Positions 1-64,000 of a stretch of 64,000 nt of DNA are shown one piece after another. Positions within the stretch are counted from its first letter, which is position 1. Each line of letters opens with the position of its first letter. A program made the translations under genes and the position numbers. The notes under the pieces are model-generated. The model had not been told where the DNA came from. It searched no databases and saw nothing but the letters and a program-made list of their open reading frames with translations. Origin of the DNA: a virus; the IMG/VR virus record IMGVR_UViG_3300006982_000001, positions 1 to 64,000 of that record; one strand, given 5' to 3'.

Positions 1-1
1 G

Positions 2-1726
2 TCTGCCGAGGGCAACTCCTACGACGAGAACCGCTCGATGTTTATGGCCTACAACGTCGTCGACACGCAGCTCTGTGTCGCTCTGGACGACGTTCAAGGC
101 ATCTTCGAGTTCTGGTACCAGATCGCAGACATCTGCTCAATCCCACCGTACTCCGTCGGCTCGGAGATGAAGGAGGTCGAGGGGTTCCTGTTCAAGCACC
201 GTTCGCCGAATGAGATCCTGCCGGACACTCCAGAGGATCGAGAGCTGGACGACATCTCTGGCGGCTTCGTGATGCCACCGTCGGATGGGATCAGCGACGG
301 AGTCGGGGTGACTGACCTGAAGTCGCTCTACCCGTCCTCGATTATTACGTGCAATATCAGCGAGGAGACGAAGGTGGACGACCCGGAGGAGGCCGATATC
401 ATCGTCCCCGATATGCCGCTGAACTACGACGAGGTCGACGGCGACGAGATCACGGAGGACGACATCGGGTGGGATATCACGGAGGGCGCGCACGGTTTCA
501 CGCTCGATAAAGAGGGCATCCTGCCGAAGTATATCAAGCTCCTGTTCGACGAGCGAAAGAAGAAGAAGGATCTCCGCGACCAGCACGAGCCGGGATCGGT
601 AGCATACGCTCGTTACGATCTTCAGCAGGGCGCGGTGAAGGTCATTATGAACTCGTTCTTCGGTGTCTCCGACAACGATTACTTCCGCCTGTCCGGCGAC
701 GGGATGGGCGACTCGATCACGGGAGCGTCCCGGTTCGTTCAGTGGTACGGTGTCCAGCGGATCGAGGAGCAGGGCTACGACGTGATCTACGGAGACACGG
801 ACTCACTGATGCTCGAGCTGATCGACGAGGATGAGGAGTTCGTCACGGACGAGGTGATCCAGCGTGGGAAGGATCTGGATGAGAACCTCGTGGAGCTGAT
901 GTCCCCGATCGCCGACGAGTTCGGGATCCCCGAGGATCACCCATACGTGGACGTGGACGAGCTACCTCACGACCGTCTGCCATCGGATGAGAATCACCTG
1001 TGGCAGTACGAGTTCGAGAAGCTCTACCGCCGGTTCTTCCAACCCGGATCGAAGAAGCGATACGCGGGCTGGATCGTCTGGAAGGAGGGCAAGCGAGTCG
1101 ACAAGGTGGACACCGTCGGGATGGAGTCCCAGCGATCTGACTCGCCAGCGCTCGCCAAGAAGGTGCAGACGAAGTTCATCGAGCTGGTGCTCAAATCCGA
1201 GTCCTTCGAGGAGCTCTCGGAGTTCGTCCAAGAACGAGTCGAGGGGATTCGGAACCTCACCTACGGGGTGGACGAGATCGGTGTGCCGAGCACGATCAAC
1301 AAAGATATCGAGAAGTATCCGAACGGGCCGATGCCGAGAGGAGTCAGACACGTAAACGAGTACGTGGACGAGTACCACTGGTCTGTGGGCGATGATCCGT
1401 GGCTGGTGTACGTGGACGGCGTCCCTCAAGGAGTCGGCTCTACGGACGTCTTAGCGCTCCCGTGGACGGCCACAGAGCTGCCCCGTGGGTATGAGCTGGA
1501 CGTCGAGAAGCACGTCGAGAAGGCGATTGAACAGCCGATCCGAGCCATCGTTCAGGAGACTGAATATACGTGGTCCGAGCTGAAGACGGGTCGTAACGAG
1601 CAGTCGGTGCTGGGTGGGTCGGGTGGCGGTGGGACGCCTGACTTCGGGGAGACGACGGTCGAGGAGCCGGACTTCGGTGACGAGGACGACTCGAAGCCTC
1701 AGCAGAACTCGGCCTTCGATTGGTAG
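2..1726 (+). CDS. polB: Family B DNA polymerase, C-terminal ~574 aa (5' end upstream of window)
   Basis: Frame open from nt 2; YNVVDTQL (ExoIII-like), DLKSLYPSSI (motif A), KVIMNSFFGV (motif B), YGDTDS (motif C); C-terminus QNSAFDW. Confidence 0.9.
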   Translation, partial: SAEGNSYDENRSMFMAYNVVDTQLCVALDDVQGIFEFWYQIADICSIPPYSVGSEMKEVEGFLFKHRSPNEILPDTPEDRELDDISGGFVMPPSDGISDGVGVTDLKSLYPSSIITCNISEETKVDDPEEADIIVPDMPLNYDEVDGDEITEDDIGWDITEGAHGFTLDKEGILPKYIKLLFDERKKKKDLRDQHEPGSVAYARYDLQQGAVKVIMNSFFGVSDNDYFRLSGDGMGDSITGASRFVQWYGVQRIEEQGYDVIYGDTDSLMLELIDEDEEFVTDEVIQRGKDLDENLVELMSPIADEFGIPEDHPYVDVDELPHDRLPSDENHLWQYEFEKLYRRFFQPGSKKRYAGWIVWKEGKRVDKVDTVGMESQRSDSPALAKKVQTKFIELVLKSESFEELSEFVQERVEGIRNLTYGVDEIGVPSTINKDIEKYPNGPMPRGVRHVNEYVDEYHWSVGDDPWLVYVDGVPQGVGSTDVLALPWTATELPRGYELDVEKHVEKAIEQPIRAIVQETEYTWSELKTGRNEQSVLGGSGGGGTPDFGETTVEEPDFGDEDDSKPQQNSAFDW

Positions 1727-1741
1727 AGGAGTATCGATACC

Positions 1742-1753
1742 AATAGATTTATA
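1742..1753 (+). promoter_or_regulatory. BRE/TATA promoter core
   Basis: AATAGATTTATA; TATA start 43 nt before ATG 1791; preceded by GTATCGATACC. Confidence 0.7.
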
Positions 1754-1790
1754 TGGGTATCGGCTCTACGAGTAAGTGGAGATAAGAAAG

Positions 1791-1991
1791 ATGCACCTCG
1801 AAATGAATCTGGACGCGACCTGCGACGAGTGCGGCGAAGAAGAAGTCACCTACTACACGAAGGACGAGACGGAGACCATCGACGAGGTCTACGTTCAGTG
1901 CCGCGGATGTGGGTACGAGTACCCGAAGCGCGTCGTGAAGAAGTCCAACGACCGTGACCGTGCCGAGATCGCTCAGGAGATCGTGAACTGA
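1791..1991 (+). CDS. Small zinc-ribbon protein (66 aa)
   Basis: CDECG...CRGCG; conserved leader GTGGAGATAAGAAAG directly before ATG 1791 (ORF-track GTG 1776 lies in the leader). Confidence 0.65.
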   Translation: MHLEMNLDATCDECGEEEVTYYTKDETETIDEVYVQCRGCGYEYPKRVVKKSNDRDRAEIAQEIVN

Positions 1992-2004
1992 TTCAAGCCG
2001 AGTG

Positions 2005-2016
2005 AATAGATTTATA
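2005..2016 (+). promoter_or_regulatory. BRE/TATA promoter core
   Basis: AATAGATTTATA; TATA start 32 nt before ATG 2043 (leaderless spacing). Confidence 0.6.
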
Positions 2017-2042
2017 TCCATCGACGCTCGAGTGTTGAGCGG

Positions 2043-2147
2043 ATGGGAACGAACTGCCCGGACTGCGGACGTCAGCTGAAACGACGCGCTCCGAACTTCT
2101 TGGAGAACGTCCGCCGTCGTGAGATCGAGGACGGAAGAACTAAGTAA
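2043..2147 (+). pseudogene. Truncated zinc-ribbon gene (34 codons), GC-rich 5' remnant of the gene present intact at 2628..2837
   Basis: MGTNCPDCGRQLKRRAPNFLENVRRREIEDGRTK*; 16/24 residues identical to CPECGGSLRKRAPNFIENVKRREV at 2640..2711; terminated by the (TAAN)5 repeat. Confidence 0.55.
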
Positions 2148-2160
2148 GTAACTAACTAAG
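2141..2160. repeat. Tetranucleotide repeat (TAAG/TAAC)x5 giving TAA stops in all three + frames
   Basis: taagtaagtaactaactaag; TAA at 2141, 2145, 2149, 2153, 2157. Confidence 0.9.
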
Positions 2161-2170
2161 TTATCGGTGG

Positions 2171-2290
2171 ATGCCCAAGAACATCAATCTCACTCTGGGC
2201 GATCAAGAGTACGAGGAGCTTAGTGAGTTCAAAGACGACGAGGGTCTGACGTGGAAAGAGGTGCTCAAACGTGGCACAGACTCACAGTAA
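2171..2290 (+). CDS. Ribbon-helix-helix (CopG/Arc-like) small protein, 39 aa
   Basis: MPKNINLTLGDQEYEELSEFKDDEGLTWKEVLKRGTDSQ: beta-strand then two helices; overlaps start of next ORF; similar gene at 7954..8070. Confidence 0.5.
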   Translation: MPKNINLTLGDQEYEELSEFKDDEGLTWKEVLKRGTDSQ

Positions 2291-2837
2291 ATTCACCTGT
2301 CCTGCTTCCGGATGCGAAAAAGAGTTAGCGACTATGCATCGGAATCATTTCAGACACGTACACGGTGCTACTCCGAAGAACTGGGTGGATGATCAAATAG
2401 GCGATGAGATAAGATCGCTCTATGCTGCAGGGCTGGGAACTTTGTCCATCTCCAGAAAGTACGAGTGGCTGACGAAGGATATGGTTTCAGAGTTAGTAGA
2501 CCTCCGGGACTTCGATACAGCGTTATCGGATTTCAACGTCAATCAAAGACGTGAGCACCGTAATCGGTTGTCTAAACAGCAAAGAGGTAGATCAAACAGT
2601 AATTGGAGAGACGATGGAGGAGTTACTATGCCAGATGTAAAATGTCCAGAGTGTGGTGGTTCGTTGCGTAAGAGAGCACCCAATTTCATCGAGAACGTCA
2701 AGAGACGAGAAGTGGGTAATGTACGAGATCGGTTTGTGTGTGAACCGTGTGAGAAGACGTTTTCCAGAGATGAAGTGGTTGTGAATGAGGAGAAAAGTAT
2801 TCAAATGATGGAGTGGATGAGTGATCAAGATGAGTGA
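2271..2837 (+). CDS. C2H2 Zn-finger + HTH homing-endonuclease-like protein without HNH motif, in frame with an intact Zn-ribbon gene copy (internal ATG 2628)
   Basis: CPASGCEKELATMHRNHFRHVH as in the HNH genes at 8063, 9807, 32240, 42116; EIRSLYAAGLGTLSISRKY HTH-like; C-terminal CPECGGSLRKRAPNFIENVKRRE...CEPCEK; GTG start. Confidence 0.55.
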   Translation: MAQTHSKFTCPASGCEKELATMHRNHFRHVHGATPKNWVDDQIGDEIRSLYAAGLGTLSISRKYEWLTKDMVSELVDLRDFDTALSDFNVNQRREHRNRLSKQQRGRSNSNWRDDGGVTMPDVKCPECGGSLRKRAPNFIENVKRREVGNVRDRFVCEPCEKTFSRDEVVVNEEKSIQMMEWMSDQDE

Positions 2838-4050
2838 CAAACCATTAGTTGAGAAGTTTCGTCCGCAAAAATTCGAAGACCTGCAGGGTAATAACTCCGC
2901 GATCAAGTCAATCAGGACGTGGGCTGAGCACTGGGAACGAGGCGACCAGCCTCAGCTCTTGTCCGGTCCGCCCGGTGTCGGAAAGACGTCCACGGCGCAG
3001 GTCGTGGCGAACGAGATGGGCTGGCCGATCACTGAAATCAACGCCTCGGACGCGCGCCGGTCTGATGAGATCGCAGACATCGTGAACGATATGAAGCTGA
3101 CTCCGATCGACGCGGAGCACCAGCTGGTCCTGCTGGATGAGGTGGACTCGCTGCCCGGACGCACGAATCTGACTCCGCTCTACGAGGTTCTGGACGATCC
3201 GCCGAACCCGGTGATGATGGTCTGTAATGAGCCGTGGGACGTCCGATCGGGAATTAAGAGTCGGTCAAAAGAGCACGAGTTCAGCCTCGGTCGCTCATCC
3301 CGTCAGGCGAAGCTCCGGAAGATTGCAAAGGAGGAGGATCTGGATATCGGTGCCGCCAAGATCGGAGAACTGTCCGAGCGTGAGAACCTACGAGACGCGA
3401 TCACAGATCTGCAGATGATGGTCGCCGCTGGTGGTGAAATACTGGAGGACGGTCGAACCTACGAAGATTCACCATTCAGCGCGCTGGACGACATCCGTAT
3501 GGGACGAGGCGTCGACGGTCTGATGGCAGAGACGCCGCCCGATATGCTGATGTGGATGGACTCTGGACTACGCGATCGCTACCGAGGAGTCGAGGCTCAG
3601 GTCGTCTGGGATCTGCTGGCACGATCGGACAAGTGGTGCGCACGCGCGGGTCCGAACAACGACTTCCGATATTGGAAGTACGCCGGCGCTCTGCAGCAGG
3701 AGATAGCCAACGTCCGGCTCACAGATCCTTACGGTGGGTATGTGAACTACGGTGGTCCGACGAGAGTCTACCCACCGAACGCCCAGAGCGACAACGCCGA
3801 GTCCACGCTCTACCGAGAGCTTCAGGGTGAGGACGGACGGTTCGGGATGTCGTGTGAGTTCAACGAGTTCCGCCAGATCTACCTGCCGATGCTGCTGGAT
3901 CTGGACGTCGAGGAACGCTACCAACTCGCAGTTGAATACGACCTCTCGGACAAAGCACAGAAGGCCCTCGACATCGACCCAGACGATCAAGAGGACTGGG
4001 CGACGGAGTCGGGTGAGAAGGTCGAGGAGCAGTCGGTATTTGATTGGTGA
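2830..4050 (+). CDS. RFC-like AAA+ clamp-loader subunit
   Basis: LVEKFRPQKFEDLQGN, Walker A GPPGVGKTS, Walker B LVLLDEVDS; C-terminus EEQSVFDW; ATG 2830 overlaps upstream stop (ATGAGTGA). Confidence 0.85.
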   Translation: MSDKPLVEKFRPQKFEDLQGNNSAIKSIRTWAEHWERGDQPQLLSGPPGVGKTSTAQVVANEMGWPITEINASDARRSDEIADIVNDMKLTPIDAEHQLVLLDEVDSLPGRTNLTPLYEVLDDPPNPVMMVCNEPWDVRSGIKSRSKEHEFSLGRSSRQAKLRKIAKEEDLDIGAAKIGELSERENLRDAITDLQMMVAAGGEILEDGRTYEDSPFSALDDIRMGRGVDGLMAETPPDMLMWMDSGLRDRYRGVEAQVVWDLLARSDKWCARAGPNNDFRYWKYAGALQQEIANVRLTDPYGGYVNYGGPTRVYPPNAQSDNAESTLYRELQGEDGRFGMSCEFNEFRQIYLPMLLDLDVEERYQLAVEYDLSDKAQKALDIDPDDQEDWATESGEKVEEQSVFDW

Positions 4051-4735
4051 TAATATGTACGAACTGATTGACGGAGATATCTTCGATGTTGGCGAGCAGG
4101 TGGTCGGGGAGTACGATATCGATTTGGTGCTTACTGATCCGCCCTATAATATCTCGGGGGATATTGACCTATCTCATTCCGGGATGAACAGTCAGTTTAC
4201 TCAGGACTTCGGTGAGTGGGACCACGATAGCATCGTCCCCGAGATGTGGGTGCCTCTGCTAAATGGTATAGATGGAGCGACTGTTATCTCGTTCTACGAT
4301 AACCGAACGATGGGACGTCTGGTGAGCTGTCTCGCAGAAATACAGATGGATGTCGTTCAGATGGGTTACTGGCTGAAGCCATCCCCCCCGCCGAGGATGG
4401 TCAAGAAAGATCGCTGGATGGATGCTGTAGAGCAGTTCGTGATTGCTTCCGACGATGATGACTGGTTCTTCAACGAAGAACCACCTCAGCAGCAGAATGT
4501 ACTCAGATACCGAAGCCCTCGCGGAGATAAACGCTGTCATCCCAACCAGAAACCCGTAGACTTGTTTGCTGAGATTATTAGATTCTGGTCTGAGCCAGAC
4601 GACGTGGTCTTCGACCCATTTATGGGTTCTGGTACGACGGGAGTCGCTTGTCGTAAAACGGGGAGAGACTTCGTTGGTGTAGAGGTTAACAAAGACTATT
4701 ACGAGCTTGCACAGTCTCGTGTAACAGACGATGTC
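4051..4735 (+). mobile_element. Low-GC methyltransferase gene insertion between the RFC-like gene and its apparently displaced terminal codons
   Basis: RFC ends tcg gta ttt gat tgg tga; MTase ends tct gtg ttc gac tgg tga (same SVFDW*). Confidence 0.4.
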
Positions 4736-4756
4736 AAATCTGTGTTCGACTGGTGA
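4055..4756 (+). CDS. DNA methyltransferase, beta-class N6-adenine/N4-cytosine type
   Basis: DPPYN (motif IV) upstream of FDPFMGSGTTG (motif I), HPNQKPVDL; lower GC than flanks; ends KSVFDW. Confidence 0.85.
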   Translation: MYELIDGDIFDVGEQVVGEYDIDLVLTDPPYNISGDIDLSHSGMNSQFTQDFGEWDHDSIVPEMWVPLLNGIDGATVISFYDNRTMGRLVSCLAEIQMDVVQMGYWLKPSPPPRMVKKDRWMDAVEQFVIASDDDDWFFNEEPPQQQNVLRYRSPRGDKRCHPNQKPVDLFAEIIRFWSEPDDVVFDPFMGSGTTGVACRKTGRDFVGVEVNKDYYELAQSRVTDDVKSVFDW

Positions 4757-4759
4757 ACG

Positions 4760-4915
4760 ATGACTCGAAAGTCCGAGCTACCCGACGTCCCTGATGGCAA
4801 AGTCAGGGTGATCGACGAGGCAGAGCTCGAGGGAGTCACGCTCACAGAGGACGGCTTCGAGCTGGTAATGGACGTCACCGAGCACCATCTGGAGGACAGA
4901 GATGAGTACGTCTGA
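4760..4915 (+). CDS. Hypothetical acidic protein (51 aa)
   Basis: ATG 4 nt after MTase stop; 3' end overlaps ATG 4902; below ORF-track length cutoff. Confidence 0.4.
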   Translation: MTRKSELPDVPDGKVRVIDEAELEGVTLTEDGFELVMDVTEHHLEDRDEYV

Positions 4916-5225
4916 CTACGAGTGGAAGGGACTCCGGAGAGTCAAACCGCACCTGCCCGCGTGGTTGGTCGAGCGACGTCCTTACGACGAATGCCCCCGG
5001 TGCGAGCGCTTTCAGTACCGTCCACTCTACGACGGTCGACTCGAGGAGTCATACGGGAAGTGTAAGCACTGCGAGTTTAAGGACGACTCGATCAGAGTCG
5101 AGCCGGACATCTACGTCCACGACGCGAACAAAGCGATGGGAGATCTGCTCCTCGTGATCCTCGCTCTGGCTGCTCTGATCTTCGTCCTCTGGCTCGGGTG
5201 GCAGGGTGTTCAGGTGATTGTCTGA
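4902..5225 (+). CDS. Zinc-ribbon protein with C-terminal TM helix
   Basis: CPRCE...CKHCE; LLLVILALAALIFVLWLGW. Confidence 0.6.
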   Translation: MSTSDYEWKGLRRVKPHLPAWLVERRPYDECPRCERFQYRPLYDGRLEESYGKCKHCEFKDDSIRVEPDIYVHDANKAMGDLLLVILALAALIFVLWLGWQGVQVIV

Positions 5226-5641
5226 TGAACGAGTGCATCGAGTGTGGTTCGCCTCAGACGATTCCTGTTTGGGAGGACGTCGAGGACGCTGGGGAGACTC
5301 ACCCGGACTACATCGGATGTACGGACTGCTCTACGATGGTGAGGCCTCATCTGGTGCCTGAGGATGAGGAGGACAGATCGTTCGGTCAGGCTCAGCTCAC
5401 CAGTCAAGAGGTGACGCGTCTGAAGACAGGGAATCAGCACTCGAGCGATCTGACGGTGATCGACTGGCAGGTCGTGAAGGCTGCCGCGATCCACTACGGA
5501 GTGAGGGACTGGACGTCGAAGGTCGATGGCTCTCTGACGTCCTCGGAGAACGTGGGGCTGATGGAGGAGTACGGCTCCCGGAACAAAGAGACGTCCCTGC
5601 GGATGCTGAAGTCACCTCGCGAGTACCGTGGCGAGTCGTAG
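5225..5641 (+). CDS. Hypothetical zinc-binding protein
   Basis: MNECIECGS...CTDCS; ATG overlaps upstream TGA (TGATG). Confidence 0.55.
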   Translation: MNECIECGSPQTIPVWEDVEDAGETHPDYIGCTDCSTMVRPHLVPEDEEDRSFGQAQLTSQEVTRLKTGNQHSSDLTVIDWQVVKAAAIHYGVRDWTSKVDGSLTSSENVGLMEEYGSRNKETSLRMLKSPREYRGES

Positions 5642-5656
5642 AGGGATGATGAAATC

Positions 5657-5668
5657 CATAGATTTATA
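5657..5668 (+). promoter_or_regulatory. BRE/TATA promoter core
   Basis: CATAGATTTATA; 43 nt to ATG 5706. Confidence 0.7.
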
Positions 5669-5705
5669 TGGGTAGCGGTATTAGACGTAAGTGGAGATAA
5701 GAAAG

Positions 5706-6191
5706 ATGTCGACCACCCAATCCACCAGCGACCGACAGTACGAGAACGTGACCGAAGCCGAGTTCGACGCGTTTATGGACGACCTCGCGAAGTACGAGAA
5801 GTCCGTCCCCGAGAACGCCCGAGAGATCGTCTACGACATCCCGACGCCGTCCGACACGCTCGTCGTGCGAGTCTGGAGTACCCTCGTCCGAGGGAACAGC
5901 CGAGCGAAGGGTCAGGACGCGATCCGCGCGGTCGTCTGGGACACGGAGGAGGAACAGCCGATCGGTGGCCGTGAGAAGACGCTCCGCCTCGGCCCGACCG
6001 ACAGCAACCCCGAGGGCTGGAAGGGCAACCTGCGCCCGAAGATCGTCGACCTCGTGAGCAGCTGGCGAGACTACGATAAGGAGTGCCCGGAGTGTGGAAA
6101 CCGAATGGCTCTGCGAGAGCCGAGCCGGGGCGACGATTGGGACGCCTTCTGGGGCTGCACCAACTACCCGAACTGCCAGCACTCGGAGTGA
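5706..6191 (+). CDS. DNA-binding protein with C-terminal topoisomerase-type C4 zinc finger
   Basis: CPECGNRMALREPSRGDDWDAFWGCTNYPNCQH; GTGGAGATAAGAAAG leader. Confidence 0.65.
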   Translation: MSTTQSTSDRQYENVTEAEFDAFMDDLAKYEKSVPENAREIVYDIPTPSDTLVVRVWSTLVRGNSRAKGQDAIRAVVWDTEEEQPIGGREKTLRLGPTDSNPEGWKGNLRPKIVDLVSSWRDYDKECPECGNRMALREPSRGDDWDAFWGCTNYPNCQHSE

Positions 6192-6354
6192 CAGAGTGCG
6201 GAGCTGAAGTTTAGGCCCGGTGCCTGATTTCGGTAAGGAAAGCGCGTCGAGCAGGCCGATTCCGTCTCAGAGGCCCGTCTGTTTTTAAGTAGGCTATCTT
6301 CTGGATTCGTTAGCACTAACTCCCGAGTCCGAGTCTGGAGCCGATAGAGAGACA

Positions 6355-6366
6355 TAAAGATTTATA
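6355..6366 (+). promoter_or_regulatory. BRE/TATA promoter core
   Basis: TAAAGATTTATA; 38 nt to ATG 6399. Confidence 0.6.
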
Positions 6367-6398
6367 TCCAAGCGTATCCAAGAGACGAGCGCAGACCG

Positions 6399-6896
6399 AT
6401 GACCGACACAAGAACGCTCCACGTTGAACGGAGCACGAGTACGGCGCACCGACTCCACCACTACGACGGTGTCTGTGGGAACGTCCACGGGCATAATATG
6501 AAGTGGGAAGCAGAGGTCGAGGTGTCGATGGAAGAAGTGGGTGACGACAATATGCCGCTGGATCTGAAAGACGTCAGCAGTCTCATCGACGACACGGATC
6601 ACGCGATCCTTCTGAACGTCAACGACAAGCTGCTGGACGCGCTCGCTGACGAGGTTCTGCTGGATGAGTCCCAGAGCCTCGAGCAGATGCGTCAGAAGGA
6701 TCAGAGCGGCATCTACGTCGACTCAGGGCAGATCCCTCTGCTCGGAGAGGCGTACCTGTTCCACGGCGACCCCACCTGCGAGGTGATGGCTCAGTGGATG
6801 GCTGACCGGATTCAGAACATCGACGCCGTCGTGGACGTGGAGATCATCGTCTACGAGACGGACAAGTACGGGATCGAGACTTCGAGCTGGGGCTGA
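6399..6896 (+). CDS. queD: 6-carboxy-5,6,7,8-tetrahydropterin synthase (QueD, PTPS family)
   Basis: STAHRLHHYDGVCGNVHGHNMKWEAEVEV (CxxxHGH motif), T-fold-like length. Confidence 0.85.
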   Translation: MTDTRTLHVERSTSTAHRLHHYDGVCGNVHGHNMKWEAEVEVSMEEVGDDNMPLDLKDVSSLIDDTDHAILLNVNDKLLDALADEVLLDESQSLEQMRQKDQSGIYVDSGQIPLLGEAYLFHGDPTCEVMAQWMADRIQNIDAVVDVEIIVYETDKYGIETSSWG

Positions 6897-6898
6897 CG

Positions 6899-7129
6899 AT
6901 GGAGACAGACAACGCGGATCCTCTGGGCGAGGCCGTCCGAGATGGTCTGTTCTCCCTCGCGCTCGCCGCTGTCGCAGGGCTGGGCGCGTGGACGCTCCTC
7001 CCACCGATGCCCGGTGGTGAGTGGGCGATGATCATCCGCGGAGTCGTAACGCTCGTGATCGCTGGGATCGTCTTCAGTATCGCGTGGTTCATCACCGTCC
7101 TGCTGACGATGAAGGAGATGGGACTATGA
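6899..7129 (+). CDS. Small membrane protein (2 TM)
   Basis: [18 protein letters not shown] and [21 protein letters not shown]; stop overlaps queE ATG (ATGA). Confidence 0.55.
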
Positions 7130-7917
7130 CTCAGGTCAAGGTGGCCGAACAGTTCTTCAGCATACAGGGAGAGGGACCGTATGCCGGGACGCCAGCAATC
7201 TTCCTCCGCCTCGCAGGGTGCAATCTCTCCTGCGGGTGGATAGACGATCTGGATGAGTACGAGCCGGGCGACGAGCCGCAGGGAGACGCGACGTGGGTCT
7301 GCGATACGATCGACGTCTGGCGTGATCCCGAGAACACCTACGAGCCGATCGAGCTGGTCGAGGAGTGGGAGGACAGAGGGTGGTTCGACGTCCTCCAGAA
7401 CCGGGATGCGCACATCGTCCTGACCGGTGGCGAGCCGACGCTACCGAGTCACCAGATGGCGTTCTTCGACTTCTACCACACTCTGAAAGACGAGATCGAG
7501 ACGCGTCCCTTCGTGGAGGTGGAGACGAACGGGACGCAAGAGATCACCCCGTCCTTCGGAGCTGTGGTTGATCACTTCAACGTCAGCCTGAAACTCGCGA
7601 ACTCCGGGATGTCCGAGGAGCGTCGGCTTACGGACGCGGTCGATCAGTTCGTGTATATGGGCGAGGACGAGGACGACCAGATCCCGCCCGCCGTGTTCAA
7701 GTTCGTCGTCTCCTCCGAGGGCGATATGCAGGAGATCGACTACCTGATCGACGTCTGCGACATCCCCAGAGAGAAGGTGTCCCTGATGCCTGCCGGGCAG
7801 ACTCAGGAGCAGCTTCGTGAGACCTATCCCGTGGTGGCTGAGATCTGTAAAGTGAGGGGCTTCCGATTCAGCCCACGCCTTCACGTAGACGTCTGGGACG
7901 CTGCTACCGGTGTATAG
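7126..7917 (+). CDS. queE: 7-carboxy-7-deazaguanine synthase (QueE, radical SAM)
   Basis: [28 protein letters not shown]...CDT, LTGGEPT; Cys motif interrupted by 20-aa acidic insert. Confidence 0.85.
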
Positions 7918-8686
7918 ATAACACTTAACTACACCCATCAACACTTATCGAGTATGGAGAAGACGAGTATCCAGCTTTCCAAAGAGGTCCGGGATGAGCT
8001 GAAGTCTCTGGGCCAGAAAGGAGAGTCCTACGACGATATCCTACGGAGGGAGTTAGACATCGATGAGTAGTTGTCCCGCCAGTGGTTGCGATTACAATGG
8101 CACTAATCATGGTGTGAAGGTGCATTACGGACGTTCTCATGACGGGACTCTGGCAAAGACGTCTGTATGCGAGACCTGTAGGTGTGAGTATAAGATTCGG
8201 GATGGCAAATCCATCTCAGAATCGAAGTATTGTTCTCTTCCCTGTAAGAAGGCTTCTGAGGCGGGATGCAATACGCTTCAGGGATGGGCGAGAGCACGTA
8301 CAAATCGATGTCAGTGGTGCGATGAGTGGTTTGTTGCTCCACCCGCTGCTGATAGAGAGTTCTGTTCGCGAGAATGTACCGATATCCGTAGATCGGAAGA
8401 GGACATCCTGAGCGGAGACAATCATCCCCGGTGGGTAAGTGAAGAAGCCGATCGATACTGGATGTCTCAGTCGAAGGTTGAACAGGTTGTTCAGAGGGAC
8501 AAGCAATGTCAGATGTGTGGATTAAGTAACGAGGCTCACAAGGTTATGGTAAGCAATCGATTGCACATTCATCATGTGAAACCCCGACGAAAGTGCGAGT
8601 CCAGAGAGGAGGCTAATCAGCTGTCAAACCTCCTTCTTCTGTGTAGTACGTGCCATAATAGGCTCGATAACTTCATACGACAGACA
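7897..8686 (+). mobile_element. Low-GC RHH + ZnF-HNH cassette at the queE 3' end
   Basis: GC drop; queE ends ATGV*, HNH ORF ends QTGV* immediately before PRTase ATG. Confidence 0.45.
7954..8070 (+). CDS. Ribbon-helix-helix small protein, 38 aa
   Basis: MEKTSIQLSKEVRDELKSLGQKGESYDDILRRELDIDE; overlaps HNH start by 8 nt. Confidence 0.5.
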   Translation: MEKTSIQLSKEVRDELKSLGQKGESYDDILRRELDIDE

Positions 8687-8695
8687 GGGGTCTGA
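8063..8695 (+). CDS. HNH homing endonuclease with N-terminal C2H2 zinc finger
   Basis: CPASGCDYNGTNHGVKVHYGRSH; FCSRECTD; NRLHIHHVKPRR...NLLLLCSTCHNRLD. Confidence 0.85.
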   Translation: MSSCPASGCDYNGTNHGVKVHYGRSHDGTLAKTSVCETCRCEYKIRDGKSISESKYCSLPCKKASEAGCNTLQGWARARTNRCQWCDEWFVAPPAADREFCSRECTDIRRSEEDILSGDNHPRWVSEEADRYWMSQSKVEQVVQRDKQCQMCGLSNEAHKVMVSNRLHIHHVKPRRKCESREEANQLSNLLLLCSTCHNRLDNFIRQTGV

Positions 8696-8696
8696 G

Positions 8697-9164
8697 ATGG
8701 TCGAGAAAGAATACGTCGATTGGGGTGAGGCCGAGTCGGCCGCTGTCCAGATCGCCGAGGCCGCCGAGATGATCGACGACCCGGATCATATCGTAGGAGT
8801 CGCTCGGGGTGGGCTTCCGCTGGCCGTGATGGTCAGTCACGAGCTCGACCTGCCGATGACGTCCCTACGCGCGACACACTACGATGGGAAAGAACGGGAG
8901 GACGAGGTCGAGATCCATACGGATGGACTCGATCAGATCGAGGTGGGCGAAACGGTCTTGCTGGTCGACGACGTCGTCGATAGCGGACGAACGCTCCAGC
9001 GGATCACGGAGCTGTGGGATCGCTACGAGGTAGACCATCGAACCGCTGTCTGGCACGAGAAGCCCGACAGCGAGTTCAAGCCGAACGTCTCTATCTCTCA
9101 GACGGATAGCTGGATCGTCTATCCGTGGGAAGAACCGCGCACGATGAGGAACGCAGAACGATGA
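8697..9164 (+). CDS. Type I phosphoribosyltransferase (purine PRTase-like)
   Basis: PRPP loop VLLVDDVVDSGRTL; GVARGGLPLA; size of Hpt/Gpt-like enzymes. Confidence 0.75.
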   Translation: MVEKEYVDWGEAESAAVQIAEAAEMIDDPDHIVGVARGGLPLAVMVSHELDLPMTSLRATHYDGKEREDEVEIHTDGLDQIEVGETVLLVDDVVDSGRTLQRITELWDRYEVDHRTAVWHEKPDSEFKPNVSISQTDSWIVYPWEEPRTMRNAER

Positions 9165-9796
9165 GTCAAGAACCTATGACACAAGAGCACCCGGAGCAGG
9201 ATCCAGCAGAGTACCACTTCCGTCGCTTTATGGAGGAGATCGGGGTCGACCCGGACGGCGACGAGCACCTCGAGGAGACACCGAAGCGAGTCGTCCGATC
9301 CCGTCGCAACGAGCTGTTCGGTGGGAACGGTGACGATCCGGACGAGCATCTGGAGAAGACGTTCGAAGACGTCGAGCAGTACGAGGGCGACACGGGTGAA
9401 TACAGCGGAGACGCTGGCTGGGTGATCGTCGATAACATTCAGGTGGAGTCGATGTGTGCTCACCACTTCTTGCCCTTCCGCGGAGTCGCTCACGTCGGCT
9501 ACATCCCGAAGGACAAGGTCGTGGGACTGTCGAAGCTCGCGCGGGTGACGGACGGGTACGCTCGCCGGCCGCAGGTCCAAGAGCGGCTGACGAATCAAGT
9601 CGCCAACGCCGTCCACGAGAAGCTCGATCCGCTGGCGACGGCAGTAATCATTCGGTCTGAGCACTTGTGTATGACGTGCAGGGGTGTTCAAGAGCCGAAC
9701 TCCCAGACGTCGACAGTAGCGCTTCGTGGTGCTGTAAGAGAAGACGACCCTATGCGAGAAGAGTTCTACAATATCCTTAAGATGCACGAGAGCTAA
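9161..9796 (+). CDS. folE: GTP cyclohydrolase I (FolE)
   Basis: CAHHFLPFRGVAHVGYIP, GLSKLARV, RRPQVQERLTNQ; ATGA overlap with PRTase stop; last ~50 codons are low-GC. Confidence 0.9.
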   Translation: MSQEPMTQEHPEQDPAEYHFRRFMEEIGVDPDGDEHLEETPKRVVRSRRNELFGGNGDDPDEHLEKTFEDVEQYEGDTGEYSGDAGWVIVDNIQVESMCAHHFLPFRGVAHVGYIPKDKVVGLSKLARVTDGYARRPQVQERLTNQVANAVHEKLDPLATAVIIRSEHLCMTCRGVQEPNSQTSTVALRGAVREDDPMREEFYNILKMHES

Positions 9797-10528
9797 TACT
9801 CTCGTAATGGATTGTTCGAAGTGTGGTAAAAGTGTCCAGGATAGTCAGACTCTGGACGAACATCTCGAGCTTCATTCTTCGGGTGAGGGCGTCGAGTGTC
9901 AGGAGTGTGGGTGGCTATACGGTAGCGAGCGTACTCTGAAGTGCCACCATACCAAAAAGCACGGTAAGGACCCGGAGTGGACTACTTACGAGTGTGAGGA
10001 TTGTGGTGTAGAGGTGGGTCACTACTCTGGGGCTGAGGATCGTGTGAGTCGGTTTTGTAGAAGCTGCTATCAGGAACACAGATCTGCTGATACCATCGAC
10101 GTTGAGTGTGAGACTTGTGGAGCAGTTGAGTGCGTACCAGAGTACCTGAGTAGCAGGCGGTTCTGTAGTCCTCAGTGTCGTGCTGAGTGGGTTTCAGAGG
10201 AGATAGCAGGGAGAGATCATCCCAATTGGAAAGGTGGTGAGAGCCAGTACAGAGGCTCTAATTGGAATGAACAGCGTGAGAAAGCTCTAAATCGTGATGG
10301 ACATAAATGTCGTGTCTGTAGAGACGAAGAGCAGCTTATCGTCCATCATATCGTATCGTTTCATGAGTTCGATGGATTCCGTAAGGCGAACGATCTGGAG
10401 AACCTCGCAACGCTCTGTCGATTGTGCCACGGTTATCTGGAGGGTTGGATCAATCGGGAGGATTTGGGTAGACAGGGTCAGAAGACGGCCTTTGAGTTAG
10501 CTGAAGCTGAAACTCGGAGCACCTCTGT
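9640..10528 (+). mobile_element. Homing cassette: recoded folE 3' end plus ZnF-HNH gene
   Basis: GC drop from ~9640; displaced original folE end follows at 10529. Confidence 0.6.
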
Positions 10529-10532
10529 ATGA
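9807..10532 (+). CDS. HNH homing endonuclease with N-terminal C2H2 zinc finger
   Basis: CSKCGKSVQDSQTLDEHLELH; FCSPQCRAEW; HKCRVCRDEEQLIVHHIV...NLATLCRLCH. Confidence 0.85.
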   Translation: MDCSKCGKSVQDSQTLDEHLELHSSGEGVECQECGWLYGSERTLKCHHTKKHGKDPEWTTYECEDCGVEVGHYSGAEDRVSRFCRSCYQEHRSADTIDVECETCGAVECVPEYLSSRRFCSPQCRAEWVSEEIAGRDHPNWKGGESQYRGSNWNEQREKALNRDGHKCRVCRDEEQLIVHHIVSFHEFDGFRKANDLENLATLCRLCHGYLEGWINREDLGRQGQKTAFELAEAETRSTSV

Positions 10533-10663
10533 GCTGCCGGGGTGCTCAGGAGCCTCACTCGAGTACGTCCACGGCAGCCCTGCGAGGGGCCGTCCGAGAG
10601 GACGACTCGATGAAGCGCGAGTTCTACGACCTGATCCAGATGTCCGACAACGGGCGCGTGTAG
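10529..10663 (+). pseudogene. Displaced original 3' end of folE (44 codons)
   Basis: MSCRGAQEPHSSTSTAALRGAVREDDSMKREFYDLIQMSDNGRV*; 26/41 aa identical to folE residues encoded at 9671..9796; GC-rich codons. Confidence 0.8.
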
Positions 10664-10698
10664 GGCCGCGTGTACGGACCTCAGTAGAGAGCTGAGTC

Positions 10699-10748
10699 AT
10701 CCGTCGCGCAAAGGACGGATTCGCTCACAGCGCGTGTGAGCGCTTTTT
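10699..10748 (+). terminator. Two hairpins followed by T5
   Basis: atccgtc-N8-gacggat and gctcaca-gcgcg-tgtgagc then gcttttt. Confidence 0.5.
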
Positions 10749-10784
10749 AGAGGATGGTACGTGTACGACGAGAGGGTAGAGAAC

Positions 10785-10796
10785 CATAGATTTATA
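10785..10796 (+). promoter_or_regulatory. BRE/TATA promoter core
   Basis: CATAGATTTATA; 35 nt to ATG 10826. Confidence 0.6.
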
Positions 10797-10825
10797 GACT
10801 CCGATCCTCTACTGGCAGACGTAGT

Positions 10826-11527
10826 ATGGAGACAAAGACCGACCGTCAGCGAACGATGCTCCTGTTTGGCATCGTCGCCGCGTTCGTGGTATCGCTCGCG
10901 ATCTCTCAAGTGATCGCCTCAAAGCTCGCATCGTACTCACTACCGTGGTTCGGAGTCCTGCTCTACCCGGTAGGCTCGATCACCTACGCCGTCCTCTTCT
11001 TCTGCTCGGACCTGATGTCCGAGATGTTCGGGAAAAAGCGAGCGGCCTATATGGTGAACATCGGGTTCCTGATGAACTTTCTACTGCTCGCCTTCGTCTG
11101 GGGAGCTATCTTCGTCCCGAACTCTGGGGCTGGAGCGAGTCAGGGAGCCTTCGAGGAGGTGCTGACGTCGTCGACGAACATCGTCTTCGCCTCGCTCGGA
11201 GCTTACTTGATCAGCCAGAACCTCGACGTCTTCCTGTTTCACAAGATCCGTGGGATCACCGGGAAGTCGAAGCTCTGGCTCCGGAACATCGCGTCCACGG
11301 GGACGTCGCAATTGGTCGATGCGATCGCTTTCACGTCGATCGCCTATCTACTCCTGCCCGGACTGACGGGGATTGGACAGACGGTACCGATCGAGACCGC
11401 CGTGCTGATCGTGCTCGGTCAATACTTCATCGTCCTCGGAGTCGCCTTCTTGGACACGCCGGTCGTGTACGCCGTGGTCGAGGGGCTGGAGAAGTTCACT
11501 GACCTCGAGCGAGCCGACGTCGAGTAA
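10826..11527 (+). CDS. yhhQ: YhhQ/DUF165-family queuosine-precursor (preQ0/preQ1) transporter
   Basis: Multi-TM; FFCSDLMSEMFGKKRA and ASLGAYLISQNLDVFLFHKIRG...LWLRNIASTGTSQLVDAIAFTSIAY parallel E. coli YhhQ ATDLTVRIFG / ASFMAYALGQILDVHVFNRLRQ...APTASTLFGNVSDTLAFFFIAF. Confidence 0.8.
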   Translation: METKTDRQRTMLLFGIVAAFVVSLAISQVIASKLASYSLPWFGVLLYPVGSITYAVLFFCSDLMSEMFGKKRAAYMVNIGFLMNFLLLAFVWGAIFVPNSGAGASQGAFEEVLTSSTNIVFASLGAYLISQNLDVFLFHKIRGITGKSKLWLRNIASTGTSQLVDAIAFTSIAYLLLPGLTGIGQTVPIETAVLIVLGQYFIVLGVAFLDTPVVYAVVEGLEKFTDLERADVE

Positions 11528-11543
11528 TCGGTCTACCTTCTTC

Positions 11544-11555
11544 AATAGATTTATA
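11544..11555 (+). promoter_or_regulatory. BRE/TATA promoter core
   Basis: AATAGATTTATA; 34 nt to ATG 11584. Confidence 0.6.
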
Positions 11556-11583
11556 GACTTTGATACGGTAGAGGTGAGTGCTT

Positions 11584-11961
11584 ATGCCGCCACAGATTAG
11601 AACAACGTGGGCGAAGGTCAGTCTACGATTCGACGCTCACCACCGATGGGACGAAGCATTCGACGAGGTCGCTTTCCTTCAGAACGAACACCGTCACGAG
11701 TTCCACGTCACGGTACAGGTGCAGCAGTACCACGACGACCGGGACGTCGAATACATCCACCTCAAGCGCCGTCTCCAGAGCTGGATCGAGAACGAGTACC
11801 TACCCGAGGATCGGGATCTGGGTCAGAAGTCCTGCGAGATGATGGCCGAGGACATCCTCGAGAAACTGATCGAGTGGCACGGGAAGGGTCGTGCCTACCG
11901 AATCGAGGTCACGGAGGACGGAGAGAACGGAGCACTGCTCGAGGTGCCGGTCGATGAGTAA
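11584..11961 (+). CDS. Divergent PTPS/QueD-like T-fold protein lacking the catalytic Cys
   Basis: RFDAHHRW...NEHRHEFHVTVQV...SCEMMAEDI...EVTEDGENGA follows QueD layout but CxxxHGH is replaced by LQNEHRH. Confidence 0.5.
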   Translation: MPPQIRTTWAKVSLRFDAHHRWDEAFDEVAFLQNEHRHEFHVTVQVQQYHDDRDVEYIHLKRRLQSWIENEYLPEDRDLGQKSCEMMAEDILEKLIEWHGKGRAYRIEVTEDGENGALLEVPVDE

Positions 11962-12184
11962 CGATCAGTTCTACCGTCTGGTCGAGTCGTGGCCGGGCTC
12001 TGAGTGGCCGCTCCCGCTGGAGGATGAAGTCCTCGAACAACTCAACGAAGTCGCTCCACCGGGCTTCCACTACGCCACAGAGCCGTCCCTGAACGGGCAT
12101 CCGCGGGTGGAGCTCTACGAGTACGTGGGCGAGTTCAATCCGATGGAGCTGGCCGAGGACGAACACCGTGAGCCAGAGCGATGA
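11954..12184 (+). CDS. Hypothetical acidic protein
   Basis: ATGA overlap with upstream stop; GC3-rich. Confidence 0.55.
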   Translation: MSNDQFYRLVESWPGSEWPLPLEDEVLEQLNEVAPPGFHYATEPSLNGHPRVELYEYVGEFNPMELAEDEHREPER

Positions 12185-12369
12185 CTGAGGAGGAGGACAA
12201 CGGTGATCACTTCAAGATCCACGGCTCGCTCGGCAGCCTGAGTCTGACTGTCGAGGGTGGGGATGAGGAGTGGGTGAAAGAGACGTTCGATGAGGAGTGG
12301 GAGGAGCGGATGGAGGAGTCCGCAGAAATCAGCAAAGCTCTTCGCGACGGAGCTCGAAGCCATCAGTAG
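12181..12369 (+). CDS. Hypothetical acidic protein
   Basis: ATGA overlap; EEWVKETFDEEWEERMEE. Confidence 0.5.
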   Translation: MTEEEDNGDHFKIHGSLGSLSLTVEGGDEEWVKETFDEEWEERMEESAEISKALRDGARSHQ

Positions 12370-12581
12370 TGAGAATCTGCCTTAACTCCGGGGACGTCAA
12401 GATCAAACACGTCCGAACGACCTACGACGGTCGGATCACGGGGTTGGTAGAGGACTTCGGCGGGACGTGGGGTACGGGATACAACTACCGTCTGCGGAAC
12501 GCGAAGGGGGAGGAATTTCTTGCGGAGCTGGTGGAGATCGAGAGTCACAACGATAAGACCCGGCTAACCTTCGAGAAGTGA
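12369..12581 (+). CDS. Hypothetical protein (GTG start)
   Basis: Only start codon after upstream stop is GTG 12369; GC3-rich. Confidence 0.4.
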   Translation: MRICLNSGDVKIKHVRTTYDGRITGLVEDFGGTWGTGYNYRLRNAKGEEFLAELVEIESHNDKTRLTFEK

Positions 12582-12628
12582 GTGTCTACACCGAATTATA
12601 GGTACGGATATAGCCAATTCCACAGACC

Positions 12629-12640
12629 AATAGATTTATA
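12629..12640 (+). promoter_or_regulatory. BRE/TATA promoter core
   Basis: AATAGATTTATA; 35 nt to ATG 12670. Confidence 0.6.
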
Positions 12641-12669
12641 CACATAGACCAATTATCCTCGACCGTAGT

Positions 12670-13053
12670 ATGAGTACCGAATCAACGGGGACGCATCCGG
12701 TCTACATCGGACGCGATCTCAAAAAGGAGGTCAAGGTCGAAGCGACGCAGAGAGAACTGACGATGCGCCAGATCACGGAGCGGCTCATCAACCGTGGGAT
12801 GGAACGCGGCTTCCACACCGATCCACTTCCGCAGGAGTTCCACGAGAAGCTCGAGGAGATCGAGGAGGAGGTCGAGCGAGCACGCGACCTCGGCGATCTG
12901 GATCGGCTTCAGGATCGTCTGGACGACGTCGAAGCGGACTTCGAGGCAGTCGATCTGCCGGAGGAGGACGCCGAGGACGACATCCAAGAGGAGATCAACG
13001 CGGTGTCCGATGCGATCCAGACGACCCGCGCTGACTTCGAGGACGACGAATAA
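12670..13053 (+). CDS. RHH-like N-terminus plus acidic coiled-coil protein
   Basis: HPVYIGRDLKKEVKVEATQRELTMRQITERLINRG then E/D-rich helix. Confidence 0.5.
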   Translation: MSTESTGTHPVYIGRDLKKEVKVEATQRELTMRQITERLINRGMERGFHTDPLPQEFHEKLEEIEEEVERARDLGDLDRLQDRLDDVEADFEAVDLPEEDAEDDIQEEINAVSDAIQTTRADFEDDE

Positions 13054-13074
13054 CGATGCTTCTGGGCGAGACCG

Positions 13075-13428
13075 ATGTCTGATGGAGACGAGGAGTTCGA
13101 CCGGGAGTACCAACAGCGCGAGCGGAAAGAGGCTCTGAAAGAAGCGTCCCAAGAGCTGGCTTCCGACGATCTGGAGTCTTTCGTTCTCATCTCGTTCGAT
13201 GGCGATCAGTCGAAGGTGACGATGCACGCTGATCAGTTCCACCAAGAGACCGAGATGCCGATGCCCCAGATGCTTCTCGCGACCCTGATCTACAACTACT
13301 CACAGCGCACGGACATCGAGCCGCTGCGGATCGGGCAGGCGGCTACCTACGCCGCCGAGCAGATCTTCCACGACGCTACGGAGGCAGACTTCGTCCGCGA
13401 CTTCGACGACTACCTCCGTGATCAGTAG
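13075..13428 (+). CDS. Hypothetical protein
   Basis: Acidic GC3-rich ORF. Confidence 0.55.
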   Translation: MSDGDEEFDREYQQRERKEALKEASQELASDDLESFVLISFDGDQSKVTMHADQFHQETEMPMPQMLLATLIYNYSQRTDIEPLRIGQAATYAAEQIFHDATEADFVRDFDDYLRDQ

Positions 13429-13493
13429 ATCTGTTGTGGACCTTTAAGTCAAGCAAAGTGCGGTAAAAGAGGAACCCGTACATAGGGACGAAG

Positions 13494-14351
13494 ATGTCGA
13501 ACGAACCTCTGGCACTCCAGAAAGTCAACGAACTCCGGAGCGTCGTCTCCGATCAGTCTGATATGGCCGAGATGGTGGACACGCTCGCCACCCTCCTCGT
13601 CCTCAGACAGGATATGACGAATCCGATGCTGGGCGCAAAGGTCACCTTCTGGGAGAAGCCCGAAGGCGAATGGGTGGACATCGATTACGAAACCTACCGA
13701 GAGCACCACGAGAACGCCGACGTCCTCCCAGACGATCCCGAGGAGATCTACAGCGAAAGCGAGCGCACCGGGCGTATGTCTCGGGACGATGAGGAGGGTC
13801 TGATCCGTGAAGGAGAGCCGTGGTGGCTCCGCTGGCGACGGATCGACGGCGATCGGAACAGCACGATCCCGGACGGTACTCACGAACACGAATTCACTCA
13901 ATACAAGCAATGGTCTGGTCAAGAGGAGCTGGACGAGAGCGACGTCCCCGACGAGATCCTCGAGGCGGACGGCGTCGGCGAGAAGCAATCAGTAGCCGAG
14001 GAACGCGCTGGTGAGGAGTGGACGATCTACCGCTCCGGAACGGGCGATGAGCGGAGTACGACGTACAAAGCCGATCGACTCGTCCACTGCTCTGAGTTCG
14101 TGGGACGTCGGGCGATCGTGATCGAGGCCAGCATCGCCGAGCAGCCGAACGATACGGAGTTCTGGGATCCGAATCGACAGGAATACACGACGCCCGAGGA
14201 CTATCCGATGGGCACGGTGAACGTCACTCTCCCGGAGGATCCCGAGAACGTCCTCGGAGAAGACTACGTCCACGAGATGCGGATCGAGACGAGCGTGGTC
14301 CCAGCTGATGGAGATCCGGGGAGTCACTCCTACACTCCGGGCTGGGACTGA
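13494..14351 (+). CDS. Hypothetical acidic protein (285 aa)
   Basis: Long acidic ORF, no motif recognised. Confidence 0.6.
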   Translation: MSNEPLALQKVNELRSVVSDQSDMAEMVDTLATLLVLRQDMTNPMLGAKVTFWEKPEGEWVDIDYETYREHHENADVLPDDPEEIYSESERTGRMSRDDEEGLIREGEPWWLRWRRIDGDRNSTIPDGTHEHEFTQYKQWSGQEELDESDVPDEILEADGVGEKQSVAEERAGEEWTIYRSGTGDERSTTYKADRLVHCSEFVGRRAIVIEASIAEQPNDTEFWDPNRQEYTTPEDYPMGTVNVTLPEDPENVLGEDYVHEMRIETSVVPADGDPGSHSYTPGWD

Positions 14352-14395
14352 GGGCACACCTTTTCGTACCTCCGTCACCTGATTCCGGGTAGGAT

Positions 14396-14560
14396 ATGGC
14401 GCAGCCGAAAGATCCGAATCCGATGCCCGGCTACCGACGAGCGAGTCGCTGTCCTGACTGCGGAGCTTTTGCTCGAGTCGAGTTCAGGCGCATCGGGACC
14501 TACTATGTAGAGTGCTCTAACTGCGGGACTGAGGGCCGATTCGACGAGGACGAGCTATGA
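14396..14560 (+). CDS. Small zinc-ribbon protein (54 aa)
   Basis: CPDCG...CSNCG; below ORF-track cutoff. Confidence 0.45.
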   Translation: MAQPKDPNPMPGYRRASRCPDCGAFARVEFRRIGTYYVECSNCGTEGRFDEDEL

Positions 14561-14580
14561 CGTAAGGAGATATCTAAACC

Positions 14581-14592
14581 AATAGATTTATA
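14581..14592 (+). promoter_or_regulatory. BRE/TATA promoter core
   Basis: AATAGATTTATA; unusually 175 nt before ATG 14762. Confidence 0.6.
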
Positions 14593-14610
14593 CTATGGGG
14601 GCGTGTATCA

Positions 14611-14761
14611 GTAGATGGAAGCGGAGAACGGAGAGGAGGACCGGGCACCGACCCGAGAGGGTGGAGGTGTAGGTCGTCTCCTCGTAGGGTTCGACTCCCT
14701 GACCCACCGGGCGTCCTCCCGGTGAGGCGATCTCAGTGACGCGCCGCTTCCGGACCTAAGA
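14611..14761 (+). promoter_or_regulatory. Long structured 5' leader containing a tRNA 3'-half-like element
   Basis: 8-bp closing stem ggaagcgg (14617..14624)/ccgcttcc (14744..14751); T-arm-like taggg-ttcgact-ccctg plus acccacc-g at 14685..14709. Confidence 0.4.
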
Positions 14762-15034
14762 ATGAACGCGATCAACCCCGAAGACGTCGACGAAGGCAGC
14801 ACGATTTCGATTGAATACACGCCCGAGAGCCGCCTGCTCGGACGCGGTGGCCGCAAGACGATGGAGGACTGCGAAGTCCTCGAGCAGATGGGCCAGATCG
14901 TCAAGGTGGCGAACCCGTTTGAGGACGACGAGCTGACGCTGATCATCGACCCAGACGGTGACCTTTGGGCGCGAGAAGGTAACGACGCGTCCACGGACGG
15001 ACTGTTCGGCAGCAACGCTCGGGTGGTGGCCTGA
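14762..15034 (+). CDS. Hypothetical protein
   Basis: Starts MNA like the MNE/MND leader class; acidic. Confidence 0.55.
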   Translation: MNAINPEDVDEGSTISIEYTPESRLLGRGGRKTMEDCEVLEQMGQIVKVANPFEDDELTLIIDPDGDLWAREGNDASTDGLFGSNARVVA

Positions 15035-15249
15035 TGAATCTCGAACTCAGCGTCGGAGATCAGTTCAATTGGCACGATGACCCCGCGCCGTCCCCCGGAC
15101 CTGACGTGGAGATCCTCAAGATCTACGAGGACGAAGATGGTCACGAGCAGGTGCGGATCGAGGATCTCGGTTCGGAGACGACCGTCACCCGAGAGGACGT
15201 CGAAGAAGCGCTGGAGACAAACCGGCTTCGCCGGGTGAACGACGAATGA
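15034..15249 (+). CDS. Hypothetical acidic protein
   Basis: TGATG coupling; acidic. Confidence 0.5.
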   Translation: MNLELSVGDQFNWHDDPAPSPGPDVEILKIYEDEDGHEQVRIEDLGSETTVTREDVEEALETNRLRRVNDE

Positions 15250-15479
15250 TGGACACCAGCGATCTGGACGTCGTCGAGCAGGCAGTCGAGGAGTCCGACG
15301 ATGTCCTCAAGGTCGGCTCAGTGGACGATGTACGCGGTGTGATCGTCTTCGTTGAGGCGGACGACAAGCAGACCGTGATCGATCTCCTCGACGATGAGGA
15401 CGCTGAGATGGCCGTCTACACGGTCGGGAGCGACACCGACGACGTCTACCGGATCGGACTCCCGATGGAGGCCATCTGA
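15246..15479 (+). CDS. Hypothetical acidic protein
   Basis: ATGA coupling. Confidence 0.5.
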   Translation: MMDTSDLDVVEQAVEESDDVLKVGSVDDVRGVIVFVEADDKQTVIDLLDDEDAEMAVYTVGSDTDDVYRIGLPMEAI

Positions 15480-15682
15480 TGAACCGAGATGCCCTCGAGT
15501 ACCTGTTTGAGCAGATGAGCTGCTCGTGGTGCGACCTGAGCGAGCGGGACAGTACGGTGGACGACGGCTATCTGCTCCGGACGAGCACGCTCACGAACGA
15601 CGAACTCGGTGAGATCAGCGCCTGCGGAGCTGGTGTTGAAGCCTATCCGGGTGAATGGTTCCGGGTGTACGACGATGAGTGA
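15479..15682 (+). CDS. Hypothetical protein
   Basis: TGATG coupling. Confidence 0.5.
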   Translation: MNRDALEYLFEQMSCSWCDLSERDSTVDDGYLLRTSTLTNDELGEISACGAGVEAYPGEWFRVYDDE

Positions 15683-15971
15683 GGACAAACCGTGGACGGA
15701 CTACGACCGTCTGCTCGAGCTGGAGGAGAAGCACGACACCGATCGGGCGGCTGCTGACGAACTCGGCTGCCACCCGAACACCTACCGGAAGCACCTGAAG
15801 CGTGCTCACGAGCAGGCCGACGACGTCCTCGAGGAACCGGAGGACGATGAGCCGGAGGAACTCGGTCCGGAGATCTGTGTACGGTGCGAGGAGAATCAGA
15901 CGCCGGGCGGAGCACAGAGTGCGAACCAGATGTGTGACGACTGTCTGGACGAGGTGAGGCACGGTGAGTGA
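15675..15971 (+). CDS. Hypothetical HTH/zinc-binding protein
   Basis: AAADELGCHPNTYRKHLKRA; CVRCE...CDDC. Confidence 0.5.
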   Translation: MSEDKPWTDYDRLLELEEKHDTDRAAADELGCHPNTYRKHLKRAHEQADDVLEEPEDDEPEELGPEICVRCEENQTPGGAQSANQMCDDCLDEVRHGE

Positions 15972-16248
15972 CTACGATGAGGGAGAGGTCTTCGAGATCA
16001 ATTGGAGGGTACACGGGCACGCTAACGCCGCTCTAATCGCCTACTATCACCAGCGCATCGACGTCTTCCTCCACCGCTGGGAAGACACGGGTGAGTGGTG
16101 CCTACTCGCCGATCAGAGCTGGTTAGATGAGCACGAGGACGGAGACGGCTCGGAGTCTGCTGAGTACGTCAGAGCCTACGTGGAGGGAGTCTCTGTCGAT
16201 CCTGACGACGTCTTCGCTCATCCCCGAATCGACCCCGTCGAGGAATGA
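15964..16248 (+). CDS. Hypothetical protein (GTG start)
   Basis: GTG overlapping upstream end; stop abuts the promoter 12-mer. Confidence 0.45.
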   Translation: MSDYDEGEVFEINWRVHGHANAALIAYYHQRIDVFLHRWEDTGEWCLLADQSWLDEHEDGDGSESAEYVRAYVEGVSVDPDDVFAHPRIDPVEE

Positions 16249-16259
16249 ATAGATTTATA
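16248..16259 (+). promoter_or_regulatory. BRE/TATA promoter core
   Basis: AATAGATTTATA; 33 nt to ATG 16287. Confidence 0.6.
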
Positions 16260-16286
16260 CTCATAGGAGGGAAAGCATAGGATGCG

Positions 16287-16832
16287 ATGGTAGAAGATAC
16301 AGACATCGGACTCGGATACCGGGTCCGGGATACGATCAGCGGCTACGAAGGCATCGTCACGGACATAGGAACGCATCTGACGGGCTGTACGCGCTTCGGA
16401 GTGATGCCCGACAGTCACGAGGATCCCACTCGACGAGGCGACACAGAGTTCTTCTACGGGGCTCAGCTGGAGATCCTGAGCGAGGACACGGACTACGCCG
16501 AAGACGCAGAGGACTCGATCACGGAGGTCGACTTCGATCTGGGTGACGTGGTCGAGGACGACGTCACCGGTTTCCGAGGAGTGGCCTCGACGATCACATA
16601 CAACCTCTACAACTGCCCGCGGGTGGCCGTCCAGCCACAGGTCGGCTCAGACACGATCCTACCGGGCGGAGACAGCGAGAACGACATCGATCGTGAGTGG
16701 TTCGATACCCCGCGCGTCGTCCGCGTGAACGAGGGTGTCTCGGCCGACTACGAGACGCTCATCAACGAGGGGACGGCTGCTGAGACGGGTGCTCCGGGTA
16801 CGGACGTCAGCCGAAAGGAGGACAAACGATGA
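16287..16832 (+). CDS. Hypothetical protein with internal tandem domain duplication
   Basis: GYRVRDTISGYEGIVTDIGTHLTGCTRFGVMP vs GDVVEDDVTGFRGVASTITYNLYNCPRVAVQP. Confidence 0.55.
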   Translation: MVEDTDIGLGYRVRDTISGYEGIVTDIGTHLTGCTRFGVMPDSHEDPTRRGDTEFFYGAQLEILSEDTDYAEDAEDSITEVDFDLGDVVEDDVTGFRGVASTITYNLYNCPRVAVQPQVGSDTILPGGDSENDIDREWFDTPRVVRVNEGVSADYETLINEGTAAETGAPGTDVSRKEDKR

Positions 16833-17155
16833 GCGACGACACCCGCCTCCCTGACATCGGTGGGATGGTCGAGTCCGTCGAGGACGTCCGAGAGTGTCTT
16901 CTCGAGCAGTTCAAGGCGACTGACGTGGACGTGAACACCTACGACGGAGACGTCTCGATCCGCCTCAACTTCCGCGGATTCGAGGGCTACGAGCCTGCTG
17001 TCGACAAGGTCACGGGAGTCGCGTCTACCTTCGAGGAGCATCCCGAGGTGGACGAGGTCGAGCTGAACGCGAGCACGTCCGGGATGTACGATCCCGAGGC
17101 CGACGAACACGACGAGCGCCCTGCTGGATGGGTGAGCGCCAAGATCGAGGGCTGA
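16829..17155 (+). CDS. Hypothetical acidic protein
   Basis: ATGA coupling. Confidence 0.5.
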   Translation: MSDDTRLPDIGGMVESVEDVRECLLEQFKATDVDVNTYDGDVSIRLNFRGFEGYEPAVDKVTGVASTFEEHPEVDEVELNASTSGMYDPEADEHDERPAGWVSAKIEG

Positions 17156-17157
17156 CG

Positions 17158-17475
17158 ATGGAGGAACTCACTGCCTTCCAACGAGACTGCCTCTACGTGA
17201 TCGCCGGGATGAACGAGGAGGAGCCGCACGGGCTGGGAGTCAAAGAAGCGCTCGAGGACTACCGAGTGGAGAAGATCAACCACGGGAGACTCTACCCGAA
17301 CCTCGACACCCTCGTCGACAAAGGGCTGGTCTCCAAAGGGGAGATCGATCGGCGGACGAACTACTACAAGCTCACACGCCGTGGACGTCGGGAGATCAAC
17401 GCGCGTCACGAGTGGGTGAACGAACAGGTCGAAGACGTCGACCACGTCGTCGCTCTCGAACAGGCAGACGACTGA
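17158..17475 (+). CDS. PadR-like winged-helix transcription regulator
   Basis: HGRLYPNLDTLVDKGLVSKGEIDRRTNYYKLTRRG. Confidence 0.65.
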   Translation: MEELTAFQRDCLYVIAGMNEEEPHGLGVKEALEDYRVEKINHGRLYPNLDTLVDKGLVSKGEIDRRTNYYKLTRRGRREINARHEWVNEQVEDVDHVVALEQADD

Positions 17476-17477
17476 CG

Positions 17478-17714
17478 ATGGCGTGGGAGGAGATCGCTCT
17501 CGCGCTGGCGAACACGACGCTGATCCTCCCGCTTCTCCCGACCCTGAGAGATGAGGAGAGCGCCGTCCCTCGGTGGACGTCCATCCCGACTGCGATCTGC
17601 CTGCTGGTGATCGGGACGAGCTACGTCTCTCTGGAGCTCTGGCTCGCAGCGACGAGCGCCTACGGTCAGACGATCTGTTGGGGAGCGATCGCCGCGTGGA
17701 GATCCACGGACTGA
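17478..17714 (+). CDS. Small membrane protein
   Basis: Two hydrophobic segments. Confidence 0.5.
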   Translation: MAWEEIALALANTTLILPLLPTLRDEESAVPRWTSIPTAICLLVIGTSYVSLELWLAATSAYGQTICWGAIAAWRSTD

Positions 17715-17716
17715 TG

Positions 17717-17728
17717 AATAGATTTATA
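17717..17728 (+). promoter_or_regulatory. BRE/TATA promoter core
   Basis: AATAGATTTATA; 47 nt to ATG 17770; leader ATGGAGGTGAACAGAAG. Confidence 0.6.
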
Positions 17729-17769
17729 TTCATAGGTTGTGTGGGTAGGAGTATGGAGGTGAACAGAAG

Positions 17770-17916
17770 ATGAGCTGCGCCTACTCCAGAGGAGTCTACC
17801 TCTGCCAGACGGACGTGATCGGAGTGGTGGCCGTACTGACCGTGATCGTCCTCGCGCTCGCTCTCGCATACTACATCGGACGAACCGGCTACCTGCGAGA
17901 GCAGATCCACGGATGA
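17770..17916 (+). CDS. Small single-TM protein (48 aa)
   Basis: VIGVVAVLTVIVLALALAYYI; ATGA overlap with 17913. Confidence 0.45.
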   Translation: MSCAYSRGVYLCQTDVIGVVAVLTVIVLALALAYYIGRTGYLREQIHG

Positions 17917-18137
17917 GCCTGATCGACAGCGCCGTGTCCCTCTGGACCGACTGGAGACTCTACGCGCTTCTCGGGATCCTCGGAGTCGGTCTCCTCACCG
18001 TCGACATCGCCGCCACCGTCCTCCCCGCCCACCAGCTCCTCGTTGGACTGATCGGCGGCTACCTCATCTCCGAACTCACGACAGGATTTGCCGACGTGTA
18101 CGGACGACCGGGTCACGGTGAAGATCGTGATGAGTAG
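17913..18137 (+). CDS. Small membrane protein (2 TM)
   Basis: LYALLGILGVGLLTV, LLVGLIGGYLI. Confidence 0.5.
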   Translation: MSLIDSAVSLWTDWRLYALLGILGVGLLTVDIAATVLPAHQLLVGLIGGYLISELTTGFADVYGRPGHGEDRDE

Positions 18138-18409
18138 GTAGATCGAGAGTATAAGATCTTTTTAAGTGGAGACCCCTCCAGACGAGTCCACACCAGAGGG
18201 ACACCTCAGCCCCGCATACAGAGCCGATACAGGAGAGACTACACGGGGCAAACAGGGGGCAATCAGGGCTCTTAGGGTACCCGCTCACGGCGGGCGGGCG
18301 CGGGTTGGTAAAAGTTGTCGCTCTTGCTCAGGTGGAGAGGAGCGCCTGAGAGCCTGTCTACGGCAGGAGTTGGTGAGAGCGTGTCCTGCTCAGACGCGCC
18401 GGCGTCGGT

Positions 18410-18423
18410 TCGGTTTCACCGGT
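18410..18423. repeat. 14-bp direct repeat copy 1 (TCGGTTTCACCGGT)
   Basis: Identical copy at 18463..18476 within a 385-bp non-coding region. Confidence 0.8.
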
Positions 18424-18462
18424 TCACCACCCTGAACAGAGGCCGATCTGGGGGTGGTCGAG

Positions 18463-18476
18463 TCGGTTTCACCGGT
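18463..18476. repeat. 14-bp direct repeat copy 2 (TCGGTTTCACCGGT)
   Basis: 53 bp downstream of copy 1. Confidence 0.8.
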
Positions 18477-18522
18477 CGATATCCGGCAGAGTTTAGGAGT
18501 CAGGTTTCTACACACTAATCGG

Positions 18523-18978
18523 ATGGAATACGACCCAGCCTACACCGAAGACGACGTCAGGATGATCGTCGACGAAGCGCTGAAACTCGTCGATAGAAAC
18601 ACTCACAAGTTCGATTGGCGTCAGTTCAAGGACCTCAAAGAGGTGCAGTTCGATAACCAAATAGGCATCTGGCTGAACGATTTCCGTACCGGTGTGTCCT
18701 CGGAGGGTGGAGAAAGCAGAAAGTTACCCACCGAGGCTGAGGAGCTGCTGGATGAGATGGGCGATGAAGAGATCGTGCGGGCGCTGAATCGGGAGCGTGC
18801 TCTGTCGACGTCCTCGAATGGACGTCCCTCGAAGGTAGACGAGTGGGTGGAGCGGATCACGAACGGCGAAGCTGAGCTCGAGGACATCGACGTCGGGACG
18901 GTGTCTGACGGGGCTGATATGAGTCGGAAGACCTTCTACAAGCTCCGTGACCGCGTCGAAGGATCCGGAGAAGATTAA
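18523..18978 (+). CDS. Hypothetical protein
   Basis: First ATG of ORF 18454 after the repeat region; C-terminal SRKTFYKLRDRV. Confidence 0.5.
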   Translation: MEYDPAYTEDDVRMIVDEALKLVDRNTHKFDWRQFKDLKEVQFDNQIGIWLNDFRTGVSSEGGESRKLPTEAEELLDEMGDEEIVRALNRERALSTSSNGRPSKVDEWVERITNGEAELEDIDVGTVSDGADMSRKTFYKLRDRVEGSGED

Positions 18979-19014
18979 TCGCTCCCGTCTACGTCAGCTC
19001 CTCACAGAGCCTCT

Positions 19015-19218
19015 ATGGGAGATCAAATCGGCAGCCATCTGAAGCAGCTGGAGGAACGGGCCGGGATCGCTATGCAGGAGCTGCGGGCGATGGACGCGGG
19101 CGATATGGACGGGGTCACTGAGCACTGCTACGGGGACTTCGATAACGAGGCGTGGCTCTCCGAGGAGCTGTCAGAGCTGGGCGACCGGTTCGATCGGCTC
19201 GAGGACACTCAGCCATAG
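19015..19218 (+). CDS. Hypothetical acidic protein
   Basis: Acidic GC3-rich ORF. Confidence 0.5.
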   Translation: MGDQIGSHLKQLEERAGIAMQELRAMDAGDMDGVTEHCYGDFDNEAWLSEELSELGDRFDRLEDTQP

Positions 19219-19229
19219 ACCTCGAAACC

Positions 19230-19241
19230 AATAGATTTATA
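19230..19241 (+). promoter_or_regulatory. BRE/TATA promoter core
   Basis: AATAGATTTATA; 45 nt to ATG 19281; leader GTAGATGAGGACAACGGAACT. Confidence 0.65.
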
Positions 19242-19280
19242 CCCATAGCACTCCTCTGTGTAGATGAGGACAACGGAACT

Positions 19281-19652
19281 ATGAACGAAACCACGCTCAA
19301 CTACGACAGCATCAACCCGCGCGACGTCATCGGCTACACCGTCTTCAACTGCGACAGCGGTATGGGAGCCGGCGAGGTCGTCGCGATGACCCGGATCGAG
19401 GAAGAGGCTCACTTCGTCTGTGACGTCGGTGGACGCACGGTCAACCGTCCCGTCGAGCAGGTGATGACGCAGCTCCGCGAGCACGGATACGACCTCTGTA
19501 CCGAGGCGTGGGACCCCATCGAGGAGCTCCCGTCCTCCGGAGACGTCGAGGCAGAGATCGCCGACCGCGCTCACGAGAGCTGGGCACGCCTCGCTGACGA
19601 GTTCGGTCTGACCGAGGACGTCGTCCGATCGATCATCACGGGGTCGGCCTGA
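19281..19652 (+). CDS. Hypothetical protein (MNE leader class)
   Basis: ATGAACGAAACC start shared with 54097. Confidence 0.55.
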   Translation: MNETTLNYDSINPRDVIGYTVFNCDSGMGAGEVVAMTRIEEEAHFVCDVGGRTVNRPVEQVMTQLREHGYDLCTEAWDPIEELPSSGDVEAEIADRAHESWARLADEFGLTEDVVRSIITGSA

Positions 19653-19816
19653 TGAGCACCACCGACGACGCCTTCGACGGACTGACAGAGCGAGAAGTGC
19701 GCGCGCGTCTGGAGGGAGAGCTGGACGAGCTACGAGCCGACGGAGCCCGAGAGTGCGTCCTCCAAGACGTCCTCTTCGAGCTCGCCAACGAGACCGCCGC
19801 AGCGAGGTGGGACTGA
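19652..19816 (+). CDS. Hypothetical protein (54 aa)
   Basis: TGATG coupling both ends; below cutoff. Confidence 0.4.
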   Translation: MSTTDDAFDGLTEREVRARLEGELDELRADGARECVLQDVLFELANETAAARWD

Positions 19817-20049
19817 TGACCGACGCCGGCCGTCGACGCCTCGAAGACCTCGACGAGCGCGCCGTCCACGCCGCCACAGAGCTGCAAGGAATGGCCGACG
19901 ACGAACTCGCCGAGCAAACCCGCATCGCCGGTCAGGACTTCGACCACCGGGAGTGGATGGAGGCAGAGCTGCAGGAGACGATGGCCGAGCGAGAACGGAC
20001 GCTGGACGTGGTCACCGTGCTGGGCGGAGCCACCTACGAGCAGCCCTGA
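19816..20049 (+). CDS. Hypothetical acidic protein
   Basis: Coupled start; acidic. Confidence 0.5.
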   Translation: MTDAGRRRLEDLDERAVHAATELQGMADDELAEQTRIAGQDFDHREWMEAELQETMAERERTLDVVTVLGGATYEQP

Positions 20050-20160
20050 GGGGAGGGGGGTTAGGCAACGGGCCGCCGATCATCTCGAGGGGGGTTCTCT
20101 GCGGTTCTGAGTCTGTGAAAACGCGATCGGGGGCTCTTCATCGCATCTGCCGATTTTTCA

Positions 20161-20186
20161 CAAACCCGGATTTTGGCAAACCCGGA
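20161..20186. repeat. Direct repeat CAAACCCGGA x2 just upstream of a promoter
   Basis: 20161..20170 and 20177..20186. Confidence 0.7.
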
Positions 20187-20197
20187 ATCCGCTTACC

Positions 20198-20209
20198 TAA
20201 AGATTTATA
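20198..20209 (+). promoter_or_regulatory. BRE/TATA promoter core
   Basis: TAAAGATTTATA; 31 nt to ATG 20235. Confidence 0.6.
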
Positions 20210-20234
20210 TTCATAGGTACTCACTCTCCTTCGT

Positions 20235-20420
20235 ATGAGCACTGAGACAGCCGACGAGTGTGGAGCAGAGTTGAACGGACTGACGTGTCACCGGGATGTG
20301 GGACACGGCGGGCGGCATCAGGCGGACGCGTTCGAGGACGACGGTCACCACGATCTGCAGATTGTCGAGTGGTGGAGCATCAAGCCGAACGGGGATCCGG
20401 TGGAGGACGATGGTGCGTGA
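20235..20420 (+). CDS. Hypothetical His-rich small protein
   Basis: CHRDVGHGGRHQ...DDGHHD. Confidence 0.5.
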   Translation: MSTETADECGAELNGLTCHRDVGHGGRHQADAFEDDGHHDLQIVEWWSIKPNGDPVEDDGA

Positions 20421-21192
20421 GGTAGACGGGATCTACGTGGACGAGTTTCACTGTCCGCAGAACCTTCAGTCCTTCTGGTGGAATCGGCTTCGGAAGCTCG
20501 ACGGCGTCCCTGTCCCGACGACCTATGGAGTGGAGCTGGACGACAACGACGAGCCATCCTATGAGTATATCCTCAAGGTGATGAACCACGAGGGCTGGGA
20601 CCGGGCGTTCATCCGGGGAGACTCGTTCTCCGATAAGGTCAACCCGCGTACCGGCTCCGTAATTCGGGAGGCTGATCCGAGCGAGATCCGTCGGACGGTG
20701 GAGACGCTCACGAACCATCTGATCAACCATATGGACACGCCGATGGGCGAGGCCGTCTTCGTCCGGGAGTGGTTGGATCTGGACTACTGCTCTCGTCCTC
20801 GTGAGTGTACGAACTGGCATCCGACGGAGCTCCGGTTCATCGTGGAGGGCGGTGAGATCCAGTCAGTGAATCCGTCTCTGGAGACACTCGAGGAGCTGAA
20901 CAGGGCGCACGAGTGTACCTACGACTATCTCCGGGATCGGCTGACGGAGTCGGATCTGTCGGAGCCGTGGGAGCACGCGAGGACTGTCGCTGAGGAGTTC
21001 GACGAGTGGGCGTGGCACGTCGATTTCTGTCTGACGACGTCCCTCGAGTGGTACTGTATCGATATGGGCCTGAACGGCGTGTATTGGGACGAGGAGTCGT
21101 CTGAGTGGACGGTGATGACGGGGCAGCCGGAGTCCCTCGAGGAGCAGATGCTGGCGAAGGCTGATCAAGTTCTGGAACCTCGAGACCAATAG
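20410..21192 (+). CDS. Hypothetical protein, possibly ATP-grasp-like
   Basis: AFIRGDSFSDK, VFVREWL, RFIVEGGEI, WHVDFCLT...YCIDMGLNG loosely follow ATP-grasp strand order; weak. Confidence 0.35.
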   Translation: MVREVDGIYVDEFHCPQNLQSFWWNRLRKLDGVPVPTTYGVELDDNDEPSYEYILKVMNHEGWDRAFIRGDSFSDKVNPRTGSVIREADPSEIRRTVETLTNHLINHMDTPMGEAVFVREWLDLDYCSRPRECTNWHPTELRFIVEGGEIQSVNPSLETLEELNRAHECTYDYLRDRLTESDLSEPWEHARTVAEEFDEWAWHVDFCLTTSLEWYCIDMGLNGVYWDEESSEWTVMTGQPESLEEQMLAKADQVLEPRDQ

Positions 21193-21199
21193 ATTTATA
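21188..21199 (+). promoter_or_regulatory. BRE/TATA promoter core
   Basis: AATAGATTTATA; its TAG is the stop of 20410..21192; 35 nt to ATG 21229. Confidence 0.6.
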
Positions 21200-21228
21200 C
21201 TTTTAGCGACTGACGTTCCGGGTGGACT

Positions 21229-21531
21229 ATGGAACAGATCCGTGTTATCACGACGGCGACTGTCCTCACGGTGCGATACAGCGTGGAGGACGCGCAGGAG
21301 GAAAGTGAGGTCGAGTACGAGGTCGAGGCGACGGATGTAGTCGGTCAGGACGTGGCGGGCTCGAGCGTCAAGCTCCAGATCTGGTCGCCGATCTCCCGGA
21401 CTGTCTTCGAGGACGTCCGCGACGAGATCGAGGACGGTGAGATGGACGTTACGGGGCTGATGGTGCCGGAGTACCTGCTCCCTGCCTACATCAACAACTA
21501 CGCCGACGAGCTGGAGGTCTATCCGCTATGA
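21229..21531 (+). CDS. Hypothetical acidic protein
   Basis: Acidic ORF. Confidence 0.55.
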   Translation: MEQIRVITTATVLTVRYSVEDAQEESEVEYEVEATDVVGQDVAGSSVKLQIWSPISRTVFEDVRDEIEDGEMDVTGLMVPEYLLPAYINNYADELEVYPL

Positions 21532-21674
21532 GCACGACGGAGTCCTCGGAGACCGGCCCAGAGGAGTACCGGTGTCAGTCGTGTGGTGACGTCCTCGATA
21601 TCGTGGGACTGATCGAGCACGACTGCGAGGCTGTCCTCTCGGCAGAGGAGCTCTCGTCGCGGAGGTCGACAACA
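21528..21674 (+). CDS. Small zinc-binding protein, 3' end undefined (no in-frame stop before 22400)
   Basis: MSTTESSETGPEEYRCQSCGDVL...HDCEAVLSAEEL then frame becomes Arg-rich; -1 frame ends VAEVDNR* in ATGA overlap with 21676. Confidence 0.4.
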
Positions 21675-21675
21675 G

Positions 21676-21900
21676 ATGAAAGATCGCTACAAAGAGCTGA
21701 TGCGGCGGTCGTTCGGAGACGCCGTCTCGCTGGCCGACGACTTCGAGGAGGAGTACGGGCTACCGGTCACGGACGATATGCTGGTGAATATGGGGATGGC
21801 CCTCTACCAGCACCGCGTCCGGAACTACGAGATGAAGAAGGCCGAGATGAAGTCCGGTGCTCAATTCCCCGAGGGATCTCCGGACGCTGGGAGGTACTGA
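21676..21900 (+). CDS. Hypothetical protein
   Basis: MKDRYKELMRRSFGDAVSLADDFEEEYG...; protein-like composition versus Arg-rich overlapping frame. Confidence 0.55.
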   Translation: MKDRYKELMRRSFGDAVSLADDFEEEYGLPVTDDMLVNMGMALYQHRVRNYEMKKAEMKSGAQFPEGSPDAGRY

Positions 21901-22400
21901 TGGACTTCAACGACACCAAGACGTCCGAGCGACCGGGTACGATGGTCGACGATCTGGAGCCATACGAGAAGTGGGATCTGGTGGCGTGGCCGAAGCCCGG
22001 TTACTCAGGTGACGAGTTCGAACAGGTCTTCGATCGTCTTCGGACGCCTCACATCAACGGGCAGCCGATGCGCGTCGGCTACGTCCAGAAGGTCACCGAA
22101 CACTCCGTCCACGTCCTCGAGGCTGAACCGACTCGATTCGGTGAGGAGAGAGTCCGAGACCCGAGTTTTCAGCACGCGACTCCTGTCCCGAAAGAGGAGA
22201 TCGTGGCGAAGAAGGAGAGGGAGCACAACCCGCGGTATCAGCGCGAGAAGAAGAAGCGAGAGGAGCAGCGACGTCACCGTCAGGCGAATCTGGAGTGGCG
22301 AGAGCTGCCGACGTGGAAGCGGTGGACGTTGTTCCTCACGGGGGCGAAGTACGATTGGATTCACAACCGAGTCACTCAGATCAAGGAGAACGAAGAATGA
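21900..22400 (+). CDS. Hypothetical protein with basic C-terminal region
   Basis: ATG overlaps upstream TGA; KKEREHNPRYQREKKKREEQRRHRQ. Confidence 0.55.
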   Translation: MDFNDTKTSERPGTMVDDLEPYEKWDLVAWPKPGYSGDEFEQVFDRLRTPHINGQPMRVGYVQKVTEHSVHVLEAEPTRFGEERVRDPSFQHATPVPKEEIVAKKEREHNPRYQREKKKREEQRRHRQANLEWRELPTWKRWTLFLTGAKYDWIHNRVTQIKENEE

Positions 22401-23227
22401 AATACGTAGATGCAGAGGCGATGGCCGAGGAACTGACCGACGATGAGAAAGACGATTACGCGATCTGGCTGTCCTCCGAGGATCAGCATCGCGTCTACGA
22501 CGACGCAGATCCGATCCGGCACAACCACCCGGACGATGGCGTCAAGGGCGTGGAGCTTCGGGGCGATTCAGAGATCACGTCACCCCAGCTCCTGCCGAAG
22601 GACGTGGAGGACATCCCGGACGACGTCACCCTCCACGATCCACCACTTCAGCTCGTTCAGCAGTTGATCGAGCCGACCCGCAAGAACGTCGACCGACCGG
22701 GATTCGAGCAGGTGATCTTCCGCGACCGGCTGTTCTACGAGGTGGAGAAGGTCGAGTACCGCTTCGCTCTGGATGCAATCGAGGACGTTATGCGGCTCGG
22801 AGAGCTGCGTGAGATCTTCTCTCAGGCGAAGGAGGGTCGATGGACGATGGAACTATCGGACCAGAACGAACTCGTCTTCTGGCGCGCTCCAGAGCCGGGA
22901 ACGGAATACACAGATCAGCAGATCGTGTTCAAGCTGGACGCGACGAGCGAGCGTGATATGGACATCGACGATATGCTCGAGCACGTTCGCCTGATCGACC
23001 AGCTCGCCACCTACGGTCTGGAGGGGATCGATGGTGAGCAGCGAATGGAGATCACGGAGCGGATCGAGCGGCACGTCCAAGACGACCAGCCTGTCCAGAT
23101 GGTAGAGAACTCCGAGGATGCGCTGGAGGATAGCCTCACCTTTGAGACGGAGGAGGACGAAGTCGTGATAGGTGAGCAAATCGTCACTCTTGGTGGTCTC
23201 TATATGACGAAAACGCCGGATGCGTAA
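22397..23227 (+). CDS. Hypothetical acidic protein (276 aa)
   Basis: ATGA coupling. Confidence 0.6.
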   Translation: MKYVDAEAMAEELTDDEKDDYAIWLSSEDQHRVYDDADPIRHNHPDDGVKGVELRGDSEITSPQLLPKDVEDIPDDVTLHDPPLQLVQQLIEPTRKNVDRPGFEQVIFRDRLFYEVEKVEYRFALDAIEDVMRLGELREIFSQAKEGRWTMELSDQNELVFWRAPEPGTEYTDQQIVFKLDATSERDMDIDDMLEHVRLIDQLATYGLEGIDGEQRMEITERIERHVQDDQPVQMVENSEDALEDSLTFETEEDEVVIGEQIVTLGGLYMTKTPDA

Positions 23228-23360
23228 TGAGGTAATCTGCATCCTCTGTCGGGAGTACGTCCACCACGACAACGCCGTACCGGGACCGGGGAGCTACCCT
23301 GTTCACGAGTCCTGCCTGTATGGTCCTTCGGCGACTCCGTCGGAGGGTAGGTACATATAG
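23220..23360 (+). CDS. Small Cys/His-containing protein (46 aa)
   Basis: CILCREYVHH...HESC; stop abuts the promoter core (motif starts 23356). Confidence 0.35.
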   Translation: MRNEVICILCREYVHHDNAVPGPGSYPVHESCLYGPSATPSEGRYI

Positions 23361-23367
23361 ATTTATA
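23356..23367 (+). promoter_or_regulatory. BRE/TATA promoter core
   Basis: TATAGATTTATA; 31 nt to ATG 23393. Confidence 0.6.
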
Positions 23368-23392
23368 CGGACTGACGTCCGAAGACCTGTAG

Positions 23393-23881
23393 ATGCTTCT
23401 TAGCGACAAGACGATCGACCGTCTGCTCGAGGCTGGTGACATCGTCGTGGAACCGGAGATCACTGACGAGCAACTCCAGCCCGCGTCTCTGGACGTCCGT
23501 CTGGGCTCTGAGCTCTACGACATCGACGCTGACCGGCTCTACGAGGGCGAGTGGCCGGGAACGGTCACCGTCGAGCCTCACACGCCGTACATCGGGCACA
23601 CGCACGACAGGATCGAGCTCCCGGACGACATCGCCGCGATGCTGACAGGGCGAAGTACGTATGGCCGACTGTTCGTCACCGTCCATCAGACAGCGGGGTG
23701 GTTGGATCCGGGCTTCGAGGGTCAGATAACTCTGGAGATCTTCAACTTCAGCGATGAGCCGATCGAGATCCCTGTTGAGGAGCGAGTGGGGCAGCTCGTC
23801 TTCTTCGAGCTCGACCAACCGTCCTCCGGGTACGAGGGACGCTATCAAGGACAGGAGGGCATCGCTACCAGCCGTGAGTGA
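23393..23881 (+). CDS. dcd: dCTP deaminase
   Basis: MLLSDKTIDRLL...SLDVRLG...GRSTYGRLFV...AGWLDPGFEGQITLEIFN. Confidence 0.85.
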   Translation: MLLSDKTIDRLLEAGDIVVEPEITDEQLQPASLDVRLGSELYDIDADRLYEGEWPGTVTVEPHTPYIGHTHDRIELPDDIAAMLTGRSTYGRLFVTVHQTAGWLDPGFEGQITLEIFNFSDEPIEIPVEERVGQLVFFELDQPSSGYEGRYQGQEGIATSRE

Positions 23882-24107
23882 CGACGAGCTCCTCGACGAC
23901 ATCCTCGTCGAGAACGATCCAGAACTCCCAGAGGGAAAGGTCCTCGTCGCCAGCTCGAAGTCTGGTGGACAGCGGAAGTTTCACACCGACCCGGACTGTC
24001 AGTACGTCTCAGATCGTCATACGGAGTGGGATCGGGAGGAGGCAGAGGAGTGGGATCTGAAGAAGTGCTCGAAGTGCGATGGCACGAAGCCGACCGGTGG
24101 ATACTGA
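23874..24107 (+). CDS. Hypothetical protein (GTG start)
   Basis: GTG overlapping dcd end; CQYVS...CSKCDG. Confidence 0.45.
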   Translation: MSDDELLDDILVENDPELPEGKVLVASSKSGGQRKFHTDPDCQYVSDRHTEWDREEAEEWDLKKCSKCDGTKPTGGY

Positions 24108-24156
24108 TTGGTAGATCTGGAGAACTCTTTTGGACTCGCCGCGAGATGTCCTAAGT

Positions 24157-24627
24157 ATGCCACAGACCCGACTCGCGAATCTGTCGTGGTTGGATCTGAA
24201 CGACCTCATCGAGGATGGGGTGCTCGGGCAGATCGAGCGAGTCAGGAATCAGGGAACGGTGACGGCGGACTTCGTGAGCGACGTGGCGACGGTACAAGAC
24301 ACGGAGGTCCTCATCTTCCGGAAGGATCAAGTCGTACAGATCCGCGCAGGGCTCAATGATCAAGTCGATCTGGAGCCGAACACTCAGAACGAGATCTTCC
24401 TCGGAGTTCGGAAGACTCAGGCGATCCTCGAGGCCAGATCCAGCGGTACGCCCAGCTACCCGTCACGCAAGATCGCGACGGTGAACTACTCGGACAACTC
24501 GGTCAACCAACAGAGAGCGACCGAGGGTCTGATCGCCGGGGACGACCTGACGTTCGGACCGAATCAGGAGCGGACAATTCTATACGACTCCGTCCTCGAC
24601 TCTCTGGTAGTGGTGAATAATGAGTAG
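24157..24627 (+). CDS. Hypothetical protein
   Basis: First ATG of ORF 24130 (TTG). Confidence 0.5.
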   Translation: MPQTRLANLSWLDLNDLIEDGVLGQIERVRNQGTVTADFVSDVATVQDTEVLIFRKDQVVQIRAGLNDQVDLEPNTQNEIFLGVRKTQAILEARSSGTPSYPSRKIATVNYSDNSVNQQRATEGLIAGDDLTFGPNQERTILYDSVLDSLVVVNNE

Positions 24628-25948
24628 CAACGGATACGAACTCGGTACGGCAGACACGCTCGAGGAGGTAATGGATCGGCGGACGGACGACTTCCACAAT
24701 CTCAAGATCGAGCAGCTGCTGACTCAGTGGAAGCACAAGATCGCTGCCGTTCCTCAATCAGCAGATGGTGGCGGGACAGAGACGGCGATTTCATCGAAGT
24801 GGTGGACGTTCACTTCTGGGGTCAACCGTGTCGGACCTTCGGCACAGGTTCCTCCGGGAGAGAACATTCGTACAGACCAGTCTGGCGACTATATCGTGGG
24901 AGTCCCTGCTCTGGCTGGTGGTGCTGCTCGAGTCGAAGGGACGCCGGTACAGAACGCGGGAGATGATTGGTGGACGGGGTACACCAATCGTCTGATTCAG
25001 CCTGCTGGAGATCGGGACGGTGCTGGTATCGGATACTCCTACTTCGATGCTGGAGAGGGAGATTTGGGAGGAGCTGATGCAGGCGGCGATCAAGAGTACG
25101 TCTGGTTCTACTCTGGCGTCTCAGGCGTCAGCAACCTCCGGGTCCCCCGCGATCAGTGGAACGGAGAACTCGCTCAGAAGATCGCAGATGGAGATTTCGA
25201 CGACGAGGATCTGTCGAAAGGCAATCTGTTCAACCGGGGTGGCTTCGTCCGCATCGATCACACCTTCTACGATGAGGGAACGGCGAAGGTGAACTACGGA
25301 ATCAAGAAGAACGATGGATCTCTGGAGGTGATCACACTCCACGAGTTGAACGTGGTAGGAGACGAGATGTGGCAGCGGTCCGACCTGAGCTGGCAGATGG
25401 AGACGACGGCAGGGGCTGGGAACCTGACGGGCTACATCGCAGCTGCTCACTATCAGGCCGGTGAGAGCAAAGACTTCAATCGGTTCAGTGGTGAGGGTCG
25501 AGACGGCTCGGTCTTCGGAGCTGGAGTTACAATCACGAGCGGGACGCCGATCCCACTCATCTCGATTCGGAAGCGTAACGGGTGGGAGAGCGTGAACCTG
25601 ACACCGCTCGACTACTCGGTGTCGATGGATAACAGTTTCTACGTGTTCGTCGGAGTCGACGCAACCCTGACGGGAGCGAACTTCACGGAGCCGAACCTGT
25701 CCTTCGCGAACCTCGCTCGAGAAGACTCTGAGTACGCGGCTCTGTCCGACAACGAGGCGACGGCAGTCGACAATCTCGCAGACGTCGAAGTCCTCGAGTT
25801 CGTCCCCCCCGTCTGGGAATCAGGCGACGTCAGTTGTTACGGGTACGGACGTGGATCTGGCGGTCGACGAGGACGAGATTATCACGCTGGGTGTGATCCC
25901 CATCGCGGCGACAGCTCTGGACGGAGCGAGTCTGTCGTGGGGGTATGA
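24620..25948 (+). CDS. Hypothetical 442-aa protein; C-terminus probably continues in the +1 frame after the C7 run (to 25982)
   Basis: Zero-frame tail after 25811 is Arg/Gly-rich; +1 frame gives SGNQATSVVTGTDVDLAVDEDEIITLGVIPIAATALDGASLSWGYELLTVSESRYQ*. Confidence 0.6.
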   Translation: MSSNGYELGTADTLEEVMDRRTDDFHNLKIEQLLTQWKHKIAAVPQSADGGGTETAISSKWWTFTSGVNRVGPSAQVPPGENIRTDQSGDYIVGVPALAGGAARVEGTPVQNAGDDWWTGYTNRLIQPAGDRDGAGIGYSYFDAGEGDLGGADAGGDQEYVWFYSGVSGVSNLRVPRDQWNGELAQKIADGDFDDEDLSKGNLFNRGGFVRIDHTFYDEGTAKVNYGIKKNDGSLEVITLHELNVVGDEMWQRSDLSWQMETTAGAGNLTGYIAAAHYQAGESKDFNRFSGEGRDGSVFGAGVTITSGTPIPLISIRKRNGWESVNLTPLDYSVSMDNSFYVFVGVDATLTGANFTEPNLSFANLAREDSEYAALSDNEATAVDNLADVEVLEFVPPVWESGDVSCYGYGRGSGGRRGRDYHAGCDPHRGDSSGRSESVVGV

Positions 25949-25977
25949 ACTTCTAACAGTATCGGAGTCTCGATACC

Positions 25978-25989
25978 AATAGATTTATA
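25978..25989 (+). promoter_or_regulatory. BRE/TATA promoter core
   Basis: AATAGATTTATA; 45 nt to ATG 26029. Confidence 0.65.
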
Positions 25990-26028
25990 TTCAAGGGGGT
26001 TCTCTCTGTAGATGAGGCCAGAGGAACT

Positions 26029-26187
26029 ATGAACGACATCGCACGCGAACGGCAGATGGTCGAGCAGAACAGCCCCGAACACTACCCGACGTCCAACGAC
26101 GAAGACGAGCTGACGATCGAGGAGGAGCACCGGCACGCTCAGGAGTCCGGCGAGGTCTTCGAGGGCGGCCGCGCGGGGGCACTATGA
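26029..26187 (+). CDS. Hypothetical protein (52 aa, MND leader class)
   Basis: GTAGATGAGGCCAGAGGAACT leader then ATGAACGAC. Confidence 0.45.
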   Translation: MNDIARERQMVEQNSPEHYPTSNDEDELTIEEEHRHAQESGEVFEGGRAGAL

Positions 26188-26333
26188 GCGAGACGGTCGA
26201 AGTCGACGCGGAGGATCTGGACAAGGTGCTCGAGTACGTCGCGCTCGAGGCGAGTGAGAACCCGGCCGCTGTCCCTGACACGACGGATGAGGCTGCTCAG
26301 CGCCTCGAGGAGACGGTCTACGACGATGAGTGA
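26184..26333 (+). CDS. Hypothetical acidic protein (49 aa)
   Basis: ATGA coupling both ends. Confidence 0.4.
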   Translation: MSETVEVDAEDLDKVLEYVALEASENPAAVPDTTDEAAQRLEETVYDDE

Positions 26334-27213
26334 GGAATACTTCCAAATCCACGTCACCGACACAGAGCGCGATTTTGAGGCTCTGTGCGAGGCTGAGGTG
26401 GAGGTCGATCAGATGGAGGTGTCGGCGACGGGCGAGACGCGGTCGCTGATGTTCTCCAGAGGCGGGCCGATCGAGATCCCGGACGGCGATCCGTTTGCGA
26501 TTCAGGTAGACGAGGAGAACAACCTCAGTCGAACCATCGTCCGGGACTACCACGTCGGAGTGGCCTACTATCTGCACACGCTGGAGACGCACGGTGTGGA
26601 CGAGGAGGCCGCGATCGAGGAACTGTCTGAGCGCGTGGACGTCGCGCCGTTCTTGGAGTGGATCGAGTCCCTAACCGTCAGTGAACGTCAGGTCCGTCTG
26701 TTCGAGCTTCTCGAGTGGCGAGCTGGTGATGGTGGCGATTGGGCTGCCGCGATCTATCTGGACGATCACCCGTGCGAGTTCCGGTCGAAGGAACTCACGG
26801 GGTCCGGGCAGACGCTGGCGGAAGATATCACTCGGCAGATCGACGTCAAGCCGAAGATGTGCTATTGGACAGCCCAGCACGCGGCGATGCTCCACGCCGA
26901 CAATCACCGGGTCGAGTACGCCGAGGGAATCGTCCTCCCGAAACAGGCAGCGCAGTCAGTCCGTCACGCGTGGATCGAGATCGACGGAGAGGTCGCTGAG
27001 ATTACGTGGCCGTGGCACTACCCGGACGGACGCGAGGCGATCTACTACGGAGTCACCGTGGACGCCGAGACCGTGGTAGAGACGCGGGAGCGTCGGGAGA
27101 CGAACGGTTCTGTCCTCCTGACCGACGAGGAGGTGGTGAAGCTCGGTCAGGGGATGCGGCCGGACGACGATCTGATGGACTCACCCGCACTCGTAGACTA
27201 TCGAAATCAATAG
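26326..27213 (+). CDS. Hypothetical protein with transglutaminase-like (papain-fold) Cys...His motif
   Basis: KMCYWTAQHAAML ... RHAWIEIDGEVAEITWPW resembles C...HAWxE core; stop is the TAG of the promoter 12-mer. Confidence 0.4.
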   Translation: MSEEYFQIHVTDTERDFEALCEAEVEVDQMEVSATGETRSLMFSRGGPIEIPDGDPFAIQVDEENNLSRTIVRDYHVGVAYYLHTLETHGVDEEAAIEELSERVDVAPFLEWIESLTVSERQVRLFELLEWRAGDGGDWAAAIYLDDHPCEFRSKELTGSGQTLAEDITRQIDVKPKMCYWTAQHAAMLHADNHRVEYAEGIVLPKQAAQSVRHAWIEIDGEVAEITWPWHYPDGREAIYYGVTVDAETVVETRERRETNGSVLLTDEEVVKLGQGMRPDDDLMDSPALVDYRNQ

Positions 27214-27220
27214 ATTTATA
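27209..27220 (+). promoter_or_regulatory. BRE/TATA promoter core
   Basis: AATAGATTTATA; 43 nt to ATG 27258. Confidence 0.7.
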
Positions 27221-27257
27221 TTCAAGGGGGTATTCTATACAGGTGGAGATAAGAAAG

Positions 27258-27530
27258 ATGTCGACCGCACTCACCCAATCCGACGACGAGCTCACGACCG
27301 CCGAACAGTCCCGAGACAACCGCGCCCGCGATAGTCACGTCACCCTCACCGGTGTCTTCGGAGACGACTTCGTCTTCGACTTCGAGGGGAGCGACGACAC
27401 TCACGTCGTTCACACGTCCGGCAGTGACGCCGAGATGTGTACCTGCCCGGACCACCAGCAGCGGAACGTGCGATGCAAGCATATGGCCGCCTACGAGCGC
27501 TTCAGCTACATCGACGAGTTCGACTTCTGA
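27258..27530 (+). CDS. SWIM zinc-finger protein
   Basis: CTCPDHQQRNVRCKH (CxCxnCxH); GTGGAGATAAGAAAG leader. Confidence 0.65.
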   Translation: MSTALTQSDDELTTAEQSRDNRARDSHVTLTGVFGDDFVFDFEGSDDTHVVHTSGSDAEMCTCPDHQQRNVRCKHMAAYERFSYIDEFDF

Positions 27531-27621
27531 ACGCGCCTCGGATTCTTAGGATGTCGATCTGAAGATTTTTGTACGAGGCAGAGAGACGTCTACCCGGAAC
27601 GATGAACAGGGCGGATCGCAG

Positions 27622-27792
27622 ATGAGTCCTCAGATCACCTTCGAGGTAGACGAGGAGACAGCTGAGGCCATCATCGAGGACATCGACGACGCGGTATCGA
27701 GCGGCGAGGAGAGCTGGGACTTCCACGGAGACTTCGAGATCCCTGAGGCCCTCCGAATCCGAAACGACCTAAACGAGCAACTCAATCGATGA
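27622..27792 (+). CDS. Hypothetical acidic protein (56 aa)
   Basis: ATGA overlap with thyX start. Confidence 0.45.
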   Translation: MSPQITFEVDEETAEAIIEDIDDAVSSGEESWDFHGDFEIPEALRIRNDLNEQLNR

Positions 27793-28592
27793 ACGTCAAG
27801 ATCATAGAATCCACAGATGAGCCGGAGAAGCTGATCTGCACGGCTGCACGCAACGACTACGAAGACCGCTACGTCGGCGACCTCTCCTTCCACGAAGCGA
27901 TGAGTGGGATCTCCCAGAGCGACGATCTACCGGACGAGGTCAGGCAGGCCTACCACGACGAGCAGGACATCGTCCTCACGCGGAAGATGCACCACCTGAT
28001 CACGGAGACGCTTCTGAACCACGGGCACTTCGGTCCCTTCGAGCACCCGCACGTCACCTTCGCTGTCGAGGGAGTGAGCCGCTCGCTGATGGCACAGATC
28101 ACCCGACACCGTCACGTCAGCTTCGACATCCAATCGATGCGCTACGTCGGGTTCGACGACGCCGTCCCCGAGCCGGGAGAGGCAGTGGTTAGGATCCCCG
28201 GACTCGACGATCCGGGGCTGACCGGGCGGAACGCAGAGTTCGCTGACGGAGAGGAGGAGATGGCCGACGAGGTGATCCTCCGGGAGCGGCGGATGTGCTA
28301 CGAGCGAGCGATCGAGCGGTCGTTCAACGAGTACCAGAACCTGCTGGATCTGGGCGTGCCCGCGCAGGACGCTCGGATGGTGCTGCCGATCGGGACGAAG
28401 GTGAATATGGTGTTCACTCTGAATCTACGGATGTTGATGCACGTCGCCGATATGCGGGCCGCCGCAGACGCTCAGTGGGAGATCCGTGAGATGACCGAGG
28501 ACGTCCTCGATCTCGCTCGGGAGTGGGCACCGATCACGATGCACTTCTACGAGACCGAAATGAAGCACAGAAAGAATAGACTCGCACCTTAG
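27789..28592 (+). CDS. thyX: Flavin-dependent thymidylate synthase ThyX
   Basis: HGHFGPFEH; ThyX motif RHRHVSFDIQSMRY; last codons low-GC. Confidence 0.9.
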   Translation: MNVKIIESTDEPEKLICTAARNDYEDRYVGDLSFHEAMSGISQSDDLPDEVRQAYHDEQDIVLTRKMHHLITETLLNHGHFGPFEHPHVTFAVEGVSRSLMAQITRHRHVSFDIQSMRYVGFDDAVPEPGEAVVRIPGLDDPGLTGRNAEFADGEEEMADEVILRERRMCYERAIERSFNEYQNLLDLGVPAQDARMVLPIGTKVNMVFTLNLRMLMHVADMRAAADAQWEIREMTEDVLDLAREWAPITMHFYETEMKHRKNRLAP

Positions 28593-29100
28593 AAAGATGG
28601 CGGGATATAAAGATAAAAATTGGTTAGAGCGCGAGTACGTCCAGAACAATCGTACTCAAGCTGAAATAGCTGCACAGTTCGGAGTTACTCCCGGAGCTGT
28701 TCGCTACTATACCGAGAAGTACGGATTGACGAAGGCGTGGAAAGATGAGGAGATGCTACGTGCAAAGTACGTTGATGAAGGGCTGGATGTTAGTGACATT
28801 GCTCGGGAGTTTGGGGTAGATGATGGCACGATTCTGTATTGGATGAGAGAGTATAATATTCCCAGAAGACAGGGCGGTGATCATTCACTTCCGTATGCGT
28901 CTCTGTCGATGACCGGTGAGGGCTACGAGATGTGGTGCGACGGTGAAGACCGCGTCTACGTCCATCGCTTGCTCGTGGTAGCAGAGTACGGTTTGGATGC
29001 TTTGTCGGACGACGTCCACCACCATTCAGGCATTCCGTGGGATAATCGCCCGGAGAACGTCAAGCCGATGTCCCGATCAGAGCACCAGAAAGAGCACGCG
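28566..29100 (+). mobile_element. Homing cassette: recoded thyX end plus HTH-HNH gene
   Basis: KNRLAP* encoded twice (28572..28592 low-GC, 29101..29121 GC-rich). Confidence 0.55.
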
Positions 29101-29121
29101 AAGAACCGTCTGGCACCCTGA
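28597..29121 (+). CDS. HNH homing endonuclease with two N-terminal HTH repeats
   Basis: RTQAEIAAQFGVTPGAVRYY / LDVSDIAREFGVDDGTILYW; VHRLLVVAEYG...HHHSGIPWDNRPENVKPMSRSEH; low GC. Confidence 0.8.
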   Translation: MAGYKDKNWLEREYVQNNRTQAEIAAQFGVTPGAVRYYTEKYGLTKAWKDEEMLRAKYVDEGLDVSDIAREFGVDDGTILYWMREYNIPRRQGGDHSLPYASLSMTGEGYEMWCDGEDRVYVHRLLVVAEYGLDALSDDVHHHSGIPWDNRPENVKPMSRSEHQKEHAKNRLAP

Positions 29122-29123
29122 CG

Positions 29124-29330
29124 ATGATCGGTCTGCCAGCGGTAGCGTGCGGAGTAGGTGTAGTCTGGGTCCTGCTCTGGATCGCGCTCACGTACACGGA
29201 GCTGGGCTCTGACAGGGAGTCCCCCGTGAAGATGGGGTTCTACCTATCTGCGCTCTCGATCGGTGTGTGGGCCGTCCTCACGCTTCTGATCGCAGGTGTG
29301 GGATGGGCGGTCTGGTCGTTCCTCGGATAG
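29124..29330 (+). CDS. Small membrane protein (2 TM)
   Basis: Hydrophobic segments flanking LGSDRESPVK. Confidence 0.5.
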   Translation: MIGLPAVACGVGVVWVLLWIALTYTELGSDRESPVKMGFYLSALSIGVWAVLTLLIAGVGWAVWSFLG

Positions 29331-29369
29331 AGCGAGTCATCGGTATCGACGTAAGCAGATATCGATACC

Positions 29370-29381
29370 AATAGATTTATA
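29370..29381 (+). promoter_or_regulatory. BRE/TATA promoter core
   Basis: AATAGATTTATA preceded by ATATCGATACC; 43 nt to ATG 29419. Confidence 0.7.
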
Positions 29382-29418
29382 TTCAAGGGGGTAATAGAGT
29401 AGGGTGGAGCTAAGAAAG

Positions 29419-30669
29419 ATGTCGAACGAAGCAAAGCAGCTGATCGCAGAAGCGCTCGAGAACAACCCTGACGGCCTGCAGTTCGAACACCTCGTCCGCG
29501 ATCTGGACGACCAGCTCGACGTCCAGCAGAAGACGATCAAGACGTACATCTACCAGTACGCCCAGAGCGAGGACAGCGGTGGGTCGAAGTGGGTCGCGCA
29601 GATGAAGCCCGAGCATATGGACGCGACGGTGTCCGCGAGCGCGGAGGACGCTGGTCTGACCGAGGGCACCTTCGAGGCGACCGACGAGATCCCGCCGGCA
29701 GTCGGTAAGACGTTCCACGAGATGGAGATCCGCCAGCCCGGTCACCCGAAGGTGCCGAGTACGGGCGAATACATCAAGCGGCCGATGGGTGGTGACGACG
29801 TCGAGGTCGACTTCAACCAGAACGTCACCTTCATCGAGGCACTCACGAAGGCGATCTCCGTCCCCGACTTCCCGGTCCTCGTGATCGGCGAGCCGGGTGT
29901 CGGTAAGAGCTACTCGATCAAGCACGCCTGCGACCAGACGAACACTCCCCACGACCGCGTGAACGCGGGTACGGGCATCCGGAAGGAGCAGCTCGTCGGA
30001 GGGTTCGTCCCGAAGGGCAACGGTGACAAGCTCGAGACCGAACTCGAGAAGGCGGAGGAGCTCGCGAGCAACACCGCGAACCTGACCGTCGCCGACGCGC
30101 TCGAAGCAATCGGCAGCCGGGATCAGTTCGAATGGCAGGACGGCCTGCTCACCCAGCGAGTCCGCAACGGTGGCGTCTTCCAGATGGACGAGCTGAACGC
30201 TGCCCCGCCCGAAGCGACGATGGCACTCCACGGTCTGCTCGAAGACGGTGACAATCGATCGCTCGAGCTGATGGAGAAAGGCGAGGTCATCACGCCTCAC
30301 GAGGACTTCCGGTTCGTGGCGACCCAGAACCCGTCGACCTTCGCTGGTACCCACCAGATGAACGAAGCGTTCGAGACGCGGTTCATCCCGATCGACTGCC
30401 CGGCGCTCGGGCCGCGAGCGGAGAAGGGACTGCTCGTCGACACTACCGACCTGTCCAAGAGCGAGGCTGATGAGCTGGTCGAGATGGCACTCGACCTCCG
30501 CTCGGACGACAACGCGCCGCCGTGCTCGTTCCGACAGCTCAAACAGATCGCGGCGATGAAGGACACGATGGGGATCGAAGGTGCGACCCGGATGATCCTC
30601 CTGTCGAACCTGACGAGCGACACCGCGTCGAGCGCAGTCAACAAGCGACTGAATATGGTGAACTTCTGA
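29419..30669 (+). CDS. AAA+ ATPase, MoxR/CobS (AAA_5)-like
   Basis: Walker A GEPGVGKS, Walker B VFQMDELN, FRFVATQNP, ETRF. Confidence 0.8.
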   Translation: MSNEAKQLIAEALENNPDGLQFEHLVRDLDDQLDVQQKTIKTYIYQYAQSEDSGGSKWVAQMKPEHMDATVSASAEDAGLTEGTFEATDEIPPAVGKTFHEMEIRQPGHPKVPSTGEYIKRPMGGDDVEVDFNQNVTFIEALTKAISVPDFPVLVIGEPGVGKSYSIKHACDQTNTPHDRVNAGTGIRKEQLVGGFVPKGNGDKLETELEKAEELASNTANLTVADALEAIGSRDQFEWQDGLLTQRVRNGGVFQMDELNAAPPEATMALHGLLEDGDNRSLELMEKGEVITPHEDFRFVATQNPSTFAGTHQMNEAFETRFIPIDCPALGPRAEKGLLVDTTDLSKSEADELVEMALDLRSDDNAPPCSFRQLKQIAAMKDTMGIEGATRMILLSNLTSDTASSAVNKRLNMVNF

Positions 30670-30872
30670 GATTGGGAAACGGAGCCCGGTTTCAGGGCCA
30701 CGACCCCGAGGGTAAACACCCGGAGATTACCCTTCCACGGACTTACAGAGAATCGACTCCGGTAGAGAGCCTCTGTGTACGGTTTTCAGCAGGCATACCT
30801 GCACTGAGAAGCCGATCAGCTCCTTACTCGCGACGTCGGTGCCAGATCAGGCCCGAAGGTAGTATCGATACC

Positions 30873-30884
30873 AATAGATTTATA
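30873..30884 (+). promoter_or_regulatory. BRE/TATA promoter core
   Basis: AATAGATTTATA preceded by GTATCGATACC; 43 nt to ATG 30922. Confidence 0.7.
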
Positions 30885-30921
30885 TTCAAGCCCCTGTTAG
30901 ACTCTGGTGGAGCTAAGAAAG

Positions 30922-32214
30922 ATGGCGAACCAAATCATCGACACGGTCAGCACCCGACTACGTCAGCAGCAGGCGACCTCGCCTGAGCGCCGACGCTACC
31001 TCGAACAGCTCGCTCGGTTGATGTGCCGAGAATACTCACCGACGGTCAACTTCCGCGACATCCCGACCGCGCGGTGCCGACACAATCAGGGCGAGATCGA
31101 TATCGACGTCGGACGAGAGATCGTCGACCAGACGGTCACCAGCCTCGCGCCGGACGTCTGGTCGCTGGTTGCTCAGGAGGGACTCATCGTCCACGAGATC
31201 GGGCACGTCCTCTACACCGACTTCGACGCGCACGAGGACATCAAGAACGACCTCGGTATGCAGGAGATGAATGCGTTCCACGACATCGTCTGGAACCCTG
31301 CCGAGGACGCGGCGATCGAGGAGCAGCTCCGATGGAAGTTCGACTGCTCGCGAGAGCTCGACACCTATAACGCGAATCTGTTCACCCGGCAGAAGTCCGG
31401 TGCTCGGAACCTGCCGATCCCGCAGGCGGTCAAGATCACGATCCTCGAGAAGGGTTGCTACGACGCGGGCGCGGTGGACGAGCACGTCAAGGGCGAGCGC
31501 GATCTCGTTCAGCCGTCGAACCGGACGCTGTTCGACCAGACGATCCTCCCGGAGGTCAACTCGATGCTGGCCGACGTGATGACCGAGCCGGATCCGGGCG
31601 AGCGCTACGAACGGATGCTCGAGTTCTGGTACTGGTTGAAGGACCTGATGGCAGACGAGAACGGTAACGACGCTGCGAGTCAGGCTCAACAGGGCGGCGG
31701 CTACGACGATGCGAAGCCTGACGACACGTCCGGGATGACGCCCGGCGAGATGGCCGACGCGCTGGACGACCTCGATGAAGACGACGTCCGCGAGCAGCTC
31801 GAGCAGATCGCCCAGCCACCCCAGCAGCACGATTGGGACGAGATTCTCGACGAGGACGAAGACGACGATGGTCAGGCTGGTGCTGGTGGCGAGGAGGATG
31901 CTGAGGCAGAGGAGGGTGACGAAGACGACGAGCCGTCCCTCGGAGATCTGTTCGGTGATCCGGACGGTGACGACGAGGCAGACGATGGCGACGGTGATGG
32001 TGACGGTCAGGGCGGCGAAGATGGCGACGGCTCTGAGGGCGCTGAGAGCGACGACACGGGCGAGGGTGACTCGTCCGGTGGATCCGGCGGGGATCAGGAC
32101 GGGGACGCTGACAGCGACGGACAGGCGGGCTCTGGAGGATCGTCTGGTGGAGACGGTGATAGTAGCTCAGAGTTTCCTGGTCACGAAGGTCACTCATTGA
32201 TCATCAGAGATTAA
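30922..32214 (+). CDS. HExxH metallopeptidase-like protein with long D/E/G-rich tail
   Basis: LIVHEIGHVLYTDF; C-terminal ~130 aa of DEDDDG/GDGDGDG low complexity. Confidence 0.65.
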   Translation: MANQIIDTVSTRLRQQQATSPERRRYLEQLARLMCREYSPTVNFRDIPTARCRHNQGEIDIDVGREIVDQTVTSLAPDVWSLVAQEGLIVHEIGHVLYTDFDAHEDIKNDLGMQEMNAFHDIVWNPAEDAAIEEQLRWKFDCSRELDTYNANLFTRQKSGARNLPIPQAVKITILEKGCYDAGAVDEHVKGERDLVQPSNRTLFDQTILPEVNSMLADVMTEPDPGERYERMLEFWYWLKDLMADENGNDAASQAQQGGGYDDAKPDDTSGMTPGEMADALDDLDEDDVREQLEQIAQPPQQHDWDEILDEDEDDDGQAGAGGEEDAEAEEGDEDDEPSLGDLFGDPDGDDEADDGDGDGDGQGGEDGDGSEGAESDDTGEGDSSGGSGGDQDGDADSDGQAGSGGSSGGDGDSSSEFPGHEGHSLIIRD

Positions 32215-32900
32215 GTAGGACACCGCCTTAATCTGGAGTGTGCCAAAGTGTCCCACCTGTGGTGCTGATCGGTTCGACCGTGACCGTGATATGAAGATCC
32301 ACCACAAAGCTGCTCACGACAAATCGATTGCTGAACGTGATCGTCAGACCACTGTCGTAGACTGCGATGAGTGTGGTGAAGAGACAGAGGTTCTGAAGTA
32401 CGTCGATGCCGATCATCGGTTCTGCGGGGAGGAGTGTCGTATGGATTGGTTGTCGAGGAGCAGATCTGGAGATTCTAATCCAGCAAAGGATCCGAAGGTC
32501 AGACAGCAGATCTCAGATACTCTCTCCGGACGTTCGTTATCGTCTGAACACCGGCGGAATATCTCGCAGGCTCAGAGTGGGCGTCAAGTGACGTGGAGTG
32601 ACAAACTGAAAGGGCGTCAACCAGCAGATCCGTTCCCGGAGGGTGACGAAAACCCGTCGTGGTCTGGAGGAGAACCGTATGATCCGGGTCCTCTTACTCA
32701 GAAGCAGAAAGAGCTCATCAGAGAATCGAGGGGACGTATGTGCGAGGAGTGTGGGAAGTTGTCCGAGGAGCAGCCAAAGAAGATGTCTGTTCATCACATC
32801 GATAACGATGTCACCAATAACGATGCAGAAAATCTCAAACTGCTCTGTAATTCGTGCCACGCTAAGGAGCACAACTGATCCGGGACTAACACTCCCGGCT
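32215..32900 (+). mobile_element. Free-standing low-GC ZnF-HNH gene between the HExxH and VWA genes
   Basis: GC drop; no flanking duplication seen. Confidence 0.4.
32240..32878 (+). CDS. HNH homing endonuclease with N-terminal C2H2 zinc finger
   Basis: CPTCGADRFDRDRDMKIHHKAAH; FCGEECRMDW; MSVHHIDNDVTNNDAENLKLLCNSCH; GTG start. Confidence 0.85.
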   Translation: MPKCPTCGADRFDRDRDMKIHHKAAHDKSIAERDRQTTVVDCDECGEETEVLKYVDADHRFCGEECRMDWLSRSRSGDSNPAKDPKVRQQISDTLSGRSLSSEHRRNISQAQSGRQVTWSDKLKGRQPADPFPEGDENPSWSGGEPYDPGPLTQKQKELIRESRGRMCEECGKLSEEQPKKMSVHHIDNDVTNNDAENLKLLCNSCHAKEHN

Positions 32901-32912
32901 GATGTATAGATG

Positions 32913-32924
32913 AATAGATTTATA
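32913..32924 (+). promoter_or_regulatory. BRE/TATA promoter core
   Basis: AATAGATTTATA; 44 nt to ATG 32963. Confidence 0.7.
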
Positions 32925-32962
32925 TTCAAGGGTGCATTAGAGTAGGGTGGAGGTTGGAACGA

Positions 32963-34024
32963 ATGTCACAACTCGTCTGCGAAACCTGCGGGGAGGTCCT
33001 CGTCGAGGACCTGAACGAAGGGGACGCACAAGAAGCACAGAACCGACTCGACGTCGAGGATCACACGCACGACGATTCCGACGACGAGGCAGATGAACAG
33101 TCAGACGATCAGTCCGGTGGGCTGGACGACCGGACGGACGTCGAGGAGATGGAAGACGAGCTCGAGGACGACTTCGAGGACAAGGTCGACGAGGTCACGG
33201 ATCAGGAGCAGGTCGACGACACGACCGACGACGTCTCAGAGTACGTCGGAGCTGCCGAAGCGGAGAACGTGGATCTCGAAGTCCTCGTTGGATCCGACAA
33301 CTCAGTTCCCGGTGCCCGCTGGCAGCAGTGCAGCGAGGACGCCGAACCCGTCGCCGCGATCTTCGAGGACAAGCTCCGACAGATGCGCCGCGCCCGAACG
33401 ACGAAGGGCCAGCAGTCCGGTCGCTTCGACTCCTCGCGGATGATCCAAGCGAGCCGTGGTGACCCGCGAGTCTTCGAGCGGCAGGAGGAGGGCGACGAGG
33501 CTGACTACGAGACGTATATCGTCCTCGACCGTTCGTACTCGATGAAGCACTCGGAGATGGCGCCTGCCGAGAACGCGGTCGCTACCCTGATGATCGCGCT
33601 GGAGGAGGCCGGAGTCAGCACCGAGCTGGTGGACTTCTTCGACAACGATGCGCGCGTCATCAACACCAAGACGCAGAACGCTGAAGCCGAGTGTGGGAAC
33701 ATCCTGCAGGGTGGATCCGCTGCCGACGGTGGCACCCCGCTGGGCGAAGTGATGCAGCTCGTCGCAGAGCGCATCGAGGGCGTCGACGGTCAGCCGTTCG
33801 TGATCGTCGTGACGGACGGTCGCCCCGGTTCCCAGAGCACGTATCAGAGCGCGGTCGACGACCTCGAGGATGAGGACGTCCCCGTACTCGGAGTCACGAT
33901 CGGTGACGGTGCATCGATCGACGATGCGACGATGGATCAGATGTACGATCACCACGTTACGGTGACGGACAATACGACGCTGTCGACGAAGCTGGAGGAG
34001 CTCGCTCGGGGCGTAATGTTCTGA
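32963..34024 (+). CDS. von Willebrand factor A (MIDAS) domain protein with acidic N-terminal region
   Basis: YIVLDRSYSM (DxSxS), DGGTPLGEVM, FVIVVTDGRP. Confidence 0.8.
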   Translation: MSQLVCETCGEVLVEDLNEGDAQEAQNRLDVEDHTHDDSDDEADEQSDDQSGGLDDRTDVEEMEDELEDDFEDKVDEVTDQEQVDDTTDDVSEYVGAAEAENVDLEVLVGSDNSVPGARWQQCSEDAEPVAAIFEDKLRQMRRARTTKGQQSGRFDSSRMIQASRGDPRVFERQEEGDEADYETYIVLDRSYSMKHSEMAPAENAVATLMIALEEAGVSTELVDFFDNDARVINTKTQNAEAECGNILQGGSAADGGTPLGEVMQLVAERIEGVDGQPFVIVVTDGRPGSQSTYQSAVDDLEDEDVPVLGVTIGDGASIDDATMDQMYDHHVTVTDNTTLSTKLEELARGVMF

Positions 34025-34047
34025 GCGGGAACGAGGAACGATTCAAA

Positions 34048-34479
34048 ATGAGCAACGACAACGACGGAACTCCGTACCGAGAAGAAGCGCTGTATGTGAC
34101 TGAGGATACGACCGTGGATCAGATCACGGCGTACCTCCGTCACTGCATAGAGAACCCTGTCAGGCAGGGCGAGAACGTAATCTGGAACTTCAGCACACAC
34201 GAGATCGATTGGCCTGCCCTCGACGTCGAGGGGAAGGATCAGTCTCGGTTCATCATCCCGTATCAGGTGACCGGGACGTGGGGCTTCATCTACCAGCTGC
34301 TGCCGGAGGACATCCGGTCGGCGGAGCTTCTGGTCTACCACGCGGACGATCAGAAATACTACGCCTACCGGAACTTCTACCGGACGACGGGCAGCGACAG
34401 GCAGGACCAGATCCGGCAGGATCTCGGTCGTCGTCTCGAGGCGTCTGATGTCGCGGAGGAGCTGGGACTCCAGAGATGA
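34048..34479 (+). CDS. Hypothetical protein
   Basis: GC3-rich ORF. Confidence 0.55.
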   Translation: MSNDNDGTPYREEALYVTEDTTVDQITAYLRHCIENPVRQGENVIWNFSTHEIDWPALDVEGKDQSRFIIPYQVTGTWGFIYQLLPEDIRSAELLVYHADDQKYYAYRNFYRTTGSDRQDQIRQDLGRRLEASDVAEELGLQR

Positions 34480-34709
34480 CTGACGGCTGGCCCCTACCCG
34501 ACGACGTCGTCTGCCCGGAGTGTGGTGAGGAGGAGTACCTGATGGGACACGTCGTGCGAGAGAGGCAGCTACCTGTCGATCCCGTCACTGACGAGACGAA
34601 GACGGAAGTGCTCGAAGCAGACCTTCGGTGTGGCGACGGTGTCCCCCGCGATGGTGAGGTTCCCGGATGCGGGCATACGTGGACGTGGACAGCGGAGGAG
34701 GACGACTGA
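34476..34709 (+). CDS. Zinc-ribbon protein
   Basis: CPECGEE...CGDG...PGCGH. Confidence 0.5.
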   Translation: MTDGWPLPDDVVCPECGEEEYLMGHVVRERQLPVDPVTDETKTEVLEADLRCGDGVPRDGEVPGCGHTWTWTAEEDD

Positions 34710-34963
34710 TGTTCGCGACGATCTCCTACATCGTGGCGTCGGCCTACGGAGCGCAGATCACTCCGTATGCTCTGGTCGGTACGGTGATCGTGGACTTCGC
34801 AACGATGCACGCCTTCTCCGATTGGATGCAGAGCCGGGCGATGGCGAAGATCGATCACGTCCCCGTAGCGATCATCGCTCAGGATCCCGCCGAGCTGTCC
34901 GAGGAGGACGTGGAGAATATGGCCCTCGACGCTGATCAGGTGGAGGAACGATATGGGGAGTGA
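34709..34963 (+). CDS. Small membrane protein
   Basis: MFATISYIVASAYGAQITPYALVGTVIV; TGATG coupling. Confidence 0.5.
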   Translation: MFATISYIVASAYGAQITPYALVGTVIVDFATMHAFSDWMQSRAMAKIDHVPVAIIAQDPAELSEEDVENMALDADQVEERYGE

Positions 34964-35249
34964 CGTCACGGGCACCGGGCTGAATCGGGATCAGCTCGAG
35001 GCGCTCGAAGAGATGGCGATGCTCCTACAAGATGCCGGGTTCGATCTGCAAAAGATGGATCACCTCGATCTGGCGTGCAACGATCTCGAGGTGGCAGCGC
35101 AGGATCTACGCTTCGAGGACTTCGAGACGGCAGCTCAGAACATCGAGTCTGCTGTCGTGGAGCTGGAGAAGATCAACACGCACCTCCTCGGATCCCAGAT
35201 CCAGAGCGCGGGTGCAGAGCTACAGAACTTCATCGAGGGTGAACGATGA
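34953..35249 (+). CDS. Hypothetical acidic protein
   Basis: Helical acidic ORF. Confidence 0.5.
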   Translation: MGSDVTGTGLNRDQLEALEEMAMLLQDAGFDLQKMDHLDLACNDLEVAAQDLRFEDFETAAQNIESAVVELEKINTHLLGSQIQSAGAELQNFIEGER

Positions 35250-35434
35250 CCGATGCTCAATACGACCGACTGAACTGCGCGGAGTGTGGTACTGACGTGG
35301 GCGCGATCCAATCCCCACCGGAAAACGATCTCGGGACTGACGGAGCGGACGTCGTGGTCTCCCAGAACGAGGGAGCCGCGCGAGTCCTCTGCCCGAAACA
35401 CGCCGACGAGAAGATGGGTGATCGAGATGCCTGA
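35246..35434 (+). CDS. Zinc-ribbon protein
   Basis: CAECG...CPKH. Confidence 0.5.
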   Translation: MTDAQYDRLNCAECGTDVGAIQSPPENDLGTDGADVVVSQNEGAARVLCPKHADEKMGDRDA

Positions 35435-35561
35435 GTGTACCGAGTGCGGTGGTCACGTCACACCGGACTTCGTGCGGGTGTTTGGAGTCGGTGGAGAAGT
35501 CCACGGATGCCCGAGCTGCACCTCGTCCACGGATCTCGAGGAGGCGATGAAGGATGGGTGA
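35427..35561 (+). CDS. Small CPxCG-type zinc-finger protein (44 aa)
   Basis: MPECTECGGHVTPDFVRVFGVGGEVHGCPSC, haloarchaeal CPxCG pattern. Confidence 0.55.
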   Translation: MPECTECGGHVTPDFVRVFGVGGEVHGCPSCTSSTDLEEAMKDG

Positions 35562-35778
35562 GGACGACGACTCGATCTCGTTCACGATGGACGTCGAGCA
35601 GTCCCACGACATCCCCGGAGAGATGGCCGACGTCCTCGAGGTGAAGACCGAGGAGTGTCGGGAGTGTGGTGAACAGATGCGAGCCACCTACGACCACGAA
35701 CCGGGCGAGCACTACTGCCCCGCGTGCGGAGTCTACAAGACTCAGAGCGGAGTCGGAACTACGGTGTTCGGACCGTGA
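35554..35778 (+). CDS. Zinc-ribbon protein
   Basis: CRECG...CPACG. Confidence 0.5.
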   Translation: MGEDDDSISFTMDVEQSHDIPGEMADVLEVKTEECRECGEQMRATYDHEPGEHYCPACGVYKTQSGVGTTVFGP

Positions 35779-36077
35779 GCGAGGACTCTGTCTGGACGAT
35801 CGGTGACGTGGATACCTGTCCCCGGTGTGGGTCTGATACGGACGAACTCGAGGAGAACTCTGATGGCTCTGTGAGCTGCCCTGAGTGCGCTGACAGCGTT
35901 CTCGTGGATCGGCGACGAGTCCGTCGGGTCGTGGACTCAATCGAATCTGAGGCGTCCTCACACGGCTCTAACTACGCCGCTGGGATGAGACGTGCTCGGA
36001 TGATCGCCGAGTCGGAGATGCTGGACATCGTGCGCGCGGAGGAGGGTCTGGCCTCGTACTCAGCCACAGAGGAATAA
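35775..36077 (+). CDS. Zinc-ribbon protein (GTG start)
   Basis: CPRCG...CPECA; GTGA overlap. Confidence 0.45.
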   Translation: MSEDSVWTIGDVDTCPRCGSDTDELEENSDGSVSCPECADSVLVDRRRVRRVVDSIESEASSHGSNYAAGMRRARMIAESEMLDIVRAEEGLASYSATEE

Positions 36078-36092
36078 CGATACCTCTGAATC

Positions 36093-36104
36093 AACAGATT
36101 TATA
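36093..36104 (+). promoter_or_regulatory. BRE/TATA promoter core
   Basis: AACAGATTTATA; 43 nt to ATG 36142. Confidence 0.65.
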
Positions 36105-36141
36105 TACATACCCGTTCTACGAGTAGATGGAGATAAGAACT

Positions 36142-37230
36142 ATGGCGAGCAACGAAGCGAACTCCACGACCGAAGCACAGAGCGCAGACAAGCAGGCCGA
36201 CCTCGAGGGCAGCGTCAAAGTCGGCGGCCAGAACATCGAGGCAGTCGCAGACGACTCCGACCGGGAGATCCTCGGATGGGTCGTTCCGTTCACGATCGGT
36301 AACGACTTCATCGTCCCCCGTAGCTGGCTGGAGACGCGCGCGAGCGACCTCGGTCTCAGCCACGCCGTCCTCCCGAGCAAGACCAGCAAGAAGCGCGCGT
36401 TCACTCGCGCCGGTGGCTTCGTCGAGGACCGGAACGTCGCCGGGATCGAGCAGGAGAACGAGAACGTCGAGATCCACCTCGAGAAGGTGAAGTACGAGTA
36501 CGAATACCGCGTCGAGGTTCACGACCGCCGTCAGGAGAACGAGTTCGACGGTGAGATGATCGCGTACATCGGCTACGACAGCGAGACGGAGTCCCTCAAT
36601 TGGAATCCGCGCATCAAGCCGGAGCACGAGATGTGGCAGGCCGCTCAGGACTACATCGGTGCGTTCCGCGACGAGTGGGACCTCCAGCAGAAGTCGAACA
36701 CGGGCCGCGACATCCGGTCGATGATCACCCGGTTCTTCACGACGCGCAGTCAGTCCGTGAAGTTCCGAGCCGGTGGCGGAGTCTACTTTGCCCCGGTGGC
36801 TGCCGAGGAGGTCGTGAAGGCGTTCGACACCCTCGTCTCCGACATCAACTCGGAGCACAAGAAGTCCGGCTTCCCGTGTGAGCTGGACACGATCGAGGTC
36901 GCCGACAGCGACGAGAAGAAGTCGATGGTCGAGGAGAAGGTCCGCCGCGACCTCGAACGTCAGGTCAGCGAACTCATCGAGGACGCGATCGACAACCTCG
37001 CCGACGAGGACACGCTGGTCGACGACCTCATCGGTGACATCGAGAACGAGCTCGACGACGTCGAAGGGTTCGCCGGTCAATACAACGCCCTACTCGACGC
37101 TGAGATGACGGTGCGAGAGTACCTCGAGGACTGGAAGACGACGACCACGGGCGAGGCAGAGGATCTGGTCGAGGAGGTCCTCGACGGGCTGGAGGACGAC
37201 GACTCCGACGACTACGACCGAGTCATCTGA
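36142..37230 (+). CDS. Hypothetical 362-aa protein
   Basis: ATGGAGATAAGAACT leader; RSQSVKFRAGGGVYFAP; acidic tail. Confidence 0.6.
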   Translation: MASNEANSTTEAQSADKQADLEGSVKVGGQNIEAVADDSDREILGWVVPFTIGNDFIVPRSWLETRASDLGLSHAVLPSKTSKKRAFTRAGGFVEDRNVAGIEQENENVEIHLEKVKYEYEYRVEVHDRRQENEFDGEMIAYIGYDSETESLNWNPRIKPEHEMWQAAQDYIGAFRDEWDLQQKSNTGRDIRSMITRFFTTRSQSVKFRAGGGVYFAPVAAEEVVKAFDTLVSDINSEHKKSGFPCELDTIEVADSDEKKSMVEEKVRRDLERQVSELIEDAIDNLADEDTLVDDLIGDIENELDDVEGFAGQYNALLDAEMTVREYLEDWKTTTTGEAEDLVEEVLDGLEDDDSDDYDRVI

Positions 37231-37292
37231 AGCCGGGAGCTCCCCGATGACCCCCTGATCACGGCGAGGGGATCTCCAGAGGTCGCACGCAT

Positions 37293-37366
37293 ACGTGGGT
37301 AGTGTAGTGGTATCACGCCGGACCTTTGCCTGTCCGGCAACGGTGGTTCGAATCCACCCCCGCGTA
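37293..37366 (+). tRNA. Orphan tRNA-like gene, Gln(UUG)-like, with 8-nt anticodon loop CUUUGCCU
   Basis: Acceptor acgtggg/cccgcgt (A1-U72), T-arm ggtgg-ttcgaat-ccacc, anticodon stem ccggac/gtccgg enclosing 8 nt. Confidence 0.6.
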
Positions 37367-37420
37367 CTCCGAGCGCTGCCGAGCGCGATGACACCGAAAT
37401 ACGTGGAGGAAAGACCAACG

Positions 37421-38341
37421 ATGTCAACCACAGAAGACGCGGCAGAAGTCGAGACCGGAGTCGAACAGATCACCGAGGACACGCTAATCCCCATCCGCAT
37501 CGGGAGCGGCCATCGAGGCGGCCTCTGCATCGGGAACGAGGAGCAGTCTCTCACCGCTAACAGCAGCTACACGCGATATCTCGTCTACGCGACGGCGGAG
37601 TCCGTCCTCCGGTGTGAATCGGTCAACAGCACCGACAGAGGCGTCCTCTCGACGCTGATGGACAGCGGACTCGAGTTCGAGACGTACACGGAGGAGGCCG
37701 ACAACCGCTTCGGGCGACCGGCTCTCCAGATTATCGTCGACGAGGGTGCCGAGGCATACGCAGAGCTCCGGGATCAGATCGACGACAACGCCTACCTGCA
37801 CGCGGCCATCAACGAGACGACCGTCTGGGACGCCGCTCAGGAGCTGGACGTCACTCCTGTCCTGCCGATCATCGACGGGGACGGCGAGATCGTGAACACC
37901 ATCGGCGGAGGGTGGGGCGATCCGGATCTGGTGTCCGGGGCGATCGAGCACGAGGGAGACGTCCTCGAGGCAGATCTCCGGGAGATCACTCCGAGTCTGG
38001 AGTTCGTCGTGGAGAATTGGTCGACCCTCAGCGGGTCGCGCTCCGGAATCGTGAACCGTCTTCGTGGGGACGACACGGATCGAGATCAGCTGCTGGCGAT
38101 GGCTCGGGACGACCCGGATGCACAGACCGCGCAGTTCATCGTTAACTCGAGCGACGACGATATCACTGCTCACGGTGTCCGGGAGATCGAGGAGGCTGTC
38201 GTGGCAGACGAGGAGGATCGCTACAAGTCGTTCTGCGGAATGGTGAAGAAGCGGAAGTCGAAGGCGACTGTCCTCGAGCTGGAGATGGACTCCGTCGCTG
38301 ACCGTCTCCTCTGCTCCCTCTGCGCGAAGTCGATGGACTGA
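37421..38341 (+). CDS. Hypothetical 306-aa protein
   Basis: Leader-like GTGGAGGAAAGACCAACG before ATG 37421. Confidence 0.6.
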   Translation: MSTTEDAAEVETGVEQITEDTLIPIRIGSGHRGGLCIGNEEQSLTANSSYTRYLVYATAESVLRCESVNSTDRGVLSTLMDSGLEFETYTEEADNRFGRPALQIIVDEGAEAYAELRDQIDDNAYLHAAINETTVWDAAQELDVTPVLPIIDGDGEIVNTIGGGWGDPDLVSGAIEHEGDVLEADLREITPSLEFVVENWSTLSGSRSGIVNRLRGDDTDRDQLLAMARDDPDAQTAQFIVNSSDDDITAHGVREIEEAVVADEEDRYKSFCGMVKKRKSKATVLELEMDSVADRLLCSLCAKSMD

Positions 38342-38512
38342 CGATGAGATCCGACTCAACGACAATCCGATCGTACTGCAGGATCGCCTGATCAAAGCCT
38401 ACGACGAGGGCACGGTCTTCGTCACTGAGGACGGTCAGGAGATCATCCTCGATGGATCGAACTCCGGGAACTCGACCAGCTCAGGGGTGCCGGACTCGCC
38501 GGGTGGTAACTG

Positions 38513-38776
38513 ATGACGTCCGGTGACGATCACGAGGGTCTGGACCGTCGGAAGTTCCTCGCAGCTGCCGGTGCCACCGGAGCAGTCGCTCTGGCTGGCT
38601 GTGCAGCGGAGGAGGACGGGTCTGACGGGAACGCGACGGATGGGTCGGGTGAGGGCACGAACGCTCTCACGCCGCCCTCAGCGCCGTCTGTCCCGGACGA
38701 CGAGTATTGGGCCTTCGTCGTGGAGTCTCTCGAGTACCAGAACGCGGTTCTGGAGGAGCTGCACGATGGTAGCTAA
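38513..38776 (+). CDS. Tat-signal lipoprotein
   Basis: DRRKFLAAAGATGAVALAGC (twin-Arg + lipobox). Confidence 0.65.
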   Translation: MTSGDDHEGLDRRKFLAAAGATGAVALAGCAAEEDGSDGNATDGSGEGTNALTPPSAPSVPDDEYWAFVVESLEYQNAVLEELHDGS

Positions 38777-38969
38777 ACTCGTCTTCGGTCTGCTGGCCGT
38801 GGCCTTCGTGCTCTCGGTGGCAGTGATCGCCGCGTATCGGTACTTCGACAATCAGGCGGATCGACGTCACGAGAAGGAGATGGTGCGCGAGGAGCACCGT
38901 CACGAGGAGATGTCGGATATCACGACCGACCCGATCGATCGGGAGCTCGAGCGCGAGCGAGAGAAGTAG
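38766..38969 (+). CDS. Small single-TM protein
   Basis: LVFGLLAVAFVLSVAVIAAY then charged tail. Confidence 0.5.
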   Translation: MVAKLVFGLLAVAFVLSVAVIAAYRYFDNQADRRHEKEMVREEHRHEEMSDITTDPIDRELEREREK

Positions 38970-38985
38970 GTCAACTCCGACCATC

Positions 38986-38997
38986 AAGATTTTTATA
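38986..38997 (+). promoter_or_regulatory. TATA promoter of tRNA operon 1
   Basis: AAGATTTTTATA; ~168 nt before first tRNA. Confidence 0.5.
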
Positions 38998-39159
38998 CCC
39001 CCACCTCGTTAGTGGGTAGTAGAACGATGCTGACACGGACACTCACTCGGGGCAGGTTCGGCCCGATAGTTGGGTGTCCAATTAGAGTCCATCCTCAGGG
39101 ATGGCCTCAACACCTCTTTTAGATCCGCTGAAAAGGCGGGTCTGTTCGCTTCACATCGC

Positions 39160-39245
39160 TCCGGCGTAGCATAGTCAGGGGCACATCGCCATAATGCACC
39201 TCCCTCGTAAGGAGGAGAACGGGGGTTCGATTCCCTCCGCCGGAT
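39160..39245 (+). tRNA. tRNA-Thr: tRNA-Thr(CGT) with 21-nt D-loop
   Basis: Acceptor tccggcg/cgccgga; anticodon arm cctcc-ctCGTaa-ggagg; T-arm ggggg-ttcgatt-ccctc; D-stem gcat/atgc encloses 21 nt. Confidence 0.7.
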
Positions 39246-39250
39246 TTCTT

Positions 39251-39324
39251 GGGATCGTAGTGTAGTGGTCTATCACCCCTCGTTTGGGACGAGGAGATCG
39301 CTGGTTCGAATCCAGCCGATCCCA
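39251..39324 (+). tRNA. tRNA-Pro: tRNA-Pro(TGG)
   Basis: gggatcg/cgatccc; cctcg-ttTGGga-cgagg; gctgg-ttcgaat-ccagc. Confidence 0.9.
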
Positions 39325-39328
39325 CTCT

Positions 39329-39401
39329 GCGCGTGGTTGATCCAACGGCAAGACAGGGGCCTTCCAAGCCTCAGATCCCGGTTCGATTCCGGGGCCGCGC
39401 A
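39329..39401 (+). tRNA. tRNA-Gly: tRNA-Gly(TCC)
   Basis: ggggc-ctTCCaa-gcctc; cccgg-ttcgatt-ccggg; acceptor base has mismatches, ends +/-1. Confidence 0.75.
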
Positions 39402-39405
39402 TCGC

Positions 39406-39481
39406 ACTCCCGGAGTCCCCGCTGGCGAGGGACGCTGGACTTTGGATCCAGAGATCGCCGGTTCGATTCCGGCCGGGAGGA
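39406..39481 (+). tRNA. tRNA-Gln: tRNA-Gln(TTG)
   Basis: ctgga-ctTTGga-tccag; gccgg-ttcgatt-ccggc; A1 opposite G72. Confidence 0.8.
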
Positions 39482-39484
39482 TGA

Positions 39485-39559
39485 ACGGGGGTAGCGCAGT
39501 CCGGTCGACGCACTCGGCCGATAACCGAGGTGAGGCAGGTTCGAATCCTGTCCCCCGTA
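39485..39559 (+). tRNA. tRNA-Ile: tRNA-Ile(GAT), C at position 33
   Basis: acggggg/cccccgt; ctcgg-ccGATaa-ccgag; gcagg-ttcgaat-cctgt. Confidence 0.8.
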
Positions 39560-39562
39560 TGA

Positions 39563-39635
39563 TGGTGCGTAGATCAGCTGGTAGATCGTCCCGCTCACAT
39601 CGGGGAGGTCGCAGGTTCGAGTCCTGCCGTACCAA
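39563..39635 (+). tRNA. tRNA-Val: tRNA-Val(CAC)
   Basis: tggtgcg/cgtacca; tcccg-ctCACat-cgggg; gcagg-ttcgagt-cctgc. Confidence 0.9.
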
Positions 39636-39637
39636 TT

Positions 39638-39710
39638 GGGGACGTGGTGTAGCCCGCTATCACACGCGCCTCCAGAGCGCGAGAGAGGGGTTCAAATCCC
39701 TTCGTCCCCA
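39638..39710 (+). tRNA. tRNA-Trp: tRNA-Trp(CCA), intron-less
   Basis: ggggacg/cgtcccc; cgcgc-ctCCAga-gcgcg. Confidence 0.9.
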
Positions 39711-39714
39711 TACG

Positions 39715-39789
39715 GGGCACATAAGCTCAGCTGGACAGAGCACCCGGCTTCTAACCGGGATGTCGGCCGTTCAAATCGGTCTGTGCCCA
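39715..39789 (+). tRNA. tRNA-Arg: tRNA-Arg(TCT)
   Basis: gggcaca/tgtgccc; cccgg-ctTCTaa-ccggg; ggccg-ttcaaat-cggtc. Confidence 0.9.
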
Positions 39790-39795
39790 TCGAGA

Positions 39796-39868
39796 GCCCA
39801 CGTAGCTCAGTGAACAGAGCACCGGTCTTCGAAATTGGGTGTCGCAGGTTTGAATCCTGTCGTGGGCG
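39796..39868 (+). tRNA. tRNA-Arg: tRNA-Arg(TCG)
   Basis: gcccacg/cgtgggc; ccggt-ctTCGaa-attgg; gcagg-tttgaat-cctgt. Confidence 0.85.
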
Positions 39869-39871
39869 TAG

Positions 39872-39944
39872 GTCGAGGTGGCAGAGTGGTGAACGCACCC
39901 GCCTGCAGAGCGGGAAAACGTCGGTTCGATTCCGACCCTCGACT
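39872..39944 (+). tRNA. tRNA-Cys: tRNA-Cys(GCA)
   Basis: gtcgagg/cctcgac; cccgc-ctGCAga-gcggg; gtcgg-ttcgatt-ccgac. Confidence 0.9.
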
Positions 39945-39948
39945 CTCT

Positions 39949-40022
39949 GGGACGGTAGCTCAGCTCGGGAGAGCGCGGCGCTGAAGACGTCGTCTGCCTC
40001 GGTTCAAATCCGAGCCGTCCCA
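39949..40022 (+). tRNA. tRNA-Phe: tRNA-Phe(GAA)
   Basis: gggacgg/ccgtccc; cggcg-ctGAAga-cgtcg; ctcgg-ttcaaat-ccgag. Confidence 0.9.
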
Positions 40023-40024
40023 CT

Positions 40025-40099
40025 GCCGGGATGGTCTAATACAGAAAGATTGGAGGCTTGTGATGCCTCAGACGCGGGTGCTAAGTCCCGCTCCCGGCC
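40025..40099 (+). tRNA. tRNA-His: tRNA-His(GTG) with non-canonical D and T loops
   Basis: gccggga/tcccggc; gaggc-ttGTGat-gcctc; D-loop aatacagaa (no GG); T-loop tgctaagt (8 nt, no TTC); AT-rich. Confidence 0.7.
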
Positions 40100-40129
40100 C
40101 TTATCTATCTGGAGATCGTAGAGCGGACG

Positions 40130-40519
40130 ATGGCTCACCAAGATTTGTTCCACTATCAGGCCCGCATCGAGCGGATCGTAGACGGTGATACATACGACGT
40201 CGTGATCGACATCGGTTTCAAGCTCTCGAAAGAGATCAGGATCCGTCTGAACGACGTCAACACCGCCGAGACCTACGGAGTCAAGAAGGAATCCGAGGAG
40301 TACCAGAATGGGATCGCTCACAAGACCTTCGTCGAGGAGTGGCTCCACAAAGCACAAGCCGACTCCGAGCACGAGTTCCCCGTTCTGATGCGGACTCACA
40401 AGCACGAGAAGGGGAAGTATGGTCGCTACGTGGCCGACGTGGTCCGCCGATCCGATGGCGCTGTCCTCTCCGAGGATCTGCTCGAGGAGTTCGACACGGT
40501 CGAGAAGGTGGACTACTGA
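40130..40519 (+). CDS. Staphylococcal-nuclease (SNase/thermonuclease)-like nuclease
   Basis: RIVDGDTYDVVID...IRIRLNDVNTAETYG...GKYGRYVADV. Confidence 0.75.
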   Translation: MAHQDLFHYQARIERIVDGDTYDVVIDIGFKLSKEIRIRLNDVNTAETYGVKKESEEYQNGIAHKTFVEEWLHKAQADSEHEFPVLMRTHKHEKGKYGRYVADVVRRSDGAVLSEDLLEEFDTVEKVDY

Positions 40520-40529
40520 CCCGCAGACC

Positions 40530-40541
40530 CATAGATTTATA
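40530..40541 (+). promoter_or_regulatory. BRE/TATA promoter of tRNA operon 2
   Basis: CATAGATTTATA; 37 nt before tRNA-Asp. Confidence 0.65.
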
Positions 40542-40572
40542 TTCATCGGTGCTATACGGCAAGACGCGATGA

Positions 40573-40645
40573 GCCGAGCTGGTGTAGTCAGGAAACATCG
40601 TGCCCTGTCACGGCGCGGCCGCGAGTTCAAATCTCGCGCTCGGCG
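40573..40645 (+). tRNA. tRNA-Asp: tRNA-Asp(GTC)
   Basis: gccgagc/gctcggc; gtgcc-ctGTCac-ggcgc; gcgag-ttcaaat-ctcgc. Confidence 0.9.
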
Positions 40646-40648
40646 TGC

Positions 40649-40723
40649 AGCGGGATGGGATAGCCAGATCACTCCGCCGGGTTCATATCCCGGAGAACGC
40701 AGGTTCAAATCCTGCTCCCGCTA
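40649..40723 (+). tRNA. tRNA-iMet: tRNA-Met(CAT), initiator-type
   Basis: A1-U72 (agcggga/tcccgct); anticodon stem ccGGG-ttCATat-CCCgg with three G-C pairs next to loop. Confidence 0.8.
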
Positions 40724-40870
40724 TGCGCCTCTCCGGCGCTCACTAAGTAGGAGTTCGGTTCCAACCACCGGGCAGGTGGCTGTCACACGCTCCTGACCCG
40801 ACCCCCGAATCCCATAACGAGGATAGAAAACGCTCGCAAGGTCCGGACGCTCCCGGACTACAATCCTCGC
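40724..40870 (+). other. 147-nt tRNA-free, hairpin-rich spacer inside tRNA operon 2 (candidate ncRNA or decayed tRNA)
   Basis: gcgcc-tctcc-ggcgc; ccacc-gggca-ggtgg; cgaggat...gtccgg-acgctc-ccggac...atcctcg. Confidence 0.3.
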
Positions 40871-40944
40871 GGGCTCGTAGTTCAGCTCGGTAGAACCCCC
40901 GCTTCGCAAGTGGGAGGCCGCCGGTTCAAGTCCGGCCGAGTCCA
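40871..40944 (+). tRNA. tRNA-Ala: tRNA-Ala(CGC)
   Basis: gggctcg/cgagtcc with G3-U70; cccgc-ttCGCaa-gtggg; gccgg-ttcaagt-ccggc. Confidence 0.9.
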
Positions 40945-40955
40945 TCGCTCATCGC

Positions 40956-41034
40956 GGGCAGGTAGCAAAGGCGATGCGCAGCCTGCACCGGGCCTTTAAC
41001 CCGGCTATCGTGGGTTCAATTCCCACCCTGCCCT
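40956..41034 (+). tRNA. tRNA-Lys: tRNA-Lys(TTT), enlarged D-loop, C33
   Basis: gggcagg/cctgccc; ccggg-ccTTTaa-cccgg; gtggg-ttcaatt-cccac; 79 nt. Confidence 0.7.
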
Positions 41035-41042
41035 CTCAGCGA

Positions 41043-41129
41043 GCTCCCGTGGGGTAGCGGACACACGCTCTCAGGCAATCCTACCGGCCTTTCGAGCCGG
41101 TGACGTCGGTTCGACTCCGACCGGGAGCA
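41043..41129 (+). tRNA. tRNA-Glu: tRNA-Glu(TTC) with 22-nt D-loop
   Basis: gctcccg/cgggagc; ccggc-ctTTCga-gccgg; gtcgg-ttcgact-ccgac; D-stem gggt/atcc encloses 22 nt; 87 nt. Confidence 0.7.
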
Positions 41130-41173
41130 TCAGCGGCAGAGCAAAGAGGACGTCTGTCCTACCGCTCTGGTGA

Positions 41174-41248
41174 CGGCAGGTAGCTCAGAGGCCGCAAGCG
41201 ACGGACTGTAGATCCGTGTCGACGGAGGTTCAATTCCTTCCCTGCCGA
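41174..41248 (+). tRNA. tRNA-Tyr: tRNA-Tyr(GTA)
   Basis: C1-G72 (cggcagg/cctgccg); acgga-ctGTAga-tccgt; ggagg-ttcaatt-ccttc. Confidence 0.85.
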
Positions 41249-41249
41249 T

Positions 41250-41405
41250 TTGACCATCGAGGAGTGTCCTAACTGCGGGGAGCAATCCCCGGAAACGGCT
41301 CAGGCTTTACGAGCTCGGACGCTCCTCTGTTGTTCTTCGACGTGGATCCCCGGACGTGGAGTCGTGATCACTCCGGCGGGTGACGAGCTTCCGTTGGATG
41401 AATAG
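41250..41405 (+). CDS. Possible small CPxCG zinc-finger protein (TTG start, 51 aa)
   Basis: TIEECPNCGEQ...; stop is TAG of the next promoter 12-mer; weak. Confidence 0.25.
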   Translation: MTIEECPNCGEQSPETAQALRARTLLCCSSTWIPGRGVVITPAGDELPLDE

Positions 41406-41412
41406 ATTTATA
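41401..41412 (+). promoter_or_regulatory. BRE/TATA promoter of tRNA operon 3
   Basis: AATAGATTTATA; 103 nt before tRNA-Asn. Confidence 0.65.
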
Positions 41413-41509
41413 CGGTATGCTCCTCTCTGTCCGAGTAGACGATGCCCCACCCGAATCGATCGTCATCGTTGCTATCCTCTCTTCTTAGTCGATAGTGCAA
41501 CGGTGGCGT

Positions 41510-41583
41510 GCCGGGTAGACTCGCTTGGTGCGGGTGCCTGACTGTTAATCAGGATGCGCGAGGTTCGATCCCTCGACCCGGCG
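41510..41583 (+). tRNA. tRNA-Asn: tRNA-Asn(GTT)
   Basis: gccgggt/acccggc; cctga-ctGTTaa-tcagg; cgagg-ttcgatc-cctcg. Confidence 0.9.
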
Positions 41584-41626
41584 TAAACCGTTGCTCTCGT
41601 GTGTAGATAGCAGACTCCTATACAGA

Positions 41627-41711
41627 GGGTGGATGCCCGAGTCAGGTCGAAGGGGTCCGGCTCAGGACCGGATGCTTAGTGTCTTCGCAGGTTCAAATCC
41701 TGCTCCGCCCA
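41627..41711 (+). tRNA. tRNA-Leu: tRNA-Leu(CAG)
   Basis: gggtgga/tccgccc; tccgg-ctCAGga-ccgga; long variable arm; gcagg-ttcaaat-cctgc. Confidence 0.85.
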
Positions 41712-41714
41712 TAG

Positions 41715-41799
41715 GGTGCGCATCGGGGATCTGGCTACCCGACCCGCCTGCTACGCGGGATCCCTCCGTGGACACTCGGTTCGATTCCGAGGCGCACCG
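41715..41799 (+). tRNA. tRNA-Ser: tRNA-Ser(GCT)
   Basis: ggtgcgc/gcgcacc; cccgc-ctGCTac-gcggg; long variable arm; ctcgg-ttcgatt-ccgag. Confidence 0.85.
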
Positions 41800-41803
41800 T
41801 CGG

Positions 41804-41887
41804 GCCGACGTTACCGTAGTCAGGCCAACGGACTCGTTTGGAGGACGAGAGCCGAGAGGTTCCCCGGTTCAAATCCGGGCGTCGGCG
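41804..41887 (+). tRNA. tRNA-Ser: tRNA-Ser(GGA)
   Basis: gccgacg/cgtcggc; ctcgt-ttGGAgg-acgag; long variable arm; cccgg-ttcaaat-ccggg. Confidence 0.85.
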
Positions 41888-41890
41888 TCT

Positions 41891-41975
41891 GGTGGGATGG
41901 CGGAAGTGGACGATCGCGCCTGTCTTGAAAACAGGTACCCGAGAGGGTTTCAGGGTTCGAATCCCTGTCCCACCG
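41891..41975 (+). tRNA. tRNA-Ser: tRNA-Ser(TGA)
   Basis: ggtggga/tcccacc; cctgt-ctTGAaa-acagg; long variable arm; caggg-ttcgaat-ccctg. Confidence 0.85.
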
Positions 41976-41978
41976 CTC

Positions 41979-42080
41979 GCGGGCGTGGCAGAGCTTGGCC
42001 GAACGCGTCTGGCTTAAGACCAGATGAGTGTAGGCTCAACGGGGCAACCCATTACGTAGGTTCGAATCCTACCGCCCGCA
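41979..42080 (+). tRNA. tRNA-Leu: tRNA-Leu(TAA), 102 nt with ~31-nt variable region
   Basis: gcgggcg/cgcccgc; tctgg-ctTAAga-ccaga; gtagg-ttcgaat-cctac; variable region includes ggg-gcaa-ccc hairpin. Confidence 0.65.
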
Positions 42081-42610
42081 TTAACCTCTTTACTCAGTAG
42101 GTCTTAATTTCTTGTATGACGTCTGAATGTCCTACTTGTGGTGAGGGGTTTGGTAGTCAGAAGGCGATGAAGATACACCATAAAGCGAAACACGGGCAAA
42201 GTTTAGCAACAGAGAAATCTACTTGTCTGTCGTGCGATTCCGAGTTTTCCTACTACCCCTCAAATCGATCTGGAGAATTATGTCACGAGTGTAGTGATAA
42301 ACACTCCGATGAGTGGTCTGAACATATGATGAGTCTGAAAGGGCCTGAAGATATAGATGGTCGTTCTTCCGAAGATAGTACCCTACACAAGCGTCGGAGG
42401 ATTCAGCAGATCAAATTGGGGGTAGGGTGTTCTGAGTGTGGATACAACGAACATCCTGCTGCTCTGGATTTCCACCACTTAGAAAACAAAGATCGCAGTA
42501 TTACGAGGTTGGTATCTGGTAACTTCAAATGGAGCAGGGTTCTAACAGAACTTCAAAAGTGCGATGTTCTATGTAGCAATTGTCATAGAGTGATTCATTC
42601 ATCTGCATAG
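42081..42610 (+). mobile_element. ZnF-HNH homing cassette adjoining tRNA-Leu(TAA) (left boundary may lie inside the tRNA)
   Basis: Low GC; followed by an orphan tRNA 3' fragment with nearly the same acceptor strand. Confidence 0.55.
42116..42610 (+). CDS. HNH homing endonuclease with N-terminal C2H2 zinc finger
   Basis: CPTCGEGFGSQKAMKIHHKAKH; LDFHHLENKD...CDVLCSNCH; low GC. Confidence 0.85.
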   Translation: MTSECPTCGEGFGSQKAMKIHHKAKHGQSLATEKSTCLSCDSEFSYYPSNRSGELCHECSDKHSDEWSEHMMSLKGPEDIDGRSSEDSTLHKRRRIQQIKLGVGCSECGYNEHPAALDFHHLENKDRSITRLVSGNFKWSRVLTELQKCDVLCSNCHRVIHSSA

Positions 42611-42642
42611 GTCCCACGCGGGTTCAAATCCCGTCGCCCGTA
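42611..42642 (+). pseudogene. Orphan tRNA 3' fragment (T-arm plus 3' acceptor strand)
   Basis: gcggg-ttcaaat-cccgt then cgcccgt-a; acceptor strand differs by 1 nt from that of tRNA-Leu(TAA) (cgcccgc-a); no 5' half. Confidence 0.7.
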
Positions 42643-42652
42643 TGTCACGAAG

Positions 42653-42913
42653 ATGCCCCGTTCAACTAAGAGGGTTCGTCTCGAAAGTGAGAGTGTGAGG
42701 GTAGACTATTACGATGTAGGAGCACTCATCGTGCTCACGGTCGTCGGGTTTGCGTCGTACGGTATTCCCGGAGCAATAGTAGCGAGCGGCCTCGTCCTCA
42801 CGTTCTTCGCTGCCACTCACGTTCTGATCGTCCGACCGGTCAACGCGGTGGAGGAGCTCGAAGATGAGTTGCTCAAAGAGCCTATCGAGGAGGATGAAGA
42901 AGTAGATGAATAG
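42653..42913 (+). CDS. Membrane protein with acidic tail
   Basis: GALIVLTVVGFASYGIPGAIVASGLVLTFFAATHVLIV. Confidence 0.55.
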   Translation: MPRSTKRVRLESESVRVDYYDVGALIVLTVVGFASYGIPGAIVASGLVLTFFAATHVLIVRPVNAVEELEDELLKEPIEEDEEVDE

Positions 42914-42946
42914 CGACTTAGAGATGCTCTATCACGAGTAGATCCG

Positions 42947-42962
42947 ATAAAAAGTTTTTACT
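42947..42962 (+). promoter_or_regulatory. Variant A/T-rich promoter (ATAAAAAGTTTTTACT)
   Basis: ~30 nt before ATG 42985; similar AAGAGTTTTACT at 62013. Confidence 0.35.
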
Positions 42963-42984
42963 CCCCGTATCTAAGGATCTATCG

Positions 42985-43692
42985 ATGAGCGACTCCCAGC
43001 TACCAGACAAAGCCAAGCGCGACGGGCCACGCTTCCGCCGGGTCGAACAGAGACGGCGGGTCGCGCTGGCGAAGTATTACGGGACGGGATCCGGCGAGGA
43101 GTGGGACATCCCCGATATCGCCGACTACCTCCGAGTCTCCGAAGACACCGTCAAAGACTACCTCTACGACACCGAGATGGGCGACCGCGTTCGAGAAATG
43201 TTCCCCGCCGCCGAGGAGCGGATGAAGATGGACATCCTCCTCGAGAAGAAAGAGCGCCTCGACAAGCTCCGGGAACTCTTCGAGGACAAGCTCGACGAGA
43301 AGGAGATCTCCGTCACGGGGCACCGGATCGAGTCGGCGCAGGCTGATATGAACTTCGAGAACGTCGAGGGCGTCAAACCCCCATCGATGGACGGCGTGAG
43401 CAACACGATCAGGCTGGACGCGCCGACCCCTGATCAATTCGAGGAGCGATCTGTCTTCGACGACGAGACCCGTGCGATCCTCAGAGAAATTCGGAAGCAC
43501 GAGAACGACATCCGGGAGATGATGTCCCTCGACGAGCCAGACGAGGTCCGTACCGAGCACCACGGGGACGCGGTCGTGGAGCAGAAGATCTACAACTTCG
43601 ACGGTGCCGACAGTACGCTCCCGGATGCTGAGATCGTCGACGTGGACGCTCAGCCCGTAGACACCGAGTCCGTGGGGCCAACTGATGAGTAG
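42985..43692 (+). CDS. Putative small terminase subunit
   Basis: Immediately upstream of and overlapping TerL; HTH-like IADYLRVSEDTVKDYL; coiled-coil; position-based. Confidence 0.45.
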   Translation: MSDSQLPDKAKRDGPRFRRVEQRRRVALAKYYGTGSGEEWDIPDIADYLRVSEDTVKDYLYDTEMGDRVREMFPAAEERMKMDILLEKKERLDKLRELFEDKLDEKEISVTGHRIESAQADMNFENVEGVKPPSMDGVSNTIRLDAPTPDQFEERSVFDDETRAILREIRKHENDIREMMSLDEPDEVRTEHHGDAVVEQKIYNFDGADSTLPDAEIVDVDAQPVDTESVGPTDE

Positions 43693-45160
43693 TGCCTCGA
43701 GCGGAGGAGTCGACGACAACGTCCGTAAGAAGCCGTTCACGCCTACTCCGACGCAGAAAGAGTTCCTGCGGAATACGAAGAAGCAGGTTCTGATGAGCGG
43801 GTCGTTCGGGGCTGGGAAGTCTCGGATCGGATGTGAGAAGGGCTATATGCTGAATCTGAAGTACCCCGGCAACCGTGGGCTGATCGTCCGGGACCAATAC
43901 ACGGACGTCTGGAGCTCGACGATCGACCAGACGCTCCTCGAGGAGGTAATCCCCGAGAGTCACATCGTCGAGCACAACCAGACGAAGCACAAGATCACTC
44001 ACTTCACGGGGACGCGCGGGCCTGACAAAGAGCCCGTCACCTCAGAGATTCAGTACCACGGGCTGGACGCTGGCGGGTCTGATGGACTACCGACGAAGAT
44101 CGGTGGTCAGCAGTATGGATGGATCTTCGTGGATGAGGGTATCGAGATCTCAAAGTCCGCGTGGGTTCAGCTCCTCGGACGTCTCCGGTACACGGGGAAG
44201 GAGATGAACGGTCGACGCTACGAAGTCCCCTTCCGTCAGATCTTCACGGCGACGAACCCGGCCTCGAAGGCTCATTGGATGTACCAATGGTTCTTCAACT
44301 CGGAGAAGGACGACGCGAAAGCCTACCGGATGACTGCTCACGAGCTGGCGAAGCACGTCCCTACCGTCCCGAACGACTACGTGGAGACGATGGAGTCGAA
44401 CTTCACGGGGATGTACGCCGACCGGTACATTCACGGTGAGTGGGTAGCTGCCAGCGGGCTGGTCTACAACGAGTATGACCCAGAGATCCACCTCCGTCCT
44501 TCGCAGGATCTACCCGGAGAGTGGACGGTGGACTCGAGGATCGATCACGGCGAGTACGAGACCGTCCTCGCTCTCCCACCTGAGGGCTGGCGTGTCTACC
44601 GGAGTATCGACTTTGGGTATCGGAATCCGTTCGTCTGTCAGTGGTGGGCGCGGAATCCTCAGACGGACAAGCACGTAATGTTCCGAGAAGTCTATCGGAC
44701 GGAGGAGCTGATGGAGGATCTGGCCGTGGAGATCAAGCGTCTCACGGACGGGATGCGGATCGAGCAGTCCTACGCAGACCCTGCCTCTGCCGAGGATCGG
44801 GCGACTCTCGCTCGTCACGGTGTGGAGACGACGGAGGCCAAGAAGGACGTCAGCTCAGGTGTTCAGGAGGTCAAGGGCAAGCTCAATACGGCCGACGACG
44901 GGCCGAAGCTGATGTTTATGTCGGGAGCTCTGGCGCACGCTCCTGATCCGAACCTCAACGACGAGGGAGCTCCTGTCAAGACAGTCGACGAGATCCGCGA
45001 TTACCAGTGGAAAGATAATAAGGATGCGCCAGAAAAGGAGGACGACCACGGGATGGACACGATGCGCTACTACGTTCACACGGTATCTCAGGGCAGTACG
45101 TGGACGCAGGATGAGATGGAGCGCCTCGAGTCGATGTTCAACTCGGACGGAGGATTCTGA
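43685..45160 (+). CDS. terL: Terminase large subunit
   Basis: Walker A GSFGAGKS, Walker B WIFVDEG, C-terminal nuclease-type DDHGMDTMRYY. Confidence 0.85.
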   Translation: MSSASSGGVDDNVRKKPFTPTPTQKEFLRNTKKQVLMSGSFGAGKSRIGCEKGYMLNLKYPGNRGLIVRDQYTDVWSSTIDQTLLEEVIPESHIVEHNQTKHKITHFTGTRGPDKEPVTSEIQYHGLDAGGSDGLPTKIGGQQYGWIFVDEGIEISKSAWVQLLGRLRYTGKEMNGRRYEVPFRQIFTATNPASKAHWMYQWFFNSEKDDAKAYRMTAHELAKHVPTVPNDYVETMESNFTGMYADRYIHGEWVAASGLVYNEYDPEIHLRPSQDLPGEWTVDSRIDHGEYETVLALPPEGWRVYRSIDFGYRNPFVCQWWARNPQTDKHVMFREVYRTEELMEDLAVEIKRLTDGMRIEQSYADPASAEDRATLARHGVETTEAKKDVSSGVQEVKGKLNTADDGPKLMFMSGALAHAPDPNLNDEGAPVKTVDEIRDYQWKDNKDAPEKEDDHGMDTMRYYVHTVSQGSTWTQDEMERLESMFNSDGGF

Positions 45161-45162
45161 CT

Positions 45163-47271
45163 ATGAGTAGACTCACAAAGCCGCTGAAGGCGGCGAAACA
45201 ACGGTTCGAGAACGAGGTCTTCGGCGTCCTCGCGAAGTACGGGTATCCCCCGTTCGGTCGTGGGCAGCGCGGAGGACGAGGGCGAGGGTCCCAAGAGGCG
45301 AAGCCACCATACGCCTACGAGGTCGACCCTCGCTGGTTGATCAACGTCGCGAACAACCAGTCGATTATGAACAACTCCGTGGAGACGAAGGTCCACCAGA
45401 CCTTCCGACGCGGCTTCACGGGGCTGGAGAAGCGTTGGGAAGCGAAGTGCCCGGAGTGCGATCACACCTTCTCCACACTCGATCCGTTCAAGCTGGACGA
45501 GGAGATCTCCGACGAAGAAGTCGATATGGACACCCCTCGTCTCTGCCCGCACGCGGAGTGCCCGAGTGAGGGGCCGGTCGAGATGATCACGCCTGATCCG
45601 TCCAATCGGGACGTCGCCGAGTCGTTCCTCGAGCGGGCGAATATGCGGGACACGAACGACGATCTGGATCCGGGACGTCACGCCTCGATCAGTCAGACGT
45701 TCCTCGAGGTCTGTGAGACCGTCGCCAGAGACATTCAGGTGTTCGACGATGGCTGGATGATCTTCGAGCGGTCCTACGTTCTGGAGGAGGACGGGAGCGT
45801 CTTTCAGTGGAATCTCCGCGACGTCCACCGAGCGCCTGCTCATCTGATGCGCTACTCCGTGGACGACGACTCAGGGAAGATCGGTAACGAGTATTGGGTC
45901 TGTCTCGAGTGCAGAGCGAAGAACCCCGAAGACTATTCCCCGGAGAAGAAGCCCGGAGAGTGCCAAAAATGCGGAAGTCGGACTTATGAAGTATTCGCCT
46001 ATATGCTGGACGACATTATGGGCGACCCGGTGGAATACTACATCCGGGGTGAGTTCGCTCACGCGAGCGAGTACCAGCCCTCGTTCCTCTACGGCTACTC
46101 GCCGATCCTGTCTGTCTGGCAGGAGGGACGGACGCTGGAGAATATGGACTCGTGGTATCAGGAGGCATACGAGCAGCGTCGTGCCCCGCGAGGAGCGATC
46201 ATCATCCGCTCGTCGAACGCCGAGTCCGTCCGCGCGTGGAACACAGAGCAGATGGAGAAGCTGAACGCCGACGACGGTCACATCCCGACGTTCATCGACG
46301 ACACCGATGGACAGGGCGATCCGCTCAAATTCGAGCCACTCCTCGAGGAGCCAGCGGCGATGCAGCATATGGAGATGCGTGAGTGGTTCAAGGACCGGAT
46401 CTCCTCGAAGTTCGGCGTCACTCAGGTCTTCCAAGACGCCGGAGCAGAGTCCTCTGGGATGAGTCAGTCCCTCGAGATCGTGGTGACGAACAGATCCACG
46501 GAGCGACTCAAGAGCGTCTTCGACGACGTCTTCCTGCCAGCGTTCCTCGGACAGGTAAAAGCCGAAGGCTGGGAGCTGCGAGTGTCCCCGCCCGAACCCG
46601 AAGACGAGCAGGCCGAAGCTCAGCTCACGGGCCGTCACCTGAACAATCTTCAGGTCGCTCAACAACTCGGGCTCGATGCTGAATGGACTGACGAAGACGT
46701 CGCCGACATCAAACAGGGAGAGATTGCCGATGAACCTCAGGGCGGAGGCGCTGAGGGTAATATGGCAGAAGCGCTCGCCGGTGGAGAACCTGAAGACGCG
46801 CCCGGTCAGGGTGGATCCGGTGGCACGACCCCGTCCGGTGGACGTCCAGATGAGCCGAATGAGATGGGCGGAGCTCCTGATGAGCCGCAGGATCCGTCCA
46901 CAGACGAACCCTACAACCGGCAGGACTCTGGTGGCAGCGGCTCGGTGACGTCCGGGTCGAGCGGCTACTCAAGTACGTCCTACGGCGGGGCTGACGAGGA
47001 GATCAGCGAGTACCTTCAGTCCGTCCGAGAGGCTCTGAACGAGGACGAATCTAAGGCTGATGACGCCGTCTCTGAGGCGAAGGAGGCATACAACGGTGCA
47101 GGTATCGGACCGGGCATCGAACGGCTCACAGCGCTTGCACACGACCCAGACAAGTCCTTCCAAGATCTCCGACGAGCTGAAGGCGGGGATTGGGTGGAGG
47201 ACTACACCAAGAACCACGTCGTCCGCCAGATGTACGACATCGTCCAGCGGGCACCCCCGGAGGATGAGTAA
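45163..47271 (+). CDS. Putative portal protein (702 aa) with Zn-ribbon insertions
   Basis: Position directly after TerL, size, acidic/Gly-rich tail; CPECDH...CPHAEC and CLECRA...CQKCG. Confidence 0.6.
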   Translation: MSRLTKPLKAAKQRFENEVFGVLAKYGYPPFGRGQRGGRGRGSQEAKPPYAYEVDPRWLINVANNQSIMNNSVETKVHQTFRRGFTGLEKRWEAKCPECDHTFSTLDPFKLDEEISDEEVDMDTPRLCPHAECPSEGPVEMITPDPSNRDVAESFLERANMRDTNDDLDPGRHASISQTFLEVCETVARDIQVFDDGWMIFERSYVLEEDGSVFQWNLRDVHRAPAHLMRYSVDDDSGKIGNEYWVCLECRAKNPEDYSPEKKPGECQKCGSRTYEVFAYMLDDIMGDPVEYYIRGEFAHASEYQPSFLYGYSPILSVWQEGRTLENMDSWYQEAYEQRRAPRGAIIIRSSNAESVRAWNTEQMEKLNADDGHIPTFIDDTDGQGDPLKFEPLLEEPAAMQHMEMREWFKDRISSKFGVTQVFQDAGAESSGMSQSLEIVVTNRSTERLKSVFDDVFLPAFLGQVKAEGWELRVSPPEPEDEQAEAQLTGRHLNNLQVAQQLGLDAEWTDEDVADIKQGEIADEPQGGGAEGNMAEALAGGEPEDAPGQGGSGGTTPSGGRPDEPNEMGGAPDEPQDPSTDEPYNRQDSGGSGSVTSGSSGYSSTSYGGADEEISEYLQSVREALNEDESKADDAVSEAKEAYNGAGIGPGIERLTALAHDPDKSFQDLRRAEGGDWVEDYTKNHVVRQMYDIVQRAPPEDE

Positions 47272-47273
47272 CG

Positions 47274-49874
47274 ATGAGCTCTGAACCAAACATCCACGAC
47301 CTCGACAAAGGCACAGAGAAGATCTCGATGCGGCGGTTCACCGCGCTCGCATCCGAAACACCTGACCCGACTCGGGAACCCGCCGAGGGTGACATCTACG
47401 AAGTGGAGGACGAGGAGAACCTTCCCGAGGACGCCAAAGCCCAGACCATCGCGCTGTTCCGTAACGAGGAGGACGACGAAGATCTCCCCGTCCACGTCTG
47501 GGTGAACACATCGGATCAGGCTCGTCACGTCGGTCTGTCCAACCACGAGAAGATCAATCGGGACGAGGGGATGCTGTTCGATTGGGGTGAGTTCGGCACT
47601 CACGGTTTGACGATGCGTAATATGTCGTTCCCGATCGATATGGTGTTCCTCGATGAGCGAGGTTACGTTCAGCAGATCGTGGAGCGTGTGCAGCCAGAGG
47701 ATCCGAACACGTACACGTCCGCCTGTCAGTACGCGCTGGAGCTCTCGTCCGGGTTCTGTGAGAAGCACGAGATCGACACGTCGTGGCGAGTGTTCAACGA
47801 GGTTCGGGAGTTCGAGACGAATCCGCAGATCGTGGACGTCTCCGATCGTCACCAAGAGAAGTTCTACCAGCAGTTCTTCGGTTGGGATGAGGAGGAGATC
47901 GAGAACGCGATGTCCCTACCGGAACCGACTGTCCTCGAGCTGGACAAGCAAGACGAGCCGATTCACTTCACGAACGTCGGCGGAGACCCGTTCCAAGACT
48001 ACGAGGATCTGAAGGACTTCTGCGCCGAACTCGAGGACGCGGGTGGCGAGGTCCTCCTCGGAGACGAGCCGTGGGAGCACGCTTCCGGTCACCACGATCG
48101 CCCGGTGATCGTCTACGGGCTGACGATGGGTGAGGTCGAGGAGATCTGGAGTGACTACGAGGACGATGCGCTGGCGATCGGTGGGCCGACCACCAAGCAA
48201 GAGGAGGACGTGGACGCTCACGAGGAGGCTGGACAGATCGTCCGAGTCGACAACGTCCATCAAGCTCCCGAGGACGTCGTCGTTCACTCTCACGAGGATC
48301 TGGGGCTGTTCTACGTCTACGAAGATCACACCGTGGAGCGAGCACTCGACGACTACGTCCAGAAGGCGGACGATCTGGAGATCAGTCGGTTCGTGCGCGT
48401 CTGGGTTCGTGATCCTGACGACGTCCCAGCCGGATGTGAGGCACTCGAAGGAGACGGACCTGCGGGGAACGAATATTACTACTACGAGACAATCGGTAAT
48501 CAGAGCGACCCAGATGACCGTTCATCCACGGAAGCCGAACAGACGGCCGCGCACGAATCCGGTTACGAATACCCCGATGCTGGGTCGATGGAAGCGCAGC
48601 CAGAGGTCCGAGAGGCTGTCCAGCGTTTTCGCCAGACAGTACCCGAAGAGGTAGCCGAGGAGGACGCGCTCCTCTATTGGCTGCTCGGGACGGGCACGCC
48701 CGACTACAAGATGTCCAAAGAGGACTCGGAGTACCAGAGCGCTCCCTCGGGTGGGGAGCAGTGCGGGAACTGCGAGTACCTGTATGCATCCAACGAGAGC
48801 GGGAACCTGATCTGCTCGAAGATCCGGGGACCGGTCGAGTGGTCCGGGTGGTGCAAGCTCCACGATCACGCCGATCCCGATCCAGCACTCGAGGAGGCCT
48901 ACGCGGACGCCGGGGACGTGAAAGAGGATTGGTACCCGATCACGGTCGTCGAGGCGATGGCGAAGCAGATGAACTTCGAGGTCGAGATCTTCCGCATCGT
49001 CGCGACGGAGGATATGGATATGGGCCTCACGAGCGACCTGATGGCCGTCGGAGTCAACTTCCCGAGCCACGACGTCTTCGTCGATTGGAGGACGGACTCG
49101 TGGCCTGACGGTGAGGAACTCGACGGGCCTCACGTCTCGATCTACAGTACGATGAACGACGTCCGGGACGTCGCGCAGGGAGAGATCGAGATGCTCACCA
49201 CGGTCGATCCGGGGGAGGGGTTGGACAAAGAAGATTTTCTGACCAGCGGGACGACCGTACCGGACGGTAAATGGGACGAGCTGGACGACATCCTGTTTCA
49301 GTCCTACCGGGAGCAGATCTGGGAGGAGAAGTTCGGTAAACAGCAGTGGGCTGACTCCGACGACGTCCCCGAGTTCGTTCAGCGGTGGATCTCCGAGGTG
49401 GTGGAGCTCACGGATCCTCTCTGGGCTGGTGGGTTCAACGACATCCCTCGTATGGCCGCTCTCACCGTCCACAAAGAGATCACTGACAGTCTGACCCAGC
49501 CGCAGGGTTGGTCCGTCAACTCGATTGTGGGGCGTATAGTGGACGAATTTGAGTGGCTGGAGGCGGACGACGCGCGGAACATCGTGCGAAGCGAGGTCGC
49601 AGCCGTCCTCAACAAAGCTCGAGAGGTAGCCTACCGAGCCCGTCCAGACGAAGTGATGGTCGATTGGTCGGGGCCGAGTGACTCCCATACCACGGTGATC
49701 TGCGAGACGGTGAAAGAGCGGATCAACGCCGAGGGTGGCTCAGTCCCGATCGAGGAGCTGAAGGAGATCCTCCGGGACGTCTCCTCAGAGTACCGGGAGA
49801 AGGGAGGGACCCCCGAGCGCGTGGAGGAGTATATACCCCACTACCAATGTAGACATACACTTGTTCAGGTGTGA
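47274..49874 (+). CDS. Minor head protein (Mu F / SPP1 gp7-like C-terminus) with N-terminal DUF192-like domain
   Basis: HVGLSNHEKINRDEGMLFDWGEFGTHGLTMRNMSFPIDMVFLDERG...YALELSSGF (DUF192 pattern); C-terminal IPHYQCRHTLV (HxNCRC-like). Confidence 0.6.
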   Translation: MSSEPNIHDLDKGTEKISMRRFTALASETPDPTREPAEGDIYEVEDEENLPEDAKAQTIALFRNEEDDEDLPVHVWVNTSDQARHVGLSNHEKINRDEGMLFDWGEFGTHGLTMRNMSFPIDMVFLDERGYVQQIVERVQPEDPNTYTSACQYALELSSGFCEKHEIDTSWRVFNEVREFETNPQIVDVSDRHQEKFYQQFFGWDEEEIENAMSLPEPTVLELDKQDEPIHFTNVGGDPFQDYEDLKDFCAELEDAGGEVLLGDEPWEHASGHHDRPVIVYGLTMGEVEEIWSDYEDDALAIGGPTTKQEEDVDAHEEAGQIVRVDNVHQAPEDVVVHSHEDLGLFYVYEDHTVERALDDYVQKADDLEISRFVRVWVRDPDDVPAGCEALEGDGPAGNEYYYYETIGNQSDPDDRSSTEAEQTAAHESGYEYPDAGSMEAQPEVREAVQRFRQTVPEEVAEEDALLYWLLGTGTPDYKMSKEDSEYQSAPSGGEQCGNCEYLYASNESGNLICSKIRGPVEWSGWCKLHDHADPDPALEEAYADAGDVKEDWYPITVVEAMAKQMNFEVEIFRIVATEDMDMGLTSDLMAVGVNFPSHDVFVDWRTDSWPDGEELDGPHVSIYSTMNDVRDVAQGEIEMLTTVDPGEGLDKEDFLTSGTTVPDGKWDELDDILFQSYREQIWEEKFGKQQWADSDDVPEFVQRWISEVVELTDPLWAGGFNDIPRMAALTVHKEITDSLTQPQGWSVNSIVGRIVDEFEWLEADDARNIVRSEVAAVLNKAREVAYRARPDEVMVDWSGPSDSHTTVICETVKERINAEGGSVPIEELKEILRDVSSEYREKGGTPERVEEYIPHYQCRHTLVQV

Positions 49875-49955
49875 CCACGGTTATTAGTGTCGTCATACGA
49901 TCGTTAAGGTCGATACGGAGTGAGTAACTATACGCGAGTCCGTCATAGCTCGGGT

Positions 49956-50081
49956 ATGGTGCGAGACCAAGACGATGGATCGACGATCTGTTTCGTGTGC
50001 CAAACACCGATCGCCGGGTACGAGTCCTCCTACCGGGGCGAACCTGTTCACGGTGAGTGCAGACCTCGTAACGGAATATAG
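49956..50081 (+). CDS. Possible small zinc-binding protein (41 aa)
   Basis: CFVCQ...HGEC; weak. Confidence 0.3.
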   Translation: MVRDQDDGSTICFVCQTPIAGYESSYRGEPVHGECRPRNGI

Positions 50082-50086
50082 ATACC

Positions 50087-50098
50087 CATAGATTTATA
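50087..50098 (+). promoter_or_regulatory. BRE/TATA promoter core
   Basis: CATAGATTTATA; 43 nt to ATG 50136. Confidence 0.65.
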
Positions 50099-50135
50099 CT
50101 ATGGGAGTGTGTACGTGGATGTAGAGATAAGAAAG

Positions 50136-50282
50136 ATGCCGACCTGCCCACACTGCTCGACTGATGCACAGCTCAAAGCCGGCGTCCTGCTCGACACCGT
50201 CACCGGTCAGAAAGGATACGGCTGCGACGAGTGCAACACCGCGTATAGTACGGGGGAGCTCAAGAGGCTGGGAGCGCTATGA
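50136..50282 (+). CDS. Small zinc-ribbon protein (48 aa)
   Basis: GTAGAGATAAGAAAG leader; CPHCS...CDEC. Confidence 0.5.
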   Translation: MPTCPHCSTDAQLKAGVLLDTVTGQKGYGCDECNTAYSTGELKRLGAL

Positions 50283-50395
50283 CGGTAGAGGGTGTTCTGA
50301 AGCGCTGTCCTGACTGCGAGACTCTGAACAACGTCACAGTGAACCCGGAGCGGTGCTGGTCGTGCGGGAGACCGTGGGAACACTTGAGGAGGTAG
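50279..50395 (+). CDS. Small zinc-ribbon protein (38 aa)
   Basis: ATGA coupling; CPDCE...CWSCG. Confidence 0.4.
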   Translation: MTVEGVLKRCPDCETLNNVTVNPERCWSCGRPWEHLRR

Positions 50396-50415
50396 ACGCC
50401 TGACACGCTGTCACG

Positions 50416-50685
50416 GTGCCAGATCTCCAGAGCCTACGGAAGAACGTGGAAGCGGTGGCAGGAGTGCTGAACTTCTTCGTTCCCTTCGAGGTGGTGTCCG
50501 GGATCGGGTTGGTCTTCACGATGGAGAACATCGTAGATGCGTGGCTGAGTACGGGCGAGGTGCCGATGATCTGGCTACAGGTGTACATCGTCTTCGCGCT
50601 CGAGATCGGAGTGGTGACGTACCTCTCTGCGGATGAGGAGGCGCTGGAGGAGCTGGCGGACGATCTGGACGAGATCACCGACTGA
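50416..50685 (+). CDS. Small membrane protein (GTG start)
   Basis: Two hydrophobic segments then acidic tail. Confidence 0.4.
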   Translation: MPDLQSLRKNVEAVAGVLNFFVPFEVVSGIGLVFTMENIVDAWLSTGEVPMIWLQVYIVFALEIGVVTYLSADEEALEELADDLDEITD

Positions 50686-50709
50686 CTCTCCCTCGGAGAT
50701 ATGGAAATC

Positions 50710-50721
50710 AATACTTTTATA
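50710..50721 (+). promoter_or_regulatory. BRE/TATA promoter core (variant)
   Basis: AATACTTTTATA; 43 nt to ATG 50759. Confidence 0.6.
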
Positions 50722-50758
50722 TCCTATACCGTTCTACGGGTAGATGGAGCTCAGAAAG

Positions 50759-52225
50759 ATGTACGAACGATCCATCGACGAATTCGGCGACCAGATAGAG
50801 TGGCTCGAAAACGAGAGCAGTCGGAACGACAAGAAAGCACAGATCGCACAGATCGCTCAGGAATCCCTCTGGCGACACAAGTTCGAGATCCTCGCGGGTC
50901 AGCGGTTCGACGACATCGGCATCGCCAAGAAGACGGCGATCAAGTCCGTCGCCCGCGCCTACGGGAAGCACGACGGAGACGTCGAGTCTGACGTCGCTGA
51001 GATCGGCTCTGTGACGGAGGCAGTCCGGGAGTACGGTGACACGTCGTCCTCCACCTCGGATCACCTAGACGAGCTATACACGGCCTTAGAGAGCCTCGAG
51101 GATCTTCGGGGCGACAAGCAGATCGCAGAGTTCAGCTCGATGCTGCAGAAGTTCGCGAGTCCGTGGGTCGTGACGTTCGCTGTCGTGGGAGACCTCTCGA
51201 TCGGTGTCAGTCACAGCACGATCTGCTCTGGAGTGGGCGAGTCGTTCGGCTACACCAAAGACGAGATCCAACGTGGACGCGCGCTTATCCCGAACACGGC
51301 GGAGTTCGTCGAGGCCGTCAAGAACGACCGAGTGATCGACAGCCCGACCGCCGGAGAAGCCTTCGCTCCGATGAAGGCGAAGTCCATCAGTGAGCCGGAC
51401 GATCTGGACGAGTGGGTCGCTCAGATCAAGCTCGATGGCTACCGGTGTATGATCCACATCGAGGAGGACGGGACGGCACGAGCGTTCAGCTCAGCTCTGA
51501 ACGAGCAGACGGAGAAGCTCCCGGAGCTGGCCGACATCAATTGGCCGGACGGTGAGTGGATCTTCGACGCCGAAGTGATGGCCGCAGACGACTCCTACGA
51601 GTCCACGTCAGAACGTATGCAGCGGAAGGGCAGCTCTGAGCTGCCACACACGATGAACTTCTGGGTGTTCGACGTCCTCGTCGCAGACGGAGAAGACGTC
51701 AGCAGAGAACCGTTCACCGACCGGATGGACACCGTGATCGCCAAAGCCCCGATGGACGAGCGAGTGATCCCGGTCTTCGCTCACGACGACATCGACGAGG
51801 CTCGAGAGGACGCGCTTGACAACGGGTACGAGGGCACGATCCTCAAGCACAAAGACCACGAATTCGAGTTCGGGAAGCGGTCCAAGAATTGGATCAAGGA
51901 CAAGATCACGACGGACACCGCCGACCTGCGAGTCTCCGGGTTCATTCAGGGCGAGGGACGTCACTCGGATCGGCTCGGGGCGATCACGCTGGAGACGGAG
52001 GACGGGGTCGATCTGGGAAAGGTCGGAACCGGGTTCACCGACCGGAAGCGCAAACAGATCTGGGACAACCGGGACGATTGGGACAACGCGATTGTCGAGA
52101 TCAAGTTCGACGCGGACGACGGGTACGAGGATGGACTCCGGTTCCCTGCCTTCGTCACGCGCCGGGACGACAAGCTCGCAGCGAACGACGAGCAGCGGAT
52201 TCGGAATATCGCAGGTGGTAACTGA
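50759..52225 (+). CDS. lig: ATP-dependent DNA ligase
   Basis: Motif I KLDGYR, EGTILKH, WIKDK; ATGGAGCTCAGAAAG leader. Confidence 0.85.
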   Translation: MYERSIDEFGDQIEWLENESSRNDKKAQIAQIAQESLWRHKFEILAGQRFDDIGIAKKTAIKSVARAYGKHDGDVESDVAEIGSVTEAVREYGDTSSSTSDHLDELYTALESLEDLRGDKQIAEFSSMLQKFASPWVVTFAVVGDLSIGVSHSTICSGVGESFGYTKDEIQRGRALIPNTAEFVEAVKNDRVIDSPTAGEAFAPMKAKSISEPDDLDEWVAQIKLDGYRCMIHIEEDGTARAFSSALNEQTEKLPELADINWPDGEWIFDAEVMAADDSYESTSERMQRKGSSELPHTMNFWVFDVLVADGEDVSREPFTDRMDTVIAKAPMDERVIPVFAHDDIDEAREDALDNGYEGTILKHKDHEFEFGKRSKNWIKDKITTDTADLRVSGFIQGEGRHSDRLGAITLETEDGVDLGKVGTGFTDRKRKQIWDNRDDWDNAIVEIKFDADDGYEDGLRFPAFVTRRDDKLAANDEQRIRNIAGGN

Positions 52226-52494
52226 TGAAGCCTGAGTGGATCCCGAAGCACTGCCTTCACTGTATGACGTACACGGGGCACGGTGAGGAGGACTTCGCCG
52301 ACTGCCCGAACAGGTCGTGCGGCCACGACGAGGACCACGCGACTCACTCAGGGACCTACGTCTGCCCGACGTGCGGGCATAGCTGGATGGCAATCCCACC
52401 GGAGGATTGGGACGGGAGTCTCCTCGTGCGTCCGGAGAAGCCGATCCCAACCCCGCCACCTGAGTACCGGGACACGAACGAGGTGAGCGCCTGA
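52225..52494 (+). CDS. Cys/His-rich zinc-binding protein
   Basis: CLHC...CPNRSCGH...CPTCGH. Confidence 0.5.
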   Translation: MKPEWIPKHCLHCMTYTGHGEEDFADCPNRSCGHDEDHATHSGTYVCPTCGHSWMAIPPEDWDGSLLVRPEKPIPTPPPEYRDTNEVSA

Positions 52495-52658
52495 TGGTGG
52501 AAGTCACGATGAAGACGGCGCAAGAGGTAGCGGACGAGCTGGCGGAGCTCGAGAATCAGATGCTTTGGTCCAAAGAGGATCAGGGACGATGGCGAGTACT
52601 CGTCTGGGTCCTCGGACTCGATCGGGAGCCACCGTGGGAGGGTGACGATGGCGAGTGA
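52494..52658 (+). CDS. Hypothetical protein (54 aa)
   Basis: TGATG coupling; below cutoff. Confidence 0.4.
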   Translation: MVEVTMKTAQEVADELAELENQMLWSKEDQGRWRVLVWVLGLDREPPWEGDDGE

Positions 52659-52776
52659 GCCAGACGCCTACGGATATATGGGGATGGGAGTGGCTCTCAT
52701 CGCCGCCGCGTGCGCGACGGTGGTCTGGACGTTCTTCCCGATCCCGGTCTACCACCTCGCTATCGGCTCGGGCTGA
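52648..52776 (+). CDS. Small single-TM protein (42 aa)
   Basis: GVALIAAACATVVWTFFPIPVY. Confidence 0.35.
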   Translation: MASEPDAYGYMGMGVALIAAACATVVWTFFPIPVYHLAIGSG

Positions 52777-52842
52777 CGGGGTGTCTGATGTTCCTCGTTG
52801 GACGGAGTCACGAGAAGGCAGTCCTCGAGGAGGAGATGGCCG

Positions 52843-53289
52843 ATGGGTGACGGAGAGTTCGTCGTCTGGTGTCAGTGCGGTTTCGAGAAGTGGTACGATA
52901 CCCACGCCTCGGCCAGCGCCGCGCAGGCTGGTCACACGGGATGTGAGTCAGACCGTCCGACGTGGATCGATACCGAAGAGTCCTACGAGGAGGACACTCC
53001 GCAGACGATGGCTGAAGCGACGATGTCCGGTCTGGCTCTGTCAGCACTCCGTGCTCTCATCGACCGGTACGAACCAGATCGAGAGGGTGCGCCCATCGAA
53101 CGATTTGACGATCGGTGGGAGTTGGTGCAGACAGCTCGGCGGAAGGGCGTCGTCTACCTCGCTGGGGACAGACTCTACGACACGGGACAGGAGAGACTTG
53201 AGGGTGCGGAGGACTACGAGGAGGCTCGTCAGGCTGCACGGGACGCAGCTCGTGACCGTGGACACGAGATCGAGGAGCTGGAGCAGTGA
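52843..53289 (+). CDS. Hypothetical protein
   Basis: First ATG in ORF 52798; CQCG...HTGC. Confidence 0.5.
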   Translation: MGDGEFVVWCQCGFEKWYDTHASASAAQAGHTGCESDRPTWIDTEESYEEDTPQTMAEATMSGLALSALRALIDRYEPDREGAPIERFDDRWELVQTARRKGVVYLAGDRLYDTGQERLEGAEDYEEARQAARDAARDRGHEIEELEQ

Positions 53290-53621
53290 TCAGCCTCTAC
53301 CTGCTCACGGCGCACCTGATCGGGGACTTCCCTCTGCAACCAGATTGGATGGCCGCTGAGAAGCTCGACAGTCGGTCTGTAAGGGCGAGGCACGTCATCA
53401 GGTACTCTCTACCGTTCATCCCACTCCTCGCGCTCACGTCGCCGCTGAACGGGCTGACGTTCATCGTGAGTAATGGAGTCGTTCACTACCTCGTGGACAG
53501 TCGCCGGCGGGCCGAGCCGAAGGACCACTGGTCACCTCCGGAGATGTGGGTCTGGTTCATCGACCAGATCATCCACCTTACCCAGATCACCGTCCTCGGG
53601 ATAGTAGTCTTCGGGTTCTAA
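53286..53621 (+). CDS. DUF3307-like membrane protein (GTG start)
   Basis: LLTAHLIGDFPLQPDWM; several TM segments. Confidence 0.55.
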   Translation: MISLYLLTAHLIGDFPLQPDWMAAEKLDSRSVRARHVIRYSLPFIPLLALTSPLNGLTFIVSNGVVHYLVDSRRRAEPKDHWSPPEMWVWFIDQIIHLTQITVLGIVVFGF

Positions 53622-53672
53622 TAGAGGAGTCCTGTCCTCCGCTGTCTGCTGTCCAAAAGAGTTCGTGAGTAG

Positions 53673-53700
53673 AGAGTAGGGATCAGAGAGTAGGGATCAG
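53673..53700. repeat. Tandem direct repeat AGAGTAGGGATCAG x2
   Basis: 53673..53686 and 53687..53700. Confidence 0.85.
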
Positions 53701-53710
53701 GGATCTCCAA

Positions 53711-53738
53711 TCACCCACTCTCCACTCACCCACTCTCC
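53711..53738. repeat. Direct repeat TCACCCACTCTCC x2, inverted relative to the 53673 repeats
   Basis: 53711..53723 and 53726..53738; reverse complement GGAGAGTGGGTGA shares AGAGTRGG core. Confidence 0.8.
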
Positions 53739-53901
53739 TACTCTACCTCCCTGCAGTAGCGGTATAGGTGGAAGATGATAAAGGGGACGATTGGGTATTG
53801 GGACAGAGTAATCTCGAAAGGACGGGATCGAGTTCACGGTTCCGAACAGCGACGATCTAAGCGTCCTCTCGAAGATCTCAGAGGCCTGCGACCGATTCGA
53901 T

Positions 53902-54030
53902 ATGGAGGTCCGACGTCCCGCTTACAAGCAGCCTGAGTTCGCTTACACGCCGCGTGGTGGGGAGCGGAGAGTCTACAACGAGGACGTCGACTACGATGCC
54001 TTCGTCCGACTCGTGCCGACCCGCGACTAA
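53902..54030 (+). CDS. Hypothetical protein; ATG-defined minimum, coding signal extends upstream to 53812
   Basis: GC3-rich frame open from 53812 without ATG/GTG/TTG until 53902. Confidence 0.4.
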   Translation: MEVRRPAYKQPEFAYTPRGGERRVYNEDVDYDAFVRLVPTRD

Positions 54031-54045
54031 CGGAGTATCGAAACC

Positions 54046-54057
54046 AATAGATTTATA
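54046..54057 (+). promoter_or_regulatory. BRE/TATA promoter core
   Basis: AATAGATTTATA; 45 nt to ATG 54097. Confidence 0.65.
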
Positions 54058-54096
54058 CCCATAGCCGTATTATAGACATACGAGGAAAGAGGAACT

Positions 54097-54288
54097 ATGA
54101 ACGAAACCCAGCCTACCCCGACCGCGGTCAAACAGAGTATCGCTCACGACGTCGAAGTTGCGATGGACGATCTCGGCTACGGTCTTCAGAAGGCCGCCGA
54201 AGTCGTGGTGTCCGACAGCGACTACGTCGCCGAAGAAGACGAGGCCGAGATGATCGAGGCCGTCGTGGAGGAGATCCAGACCGAGTAA
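54097..54288 (+). CDS. Hypothetical acidic protein (MNE leader class)
   Basis: GAGGAAAGAGGAACT leader then ATGAACGAAACC. Confidence 0.55.
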   Translation: MNETQPTPTAVKQSIAHDVEVAMDDLGYGLQKAAEVVVSDSDYVAEEDEAEMIEAVVEEIQTE

Positions 54289-54309
54289 GGCGACGTCACC
54301 TCAGGCTTG

Positions 54310-54549
54310 ATGGGACTGACCTATACCCACCCGGACGATTGCGAGTGCTACGAGTGCGTCGGTCAACGGCTCGAGTGGCACAACGGACGGCGCGTGGTTG
54401 TGAACAATATGAAGTACCACACCTTCGGAGAGGAGTGCTCCGAGTGTGGTCACGAGAAGTCCGAGTACCGAGATCTCGGGCGGAAAGGCTACTACGGTTG
54501 CTGGTGGTGTCGGGAACGAACGGCGGATCCCGGCGAACTGCGGGAGTAG
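54310..54549 (+). CDS. Cys-rich zinc-binding protein
   Basis: CECYEC...CSECGH...CWWC. Confidence 0.5.
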   Translation: MGLTYTHPDDCECYECVGQRLEWHNGRRVVVNNMKYHTFGEECSECGHEKSEYRDLGRKGYYGCWWCRERTADPGELRE

Positions 54550-54600
54550 ACCTCCCGCCAAAGACTTTTCGAGGTATCGGTTCAAGTGAGCGGCAGAGCG

Positions 54601-55257
54601 ATGCCTTCAGAGCAGAACCGCGTCTACATCGAGAACGAGGACGAGGCCCCCGACGACGCGCTCATCCGGGAGAGCGACAACGGGAACCTCTACTACACCC
54701 CGTCAGATCGCGGGCGAAACAATCACACCGGCGGGAACAAGACGAACGAGCTCCTCGAGCAGTCCGGCCCGGAGCTCACACCGAAGCCCGGTGAAGAGTC
54801 CGAGGACACAGAGAAGTCCGAGGAGGACACGTTCGGCAAACCCTTCGAGGGTCCGAACGGTCAGGGGCCGTTCGATTCTCTGGAGGACTGCGCTCGCCAG
54901 ATGGAAGGTGAGGTCGACGATCCTGAAGGCTGGTGCGCGTGGGCGGAGAACAAAGCTCGGAAGTCCGAGGGGGCAAACAAGGTCTACGTCGGATCAGAGG
55001 ACGAAGCTCCCGAGGACGTCACCGTCAAAGAGGACGACACGGGTCTGTTCTACCGCCAGCAGACGGCGTGGGAGTCTCGAGATATGCACTACCCGGAGGA
55101 CACGGAGGAGGAGATCGAGGAGGACACGGACGTCGAGCTACCTGATTCAGAGACAGCTACTGATGAGGGGGTTCCGTCTGAAGCTGATGCGGAGGATGAG
55201 GAGGAGGAGCTTCACGATGAGTCTCACGAGCAGTTCGGTGGGCCAGACGAAGACTGA
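54601..55257 (+). CDS. Acidic protein with internal duplication
   Basis: NRVYIENEDEAPDDALIRESDNGNLYY vs NKVYVGSEDEAPEDVTVKEDDTGLFYR; FDSLEDCARQMEGEVDDPEGWCAW. Confidence 0.55.
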   Translation: MPSEQNRVYIENEDEAPDDALIRESDNGNLYYTPSDRGRNNHTGGNKTNELLEQSGPELTPKPGEESEDTEKSEEDTFGKPFEGPNGQGPFDSLEDCARQMEGEVDDPEGWCAWAENKARKSEGANKVYVGSEDEAPEDVTVKEDDTGLFYRQQTAWESRDMHYPEDTEEEIEEDTDVELPDSETATDEGVPSEADAEDEEEELHDESHEQFGGPDED

Positions 55258-55388
55258 TTTATCTGGATATCTCGCTATCGGTAGGTGACTGTTTTTCTGG
55301 ATCTTCACAGTAGAAGCGCTCAGGCATCGGAATATCGGCACAAAGGTTTTTGTGCGGCCTCGACAATTCGAGAGTGAGGTAAAGCCTG

Positions 55389-55532
55389 ATGCGCTGTCCA
55401 AACTGTAATGCTCGGATCGGAGTAAGCAAGAATCTCCGTCCGGGCAAGAACGACACACCCGACACCTGCGATGAGTGTGGGGAGTCGTTGGACAAGTCAG
55501 AGGGTGGTAACCGAGACCTCATTATGAAGTGA
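55389..55532 (+). CDS. Small zinc-ribbon protein (47 aa) in low-GC spacer
   Basis: CPNCN...CDECG. Confidence 0.4.
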   Translation: MRCPNCNARIGVSKNLRPGKNDTPDTCDECGESLDKSEGGNRDLIMK

Positions 55533-55540
55533 TTTCACAG

Positions 55541-57643
55541 ATGGCACAAGGAGTATCACTCGACGACCCGAACCTCGACAGCAGACTGTCGAAGTCGGAT
55601 TCTCTCGAGAAGATGGAGTTCGAAGCCTCGGTCACTCGAGGCGTTCAGACCGTCTTCAAGAAAGGAGATGACTTCGTAATCTGGGGTCCGGCGTCAGTCG
55701 AGATCGTCGATAAGGAGGGCGACAAGATCAGCGCGGAAGCGCTGGGCAAAGCCCTTCCGCAGCTCCTGCGCCGTGCCCGTCTTTCGCTCGAGCACACCGA
55801 TCAGATCGTAGGTCGAATCCTCGAACGGTTCGTCACAGAGGAGCCGGTCGAGATAGAGATCAACGGGAATCGGTACGAGCGAAGTGAGTTCCCTACGGAT
55901 GTTCTGGATCTCAACGATGGAGATCCGCCTGCGCTGTATGTGGCTGGAGAGGTCTACGATGACACTCAACAGTCCAAACGCGCGCGTGAACGTATCCAAG
56001 ACGGGGAACTGACGTCGTACTCGATCTCGGGTGAGGCACTCGTGACCCGCAAGAAGGTCGATGACGGGACTGTCTACGACGACATTCTCGATCTGGACCT
56101 TTCAGCGGTCACCCTCTGCGAGGAGGGGATGAATCAGGGTGCTGCCTACGCAAAGGTCGAGGGCGAACTATCGGACAAGGAACTCGCAGGAGAGGCGTCG
56201 GATGGCGACGTCTCAAAGGAGGATGTTCCTGTCCTCGAGCATCCCACCACGCAGACGGTGGATGCAAACGGCGCGGGCAGCGCCGATCCCCAGACAGCAA
56301 CGGTTTCGAAAAATATGAGTGACGACAACTCAGACGAGGACTCCACCGAGGAGAAGTCCGCCGCTGAGATCCTCAAGGAGCGTCTCCCCGACGATGGAGA
56401 GCTCGCTACCAAAGAGGATCTGGACGACGTCCAAGAGGACGCTGTCAAGGCAGTTCAGGACTCTCTCCCGGAGGGTAACCTCGCTACGGTAGAGGCGATG
56501 AAGTCGATCGTCGAAGACGAAGTCGCCTCGCAGATCGAAGCGGCACTCGAGCGTTCGGACGACGCTCGGAAGTCCGTCCAGCAGCTCTATGCGGAAGCGG
56601 ATACCGCAGAGGAGTTCGAGACGGCCTTCAAGCAAGAGTACGGGTCCGATATGGCCGACGTCGATGCCCCCGAGCACGACGGTAACTACGGTGGGATGGA
56701 CGGCGACAGTCCTGCTGACGATATGCAGGAGCAAGCCGGAGACGTCGACCAAGCCGGGGACTCTACCCCGGACGAAGCTGCCAGCGAAGCTGGTAACCGG
56801 ACCAGCGGAGATCGTTCACCCGATCAGGGGAGCGAGACGGGCAGCACGGACGTCAGCACGACGTCCGACAAGTCCGACGACGGTGACTCAGAGATGGACA
56901 AGCAAGAACCAGAAGGCGACGAGATGGGAACCCCATCGGACGCGCCTTCGATGGAGCCACCTCACCCGGACGACTACCAGACTCAGGAGGCGTGGCAGGC
57001 AGACTACGAAGCGTGGTCCGCCGAGTTCGAAGACTACGCCTCCGAAGAAGCGGAGGATCTGGAGTCCGGTGAGGATGGCGGCGAGGAGAAGAGTGCGGAC
57101 AACGACGAGGACGACGAGATGGAGACGGACAAGCAGGACGTCCGTGCCCACGCGTCCCAACTCGCCGACAAGTACGATATGAGCACTGAAGAAGTGCTCG
57201 AGCAGCTCGATCCCGACGGTGGGAAAGAGGGCGGCGACTACGAGGACGACGAAGACGAGCAGGAGATGGCCGTCCCTGAAGGGGAGCCCGAAGACGAGAG
57301 GGATCCCCAGATGGAGATGATGCAGGTTCTCGAAGAGTCTCTGCCATCGGATGTCTTCGAGGTCGTCCGGGAGTACGTCGGCGGCGATCAGATCGCCCGA
57401 GAAGACGCTCAGAAGATCGCAGCCGCCGCGAAGTCCAACGATTCGGGCGAGGAGTCCGATGAGGAGGACCTCGAGAAGACGGTGGCTGACGTCCTTCAGG
57501 GCGGAGCCGAAGTGCAGGGCGGAGCGGCGATCCCGACGGATCCCGAGGACAGTCAGGTCGACAAGCAATACTCCAGCCCTGATGAGGGCGGAGACGGAGG
57601 GGCGGCGGAGGCTTCGCCAGCCCTCTCCAATTTCTACGGGTGA
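55541..57643 (+). CDS. Prohead serine protease (HK97/S78-like) fused to acidic scaffold-like region
   Basis: VIWGPASVEIVDKEGDKIS...SLEHTDQIVGRI...GELTSYSISGEAL; ~450-aa D/E-rich C-terminal part; precedes capsid gene. Confidence 0.7.
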   Translation: MAQGVSLDDPNLDSRLSKSDSLEKMEFEASVTRGVQTVFKKGDDFVIWGPASVEIVDKEGDKISAEALGKALPQLLRRARLSLEHTDQIVGRILERFVTEEPVEIEINGNRYERSEFPTDVLDLNDGDPPALYVAGEVYDDTQQSKRARERIQDGELTSYSISGEALVTRKKVDDGTVYDDILDLDLSAVTLCEEGMNQGAAYAKVEGELSDKELAGEASDGDVSKEDVPVLEHPTTQTVDANGAGSADPQTATVSKNMSDDNSDEDSTEEKSAAEILKERLPDDGELATKEDLDDVQEDAVKAVQDSLPEGNLATVEAMKSIVEDEVASQIEAALERSDDARKSVQQLYAEADTAEEFETAFKQEYGSDMADVDAPEHDGNYGGMDGDSPADDMQEQAGDVDQAGDSTPDEAASEAGNRTSGDRSPDQGSETGSTDVSTTSDKSDDGDSEMDKQEPEGDEMGTPSDAPSMEPPHPDDYQTQEAWQADYEAWSAEFEDYASEEAEDLESGEDGGEEKSADNDEDDEMETDKQDVRAHASQLADKYDMSTEEVLEQLDPDGGKEGGDYEDDEDEQEMAVPEGEPEDERDPQMEMMQVLEESLPSDVFEVVREYVGGDQIAREDAQKIAAAAKSNDSGEESDEEDLEKTVADVLQGGAEVQGGAAIPTDPEDSQVDKQYSSPDEGGDGGAAEASPALSNFYG

Positions 57644-57649
57644 TCACAG

Positions 57650-59029
57650 ATGAGTAGCGAATCCATCGGTCAGCAAGAAGCGTACCAGCTCACGAAAGCA
57701 CAGCTCTCCAAGCAAGAGGAGCTGATGAAGTCCGACGCCGCGCGCGACTACCTCCAGAAGAGGCAGATCGAGCGTGGCGGAGTCGGTCAGGGCTTCTACA
57801 AGCTCCAAGGTCGGACAACGGACGGCAAGAGTCCGGGGTCGGTCACGAAGGCGGACGGGTACATCCGGACCGTCTACGATATGATCGACTACTACTACGG
57901 CTTCGTGCCGGAGTATATGCAGCAGAAGTCCGGCGGGATGAACAAGCAGGACAACTCGGTCGTCTCCACGGACGCCGGGTACCGGAACGCGGTCTACGGG
58001 TCCGAAGTGTTCTCGCTGGTCAACAGCGAGCCCAACATCTTCGCGCTCCTCGAGAACCGCGCGTGGACCAAGTCCGGTGAGCGTGCTCTCACTGAGCACG
58101 GCCACCAGCCGCTCGGTCAGGGCGGGATCGGTGAGAACGCCACCATCCCGGACACGGACCACCCACCGCTGGACGAGTTCGAACAAGATCCGGAGACGGT
58201 CGCTCACTCCTTCGACGTCTCGCAGGAGAAGCAGCTCCTCGCGCAGACTCAGGACGACGACCTCGACGATCCGTTCGACTTCCTGCGCCGCTGGTACGGC
58301 GAAGGGACTCAGCACCAGACCGGGATGGGCGAGCACCCGAAGCACCTCAACGTCCAGCTCGGCCGGAAGGTCGACGACGTCGCAGACGGGACCGTGGACG
58401 ATACGGACGACTTCCTGTCCATCGACAAGGCGATCTCCAACGGGACGGAGTCCGGGATCCTCTCGGACCCGGCCGCGAACGACCTGTACGGCTTCGATCG
58501 CTCGGCCAACGAGTTCGAAGCGAACGTCATCGAGAACGGTGGGAACGCGCTCACCTTCACGACGGACATCCTCGACGACCTCATCCGGCTGGTCAAGACG
58601 GAGTCCGGTCGCAACCCGGTGACGGACGACAACTACTTCTTCCTCACCAATCACGATACGTACCAGCGTATCGAGAACGAGGTCGGTGGGAAGGAGCGTC
58701 TGGAGCCGCAGCGGGTCAGCGTCGGCCTGCGCGGTGTCGAGACGAACCCCGGACAGGACGTCGGGATCACGGTGCAGAGCTACAAGCAGATCCCGATCTT
58801 CGAGTCCACGGACGTCCCGCAGGACGACCTCGGGCGCGTCTACCTCATCGACAGCACCACGATGTATATCAAGACCCTCCTCCCTACTCAGTTCTACTCG
58901 ACTGGTACGGAGGTCGACGCGAACCCCTACGCGATCGATCGGATGGGGAATCAGGGTCTCTACGCGACGATCGGTCAGCTCACGCTCGTCAACCCTGCCG
59001 CGCACGCGAAGGCGCGGGATCTGGCCTAA
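57650..59029 (+). CDS. Major capsid protein (presumed HK97 fold)
   Basis: Position after protease-scaffold, 459 aa; no motif check possible by eye. Confidence 0.6.
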   Translation: MSSESIGQQEAYQLTKAQLSKQEELMKSDAARDYLQKRQIERGGVGQGFYKLQGRTTDGKSPGSVTKADGYIRTVYDMIDYYYGFVPEYMQQKSGGMNKQDNSVVSTDAGYRNAVYGSEVFSLVNSEPNIFALLENRAWTKSGERALTEHGHQPLGQGGIGENATIPDTDHPPLDEFEQDPETVAHSFDVSQEKQLLAQTQDDDLDDPFDFLRRWYGEGTQHQTGMGEHPKHLNVQLGRKVDDVADGTVDDTDDFLSIDKAISNGTESGILSDPAANDLYGFDRSANEFEANVIENGGNALTFTTDILDDLIRLVKTESGRNPVTDDNYFFLTNHDTYQRIENEVGGKERLEPQRVSVGLRGVETNPGQDVGITVQSYKQIPIFESTDVPQDDLGRVYLIDSTTMYIKTLLPTQFYSTGTEVDANPYAIDRMGNQGLYATIGQLTLVNPAAHAKARDLA

Positions 59030-59771
59030 CGGCCTGATCGCGCTCCTGTTTCGGAGGAACATACGAATCATGAATTACCGACCCGGTGACCAGTTCGAAT
59101 GTAAGCGGTGCGGTGAGGAGTTCGAACTCTCTCGTTATACTCAGACCAAGCCCAAATACTGCTCCAGAGACTGCTCGGATGCGATGGGACGGAAGTCCAC
59201 GTCCGAACGGGTCAAAGTTACGTGTGAGGTATGTGAGCAGGAGGAGATGGTTTATCCGACAAGGGCGGAGTCATATCGTACCTGCTCTCGGGAGTGTAGG
59301 TCTGAACTTCAATCTAACGAGCGAAGTCCAAACTACGACTGGTCTGTACCGTCCGGGGAAGTAGGTCAGAAATACGAGAATGGTGAATCCATCTCATCTC
59401 TTGTAGATGAGTATGATACCACGAGGAAAGTAATTCGTCGCAGGTTGCAGATTGAGGAGATCGATCTGGACCATCCTGCCAGCCATAGCATCGAGACCAA
59501 TCGTGGAGAGAAGGTTCGGTCGGAGCCCGAAGAACAAGTCGCTAACTGGCTCCACGATCATGGAATCGACTATGAGTACGAACCAGATATCGAAGGTCCG
59601 TACATTCCAGACTTCATGGCCGACGGTCTGATCATTGAGGTCTGGGGGTGGGAGAGCGACGAGTACGAAGATCGACGTCAAAGCAAAACGGAGTGGTATC
59701 GAAACAATGGATACGCCGTGTTAGGCGTGAAACCCGGAGACGAGCTAACAGAGAAGCAAATATGCGTATAG
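59030..59771 (+). mobile_element. Low-GC homing-endonuclease-like gene inserted after the capsid gene
   Basis: GC drop relative to both flanks. Confidence 0.4.
59070..59771 (+). CDS. Homing-endonuclease-like protein: Zn-ribbon repeats + HTH + Vsr/PD-(D/E)xK-like nuclease domain
   Basis: CKRCG..YCSRDCSD, CEVCE..CSRECRSEL (same FCSxEC-type module as HNH genes); IPDFMADGLIIEVWGWES. Confidence 0.6.
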   Translation: MNYRPGDQFECKRCGEEFELSRYTQTKPKYCSRDCSDAMGRKSTSERVKVTCEVCEQEEMVYPTRAESYRTCSRECRSELQSNERSPNYDWSVPSGEVGQKYENGESISSLVDEYDTTRKVIRRRLQIEEIDLDHPASHSIETNRGEKVRSEPEEQVANWLHDHGIDYEYEPDIEGPYIPDFMADGLIIEVWGWESDEYEDRRQSKTEWYRNNGYAVLGVKPGDELTEKQICV

Positions 59772-60127
59772 CTACAGTTCAGTACACAGGCCGGGTGAGA
59801 AACCAGACGAAGCGTGGCCCCACCGGCGAGCGGTATCAGTTCGGTGGGTCCAAAGAGGCGTCTATCGGCTCACTCGAGGACGCTCGGCACTTCGAGAACG
59901 CTCCCAACTTCGAGGTCAGCTACACGGCGCGCGGACAGCTGATGGAGATGGTGTCGGGAGAAATCGAGGACGTCGAGGCGGCGATCTCCGAGCTGGACTA
60001 CAACGTCAAGCGATCGCTGGCAAGTAAACTCGGTCTGGAGACTGACGGGAGTGAGGAATCGGCACTCGAAGAAGCTCTCGCCGATCAGGCAGAGAGACTG
60101 CAGATGCAGATGGAGCGACAACGGTAA
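59762..60127 (+). CDS. Hypothetical head-module protein
   Basis: ATG 59762 in ORF 59648; overlaps upstream end by 10 nt. Confidence 0.5.
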   Translation: MRIATVQYTGRVRNQTKRGPTGERYQFGGSKEASIGSLEDARHFENAPNFEVSYTARGQLMEMVSGEIEDVEAAISELDYNVKRSLASKLGLETDGSEESALEEALADQAERLQMQMERQR

Positions 60128-60140
60128 GAGGTAACAACAG

Positions 60141-60428
60141 ATGTCATACACCACCACGTTCGAAGAACTCGAATTCGCCGGAGCGATGGCGATTCGGTTC
60201 CTCGAGCTCGACTTCACGGACTACGATGGTACCGAGACGTTCGACGAAAACGACGCTGGGATGAGCCGCATCCAGCACGTCGACTTCGAGACAATCGACG
60301 GCTCCGGGTTCCGAGTCGATTGGAACGAGAGCACCGGCGAACTGCAGGTGTTCGACGGAGCCACCGAAGCAACCACCGCGGGCGGAGTCAGCCCGGTCGT
60401 GCGAGCAAAAGTCACCGGGCGACAGTAA
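60141..60428 (+). CDS. Hypothetical structural-module protein
   Basis: Position in head module. Confidence 0.5.
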   Translation: MSYTTTFEELEFAGAMAIRFLELDFTDYDGTETFDENDAGMSRIQHVDFETIDGSGFRVDWNESTGELQVFDGATEATTAGGVSPVVRAKVTGRQ

Positions 60429-60442
60429 CGAGGTAGTCGCCT

Positions 60443-60892
60443 ATGGCAAAGCATCGCCGGGTCGATAGCCTCGTTGGCGTCACTGCCACGGGTGCTGGAT
60501 CCTCGGAGAAGACGCGGGGGCACACGAAGCACGCTCTGCTGGTGATCGCAGAGAACTTCGATCCCGGTCAAGACACGCTGGAGGTTCAGGGAGAGGTGTC
60601 TGCGGACGACACCTACTTCGCCCCGATCGACAGCGCGGCTCCGGCAGTGGATAACTGTCTCCAGATCGTGACGGGGGACCTGACCGAGACGGACGAGACA
60701 GGGACCTTCGCTGCCTACATCCAGCACAACGACACTCCGGCTGAACACATCCGGGCGAACGTCACGTCCTACGACAGCGTCTCAGCGGGCGCTCTCACGG
60801 TCACAGCGTACATCTTCATCGGAGGATGGGGTGGTCGTGGGAAGTCGTTCAAGGAACGTGAGGACACGCCTACGGGTCAGCTGGGGCGGTAA
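60443..60892 (+). CDS. Hypothetical structural-module protein
   Basis: Position in head module. Confidence 0.5.
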   Translation: MAKHRRVDSLVGVTATGAGSSEKTRGHTKHALLVIAENFDPGQDTLEVQGEVSADDTYFAPIDSAAPAVDNCLQIVTGDLTETDETGTFAAYIQHNDTPAEHIRANVTSYDSVSAGALTVTAYIFIGGWGGRGKSFKEREDTPTGQLGR

Positions 60893-61218
60893 TGGCGATC
60901 GACCTCGTCACTTGGCTTCTGGATAACCCGGAAGTCGGGTGGGTGGTCGTGATCCTTTACCTGATGTGGGAGATCCGTGGACCGAAGGGCAAGATCAACG
61001 ATCTCAGTGAACGGATCGCTGGGATCGTCGTGGTCGTTAGAGCCCTCGCCTCGGCCCATCGGGATATCGACACCGAGAAGGTGAACGACTACCTCATCGA
61101 GAACGGGAGTCAACCCGAGGACTTCATCGAGCAGAAGCCTCCGGTCCCGAAAGAGGATGAGTTCACCAAAGGAGACGACGAACAGGGAGCAAATCAAAGC
61201 GGATCCAGCGGAGACTAA
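60892..61218 (+). CDS. Hypothetical protein with N-terminal TM segment
   Basis: VGWVVVILYLMW. Confidence 0.5.
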   Translation: MAIDLVTWLLDNPEVGWVVVILYLMWEIRGPKGKINDLSERIAGIVVVVRALASAHRDIDTEKVNDYLIENGSQPEDFIEQKPPVPKEDEFTKGDDEQGANQSGSSGD

Positions 61219-61224
61219 TCACGT

Positions 61225-62001
61225 ATGAGCGTCCAACCACCGGATCGTCAGACGACCACGGCCTACGCAGAGCCTGCTGACGTCACGGACTTTTTCGACA
61301 AGTACGATGCGTTCCTCGACATCGGTGAGGTGCTCCTCGAGGACGGGACTGTCAAAGACAAGTCCAACGTCCAGAGTGGGGAGACCATCGACGAGGAGGG
61401 GCCGACGAACCCGTCGAAGTCACAGGTCCAGAGCCGACTCTACGCGGAGTCCAATTGGATCGATGAGCATACGGGTCACGCGTGGCGCGAGCGGCGGGTC
61501 ACGGACGAATACAAGTCCCTCGGTGGTACTCAGGCCTCGTCCACGAACTACTATTGGAGGGCGGGGACGCCGCTCAAACTGATGAAGCGGAGTATCCGAA
61601 CTCCGCTGGATCCGTCGAAGGGAGACAAGATCGAGATCTGGGAAGGTGACCAATACGAGGAGTGGGTGTCCGACTCAGAGAAGCTCGAAGGGCGAGACGA
61701 AGACTATTGGGTAGAGGAGTCGACGGGGATGCTCTACATCTACCGTCGGCGTCTGTTCTTCAACCGGCATAAGGAGATCCGAGTCTCCTATCGGTTCGGG
61801 AAAGAGAGCGTGCCGCAGATCATTCGGGACGTCTGTGCCCGAAGGGTCGCGGCTCACTACCTCGAGAGTCAGCAGTACCGCATCACGGTTCCGGGGAACG
61901 AGGAGGCTCCCGATGCCTCAGCGGTCGCGGAGAATTGGCGGGAGATCGCCGAGCAGGATCTCGCACCGTTCGCCGAAGTCCGTACCATCGGGAATCAGTG
62001 A
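61225..62001 (+). CDS. Hypothetical head-completion/connector-region protein
   Basis: Position only. Confidence 0.5.
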   Translation: MSVQPPDRQTTTAYAEPADVTDFFDKYDAFLDIGEVLLEDGTVKDKSNVQSGETIDEEGPTNPSKSQVQSRLYAESNWIDEHTGHAWRERRVTDEYKSLGGTQASSTNYYWRAGTPLKLMKRSIRTPLDPSKGDKIEIWEGDQYEEWVSDSEKLEGRDEDYWVEESTGMLYIYRRRLFFNRHKEIRVSYRFGKESVPQIIRDVCARRVAAHYLESQQYRITVPGNEEAPDASAVAENWREIAEQDLAPFAEVRTIGNQ

Positions 62002-62012
62002 GGTTTCGGACG

Positions 62013-62024
62013 AAGAGTTTTACT
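62013..62024 (+). promoter_or_regulatory. Variant A/T-rich promoter (AAGAGTTTTACT)
   Basis: ~33 nt before ATG 62051; resembles 42947 element. Confidence 0.3.
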
Positions 62025-62050
62025 ATTCGCCGCTCAATCAGTAGGTAGAT

Positions 62051-62419
62051 ATGGAGTCAGAGCTGGTCTCGGCCTGCCACGACATCGCCGAGCAGGCCGG
62101 TCGTGAGATGGCCGAGGATCTCCGTGAGGAGATGATCAGCCAGCTCGAGGGGTCCTATCAGGGGGCACCCGAGTTGGTCAACTTCATATCTGACGTCCAA
62201 GACGAAGGCGACGGATTCTCCATCGAGATTCGTCACCCCACTGCTCCGCTCCACGAGAGGGGAGGCTACATCGAGCCGTCCTATACGAAGGCGCAAGCCC
62301 TCGGATGGACACGAGACGGCTTCTACGAGGCGCTCACGGACTGTAATGAGGTCGTGGAGCGCAAGAAATACACGTTCAACGCCGTGAACGCTGTCGATGC
62401 AAAGTGGGGTGAACGATGA
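62051..62419 (+). CDS. Possible HK97 gp10-like head-tail joining protein
   Basis: IEIRHPTAPLHERGGYIEP resembles gp10-family core; position. Confidence 0.4.
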   Translation: MESELVSACHDIAEQAGREMAEDLREEMISQLEGSYQGAPELVNFISDVQDEGDGFSIEIRHPTAPLHERGGYIEPSYTKAQALGWTRDGFYEALTDCNEVVERKKYTFNAVNAVDAKWGER

Positions 62420-62925
62420 CGACCGCTAATTGGTTGCAGGATGTGCTGAATGCAGAGTGGGCGAACCCGGCAGACGACCCACTCTCCACAGATCAGCCCC
62501 AGCCGAGTACGGTCGTCGGAGGATCGCAGGCACCGAGACGTCGATCGGTTCAAGCCGATGAACCCTACATCTTCATCACGGATGGCGGGAATCCCGTGAT
62601 CGAGCCCCGCTCTGTCGGCTATCGGGAGGAGCACTCCGAAACGATCCTCTCTGTCGACATCGAGACGAACGAGGGTCGCGAGGCCCTCGTCGGAACGGTC
62701 ACGAACACCTACGGAGGCCTCGCCGGGGAGGTCAAACGAATCGTCGACAAGTATCGGCGTGGGACGGGTGACAACGCTCCGGTACCAGATCCGGGGTACG
62801 ACATAATCACCTTCGACACGTTCGAGAATGAAGTCGAACAACGTGGTGCAGATCGATGGGGTGGTGTCTGGACGGTGCGGTTCATCACCTTCGCCAGCAA
62901 GATCGGACAGGATCCAATCGTATGA
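62416..62925 (+). CDS. Hypothetical tail-completion-region protein
   Basis: ATGA coupling; position. Confidence 0.5.
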   Translation: MTTANWLQDVLNAEWANPADDPLSTDQPQPSTVVGGSQAPRRRSVQADEPYIFITDGGNPVIEPRSVGYREEHSETILSVDIETNEGREALVGTVTNTYGGLAGEVKRIVDKYRRGTGDNAPVPDPGYDIITFDTFENEVEQRGADRWGGVWTVRFITFASKIGQDPIV

Positions 62926-63173
62926 ACAGAGAAGAACTCAAAGCGGAATACGAGAACGGTCAGCTCGACCGTCCAGCTCGGCTCCGGCATCTTCGTAGCG
63001 ATATCGAGGAGCACACGGGCCTGACTGTCCCCCGCGACATCGGAGCGATCCGAGAGTGGTGGGACAAGAATAAGGCAGTCGTCGCTCGTAAGCTGAACGA
63101 GGACGATGCGGAGTCCGACGAGGACGAACCAACAGACGAGGCAGATACGGAGGAAACTACCAACGATGAGTGA
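62922..63173 (+). CDS. Hypothetical acidic protein
   Basis: ATGA coupling. Confidence 0.5.
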   Translation: MNREELKAEYENGQLDRPARLRHLRSDIEEHTGLTVPRDIGAIREWWDKNKAVVARKLNEDDAESDEDEPTDEADTEETTNDE

Positions 63174-63648
63174 ACGACCACAGAAATTCGTGAGAGCGAT
63201 GTATTACCTCCAGCAAAGCGGATACGATGAAGTCCGTGAGTACGTGGAGGAACTCGAGGAACAGTACGGCGAAGATCTCCGGGCCGAGGACGAGGAGTCA
63301 AACGACGAGGTCGACGAGTCCGGCGACGAGTCAGAGGCGGAGGAATCGGAGCCTGAAGAGGACGTCGATCCTGAGCCGCCTGAGGACGCCACAGAGGAGT
63401 CCGACGAAGAGACGACGGAGGATGCGGAGGAACCAGACACCTTCGCTGAGGGCTTCGCTGAGGCGGTAGAGGAGGACGACCTGACTCGGTACACGGTCGG
63501 CGACCTCGAGAGTAACATCGGTGACGTCGACGATGCCGAACTGCTTGAGCAGGCCTTCAGGACCGACAGCCGAACAACGGCTCAGGATGCCTACGCGGAT
63601 CGGTATCAGGAGCTCACCGGCAGCGACCTCGAGGGTGATGACGAATGA
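63166..63648 (+). CDS. Hypothetical highly acidic protein
   Basis: ATGA coupling; E/D-rich centre. Confidence 0.5.
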   Translation: MSERPQKFVRAMYYLQQSGYDEVREYVEELEEQYGEDLRAEDEESNDEVDESGDESEAEESEPEEDVDPEPPEDATEESDEETTEDAEEPDTFAEGFAEAVEEDDLTRYTVGDLESNIGDVDDAELLEQAFRTDSRTTAQDAYADRYQELTGSDLEGDDE

Positions 63649-64000
63649 GTACGTCAGTCACAGGTGCTCACACGATCTGGGTCTACCTCTGGGAAGACGA
63701 CGACGCCTTCAATCAGGATCCCGGAGTGCCGACCGAGAACGTCAGCACCGACGCCGACCAGAAGATCTTCGGGATCAACGAGACGATGGACGCGCAGGAT
63801 CGGGAGAACAATCCCGAGCGGATGTTCCGTCCGTTCAGCCGATCCGCGGAGGACATCATCGAGACTCAGTTCGATGGGTCGTGGACGGCCGACTTCGTCC
63901 TCACGAACTCGTGGTGGCTTCAGTTCTTCTTCGGAGACCCGACGGTCACGGAGGTTACTGCCGGGACCGAGTACGAGCACTTCTACGAGACAGATCCCCG
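63645..64000 (+). CDS. Hypothetical structural protein, 5' part (continues beyond window)
   Basis: ATGA coupling at 63645; frame open to window end (MSTSVTGAHTIWVYLWEDDDAFNQDPG...). Confidence 0.55.
   Translation, partial: MSTSVTGAHTIWVYLWEDDDAFNQDPGVPTENVSTDADQKIFGINETMDAQDRENNPERMFRPFSRSAEDIIETQFDGSWTADFVLTNSWWLQFFFGDPTVTEVTAGTEYEHFYETDP

Follow-up and report, generated by a model that had tools for sequence, protein, structure and literature searches.

A selected tRNA gene of glycine type with a remodelled anticodon loop in a virus of salt-loving archaea

Introduction

To our knowledge, natural tRNAs in which an enlarged anticodon loop is selectively maintained are very rare, and the known cases are mostly laboratory frameshift suppressors or mitochondrial oddities. 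We likewise know of no natural tRNA that decodes efficiently with two to three extra bases 5' of U33 combined with a pyrimidine at position 37. Among tRNAs with enlarged loops, SufJ, in which C31.5 is inserted beside the stem, nevertheless engages its A-site codon as a triplet (PMC4238358), and yeast mitochondrial tRNA-Thr(UAG), with its natural 8-nt loop, also reads triplets (PMC7609411). Loop mutations of phage tRNAs have for their part been proposed to evade anticodon nucleases (PMC10264068).

Here we describe an enlarged loop in an archaeal virus. The window, i.e. the whole stretch of DNA that was analysed (64,000 nt; positions 1 to 64,000 of IMG/VR record IMGVR_UViG_3300006982_000001), contains at 37293-37366 a real, well-preserved and selected tRNA gene of a virus of salt-loving archaea. 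This gene could be either a reader of GGY codons or a non-decoding tRNA mimic.

Results

A complete cloverleaf with an expanded anticodon arm

The gene (37293..37366, + strand, 74 nt, CCA not encoded) stands alone, outside the tRNA arrays and between ORFs at 36127/36142-37230 and 37421-38341. ARAGORN, Rfam and the computed fold all support a tRNA at exactly the coordinates at which an earlier note on this DNA had placed an orphan tRNA-like gene with a good cloverleaf, and the details given there for the acceptor, D-arm, T-arm, variable loop and flanking ORFs were all correct. The gene also passes the Infernal-type check that had been proposed: its cloverleaf and a score above the family threshold (55.7 bits, gathering score 29; E = 2.7e-9 over the whole window) make it a member of RF00005, and the alignment spans the full model (1-71), with 8 unaligned loop residues instead of 5.

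The 5' strand of the acceptor stem (ACGUGGG, 37293..37299, + strand) pairs with CCCGCGU (37359-37365) to give A1-U72, C2-G71, G3-C70 and U4.G69, and A73 is the last base of the gene (37366). The last acceptor base of this strand, positions 8-9 and the D-arm together form the 18-nt segment GUAGUGUAGUGGUAUCAC (37299..37316, +). In the minimum free energy fold, which is a cloverleaf, G26 and CCGGAC (37317..37323, +) pair with GUCCGG and C44 (37332-37338); this 7-bp helix (6 bp plus 26:44) closes the 8-nt loop CUUUGCCU, read directly from the sequence at 37324..37331 (+). At 37339..37358 (+) come AAC, which with C44 makes up the CAAC variable loop, and then the T-arm GGUGG-UUCGAAU-CCACC. The nucleotides of the elbow and of the tertiary contacts are in place: U8, A14, the D-loop AGUGGUA with G18G19 and the T-loop UUCGAAU with A58. 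The fold has a z score of -3.3, and none of 200 shuffled sequences folds equally well.

The anticodon arm departs from the canonical 5-bp stem and 7-nt loop with U33 and purine 37. It is 3 nt longer, owing to an extra C:G pair and one loop base, and sequence and fold both bear out the earlier observation of an 8-nt loop with pyrimidines in place of purine 37; position 37 is a pyrimidine whichever register the loop is read in. ARAGORN labels the gene 'tRNA-??? anticodon (ttgc)' and, when it draws the structure, 'tRNA-?(Gln|Ala)(ttgc)'. Within the loop, U-GCC (37327-37330) corresponds to U33-G34-C35-C36 kept from tRNA-Gly(GCC).

Several other accounts of the arm and the locus were considered and rejected. 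An intron-containing pre-tRNA is not supported, given that the helix is perfect and free of bulges, that there is no bulge-helix-bulge and that only 2-3 nt are extra; nor is a mini-intron, since ARAGORN with introns allowed proposes none here and finds introns of 12, 20 and 23 nt in neighbouring or related tRNAs. An attP site or integration remnant is unlikely, the tRNA being full-length and identical to no host tRNA, with no adjacent integrase. A search for antisense targets of the loop found its complements no more often than chance in the window and in L004, one of the relatives described below.

The tRNA body and anticodon stem are under purifying selection

Orthologs were found via the neighbouring proteins and make up, with the window, three distinct sequences: the window, L001-L003 and L004/L005. 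L001-L003 are three independent assemblies (SRR24908265, SRR24908266 and SRR24908267) of a relative at 89% protein identity, and the loop CUUUGCCU is identical in each of them; the 8-nt loop is therefore not an assembly error, and the earlier concern that independent sequence might reveal a 7-nt loop did not materialize. Conservation of the 8-nt loop in relatives, also raised at the time, was borne out in L001-L003 but not in L004/L005, whose ortholog, from a relative at 81% identity, has the 7-nt loop UAUGCCC. Across all orthologs U-GCC and its spacing to the 3' stem strand are constant, and the 5' flank and position 37 alone vary; between the window and L001 the loop is unchanged despite 29% neutral divergence.

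Other relatives were sought widely. Megablast of 36000-39000 against public phage records gave no close relative, and protein matches to HCTV-1, HCTV-5 and HCTV-16 were only distant (26-27% identity). Pattern searches of viral, metagenome and genome contigs gave 0 matches for the exact anticodon arm, for the D-arm combined with the T-arm across a variable gap, and for the D-arm combined with the 5' stem strand. The T-arm pattern retrieved 28 tRNAs from viral contigs, all unrelated, and a protein-pattern scan of viral contigs found nothing. The viral tRNA arrays contain no paralog (best non-family alignment score 18, against 55-62 for the orthologs), and the plasmid collection has no match to the gene.

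Comparison of the three sequences points to purifying selection. The tRNA body differs at 6/66 positions between the window and L004, 6/66 between the window and L001 and 4/66 between L001 and L004 (6-9%), while the adjacent gene has diverged at its four-fold degenerate sites by 52%, 29% and 46% in the same pairs; the body thus evolves 3-8 times slower than the neutral sites of its neighbour. All 22 pairs stay paired in the three orthologs, and the six stem substitutions all preserve pairing through two compensatory and two wobble changes, the anticodon helix included: in the acceptor stem a compensatory change at 5:68 and a change from wobble to Watson-Crick at 4:69, in the anticodon helix a compensatory G-C to A-U change at 26:44 and a G-C to G.U change at 29:41. 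The D-arm, T-arm and elbow nucleotides are invariant, the upstream flank is unalignable, and the variable loop reads CAAC in the window, UGAC in L001 and UAAC in L004. Our argument is built on the divergence at neutral sites and not on covariation statistics: 64 of 500 shuffles reach the observed covariation, a test that has no power with three sequences. Statistical support for constraint on the loop itself is weak with only three distinct orthologs (p about 0.07). On these alignments, selection acts on the tRNA body and on the anticodon stem.

The loop behaves differently from those of other tRNAs of the virus. In 11 orthologous array tRNAs, loops show 0-1 change and whole tRNAs are 72-99% identical; here the loop changes faster than the body, the reverse of the array pairs. 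This faster change and the different lengths of the orthologous loops (8 versus 7 nt) speak against a decoding role.

One explanation of such a gene would be a captured copy of tRNA-Gly(GCC) that decays in a permissive intergenic slot, its loop already mutated and the remainder drifting to loss. The loop is indeed aberrant when set against more than 130 host tRNA-Gly(GCC) genes, the slot turns over among relatives, one lineage having an internally deleted tRNA-like remnant, and a re-analysis of the haloarchaeal virus HGTV-1, with 34 tRNA genes, lists 3 of them as putative pseudogenes and 2 as being of undetermined type (PMC13532342). A decaying gene would however hardly diverge by 6-9% next to neutral sites that diverge by 29-52%, nor keep every stem substitution paired and both D- and T-arms invariant beside an unalignable flank; furthermore, of the 11 pairs of functional array tRNAs only 2 reach or surpass its identity between the window and L004 (87%). 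We therefore regard decay as improbable. The earlier note had left open both a decoy and a pseudogene: slow evolution of the body and preserved pairing make the latter improbable, and the decoy is kept as a rival (see below).

The tRNA body is of the haloarchaeal tRNA-Gly(GCC) type

Exact matches to the 18-mer GUAGUGUAGUGGUAUCAC are found at 120 or more haloarchaeal genome loci, and the tRNAs that carry it in haloarchaeal genomes are Gly(gcc) in 132/134 cases. In these tRNAs the 18-mer D-arm is followed by a CAAC variable loop, a combination also present in the viral gene. C2:G71, G3:C70 and A73 are present and invariant; together with C35 and C36 they are reportedly the identity set of the archaeal/eukaryal-type GlyRS, according to a compilation by Giege et al. 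The GCC bases are present but displaced in the enlarged loop. Watson-Crick covariation at 26:44 (G26:C44 or A26:U44) is likewise a feature of host tRNA-Gly(GCC). Judged by its sequence, the body is therefore of the haloarchaeal tRNA-Gly(GCC) type and not that of a tRNA-Gln.

The viral gene nevertheless differs from its cellular counterparts, which are 71 nt long with a 5-bp stem, G1:C72 and, in all of more than 130 genes, a 7-nt YUGCCAN loop with the anticodon at 34-36. It has an extra C:G pair, two to three added bases 5' of U33, a pyrimidine at position 37, A1:U72 and another T-stem, and its loop is CUUUGCCU or, in L004/L005, UAUGCCC. The A-U pair at 1:72, which is G-C in host tRNA-Gly, speaks against a reader of glycine codons.

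In the phage database, the gene matches only tRNA-Gly genes of hafunaviruses, with 81-83% identity over positions 7-63. These tRNA-Gly(UCC) genes (HRTV-10, HRTV-8 and others) have an identical D-arm and variable loop and, like the gene in the window, stand as lone tRNAs between protein genes; however, they belong to a different virus family and carry a canonical arm (GCGGC-CUUCCAA-GCCGC), the anticodon UCC and G1:C72. CAAC, C2:G71, G3:C70 and A73 are thus common to the viral gene and to the host and hafunavirus glycine tRNAs.

The glycine body bears on the proposal, made in the earlier note, that the gene resembles tRNA-Gln(UUG). More generally, it might be an ordinary isoacceptor, either tRNA-Gln(UUG), if the anticodon is taken from the 5' part of the loop, or tRNA-Ala(UGC), the label that ARAGORN gives the L004 ortholog ('Ala(tgc)'; the window gene is 'Gln|Ala'). 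The loop does start C-U-UUG in the window and L001, and A1-U72 and A73 also occur in archaeal tRNA-Gln. Yet UUG is found only in the window and L001, with pyrimidines after the putative anticodon, and the 'CUUUG' start is missing in L004 (UAUGCCC); no viral tRNA-Gln is among the 25 tRNAs that score best against the gene, a canonical tRNA-Gln(UUG) is already present at 39406, as had been reported, and A1-U72 also occurs in the viral tRNA-Ile and is thus not diagnostic. As for alanine, the universal AlaRS determinant is a G3:U70 wobble pair; the virus's own tRNA-Ala(CGC) at 40871 has it, but all three orthologs have G3:C70. An ordinary isoacceptor is for these reasons the least credible of the explanations considered, and we give it hardly any weight.

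The genomic slot is occupied by different tRNAs in relatives

Downstream of the gene lies a conserved 3' spacer (37367..37420, +) that precedes the next ORF and contains a small hairpin, GCGCU-GCCG-AGCGC (37373-37386, +; read directly from the sequence). This spacer is kept in L004, L006 and L019, even where a different tRNA occupies the slot: L006 has an intron-bearing tRNA-Leu(GAG) and L019 a 49-nt mini-tRNA made of acceptor and T-arm without an anticodon arm, each followed by the conserved hairpin. The best Rfam match of the mini-tRNA is mascRNA (32.1 bits, below the gathering score of 42.5 bits). The slot is empty in L007, L009, L010, L013 and L015. The tRNA-Leu and the mini-tRNA both fit a role that has no need of an anticodon.

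A tRNA-shaped RNA might be kept for its shape and not for decoding, which we regard as a serious possibility, if a less probable one than the reading of glycine codons discussed below. It could signal processing or punctuation, with a DUF6744-tRNA-ORF transcript being cut at the tRNA by RNase P and tRNase Z, as happens for mascRNA at the 3' end of MALAT1; alternatively, it could be a decoy that binds a host factor recognizing tRNA-Gly, such as GlyRS, a modification enzyme or a nuclease directed at anticodons. Either would agree with the sequence around the gene, in which there is no AT-rich TATA-like box upstream and no T-tract on either side, with the exchange of occupants ahead of the same spacer hairpin, with the loop being the least conserved part of the gene, and with a loop geometry (pyrimidine 37, two to three extra nucleotides) that is poor for decoding. 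On the other hand, the anticodon stem is conserved and covarying and U-GCC is kept, neither of which is needed for recognition by RNase P or tRNase Z; the empty slots of five relatives imply that processing is dispensable there; the mascRNA match, seen in one sequence, does not reach the gathering score; and no host factor is known for the decoy.

Nothing in the genome shows a need for four-base decoding

Eight-nucleotide loops evoke +1 frameshift suppressors, and the earlier note had linked the gene to apparent +1 frame discontinuities in the window. These junctions turn out to be ordinary overlaps of start and stop: in all nine +1 junctions with candidate starts, the downstream start codon lies 8 or 11 nt before the upstream stop. 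No gene within about 8 kb on either side is split relative to its homologs in relatives, the large structural and replication genes are intact, and further away in the window, where the frame was checked by ORF structure, no frameshifted gene was found either. Candidate quadruplets are common in frame (GGCA 38, GCAA 12, CAAA 10) and are avoided no more than the controls GGTA and GGAA. Readthrough of stop codons at adjacent ORFs in the same frame was also considered and rejected, because the downstream ORF has its own start 7-67 nt further on (ATG in 6/8) and the stop codons are mixed. A second '4-nt anticodon' tRNA, at 41043, might have pointed to a systematic set of quadruplet tRNAs, but it proved to be a tRNA-Glu(UUC) interrupted by a 12-nt intron.

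A selected, expanded-loop tRNA-Gly might still shift frame on behalf of a viral gene, reading four bases (GCAA, CAAA, GGCA or, more generally, GGC-N) or slipping +1 after GGC. This reading can point to a genuine 8-nt loop that the relative at 89% protein identity shares, to descent from a glycine tRNA, which is also the parent of the classical sufD, and to an insertion beside the 5' stem strand that recalls SufJ (PMC4238358). Against it, the ortholog of L004 has 7 nt, so that a conserved function cannot hinge on 8; no gene requiring a +1 shift at a matching four-base codon was found at the +1 junctions or among homologs about 8 kb on either side; efficient four-base reading of quadruplets so common in frame would harm viral proteins; and a +1 slip on GGC-N would leave the GCC anticodon unable to pair again. 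Frame shifting is in our view very unlikely, and nothing in the genome shows a need for this gene in reading four-base codons. If it did shift frame, it would serve programmed recoding outside the compared region or corrupt host translation and, as a natural tRNA that promotes frameshifting, would be the first of its kind in an archaeal virus.

Discussion

The reading that we tentatively prefer is that of a maintained viral tRNA of glycine type with a remodelled anticodon loop, whose most likely role would be triplet reading of GGC and GGU. These two codons make up 52% of the viral glycine codons, and Gly(UCC) is the only glycine tRNA in the viral array. The comparisons above show the gene to be a virus-borne descendant of haloarchaeal tRNA-Gly(GCC) whose complete cloverleaf is held by selection and whose anticodon arm is remodelled: one C:G pair is added at the loop end of the stem, two to three nucleotides 5' of an intact U33-G34-C35-C36, and purine 37 is replaced by a pyrimidine.

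From the sequence we infer how such a tRNA would be expressed, processed, glycylated and used. Since there is no recognizable promoter or terminator around the gene, it probably shares a transcript with the co-directional genes on either side; excision of the tRNA by RNase P and tRNase Z and addition of CCA would follow. Glycylation is probably performed by the host GlyRS, because C2:G71, G3:C70, A73 and C35/C36 are retained. The tRNA would act via its anticodon arm, the loop of which is unlike the invariant YUGCCAN of the host; the altered flanks may change how the arm is seen by host enzymes directed at anticodon loops (nucleases and modification enzymes), and could thereby allow the tRNA to evade nucleases.

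Remodelling of loops might not be restricted to this gene: C33, A33 or C37 also occurs in other tRNAs of the virus group whose genes are otherwise normal, while 150/151 host tRNAs are canonical. Together with the rarity of such loops, the ancestry of the gene and the selection on it, this suggests an unusual pressure on the anticodon loops of tRNAs from haloarchaeal viruses. Given that purifying selection is measurable on the whole viral tRNA except the loop flanks, and that its ancestry from host tRNA-Gly(GCC) is clear, the gene offers a testable substrate: one 74-nt RNA with two natural loop variants and a known parent, with which to probe how far the archaeal ribosome and GlyRS tolerate loop expansion. 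Should the RNA prove to be non-decoding, it would count as an archaeal case of a viral tRNA mimic.

A tRNA-like shape without decoding has cellular and viral precedents. Gammaherpesvirus tRNA-like RNAs are tRNA-shaped, lie in a longer transcript and do not use the anticodon region for decoding; the same is true of mascRNA at the 3' end of MALAT1. The match to mascRNA however concerns L019, and is a likeness of shape without homology, while the gene in the window has a full and covarying anticodon arm. A 6-bp anticodon stem and a short variable region are also found in tRNA-Pyl and in mitochondrial tRNA-Ser(UCN) (PMC7609411), but unlike these the viral gene retains G18G19, UUCGAAU and two linker bases, and it lacks a CUA anticodon.

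Among tRNAs with enlarged loops, the sufD tRNA-Gly (CCCC) and the SufJ tRNA-Thr (C31.5) share the 8-nt anticodon loop with the viral gene; the parent of sufD is also a glycine tRNA, and the SufJ insertion is also located beside the 5' stem strand, where it pairs with position 38 (PMC4238358). Both are nevertheless suppressor mutations obtained in the laboratory, each with one inserted base and a frameshifted gene to match, whereas the viral gene is natural and selected, has two to three extra bases and a pyrimidine at position 37, and differs in loop length between orthologs; a frameshifted target comparable to theirs was not found at the +1 junctions or among homologs about 8 kb on either side. 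Yeast mitochondrial tRNA-Thr(UAG) is also a naturally maintained tRNA with an enlarged 8-nt loop, descended from a tRNA of other specificity (PMC7609411), but it is served by a dedicated synthetase and a reassigned codon family, and no reassignment is evident in the virus. Finally, the phage tRNAs proposed to evade anticodon nucleases resemble the viral gene in that the loop differs from that of the host tRNA and the anticodon is kept (PMC10264068). Those changes are substitutions in 7-nt loops of bacterial phages, whereas here they are insertions in a virus with an archaeal host, and no archaeal anticodon nuclease is linked to the viral gene; with these differences, the remodelled tRNA-Gly may represent an archaeal counterpart of the conflict proposed between bacterial phage tRNAs and anticodon nucleases.

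Results

The tRNA-like gene at 37293-37366 (+) reads ACGUGGG UA GUGU AGUGGUA UCAC G CCGGAC in its 5' half, continues with the loop CUUUGCCU and ends in GUCCGG C AAC GGUGG UUCGAAU CCACC CCCGCGU A. The Rfam tRNA model matches it over the full model length at 55.7 bits (gathering score 29), leaving 8 loop residues unaligned against the usual 5, and RNAfold returns a cloverleaf (-33.6 kcal/mol, z = -3.3) in which an anticodon helix of 7 bp (G26-C44 plus six pairs) closes a loop of 8 nt. Compared with the canonical arm of 5 bp and 7 nt, this is an excess of 3 nt: one C:G pair adjoining the loop and one loop base. ARAGORN reports 'tRNA-??? anticodon (ttgc)' or, with the structure drawn, 'tRNA-?(Gln|Ala)(ttgc)'. 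Sequence, ARAGORN, Rfam and RNAfold thus bear out all the anatomical details of an earlier note on this DNA. An imperfect 10-bp inverted repeat (37236-37277, GGAGCUCCCC ... GGGGAUCUCC) can also be read between the stop codon of the upstream DUF6744 gene and the tRNA; the relative L001 retains the 3' arm of this repeat.

Relatives were located by homologs of the DUF6744 protein and of the downstream protein, and their contigs were then compared. Three of them, from separate sequencing runs (L001-L003, 89% protein identity), carry an ortholog with the same 8-nt loop, whereas L004 and L005 (81% identity) carry one with a 7-nt loop, UAUGCCC, on the same 6-bp stem, labelled 'Ala(tgc)' by ARAGORN. 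Four-fold degenerate sites of the DUF6744 gene diverge by 29% between the window and L001, 52% between the window and L004 and 46% between L001 and L004, while the corresponding tRNAs differ outside the loop at 6/66, 6/66 and 4/66 positions. Each of the three orthologs keeps all 22 base pairs: at 5:68 and 26:44 both bases were replaced, at 4:69 and 29:41 the change went through wobble pairs, a pattern on which a shuffle test has no power with three sequences. The low divergence relative to neutral sites nevertheless shows that selection maintains the anticodon helix besides the acceptor/T domain. The earlier note had also considered a pseudogene; because the body has diverged far less than neutral sites, and stem changes keep pairing, free decay is very unlikely.

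The loop behaves differently. Between the window and L004 it has undergone two substitutions and one indel, the reverse of what is seen in 11 orthologous array tRNAs of these two genomes, which are 72-99% identical overall with 0-1 loop change and an anticodon that is always kept. [quoted passage not shown]

When all phage records were searched by blastn with the 74 nt, the only matches were hafunavirus tRNA-Gly genes (81-83% identity over positions 7-63, the subjects being 3 nt shorter than the query). The 18-mer GTAGTGTAGTGGTATCAC (positions 7-24) occurs at at least 120 loci in cellular haloarchaeal genomes, and among the haloarchaeal loci listed, the ARAGORN tRNAs containing it are tRNA-Gly(GCC) in 132 of 134 cases. 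The host tRNA-Gly(GCC) consensus, GCGCUGG UA GUGU AGUGGUA UCAC G UGACC UUGCCAU followed by GGUCA C AAC CUGGG UUCAAAU CCCAG CCAGCGC A, shares with the viral gene the D-arm, the CAAC variable loop, C2:G71, G3:C70, A73 and a Watson-Crick 26:44 pair (G-C or A-U in hosts). The resemblance to tRNA-Gln noted earlier does not survive this comparison: UUG is not kept among orthologs, the body is unlike that of viral tRNA-Gln, the 18-mer is that of Gly(GCC), and A1-U72, a feature of archaeal tRNA-Gln, occurs in viral tRNA-Ile as well. An alanine identity fares no better, since the gene lacks the G3:U70 that the window's own tRNA-Ala(CGC) has, and by the universal rule is not an AlaRS substrate. Despite the ARAGORN labels, a Gln or Ala isoacceptor is hardly credible. 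The canonical viral tRNA-Gln(UUG) itself (39406-39481) has, as drawn by ARAGORN, an A1.G72 mismatch atop its acceptor stem, and its Rfam alignment is limited to model positions 2 to 69.

The place that the gene occupies varies among relatives. In L006 (84% identity), a tRNA-Leu(GAG) with a 23-nt intron (2104-2210) exactly replaces it between the same flanks, and in L019 (57% identity) the slot (6643-6691) holds a 49-nt mini-tRNA consisting of a perfect acceptor stem, a short hairpin and a T-arm, without an anticodon arm, which among Rfam models scores best against the tRNA-like mascRNA (32.1 bits, below threshold). A conserved 3' spacer with a hairpin GCGCU-NNNN-AGCGC (37367-37420 in the window) follows the slot element in the window, L006 and L019. 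In L012 and L018 the slot contains nothing but hairpins, and in more distant relatives it is empty. These differing contents make the slot a recent, dynamic landing place for tRNA genes. Both this turnover and the armless L019 element would fit a non-decoding tRNA mimic acting as a processing signal or decoy, which we consider possible, if doubtful.

Frameshift suppression, a function suggested earlier for the 8-nt loop, was examined at ten + strand junctions at which the downstream ORF lies in the +1 frame. In nine, the downstream start codon precedes the upstream stop by 8 or 11 nt (such junctions include 11954/11961, 15675/15682, 20410/20420, 23874/23881, 24620/24627, 34953/34963, 43685/43692 and 63166/63173), and for the tenth (37259-38341, then 38247-38513) no candidate start is listed. 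The supposed frame discontinuities thus arise from ordinary overlaps of genes at start/stop junctions, whose recurrence looks like translational coupling; same-frame neighbouring ORFs have their own start codon in every case. A tblastn comparison of all the relatives' ORFs with the window, about 8 kb on each side of the gene, revealed no gene divided between frames, the sole apparent case being a 248-nt insertion with an extra zinc-ribbon gene. This insertion (35520-35769, relative to L001) carries a small zinc-ribbon ORF (35554-35778, CxxC...CxxC) and lies between two small genes that are conserved, of which one is a DUF7563 zinc-ribbon gene. In-frame GGCA, GCAA and CAAA (38, 12 and 10 occurrences in 12.6 thousand codons) are not avoided beyond the control quadruplets GGTA and GGAA, which have the same codon-boundary bias. 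Since one ortholog has a 7-nt loop, a conserved function cannot depend on eight nucleotides, and together with the lack of split genes within about 8 kb and of specific quadruplet avoidance this makes frameshift suppression very unlikely.

A candidate second quadruplet tRNA at 41043-41129 (ccta in ARAGORN without introns) becomes, with introns allowed, a tRNA-Glu(UUC) interrupted by a 12-nt intron, AAUCCUACCGGC, whose place immediately 5' of the anticodon loop is non-canonical; CCGGC, the final five bases of this insert, can base-pair with the 3' side of the anticodon stem. In this virus group, short introns in unusual places, such as the 23 nt of L006, seem to be common. The window also has a tRNA-Leu(UAA) with a 20-nt intron (41979-42080), an 86-nt match by Rfam only that ARAGORN cannot fold even with introns (39160-39245) and an 80-nt ARAGORN Val(cac) with a poor anticodon stem (40956-41035), and L008 has a 206-nt Rfam tRNA match (2736-2941).

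When the loops of 82 ARAGORN tRNA calls from the window and relatives were surveyed, several otherwise normal genes proved non-canonical: a tRNA-Ile(GAU) with C33 (loop CCGAUAA), kept in both the window (39485-39559) and L018 (12702-12782), a tRNA-Arg(UCU) with C33 in L004 (11940-12016) and L007 (12715-12788), and, in L009, a tRNA-Cys with A33 (16583-16656) and a tRNA-Asp with C37 (15376-15450). Because 150/151 host-locus tRNAs, mostly Gly(GCC), are canonical, unusual anticodon loops are a trait of the virus group, of which the gene studied here is the extreme case.

The window derives from a haloarchaeal tailed virus with acidic proteins, nearly all genes on the + strand and about 25 tRNA genes (ARAGORN, Rfam); it encodes a family B DNA polymerase, an RFC-like ATPase, QueD, GTP cyclohydrolase I, ThyX and dCTP deaminase. 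No close relative was found among deposited phage genomes, and the DUF6744 protein has distant homologs only (26-27% identity) in HCTV-1, HCTV-5 and HCTV-16, which belong to the Druskaviridae (Liu et al., PMC8651126). The preQ0 pathway is present in all viruses of that family (Liu et al., PMC8651126), and clustered genes for a QueD-like (PTPS) protein, a phosphoribosyltransferase and GTP cyclohydrolase I (6348-6896, 8580-9164, 9110-9796) suggest a similar preQ0/archaeosine-type DNA modification pathway here. A stretch without an acidic ORF follows (9796-11578).

Discussion

We conclude with high confidence that this is a genuine viral gene, derived from host tRNA-Gly(GCC) and maintained by selection, with an enlarged and partly variable anticodon arm, and that it is neither a tRNA-Gln nor an intron-containing tRNA; a neutral pseudogene is very unlikely. 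What it does is a more tentative matter. We lean, with some reserve, towards a tRNA that would still accept glycine and act via its anticodon arm, most likely by reading GGY triplets, with a loop that host loop-directed enzymes would no longer recognise. A tRNA with a GCC anticodon would fill a gap, because the only tRNA-Gly of the array has a UCC anticodon while GGC and GGU make up 52% of glycine codons in viral ORFs. Pressure on anticodon loops may extend across the whole virus group.

Such a role would have precedents. In SufJ, a base inserted beside the 5' strand of the stem (C31.5) still lets the tRNA pair normally with a triplet in the A site (PMC4238358), yeast mitochondrial tRNA-Thr reads triplets with a natural 8-nt loop (PMC7609411), and mutations in the loops of phage tRNAs may defeat the anticodon nucleases of hosts (PMC10264068).

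Follow-up and report, generated by a model that had tools for sequence, protein, structure and literature searches.

Few features of cytoplasmic-type tRNAs are as constrained as the length of the D-loop. [quoted passage not shown] Archaeal introns are known to occur in D-loops, and relaxed BHB motifs are cut only by (alpha-beta)2 and epsilon2 endonucleases (PMC6379350). The D-loop is also touched by AriB of PARIS, among whose targets are Lys(UUU) and Thr tRNAs (PMC12409363, PMC12475279). The virus HGTV-1, which can be cultured on Halogranum roseipondis and whose codon preference is GAA, has a Glu tRNA that was counted in its usable set; tRNAscan-SE found one intron only in its genome, in a different gene (PMC13532342).

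The window analysed here, a stretch of 64,000 nt of viral DNA, encodes 25 tRNAs, three of which, for Thr, Lys and Glu, have surplus nucleotides in the D-loop. With modest confidence, we favour the view that these three are functional tRNAs of a tailed virus of haloarchaea, and that the variable part of their D-loops has been expanded by nucleotides which are kept in the mature molecule. By sequence the host is haloarchaeal, since the terminase is 54% identical to that of HVTV-1/HCTV-1, and for this reason the reading of the surplus as introns merited a real test.

The tRNA array and its three enlarged D-loops

The three genes belong to one array, in which they lie 5-11 nt from the adjoining tRNAs. 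All three are matched over the full length (model positions 1-71) of the Rfam covariance model RF00005, with scores of 56.7 bits for Thr (39160-39245), 52.4 bits for Lys (40956-41034) and 53.3 bits for Glu (41043-41129). The gathering threshold of the model is 29 bits, and the scores are in the middle of the range of the cluster tRNAs (39-66 bits). All three have intact acceptor, anticodon and T arms; the sequence-only reading had called these parts canonical, which is correct apart from C33 in Lys.

The covariance model places the surplus nucleotides between the two strands of the D-stem, as that reading had proposed, and gives D-loops of 21 nt for Thr, 14 nt for Lys and 23 nt for Glu, each beyond the 7-11 nt expected of a tRNA. 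The latter range, taken as the norm at the outset, is borne out by the remaining 22 of the 25 tRNAs of the virus, by every tRNA of two further viral clusters and by 34 of the 35 ARAGORN-called tRNAs of HGTV-1. Three oversized loops among 25 are therefore far outside normal variation. ARAGORN missed Thr, miscalled Lys as Val and called Glu '???', which is expected of a program that cannot model such loops.

The 25 tRNAs serve all 20 amino acids, but only together with Thr, Lys and Glu: no second gene in the set serves any of these three amino acids, so the complete set needs them. Codon usage gave no signal (GAG 81%, AAG 80%, ACG 55%). An SNase-like nuclease gene, of which a 98%-identical variant exists (P0001), is located within the tRNA cluster, as are HNH genes and an orphan tRNA end. 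A similar oddity at another permissive site is found in tRNA-Leu(UAA) (41979..42080, plus strand, 102 nt, RF00005 50.8 bits): in the alignment its variable region has 28 nt inserted, and about 17 surplus nt in the variable arm are predicted to fold into a second small hairpin.

The Thr and Lys genes

The gene of tRNA-Thr(CGU), 86 nt on the plus strand, has canonical arms apart from the D-loop. According to the alignment and to direct reading, the D-loop (39173..39193, plus strand) is composed of AGUCAGG, running from A14 to G18G19, then GGC-ACAUC-GCC, then AUA. The enclosing D-stem is GCAU/AUGC, and both stem and loop length are as first proposed. The surplus segment of 11 nt (39180..39190, plus strand) has the potential to form a hairpin of 3 bp with a 5-nt loop, and the minimum free energy (MFE) fold of the tRNA retains the cloverleaf. 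U8, A14, the R15-Y48 pair (G15/C48), G18G19, A21, U33 and T54-A58 can all be read directly in Thr as well as in Glu.

Among the three, tRNA-Lys(UUU), 79 nt on the plus strand, departs furthest from the canonical form, and its D-stem may be extended and bulged. Its D-loop, as aligned and folded, occupies 40969..40982 on the plus strand (AGGCGAUGCGCAGC). The 16-nt loop with a 3-bp stem that had been suggested for it is possible, but the covariance model prefers 14 nt within the stem GCAA/CUGC, which has an A13.C22 mismatch; in the MFE fold the D-stem is GCA-AA-GGC/GCC-UGC with an 8-nt loop. The anticodon loop, CCUUUAA, has C33 where U33 is usual, A21 is absent and there is no clear G18G19, because of which the Lys tRNA may be impaired.

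These three departures favour an explanation by which all three genes are decaying or inactive copies, and the long loops are tolerated damage with no role, such as scars left by repair in a cluster rich in homing endonuclease genes. The HNH genes and the orphan tRNA end fit such a history, as do the 3 putative pseudogenes listed in the HGTV-1 re-annotation and the two copies of CACATCGC, the only ones in 64 kb, of which one lies 8 nt ahead of the Thr gene and the other within the Thr D-loop. Of random segments, however, 38% have an 8-mer repeated within 300 nt, which deprives the scar signal of significance. The intact stems, the mid-range scores and the lack of a second gene for any of the three amino acids in an otherwise complete set also speak against decay, which we regard as unlikely.

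The Glu gene and its homologue in HGTV-1

The gene of tRNA-Glu(UUC) is 87 nt long, on the plus strand. In the RF00005 alignment the D-stem is GGGU/UCCU with a U13.U22 mismatch, and the 23-nt D-loop (41056..41078, plus strand) consists of AGCGG (A14, G15, C16, G18 and G19), the linker ACACAC, the hairpin GCU-CUCA-GGC (41067..41076, plus strand) and AA. The enlarged loop had been recognized correctly, but with gggt/atcc as the stem and 22 nt enclosed; the register of the model leaves A26 and a 4-nt variable loop. In the model, AGCGG corresponds to the consensus A..GG and is followed by an 18-nt insert, although the register of the insert is uncertain because an alternative GG, in CAGGCAA, would place it before G18.

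A homologous loop is found in HGTV-1. The gene M199_gt003 (NC_021328.1, 52081-52168), deposited as 'tRNA Ala (agc)', is by its sequence a tRNA-Glu(UUC) with a 24-nt D-loop, an assignment that is new here. It scores 47.7 bits with RF00005, the insert being placed after G18G19, and its loop reads AGUGG, ACGCAC, GGC-AUUAA-GCC and AA. The two Glu genes have the D-stem GGGU/UCCU and the loop layout AGYGG, ACRCAC, 3-bp hairpin and AA in common, and from U8 to the G past the linker they are identical at 16 of 18 positions, both differences being transitions. In contrast, the acceptor, anticodon and T stems largely differ, and so do the letters and the loop of the hairpin, in which two of the three pairs are changed on both sides yet still pair. 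HGTV-1 is a myovirus of another family (Halomagnusviridae) and another host genus, and its Thr and Lys genes, unlike those of the window, are of normal length. The conservation of the Glu loop between two unrelated viruses while the stems changed is a further argument against decay. The idea of a lineage-specific expansion is thus supported for Glu, whereas the searches gave no relative for Thr and Lys; a comparison with orthologous tRNAs, also called for earlier, has one second sequence for Glu and none for the other two.

Conservation of the sequence of the Glu loop (AGYGGACRCACG), and not of its length alone, would also suit tRNA-shaped RNAs that act mainly outside translation, as decoys for a host tRNA nuclease or as handles for a hairpin-binding viral protein. 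Overexpressed phage tRNAs have been proposed as AriB competitors (PMC12409363), an SNase-like nuclease gene is at hand in the cluster, and 7 nt of the Thr loop are complementary to the Lys loop (p = 0.006). Such a role nevertheless appears very improbable: the anticodon loops, acceptor stems and discriminator positions of Thr and Glu look fully translational, the genes are required for the complete set of 20 amino acids, and no partner protein has been identified.

Each of the three loops can form a mini-hairpin, as the sequence-only reading stated, but single loops do so no more than chance allows. A stem of at least 3 bp is found in 55-95% of shuffled loops, a stem of the Thr size in 95%, and the MFE values of the single loops do not stand out from those of shuffles (p = 0.14-0.30). 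The Glu hairpin AGCG/CGCU of that reading uses A14, G15 and G18 and lacks conservation in the HGTV-1 homologue, where the other, 3-bp hairpin is conserved. In both Glu genes the first three bases of the variable segment pair with its last three, with different letters and a chance of about 0.05 each. Two other candidates were rejected, namely a repeated DNA element (GGCACATCGCC, 30 matches with at most 2 mismatches against 22 expected) and a templated repair scar, nearby 8- and 9-mers being within the control distribution.

Search for relatives

The terminase relatives L002 and L003 have a different tRNA set of normal length, including a 75-nt Glu(UUC), and in HVTV-1, HCTV-1, HCTV-5 and two relatives from IMG/VR the number of tRNAs, all normal, is 0-2. 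Scans of IMG/VR with exact patterns of the Thr and Glu 3' halves and with a long-D-loop Thr pattern gave no matches, nor did a protein-anchored search for relatives with the upstream DUF6744 gene. The SNase gene of the cluster retrieved relatives of at most 49% identity, none of which carries these tRNAs, and a BLAST comparison of the tRNAs with GenBank phages was uninformative. The Glu D-arm patterns matched HGTV-1 alone in IMG/VR, plus one chance match in a coding region; in a set of 185,579 prokaryote genomes they had four matches, all by chance and none within a tRNA. The Glu D-arm pattern is narrow, so other expanded D-loops may exist.

Is the surplus an intron?

The surplus could instead consist of short non-canonical introns, cut by the host EndA and rejoined by RtcB, as are D-loop introns of Thermoproteales and red algae. 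The host is archaeal, D-loop introns are on record for archaea (PMC6379350), and one HGTV-1 tRNA carries an intron in the anticodon loop. A BHB motif was defined as a 4-bp helix that has a 3-nt bulge at either end, one per strand, where exon and intron meet, and further helices beyond the bulges. No 4-bp helix between 3-nt bulges with the intron in the loop is found in Thr or Lys, even with G-U allowed, and all candidates need a mismatch. A single hBHBh' motif is formally present in Glu (GGGG/CUCU, with 2 bp in each flanking helix), but two of its pairs are G-U, its CUCU strand is absent from HGTV-1, and an ordinary tRNA of the cluster has about one match that is equally good. Excision there would leave a 6-nt loop, AGGCAA, which lacks the 15-17 region, and would not restore a canonical tRNA.

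Haloarchaeal EndA is of the alpha'2 type, and endonucleases that cut relaxed motifs are not known from the host clade. Relaxed motifs would require (alpha-beta)2 or epsilon2 enzymes (PMC6379350). The viral genome was searched for tRNA_int_endo, RtcB and Rnl2 and has no EndA, RtcB or RNA ligase; its PF09414 match is an ATP-dependent DNA ligase. The mini-intron reading offered earlier therefore finds no support in Thr or Lys, has only a chance-level, unconserved motif with a non-viable product in Glu, and is altogether quite improbable. Since the surplus does not resemble archaeal introns, no usable splice motif being present, and since HGTV-1, an unrelated virus, has the Glu version too, it is probably retained in the mature tRNA, and we infer that it has a function.

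Proposed function

For retained expansions, the position of the surplus suggests how decoding could be kept. In Thr and Glu it would lie after G18G19 and before A21, in the 'beta' or 20a-20b variable stretch, whose bases are expected to face the solvent beside the elbow of the L-shaped fold. A small stem-loop could protrude there and spare the U8-A14, G15-C48 and G18/G19-T-loop contacts and the D-stem. Its most likely effect would be to alter how the tRNAs are seen by proteins that read the D-loop, such as tRNA-cleaving defence nucleases of the host or modification enzymes. Escape from tRNA-targeting host factors would be a plausible purpose, by analogy with the tRNAs of phage T5 (PMC12409363, PMC12475279). 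A wider proposal is that haloarchaeal viruses evolved a protruding, retained D-loop mini-arm as a shield against nucleases or D-loop modification enzymes, or as a handle for a viral factor, with decoding kept, and that the Glu(UUC) form is an old, horizontally shared viral invention present in at least two virus families; this is possible but rather doubtful.

If the surplus is neither intronic nor damage, loops of 21-24 nt would be the largest known and would reveal where the tRNA core accepts an extra arm. If the arm is protective, the concept of viral tRNAs as a counter to tRNA-targeting immunity would reach beyond bacteria to archaea, where the structural solution is a new one. There are consequences for inventories of viral tRNAs and for codon-matching analyses in either case, because standard finders miss or misname such genes, as ARAGORN did for three of three and as was done for the HGTV-1 Glu(UUC) under the name Ala(agc).

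Comparison with known systems

The archaeal non-canonical BHB introns in the D-loops of Thermoproteales and others (PMC6379350) resemble the loops described here in being a short D-loop surplus of similar length (11-20 nt). Unlike them, the tRNAs of the window have no bulge-helix-bulge geometry, and the portion of the Glu insert that is conserved shows no pairing with the exon. The T5 tRNAs that resist PARIS AriB and the retron Ec78 (PMC12409363, PMC12475279) are alike in that the viral tRNAs differ from those of the host in or around the D-loop. In T5, a bacterial phage in which resistance has been demonstrated, the differences are point substitutions, whereas the tRNAs of the window have 5-13 extra bases and belong to an archaeal virus.

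The long D-loops and their position

The genome of the virus is 104,118 bp long with direct terminal repeats, the window being its first 64 kb. ARAGORN and the Rfam tRNA model, taken as a union, give 25 tRNA genes at 37.3-42.1 kb and none in the rest of the 104,118-bp genome; the cultured relatives have only 0-2. An SNase-like nuclease gene lies amid the array at 40130-40519 (Pfam SNase, 18.8 bits, under the cut-off), and homologues with 44% identity (L082/L083:4001-4306) are also found within the 26-tRNA arrays of viral contigs of 230-460 kb.

Three of the tRNA genes, all on the plus strand, have oversized D-loops: tRNA-Thr(CGU) (39160-39245), tRNA-Lys(UUU) (40956-41034) and tRNA-Glu(UUC) (41043-41129). 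The Rfam model matches each of them over its full length, with scores (56.7, 52.4 and 53.3 bits, respectively) in the middle of the cluster's range of 39-66 bits. Its alignments place the surplus bases between the D-stem strands in all three, in agreement with the sequence-only reading, and shift them to no other arm. By these alignments the D-loop is 21 nt long in tRNA-Thr, 14 nt in tRNA-Lys (16 nt with a 3-bp stem) and 23 nt in tRNA-Glu, the D-stem of which, GGGU/UCCU, includes a U13.U22 mismatch. D-loops of 7-11 nt are found in the other 22 genes and likewise in three other viral clusters examined, save one gene of HGTV-1. ARAGORN skips tRNA-Thr and misfolds tRNA-Lys as 'Val' and tRNA-Glu as '???'.

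A homologous tRNA-Glu in HGTV-1

HGTV-1 is a Halogranum myovirus and belongs to a different family. It has an 88-nt gene that carries the database label 'tRNA Ala (agc)' (L164:7455-7542; NC_021328.1 52081-52168). The anticodon loop, read directly, is CUUUCGA, and the gene is therefore tRNA-Glu(UUC). It scores 47.7 bits with Rfam, and its D-arm is GGGU AGUGGACGCACGGCAUUAAGCCAA UCCU, with a D-loop of 24 nt. An HNH endonuclease gene directly follows it.

In both Glu genes the Rfam model aligns AGYGG with the consensus A14...G18G19, and an insert of 18-19 nt follows, in the variable stretch that separates G19 from A21. The tRNA-Thr D-loop is parsed on the same plan (AGUCAGG + GGC-ACAUC-GCC + AUA), its surplus following G18G19. 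Over the 18 positions that run from U8 to the G following the linker, two transitions are the only differences between the Glu genes; the two have largely dissimilar acceptor, anticodon and T stems. After the linker comes the variable segment, GCUCUCAGGC in the window and GGCAUUAAGCC in HGTV-1. In each virus the three bases at its start pair with the three at its end (chance about 0.05 per sequence); the letters differ between the viruses, both sides having changed at two of the three pairs. The comparative evidence consists of this one second sequence, for Glu only. Pattern scans gave no additional member, either among 2.9 million viral contigs or, with the Glu-specific D-arm, among 185,579 prokaryote genomes.

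Tests for introns and hairpins

The large terminase shares 52-54% identity with its counterparts in the haloarchaeal siphoviruses HVTV-1, HCTV-5 and HCTV-1, the G+C content is about 59%, and direct reading finds no encoded G-1 in tRNA-His and no encoded CCA end in any of the tRNA genes. These features identify the host as a haloarchaeon, and the proposal that the surplus bases are mini-introns of the archaeal kind merited a real test. The haloarchaeal splicing endonuclease is of the strict alpha'2 type. In the bulge-helix-bulge (BHB) motif, each strand of a 4-bp helix is followed on its 3' side by a 3-nt bulge, with cleavage after the second bulge base, and relaxed motifs are processed only by (alpha-beta)2 and epsilon2 endonucleases (PMC6379350). 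A scan of all registers with G-U pairs allowed gave no candidate with a fully paired helix and a D-loop-internal intron in tRNA-Thr or tRNA-Lys. One formal hBHBh' motif, GGGG/CUCU, with two G-U pairs and 2-bp flanks, is found in tRNA-Glu, and its excision would leave a 6-nt loop, AGGCAA. Matches as good occur about once per ordinary tRNA of the cluster, and the CUCU strand is not present in the HGTV-1 homologue. With no usable BHB in two of the genes and a chance-level one in the third, the mini-intron proposal is not supported. No gene for a tRNA endonuclease, RtcB or an Rnl2-type ligase is present in the viral genome; its sole PF09414 match (50744-52225) is an ATP-dependent DNA ligase.

The mini-hairpins attributed to the three loops stand on weaker ground than the loop sizes. 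Among shuffled loops, 55-95% have a stem of at least 3 bp, and the folding energies of the actual loops are unremarkable (p = 0.14-0.30).

The Thr and Lys D-loops share a perfect 7-nt complementarity (CAUCGCC, 39184-39190, and GGCGAUG, 40970-40976; shuffle p = 0.006, uncorrected), which chance, a kissing contact or the copying of one segment in inverted form might explain. CACATCGC occurs directly 5' of the Thr gene (39152-39159) and within its D-loop (39182-39189), its only two occurrences on both strands of the 64-kb window; equally close 8-mers are common around random segments.

Other elements of the tRNA clusters

A tRNA that precedes the main cluster by 1.8 kb (37293-37366, Rfam 55.7 bits) has an 8-nt anticodon loop, CUUUGCCU, with a 4-base anticodon, ttgc, by ARAGORN; it could be Gln-like (UUG and one base more) or decode a quadruplet. 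The 102-nt tRNA-Leu(UAA) (41979-42080) has about 17 extra nt in its variable arm, where they form another small hairpin. The 86-nt tRNA-Met(CAU) of HGTV-1 (L164:9430-9515) likewise bears a variable-region hairpin, in its case GUGC-UUC-GCAC, and also has a C1.A72 mismatch.

A conserved intergenic element lies in the clusters of the present virus (40822-40866) and of a virus related by its terminase (L002:262-307). It consists of TAGAAAANGCNNGCAAG, a 6-bp hairpin and CTACAAYCC, and has no match in Rfam; the hairpin covaries fully (GTCCGG/CCGGAC vs GTGCAT/ATGCAC). The clusters have a second block in common, GTGGCTGTCACACGC (40768-40790; L002 ~316-330). A tRNA-like remnant of the related virus (L002:346-415, 28.8 bits, just below the Rfam threshold) is flanked by intact tRNAs.

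Probable function of the expanded tRNAs

The three tRNAs are argued to be functional because each is the sole gene for its amino acid, all 20 being covered only with these three, because their stems are perfect and the tertiary-contact bases are kept in Thr and Glu, and because published work on HGTV-1 records a GAA preference together with a viral tRNA that matches it, tRNAscan-SE having placed an intron in just one gene, other than tRNA-Glu(UUC) (PMC13532342). The weak member is tRNA-Lys: besides carrying C33 it lacks A21 and a clear G18G19, and its MFE fold has a bulged 6-bp D-stem. Its anticodon loop (40987-40993) is CCUUUAA, with C33 in place of the nearly universal U33.

On balance, we lean towards the surplus being D-loop expansions retained in working tRNAs. 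Lys(UUU) and Glu(UUC), two of the three tRNAs affected here, are members of the thiolated-U34 trio, on which nucleases classically act, a post hoc observation. By analogy, we infer that a protruding D-loop arm may alter how D-loop-reading host proteins recognise the viral tRNAs. In the PARIS system, AriB makes contact with U16-U17 and has Lys(UUU) and Thr among its targets, and the tRNAs of phage T5 differ in the D-loop (PMC12409363, PMC12475279).

Follow-up and report, generated by a model that had tools for sequence, protein, structure and literature searches.

How did the 3′ end of a tRNA come to lie alone behind an HNH endonuclease gene, when an intact tRNA gene with nearly the same acceptor strand stands just ahead of that gene? 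The locus belongs to a 64-kb stretch of DNA (the window, GC 0.59) that is part of a haloarchaeal tailed virus. We examined whether its parts, their order and their relatives point to a mobile endonuclease gene that brought a new tRNA end with it, or to some other history.

Genomic Context of the Locus

The affiliation of the window is indicated by its large terminase gene (43685–45160), which shares ~70% DNA identity with the Haloarcula viruses HCTV-5, HCTV-1, and HVTV-1 (blastn against phage records). ARAGORN and Rfam together place 25 tRNA genes on the + strand between 37293 and 42080, and by our own reading of the anticodon arms the set covers all 20 amino acids. The intergenic gaps in this cluster are 2–5 nt, and its last block consists of class II tRNAs (Leu-CAG, Ser-GCT, Ser-GGA, Ser-TGA, and Leu-TAA). 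The window also encodes at least five HNH genes, every one of them in a low-GC island:

8063–8695: HNH gene, low-GC island
9807–10532: HNH gene (HNH_9807), low-GC island
28597–29121: HNH gene, low-GC island
32240–32878: HNH gene (HNH_32240), low-GC island
42116–42610: HNH gene, low-GC island

The last of these lies at the locus studied here, which has the following parts:

41979–42080, + strand: tRNA-Leu(TAA), intact and colinear, 102 nt
42025–42055, + strand: over-long variable region of this tRNA, 31 nt, delimited by sequence, Rfam alignment, and fold
42056–42080, + strand: T-arm (GTAGG-TTCGAAT-CCTAC), 3′ acceptor strand (CGCCCGC), and discriminator A of the working tRNA, the proposed replacement 3′ part
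42081–42115, + strand: AT-rich spacer of 35 nt (GC 0.31) that separates the tRNA from the HNH start codon
42116–42610, + strand: intact, free-standing zinc-finger/HNH endonuclease gene, 164 aa (phrog_2255)
42618–42642, + strand: orphan tRNA 3′ piece, comprising T-arm, acceptor strand, and discriminator, recognized in the sequence
42618–42622, 42623–42629, and 42630–42634, + strand: T-stem GCGGG, loop TTCAAAT, and stem CCCGT of the orphan
42635–42641 and 42642, + strand: acceptor strand CGCCCGT and discriminator A of the orphan

An Intact tRNA-Leu(TAA) Closes the Array

The tRNA-Leu(TAA) gene, which closes the class II block, is recovered by Rfam (RF00005, 50.8 bits where the gathering score is 29, E = 1.3e-10), with model positions 1–71 aligned and an insert of 28–31 nt at the variable region. 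The length of 102 nt and the variable region of about 31 nt given for it in the preliminary description of this DNA are thereby confirmed. ARAGORN, one of the programs named there for a check, makes no call here because of the ~31-nt variable region. As far as can be judged from the sequence, the gene has the cloverleaf, TAA anticodon, long variable arm, and discriminator A73 expected of a class II leucine tRNA. Its 5′ acceptor strand is GCGGGCG and its anticodon arm TCTGG-CTTAAGA-CCAGA, and the acceptor, anticodon, and T arms are all present in the fold, with an uninterrupted anticodon loop. The D-stem has an A12-C23 mismatch.

The variable region of 31 nt compares with 14–15 nt in the four neighboring class II tRNAs. 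It can fold into two small hairpins, including GGG-GCAA-CCC, and a C-to-T change at position 42050 in strains L133 and L134 retains a G-U pair in the GGG/CCC hairpin. We considered the long variable region as a possible recombination scar and dropped the idea: large inserts are also present in the tRNAs at 39160, 40956, and 41043 of the same cluster, there in the D-loop. Thus, with odd inserts in other tRNAs of the cluster, the long variable region of tRNA-Leu(TAA) is not diagnostic.

The HNH Gene Has Foreign Composition and a Sporadic Distribution

The gene behind the tRNA had been described as a low-GC ZnF-HNH gene, an assignment that holds well for the HNH part and more weakly for the zinc finger. 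Its product matches the PHROG families phrog_2255 (“HNH endonuclease”, E = 4.9e-26) and phrog_3106 (E = 8.5e-18), and tblastn detects similarity in 510 phage records; among those listed, many matches overlap annotated HNH endonuclease genes. The superfamily motif CxxC...HH...N...CxxCH...H is legible in residues 105–161, where the Pfam HNH model (PF01844) scores below threshold (14.6 bits against a cut-off of 21.4). The N-terminal C2H2-like finger is likewise a weak, sub-threshold Pfam match. This N-terminal zinc-finger region is common to the HNH protein of the tRNA locus, HNH_9807, and HNH_32240 (E about 1e-8 to 4e-8).

The GC content of the gene is 0.44, compared with 0.59–0.60 for the genome and ~0.60 for the flanks, and the low-GC foreign DNA starts at 42081, exactly where tRNA-Leu(TAA) ends. 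Within the spacer, ~25 nt 5′ of the HNH ATG, lies a TATA-like CTTTACT, which might act as a promoter element.

The gene is present in three near-identical metagenome contigs (L132–L134, from JGI samples 3300006999, 3300007028, and 3300007029), with 0–1 amino-acid changes, and absent from relatives at 65–69% amino-acid identity (L003 and L143) that retain the downstream order of membrane-protein, zinc-ribbon, phrog_26615, and terminase genes. Sporadic presence combined with foreign GC is the pattern expected for a homing endonuclease gene, and on both counts the gene qualifies as a free-standing one. More distant homologues (P0002–P0004) were found on short marine contigs, where they have no tRNA context.

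The Orphan Is a Genuine tRNA 3′ Piece

A lone T-arm with a 3′ acceptor strand had been reported directly after the HNH stop codon. We find it at 42618–42642, starting 7 nt past the stop codon and ending 10 nt ahead of the next gene (42653–42913, 86 aa); it lies at the very end of the tRNA array. Its acceptor strand, CGCCCGT, is one nucleotide off the CGCCCGC of tRNA-Leu(TAA) and pairs at 7 of 7 positions (one of them G-U) with the 5′ strand GCGGGCG, in agreement with the preliminary description.

T-arm-like motifs are expected by chance about 1.1 times per 64 kb when both strands are counted, and the window holds four others outside tRNAs. The T-arm motif by itself is therefore not significant. 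If the T-arm must also precede a strand with 7/7 pairing to the 5′ strand of Leu-TAA, the expectation falls to 0.005 per window. Under a stricter null, drawn from the real tRNAs of the window, 2 of 600 ordered cross-pairs (0.3%) pair 7/7, and among 300 tRNA pairs four share at least 6 of the 7 bases of the 3′ acceptor strand. Taken together, these estimates indicate that the orphan is a genuine tRNA 3′ piece, and very probably its acceptor strand and the one in the adjacent tRNA-Leu are homologous.

The remainder of the piece is less closely tied to its neighbor. Over the 25 nt that can be aligned, the orphan and the 3′ end of tRNA-Leu(TAA) are identical at 18 positions (72%), with a longest identical run of 6 nt. 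T-stem pairing is nevertheless kept in both copies despite their differences (GTAGG/CCTAC vs. GCGGG/CCCGT). Other tRNAs are closer over the same 25 nt: tRNA-Ile(GAT) of the window matches at 21, and the best viral match, a tRNA-Leu(TAG) of another viral contig that also has G1-U72 geometry, at 22. An exact 23-mer of the orphan forms the 3′ end of many bacterial tRNA-Gly genes in a scan of genome contigs, which marks the sequence as generic and leaves it silent on origin. The idea that the fragment should resemble leucine tRNAs more than others thus received a divided answer, the best viral match being a leucine tRNA and the exact match belonging to glycine tRNAs.

Run alone against Rfam, the orphan gives a weak, partial tmRNA-type match of 9.5 bits. 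GC values of 0.60 for the tRNA 3′ copy (42056–42080) and 0.66 for the orphan come from 25–32 nt of structured RNA, too short to mark either part as foreign. The 14 nt before the orphan T-stem have no significant similarity to the variable region of tRNA-Leu(TAA), since 91% of shuffles score as well. When positions 41979–42024 are joined to 42604–42642, ARAGORN accepts the product as an 85-nt tRNA-Leu(taa), close to the 82–85 nt of the neighboring class II tRNAs; this result mostly restates the acceptor match.

A folE Cassette in the Same Genome

The same order of parts is found at a second locus of the window, where the target is a protein-coding gene:

9125–9796, + strand: folE (Pfam GTP_cyclohydroI, E = 7e-59)
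9656–9796, + strand: replacement folE 3′ part, last 46 codons (141 nt), GC 0.50
9807–10532, + strand: HNH gene after folE, GC 0.505 (Pfam HNH)
10514–10651, + strand: displaced native folE 3′ part, GC 0.63 (tblastn E = 3.9e-18)

The HNH reading frame stops within the displaced folE copy. The two 3′ copies share 67% amino-acid and 68% nucleotide identity and are most diverged at third codon positions, as two functional orthologues from diverged genomes would be. Composition separates the parts clearly: the replacement and the HNH gene, at 0.50 and 0.505, stand against 0.63 for the displaced part and 0.61 for the folE 5′ part. Read from these features, the folE locus is an unambiguous series of a replacement 3′ part, an endonuclease gene, and a displaced native 3′ part, and it is much clearer than the tRNA-Leu case.

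A Proposed Origin of the tRNA Locus

At both loci an intact target lies upstream of the endonuclease gene and a partial 3′ copy of that target directly downstream of it. The divergence of the copies is also similar (72% identity over 25 nt at the tRNA, 68% of nucleotides at folE). We therefore somewhat favor the reading that a free-standing homing endonuclease cassette brought a replacement 3′ part to tRNA-Leu(TAA) and displaced the original one. The likeness to folE, already noted in the preliminary description, stands in that the folE case is verified, the parts follow the same order, and the acceptor match goes beyond chance; it is weakened in that the T-arm is closer to other tRNAs and that an allele free of the HNH gene was not found.

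From the arrangement we infer a nuclease activity, a target site, a donor origin of the tRNA 3′ part, and a repair pathway, as follows. The inserted unit would comprise a tRNA 3′ part (at least T-arm and acceptor strand, possibly more), the AT-rich spacer, and the HNH gene, with positions 42056–42080 as the proposed replacement from a donor. In a tRNA-Leu gene free of the insertion, the nuclease would cut near the boundary of the variable arm and the T-arm. The left end of the break would be repaired off a donor virus through homology in the tRNA 5′ part or further upstream, in a one-sided or two-sided manner, and synthesis would copy the donor tRNA 3′ part together with the HNH gene. The right end, with the T-arm and acceptor strand of the recipient and the DNA downstream, would be retained. 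Such an event would leave a working, colinear tRNA on the 5′ side of the nuclease gene and, on its 3′ side, a displaced tRNA tail without function. In later homing this tail, with the DNA that follows, could provide the right homology arm. The resident tRNA may be protected from being cut again by the base changes in its replacement T-arm and acceptor strand, and perhaps also by its long variable region. Donors of lower GC are plausible, given that related viruses with a GC of ~0.50 exist (L002, L003, L130, and L004).

We searched for an allele without the HNH gene in several ways. None was found with the downstream protein as query against viral, genome, and metagenome contigs, or with a three-sequence protein profile. 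Exact-pattern scans with the tRNA 5′ part, the anticodon arm, and the replacement 3′ part gave none either, the matches to the anticodon-arm pattern all being chance occurrences within coding sequence. The outcome was equally negative for blastn against phage records and for exact-protein look-ups. The searches returned only the three near-identical contigs that carry the HNH gene and relatives at 65–71% identity; the tRNA clusters of these relatives contain no Leu tRNA. The proposed replacement is thus not fully supported, because no allele free of the HNH gene was found in which the orphan sequence is the original 3′ end, and because GC is uninformative over 25 nt of structured RNA.

Alternative Explanations

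Since the orphan T-arm has closer counterparts than the one in the adjacent tRNA, the orphan could be what is left of a separate tRNA that once followed tRNA-Leu(TAA), either a tandem paralogue or an isoacceptor, for example a Leu(TAG)-like one. Before the loss, tRNA-Leu(TAA) with its GTAGG/CCTAC stem would have been followed by a complete tRNA ending in GCGGGTTCAAATCCCGTCGCCCGTA; the 5′ two-thirds of the latter would have been deleted when the HNH gene was inserted or by tRNA-tRNA recombination, leaving tRNA-Leu(TAA) native and nothing replaced. The order of similarities agrees with this (22 of 25 to Leu(TAG) of another viral contig, 21 to tRNA-Ile, 18 to the adjacent tRNA), as does the start of AT-rich foreign DNA exactly at the tRNA end, at 42081. 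With a spacing of 2–5 nt in the cluster, a further tRNA would fit. T-arm-like motifs, candidate tRNA remnants at most, occur in other viral tRNA arrays too. Recombination of the required kind is also on record in this population: in strain L133, tRNA-Lys has become joined to the end of tRNA-Tyr, Glu and Tyr have been lost, and a Cys/Phe hybrid is also present. These exchanges took place at shared 3′ acceptor strands, at junctions without a nuclease gene, and they show that 3′-end recombination deletes and fuses tRNAs here. Together with the other weaknesses of the replacement reading, they make a truncated neighbor or paralogue a serious rival. On the other hand, a 7/7 fit with the 5′ acceptor strand of the neighbor is seen in only 0.3% of cross-pairs between real tRNAs, which makes an unrelated tRNA an unlikely source of the orphan, and a paralogue needs an extra duplication step. 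Moreover, Leu-CAG, the other Leu isoacceptor of the cluster, has a quite different acceptor stem, and the folE locus demonstrates that HNH cassettes of this genome carry replacement 3′ parts. On balance, we regard a truncated second tRNA as the main rival, though the less likely of the two readings.

The remaining explanations take the HNH gene or the orphan out of a homing context. HNH proteins adjoining terminase genes reportedly act in phage DNA packaging; the HNH gene lies ~1 kb upstream of the large terminase gene, and the distant relative HCTV-5 has an HNH gene directly after its terminase gene. A packaging-associated nuclease that is not mobile, with the tRNA-like fragment as an incidental neighbor, is nevertheless very unlikely in view of the gene’s GC of 0.44 in a genome of 0.59, its absence from relatives with the same order of membrane-protein, zinc-ribbon, phrog_26615, and terminase genes, its place among at least five HNH genes of the window, and the non-packaging contexts of its nearest paralogues, including the folE cassette. 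Split tRNAs are also known from archaea, as are tRNA introns at non-canonical positions. The HNH gene could accordingly sit in an intron or between split-tRNA halves, the 5′ part of tRNA-Leu and the orphan being joined as RNA by the archaeal splicing endonuclease or a group I intron; the pairing of the two strands and the acceptance of the joined tRNA-Leu(taa) by ARAGORN fit such a scheme. However, a complete colinear tRNA with a better acceptor stem (G1-C72) is already there, its anticodon loop is uninterrupted, and Rfam gives no match to a group I or group II intron family at E ≤ 10. A scan for bulge-helix-bulge motifs between 41995–42090 and 42560–42640 yielded one candidate, against ~2.5 expected, at positions that give no tRNA. 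We accordingly rejected an archaeal tRNA intron or split tRNA on the bulge-helix-bulge evidence, and joining at the RNA level by either route seems highly improbable. As for a T-arm-like sequence arisen by chance, the ~1.1 such motifs expected per window and the four others outside tRNAs would allow it, but the acceptor-strand match lowers the expectation to 0.005 and the orphan lies exactly at the end of the tRNA array; we give this reading hardly any credence.

Relation to Known Systems

Cassettes with the same order of parts are known from eukaryotic organelles, where a target gene with a foreign 3′ end is followed by an endonuclease gene and a displaced 3′ pseudogene fragment, and where neither intron nor intein is needed. 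The hybrid atp6 gene of Allomyces macrogynus is reportedly one such spare-part case. In Endoconidiophora resinifera the pattern is found at atp6 and cob (PMC6279837), and elsewhere free LAGLIDADG genes adjoin pseudogene fragments of atp6 and cox1 (PMC7487136). The folE locus matches this pattern in full. The organelle cassettes have protein-coding targets and GIY-YIG or LAGLIDADG enzymes, whereas here the enzymes are of the HNH type and belong to an archaeal virus, with a tRNA among the targets. Unlike in the protein-gene cassettes, what would take the place of a restored reading frame at the tRNA is a base-paired acceptor stem.

A second likeness is with genes of the SegB type, which are free-standing endonuclease genes in viral tRNA arrays. 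Endonuclease genes are present in the tRNA region of T5-like phages as well. In T-even phages and in mycobacteriophages, HNH or GIY-YIG genes lie within clusters of tRNA genes (PMC2330249, PMC6409571, PMC13096335). The 27-bp recognition site of T4 SegB includes the conserved TψC stem-loop motif of a tRNA gene (PMC2330249); recognition thus covers the T-arm region, where the junction of the tRNA-Leu(TAA) locus also lies. SegB homing co-converts neighboring tRNA genes. SegB differs from the gene described here in being a GIY-YIG enzyme encoded between complete tRNA genes, in a virus of a bacterial host, and our literature search turned up no account of a tRNA 3′ fragment that was duplicated or displaced at SegB.

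Proviruses and genomic islands that integrate into the 3′ ends of tRNA genes are similar in that they carry a replacement 3′ part and leave the original at their far end. Their insertion depends on an identical core repeat and on an integrase of the tyrosine or serine type, whereas here the insert is ~0.56 kb long with only an HNH gene. We rejected integrase-type insertion on these grounds: the sole ORF between the two copies is the HNH gene, there is no integrase gene, and there is no identical core repeat, the longest shared run being 6 nt.

The architecture is thus already known for protein genes of fungal mitochondria, and endonuclease genes in phage tRNA arrays are known as well. In the literature that we searched, we found no report of a homing endonuclease cassette with a replacement tRNA 3′ part, or of this architecture in an archaeal virus. 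If our preferred reading of the tRNA locus is correct, this virus illustrates twice how a free-standing endonuclease gene can occupy a functional gene without self-splicing, by bringing its own copy of the 3′ end. It would also explain how mosaic tRNA genes and orphan tRNA fragments can arise in viral tRNA arrays, and it would point to a testable target for an HNH enzyme of an archaeal virus, namely the part of tRNA-Leu around the variable arm and T-arm. Our overall view of homing would be unchanged, the architecture being known in mitochondria and tRNA-targeting homing endonucleases in T4. A wider extension, which we offer as speculation and think unlikely, is that spare 3′ target segments, tRNA 3′ halves included, routinely accompany the homing endonuclease genes of haloarchaeal viruses. 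These genes would thereby invade essential protein and RNA genes without intron or intein and steadily yield hybrid tRNAs and free tRNA 3′ halves, from which chimeric or split tRNA genes might arise.

Use of the Codon Read by tRNA-Leu(UAA)

The codon TTA, which is read by tRNA-Leu(UAA), accounts for 3 of the 12 Leu codons in the HNH gene at 42116–42610. Across four core genes, with ~2600 codons in total, it is used once. On this usage, tRNA-Leu(UAA) is of more service to low-GC passenger genes than to the viral core genes.

Other low-GC islands and the folE cassette

The folE locus (9125-10651) is a textbook 3'-replacement endonuclease cassette, in which the stop codon of the HNH ORF lies inside the displaced folE copy:

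9656-9796, low-GC replacement part of folE (last 46 codons)
9807-10532, HNH gene after folE
10514-10651, displaced native folE 3' end (67% amino acid and 68% nucleotide identity to the replacement copy)

Further low-GC islands in the window contain HNH or zinc-finger ORFs and a DNA methylase:

2001-2837, low-GC island; possible further HNH or zinc-finger ORF at 2271-2837
4001-4800, low-GC island; DNA methylase at 3752-4756
8001-8700, low-GC island; HNH or zinc-finger ORF at 8063-8695
28400-29121, low-GC island; HNH or zinc-finger ORF at 28597-29121, after thyX
32240-33200, low-GC island; HNH or zinc-finger ORF at 32240-32878

For these HNH/zinc-finger and methylase ORFs, tblastn detected no 3' duplications of the upstream neighbors.

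Reshuffling and unusual members of the tRNA array

The tRNA array is undergoing reshuffling between strains. In L133, one of three near-identical metagenome contigs carrying the HNH gene of the tRNA-Leu(TAA) locus, tRNA-Lys is joined to the 3'-terminal bases of tRNA-Tyr plus its trailer (L133 2084-2175 versus window 40956-41248), with the crossover within their common CCCTGCC acceptor strand; this fusion entails the loss of tRNA-Glu and tRNA-Tyr. The same contig encodes a 96-nt Cys/Phe hybrid tRNA (1091-1186 versus window 39872-40022), and a 253-aa ORF takes the place of about ten of the window tRNAs.

Three tRNAs of the window score 52-57 bits with Rfam and were wrongly assigned or missed by ARAGORN. 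Read by eye, they are:

39160-39245, tRNA-Thr(CGT)
40956-41034, tRNA-Lys(TTT)
41043-41129, tRNA-Glu(TTC)

Their D-loops, also read by eye, are enlarged to 16-22 nt, and the inserts may be small introns or tolerated expansions. Another tRNA (37293-37366, 55.7 bits), to which ARAGORN gives a four-base anticodon (ttgc), appears to have a 7-bp anticodon stem capped by an 8-nt loop (CTTTGCCT).

Outside any tRNA, the window has a T-arm-like hairpin at 14685-14710 (TAGGG-TTCGACT-CCCTG, flanked by GGTGG...CCACC) that may be due to chance (about one is expected per window) or may be a tRNA-like remnant. Another viral contig, L140 (IMGVR_UViG_3300025354_000003; GC 0.44, about 35 tRNAs in 10 kb), has several T-arm-like motifs outside called tRNAs (e.g., at 5554, 5772, 5853, 6595, 10014, and 10097), which may be unrecognized or degenerate tRNAs.

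TTA codon use

The TTA codon, read by tRNA-Leu(UAA), occurs three times in the 165-codon HNH gene at 42116-42610 and zero to one time per gene in four large core genes.
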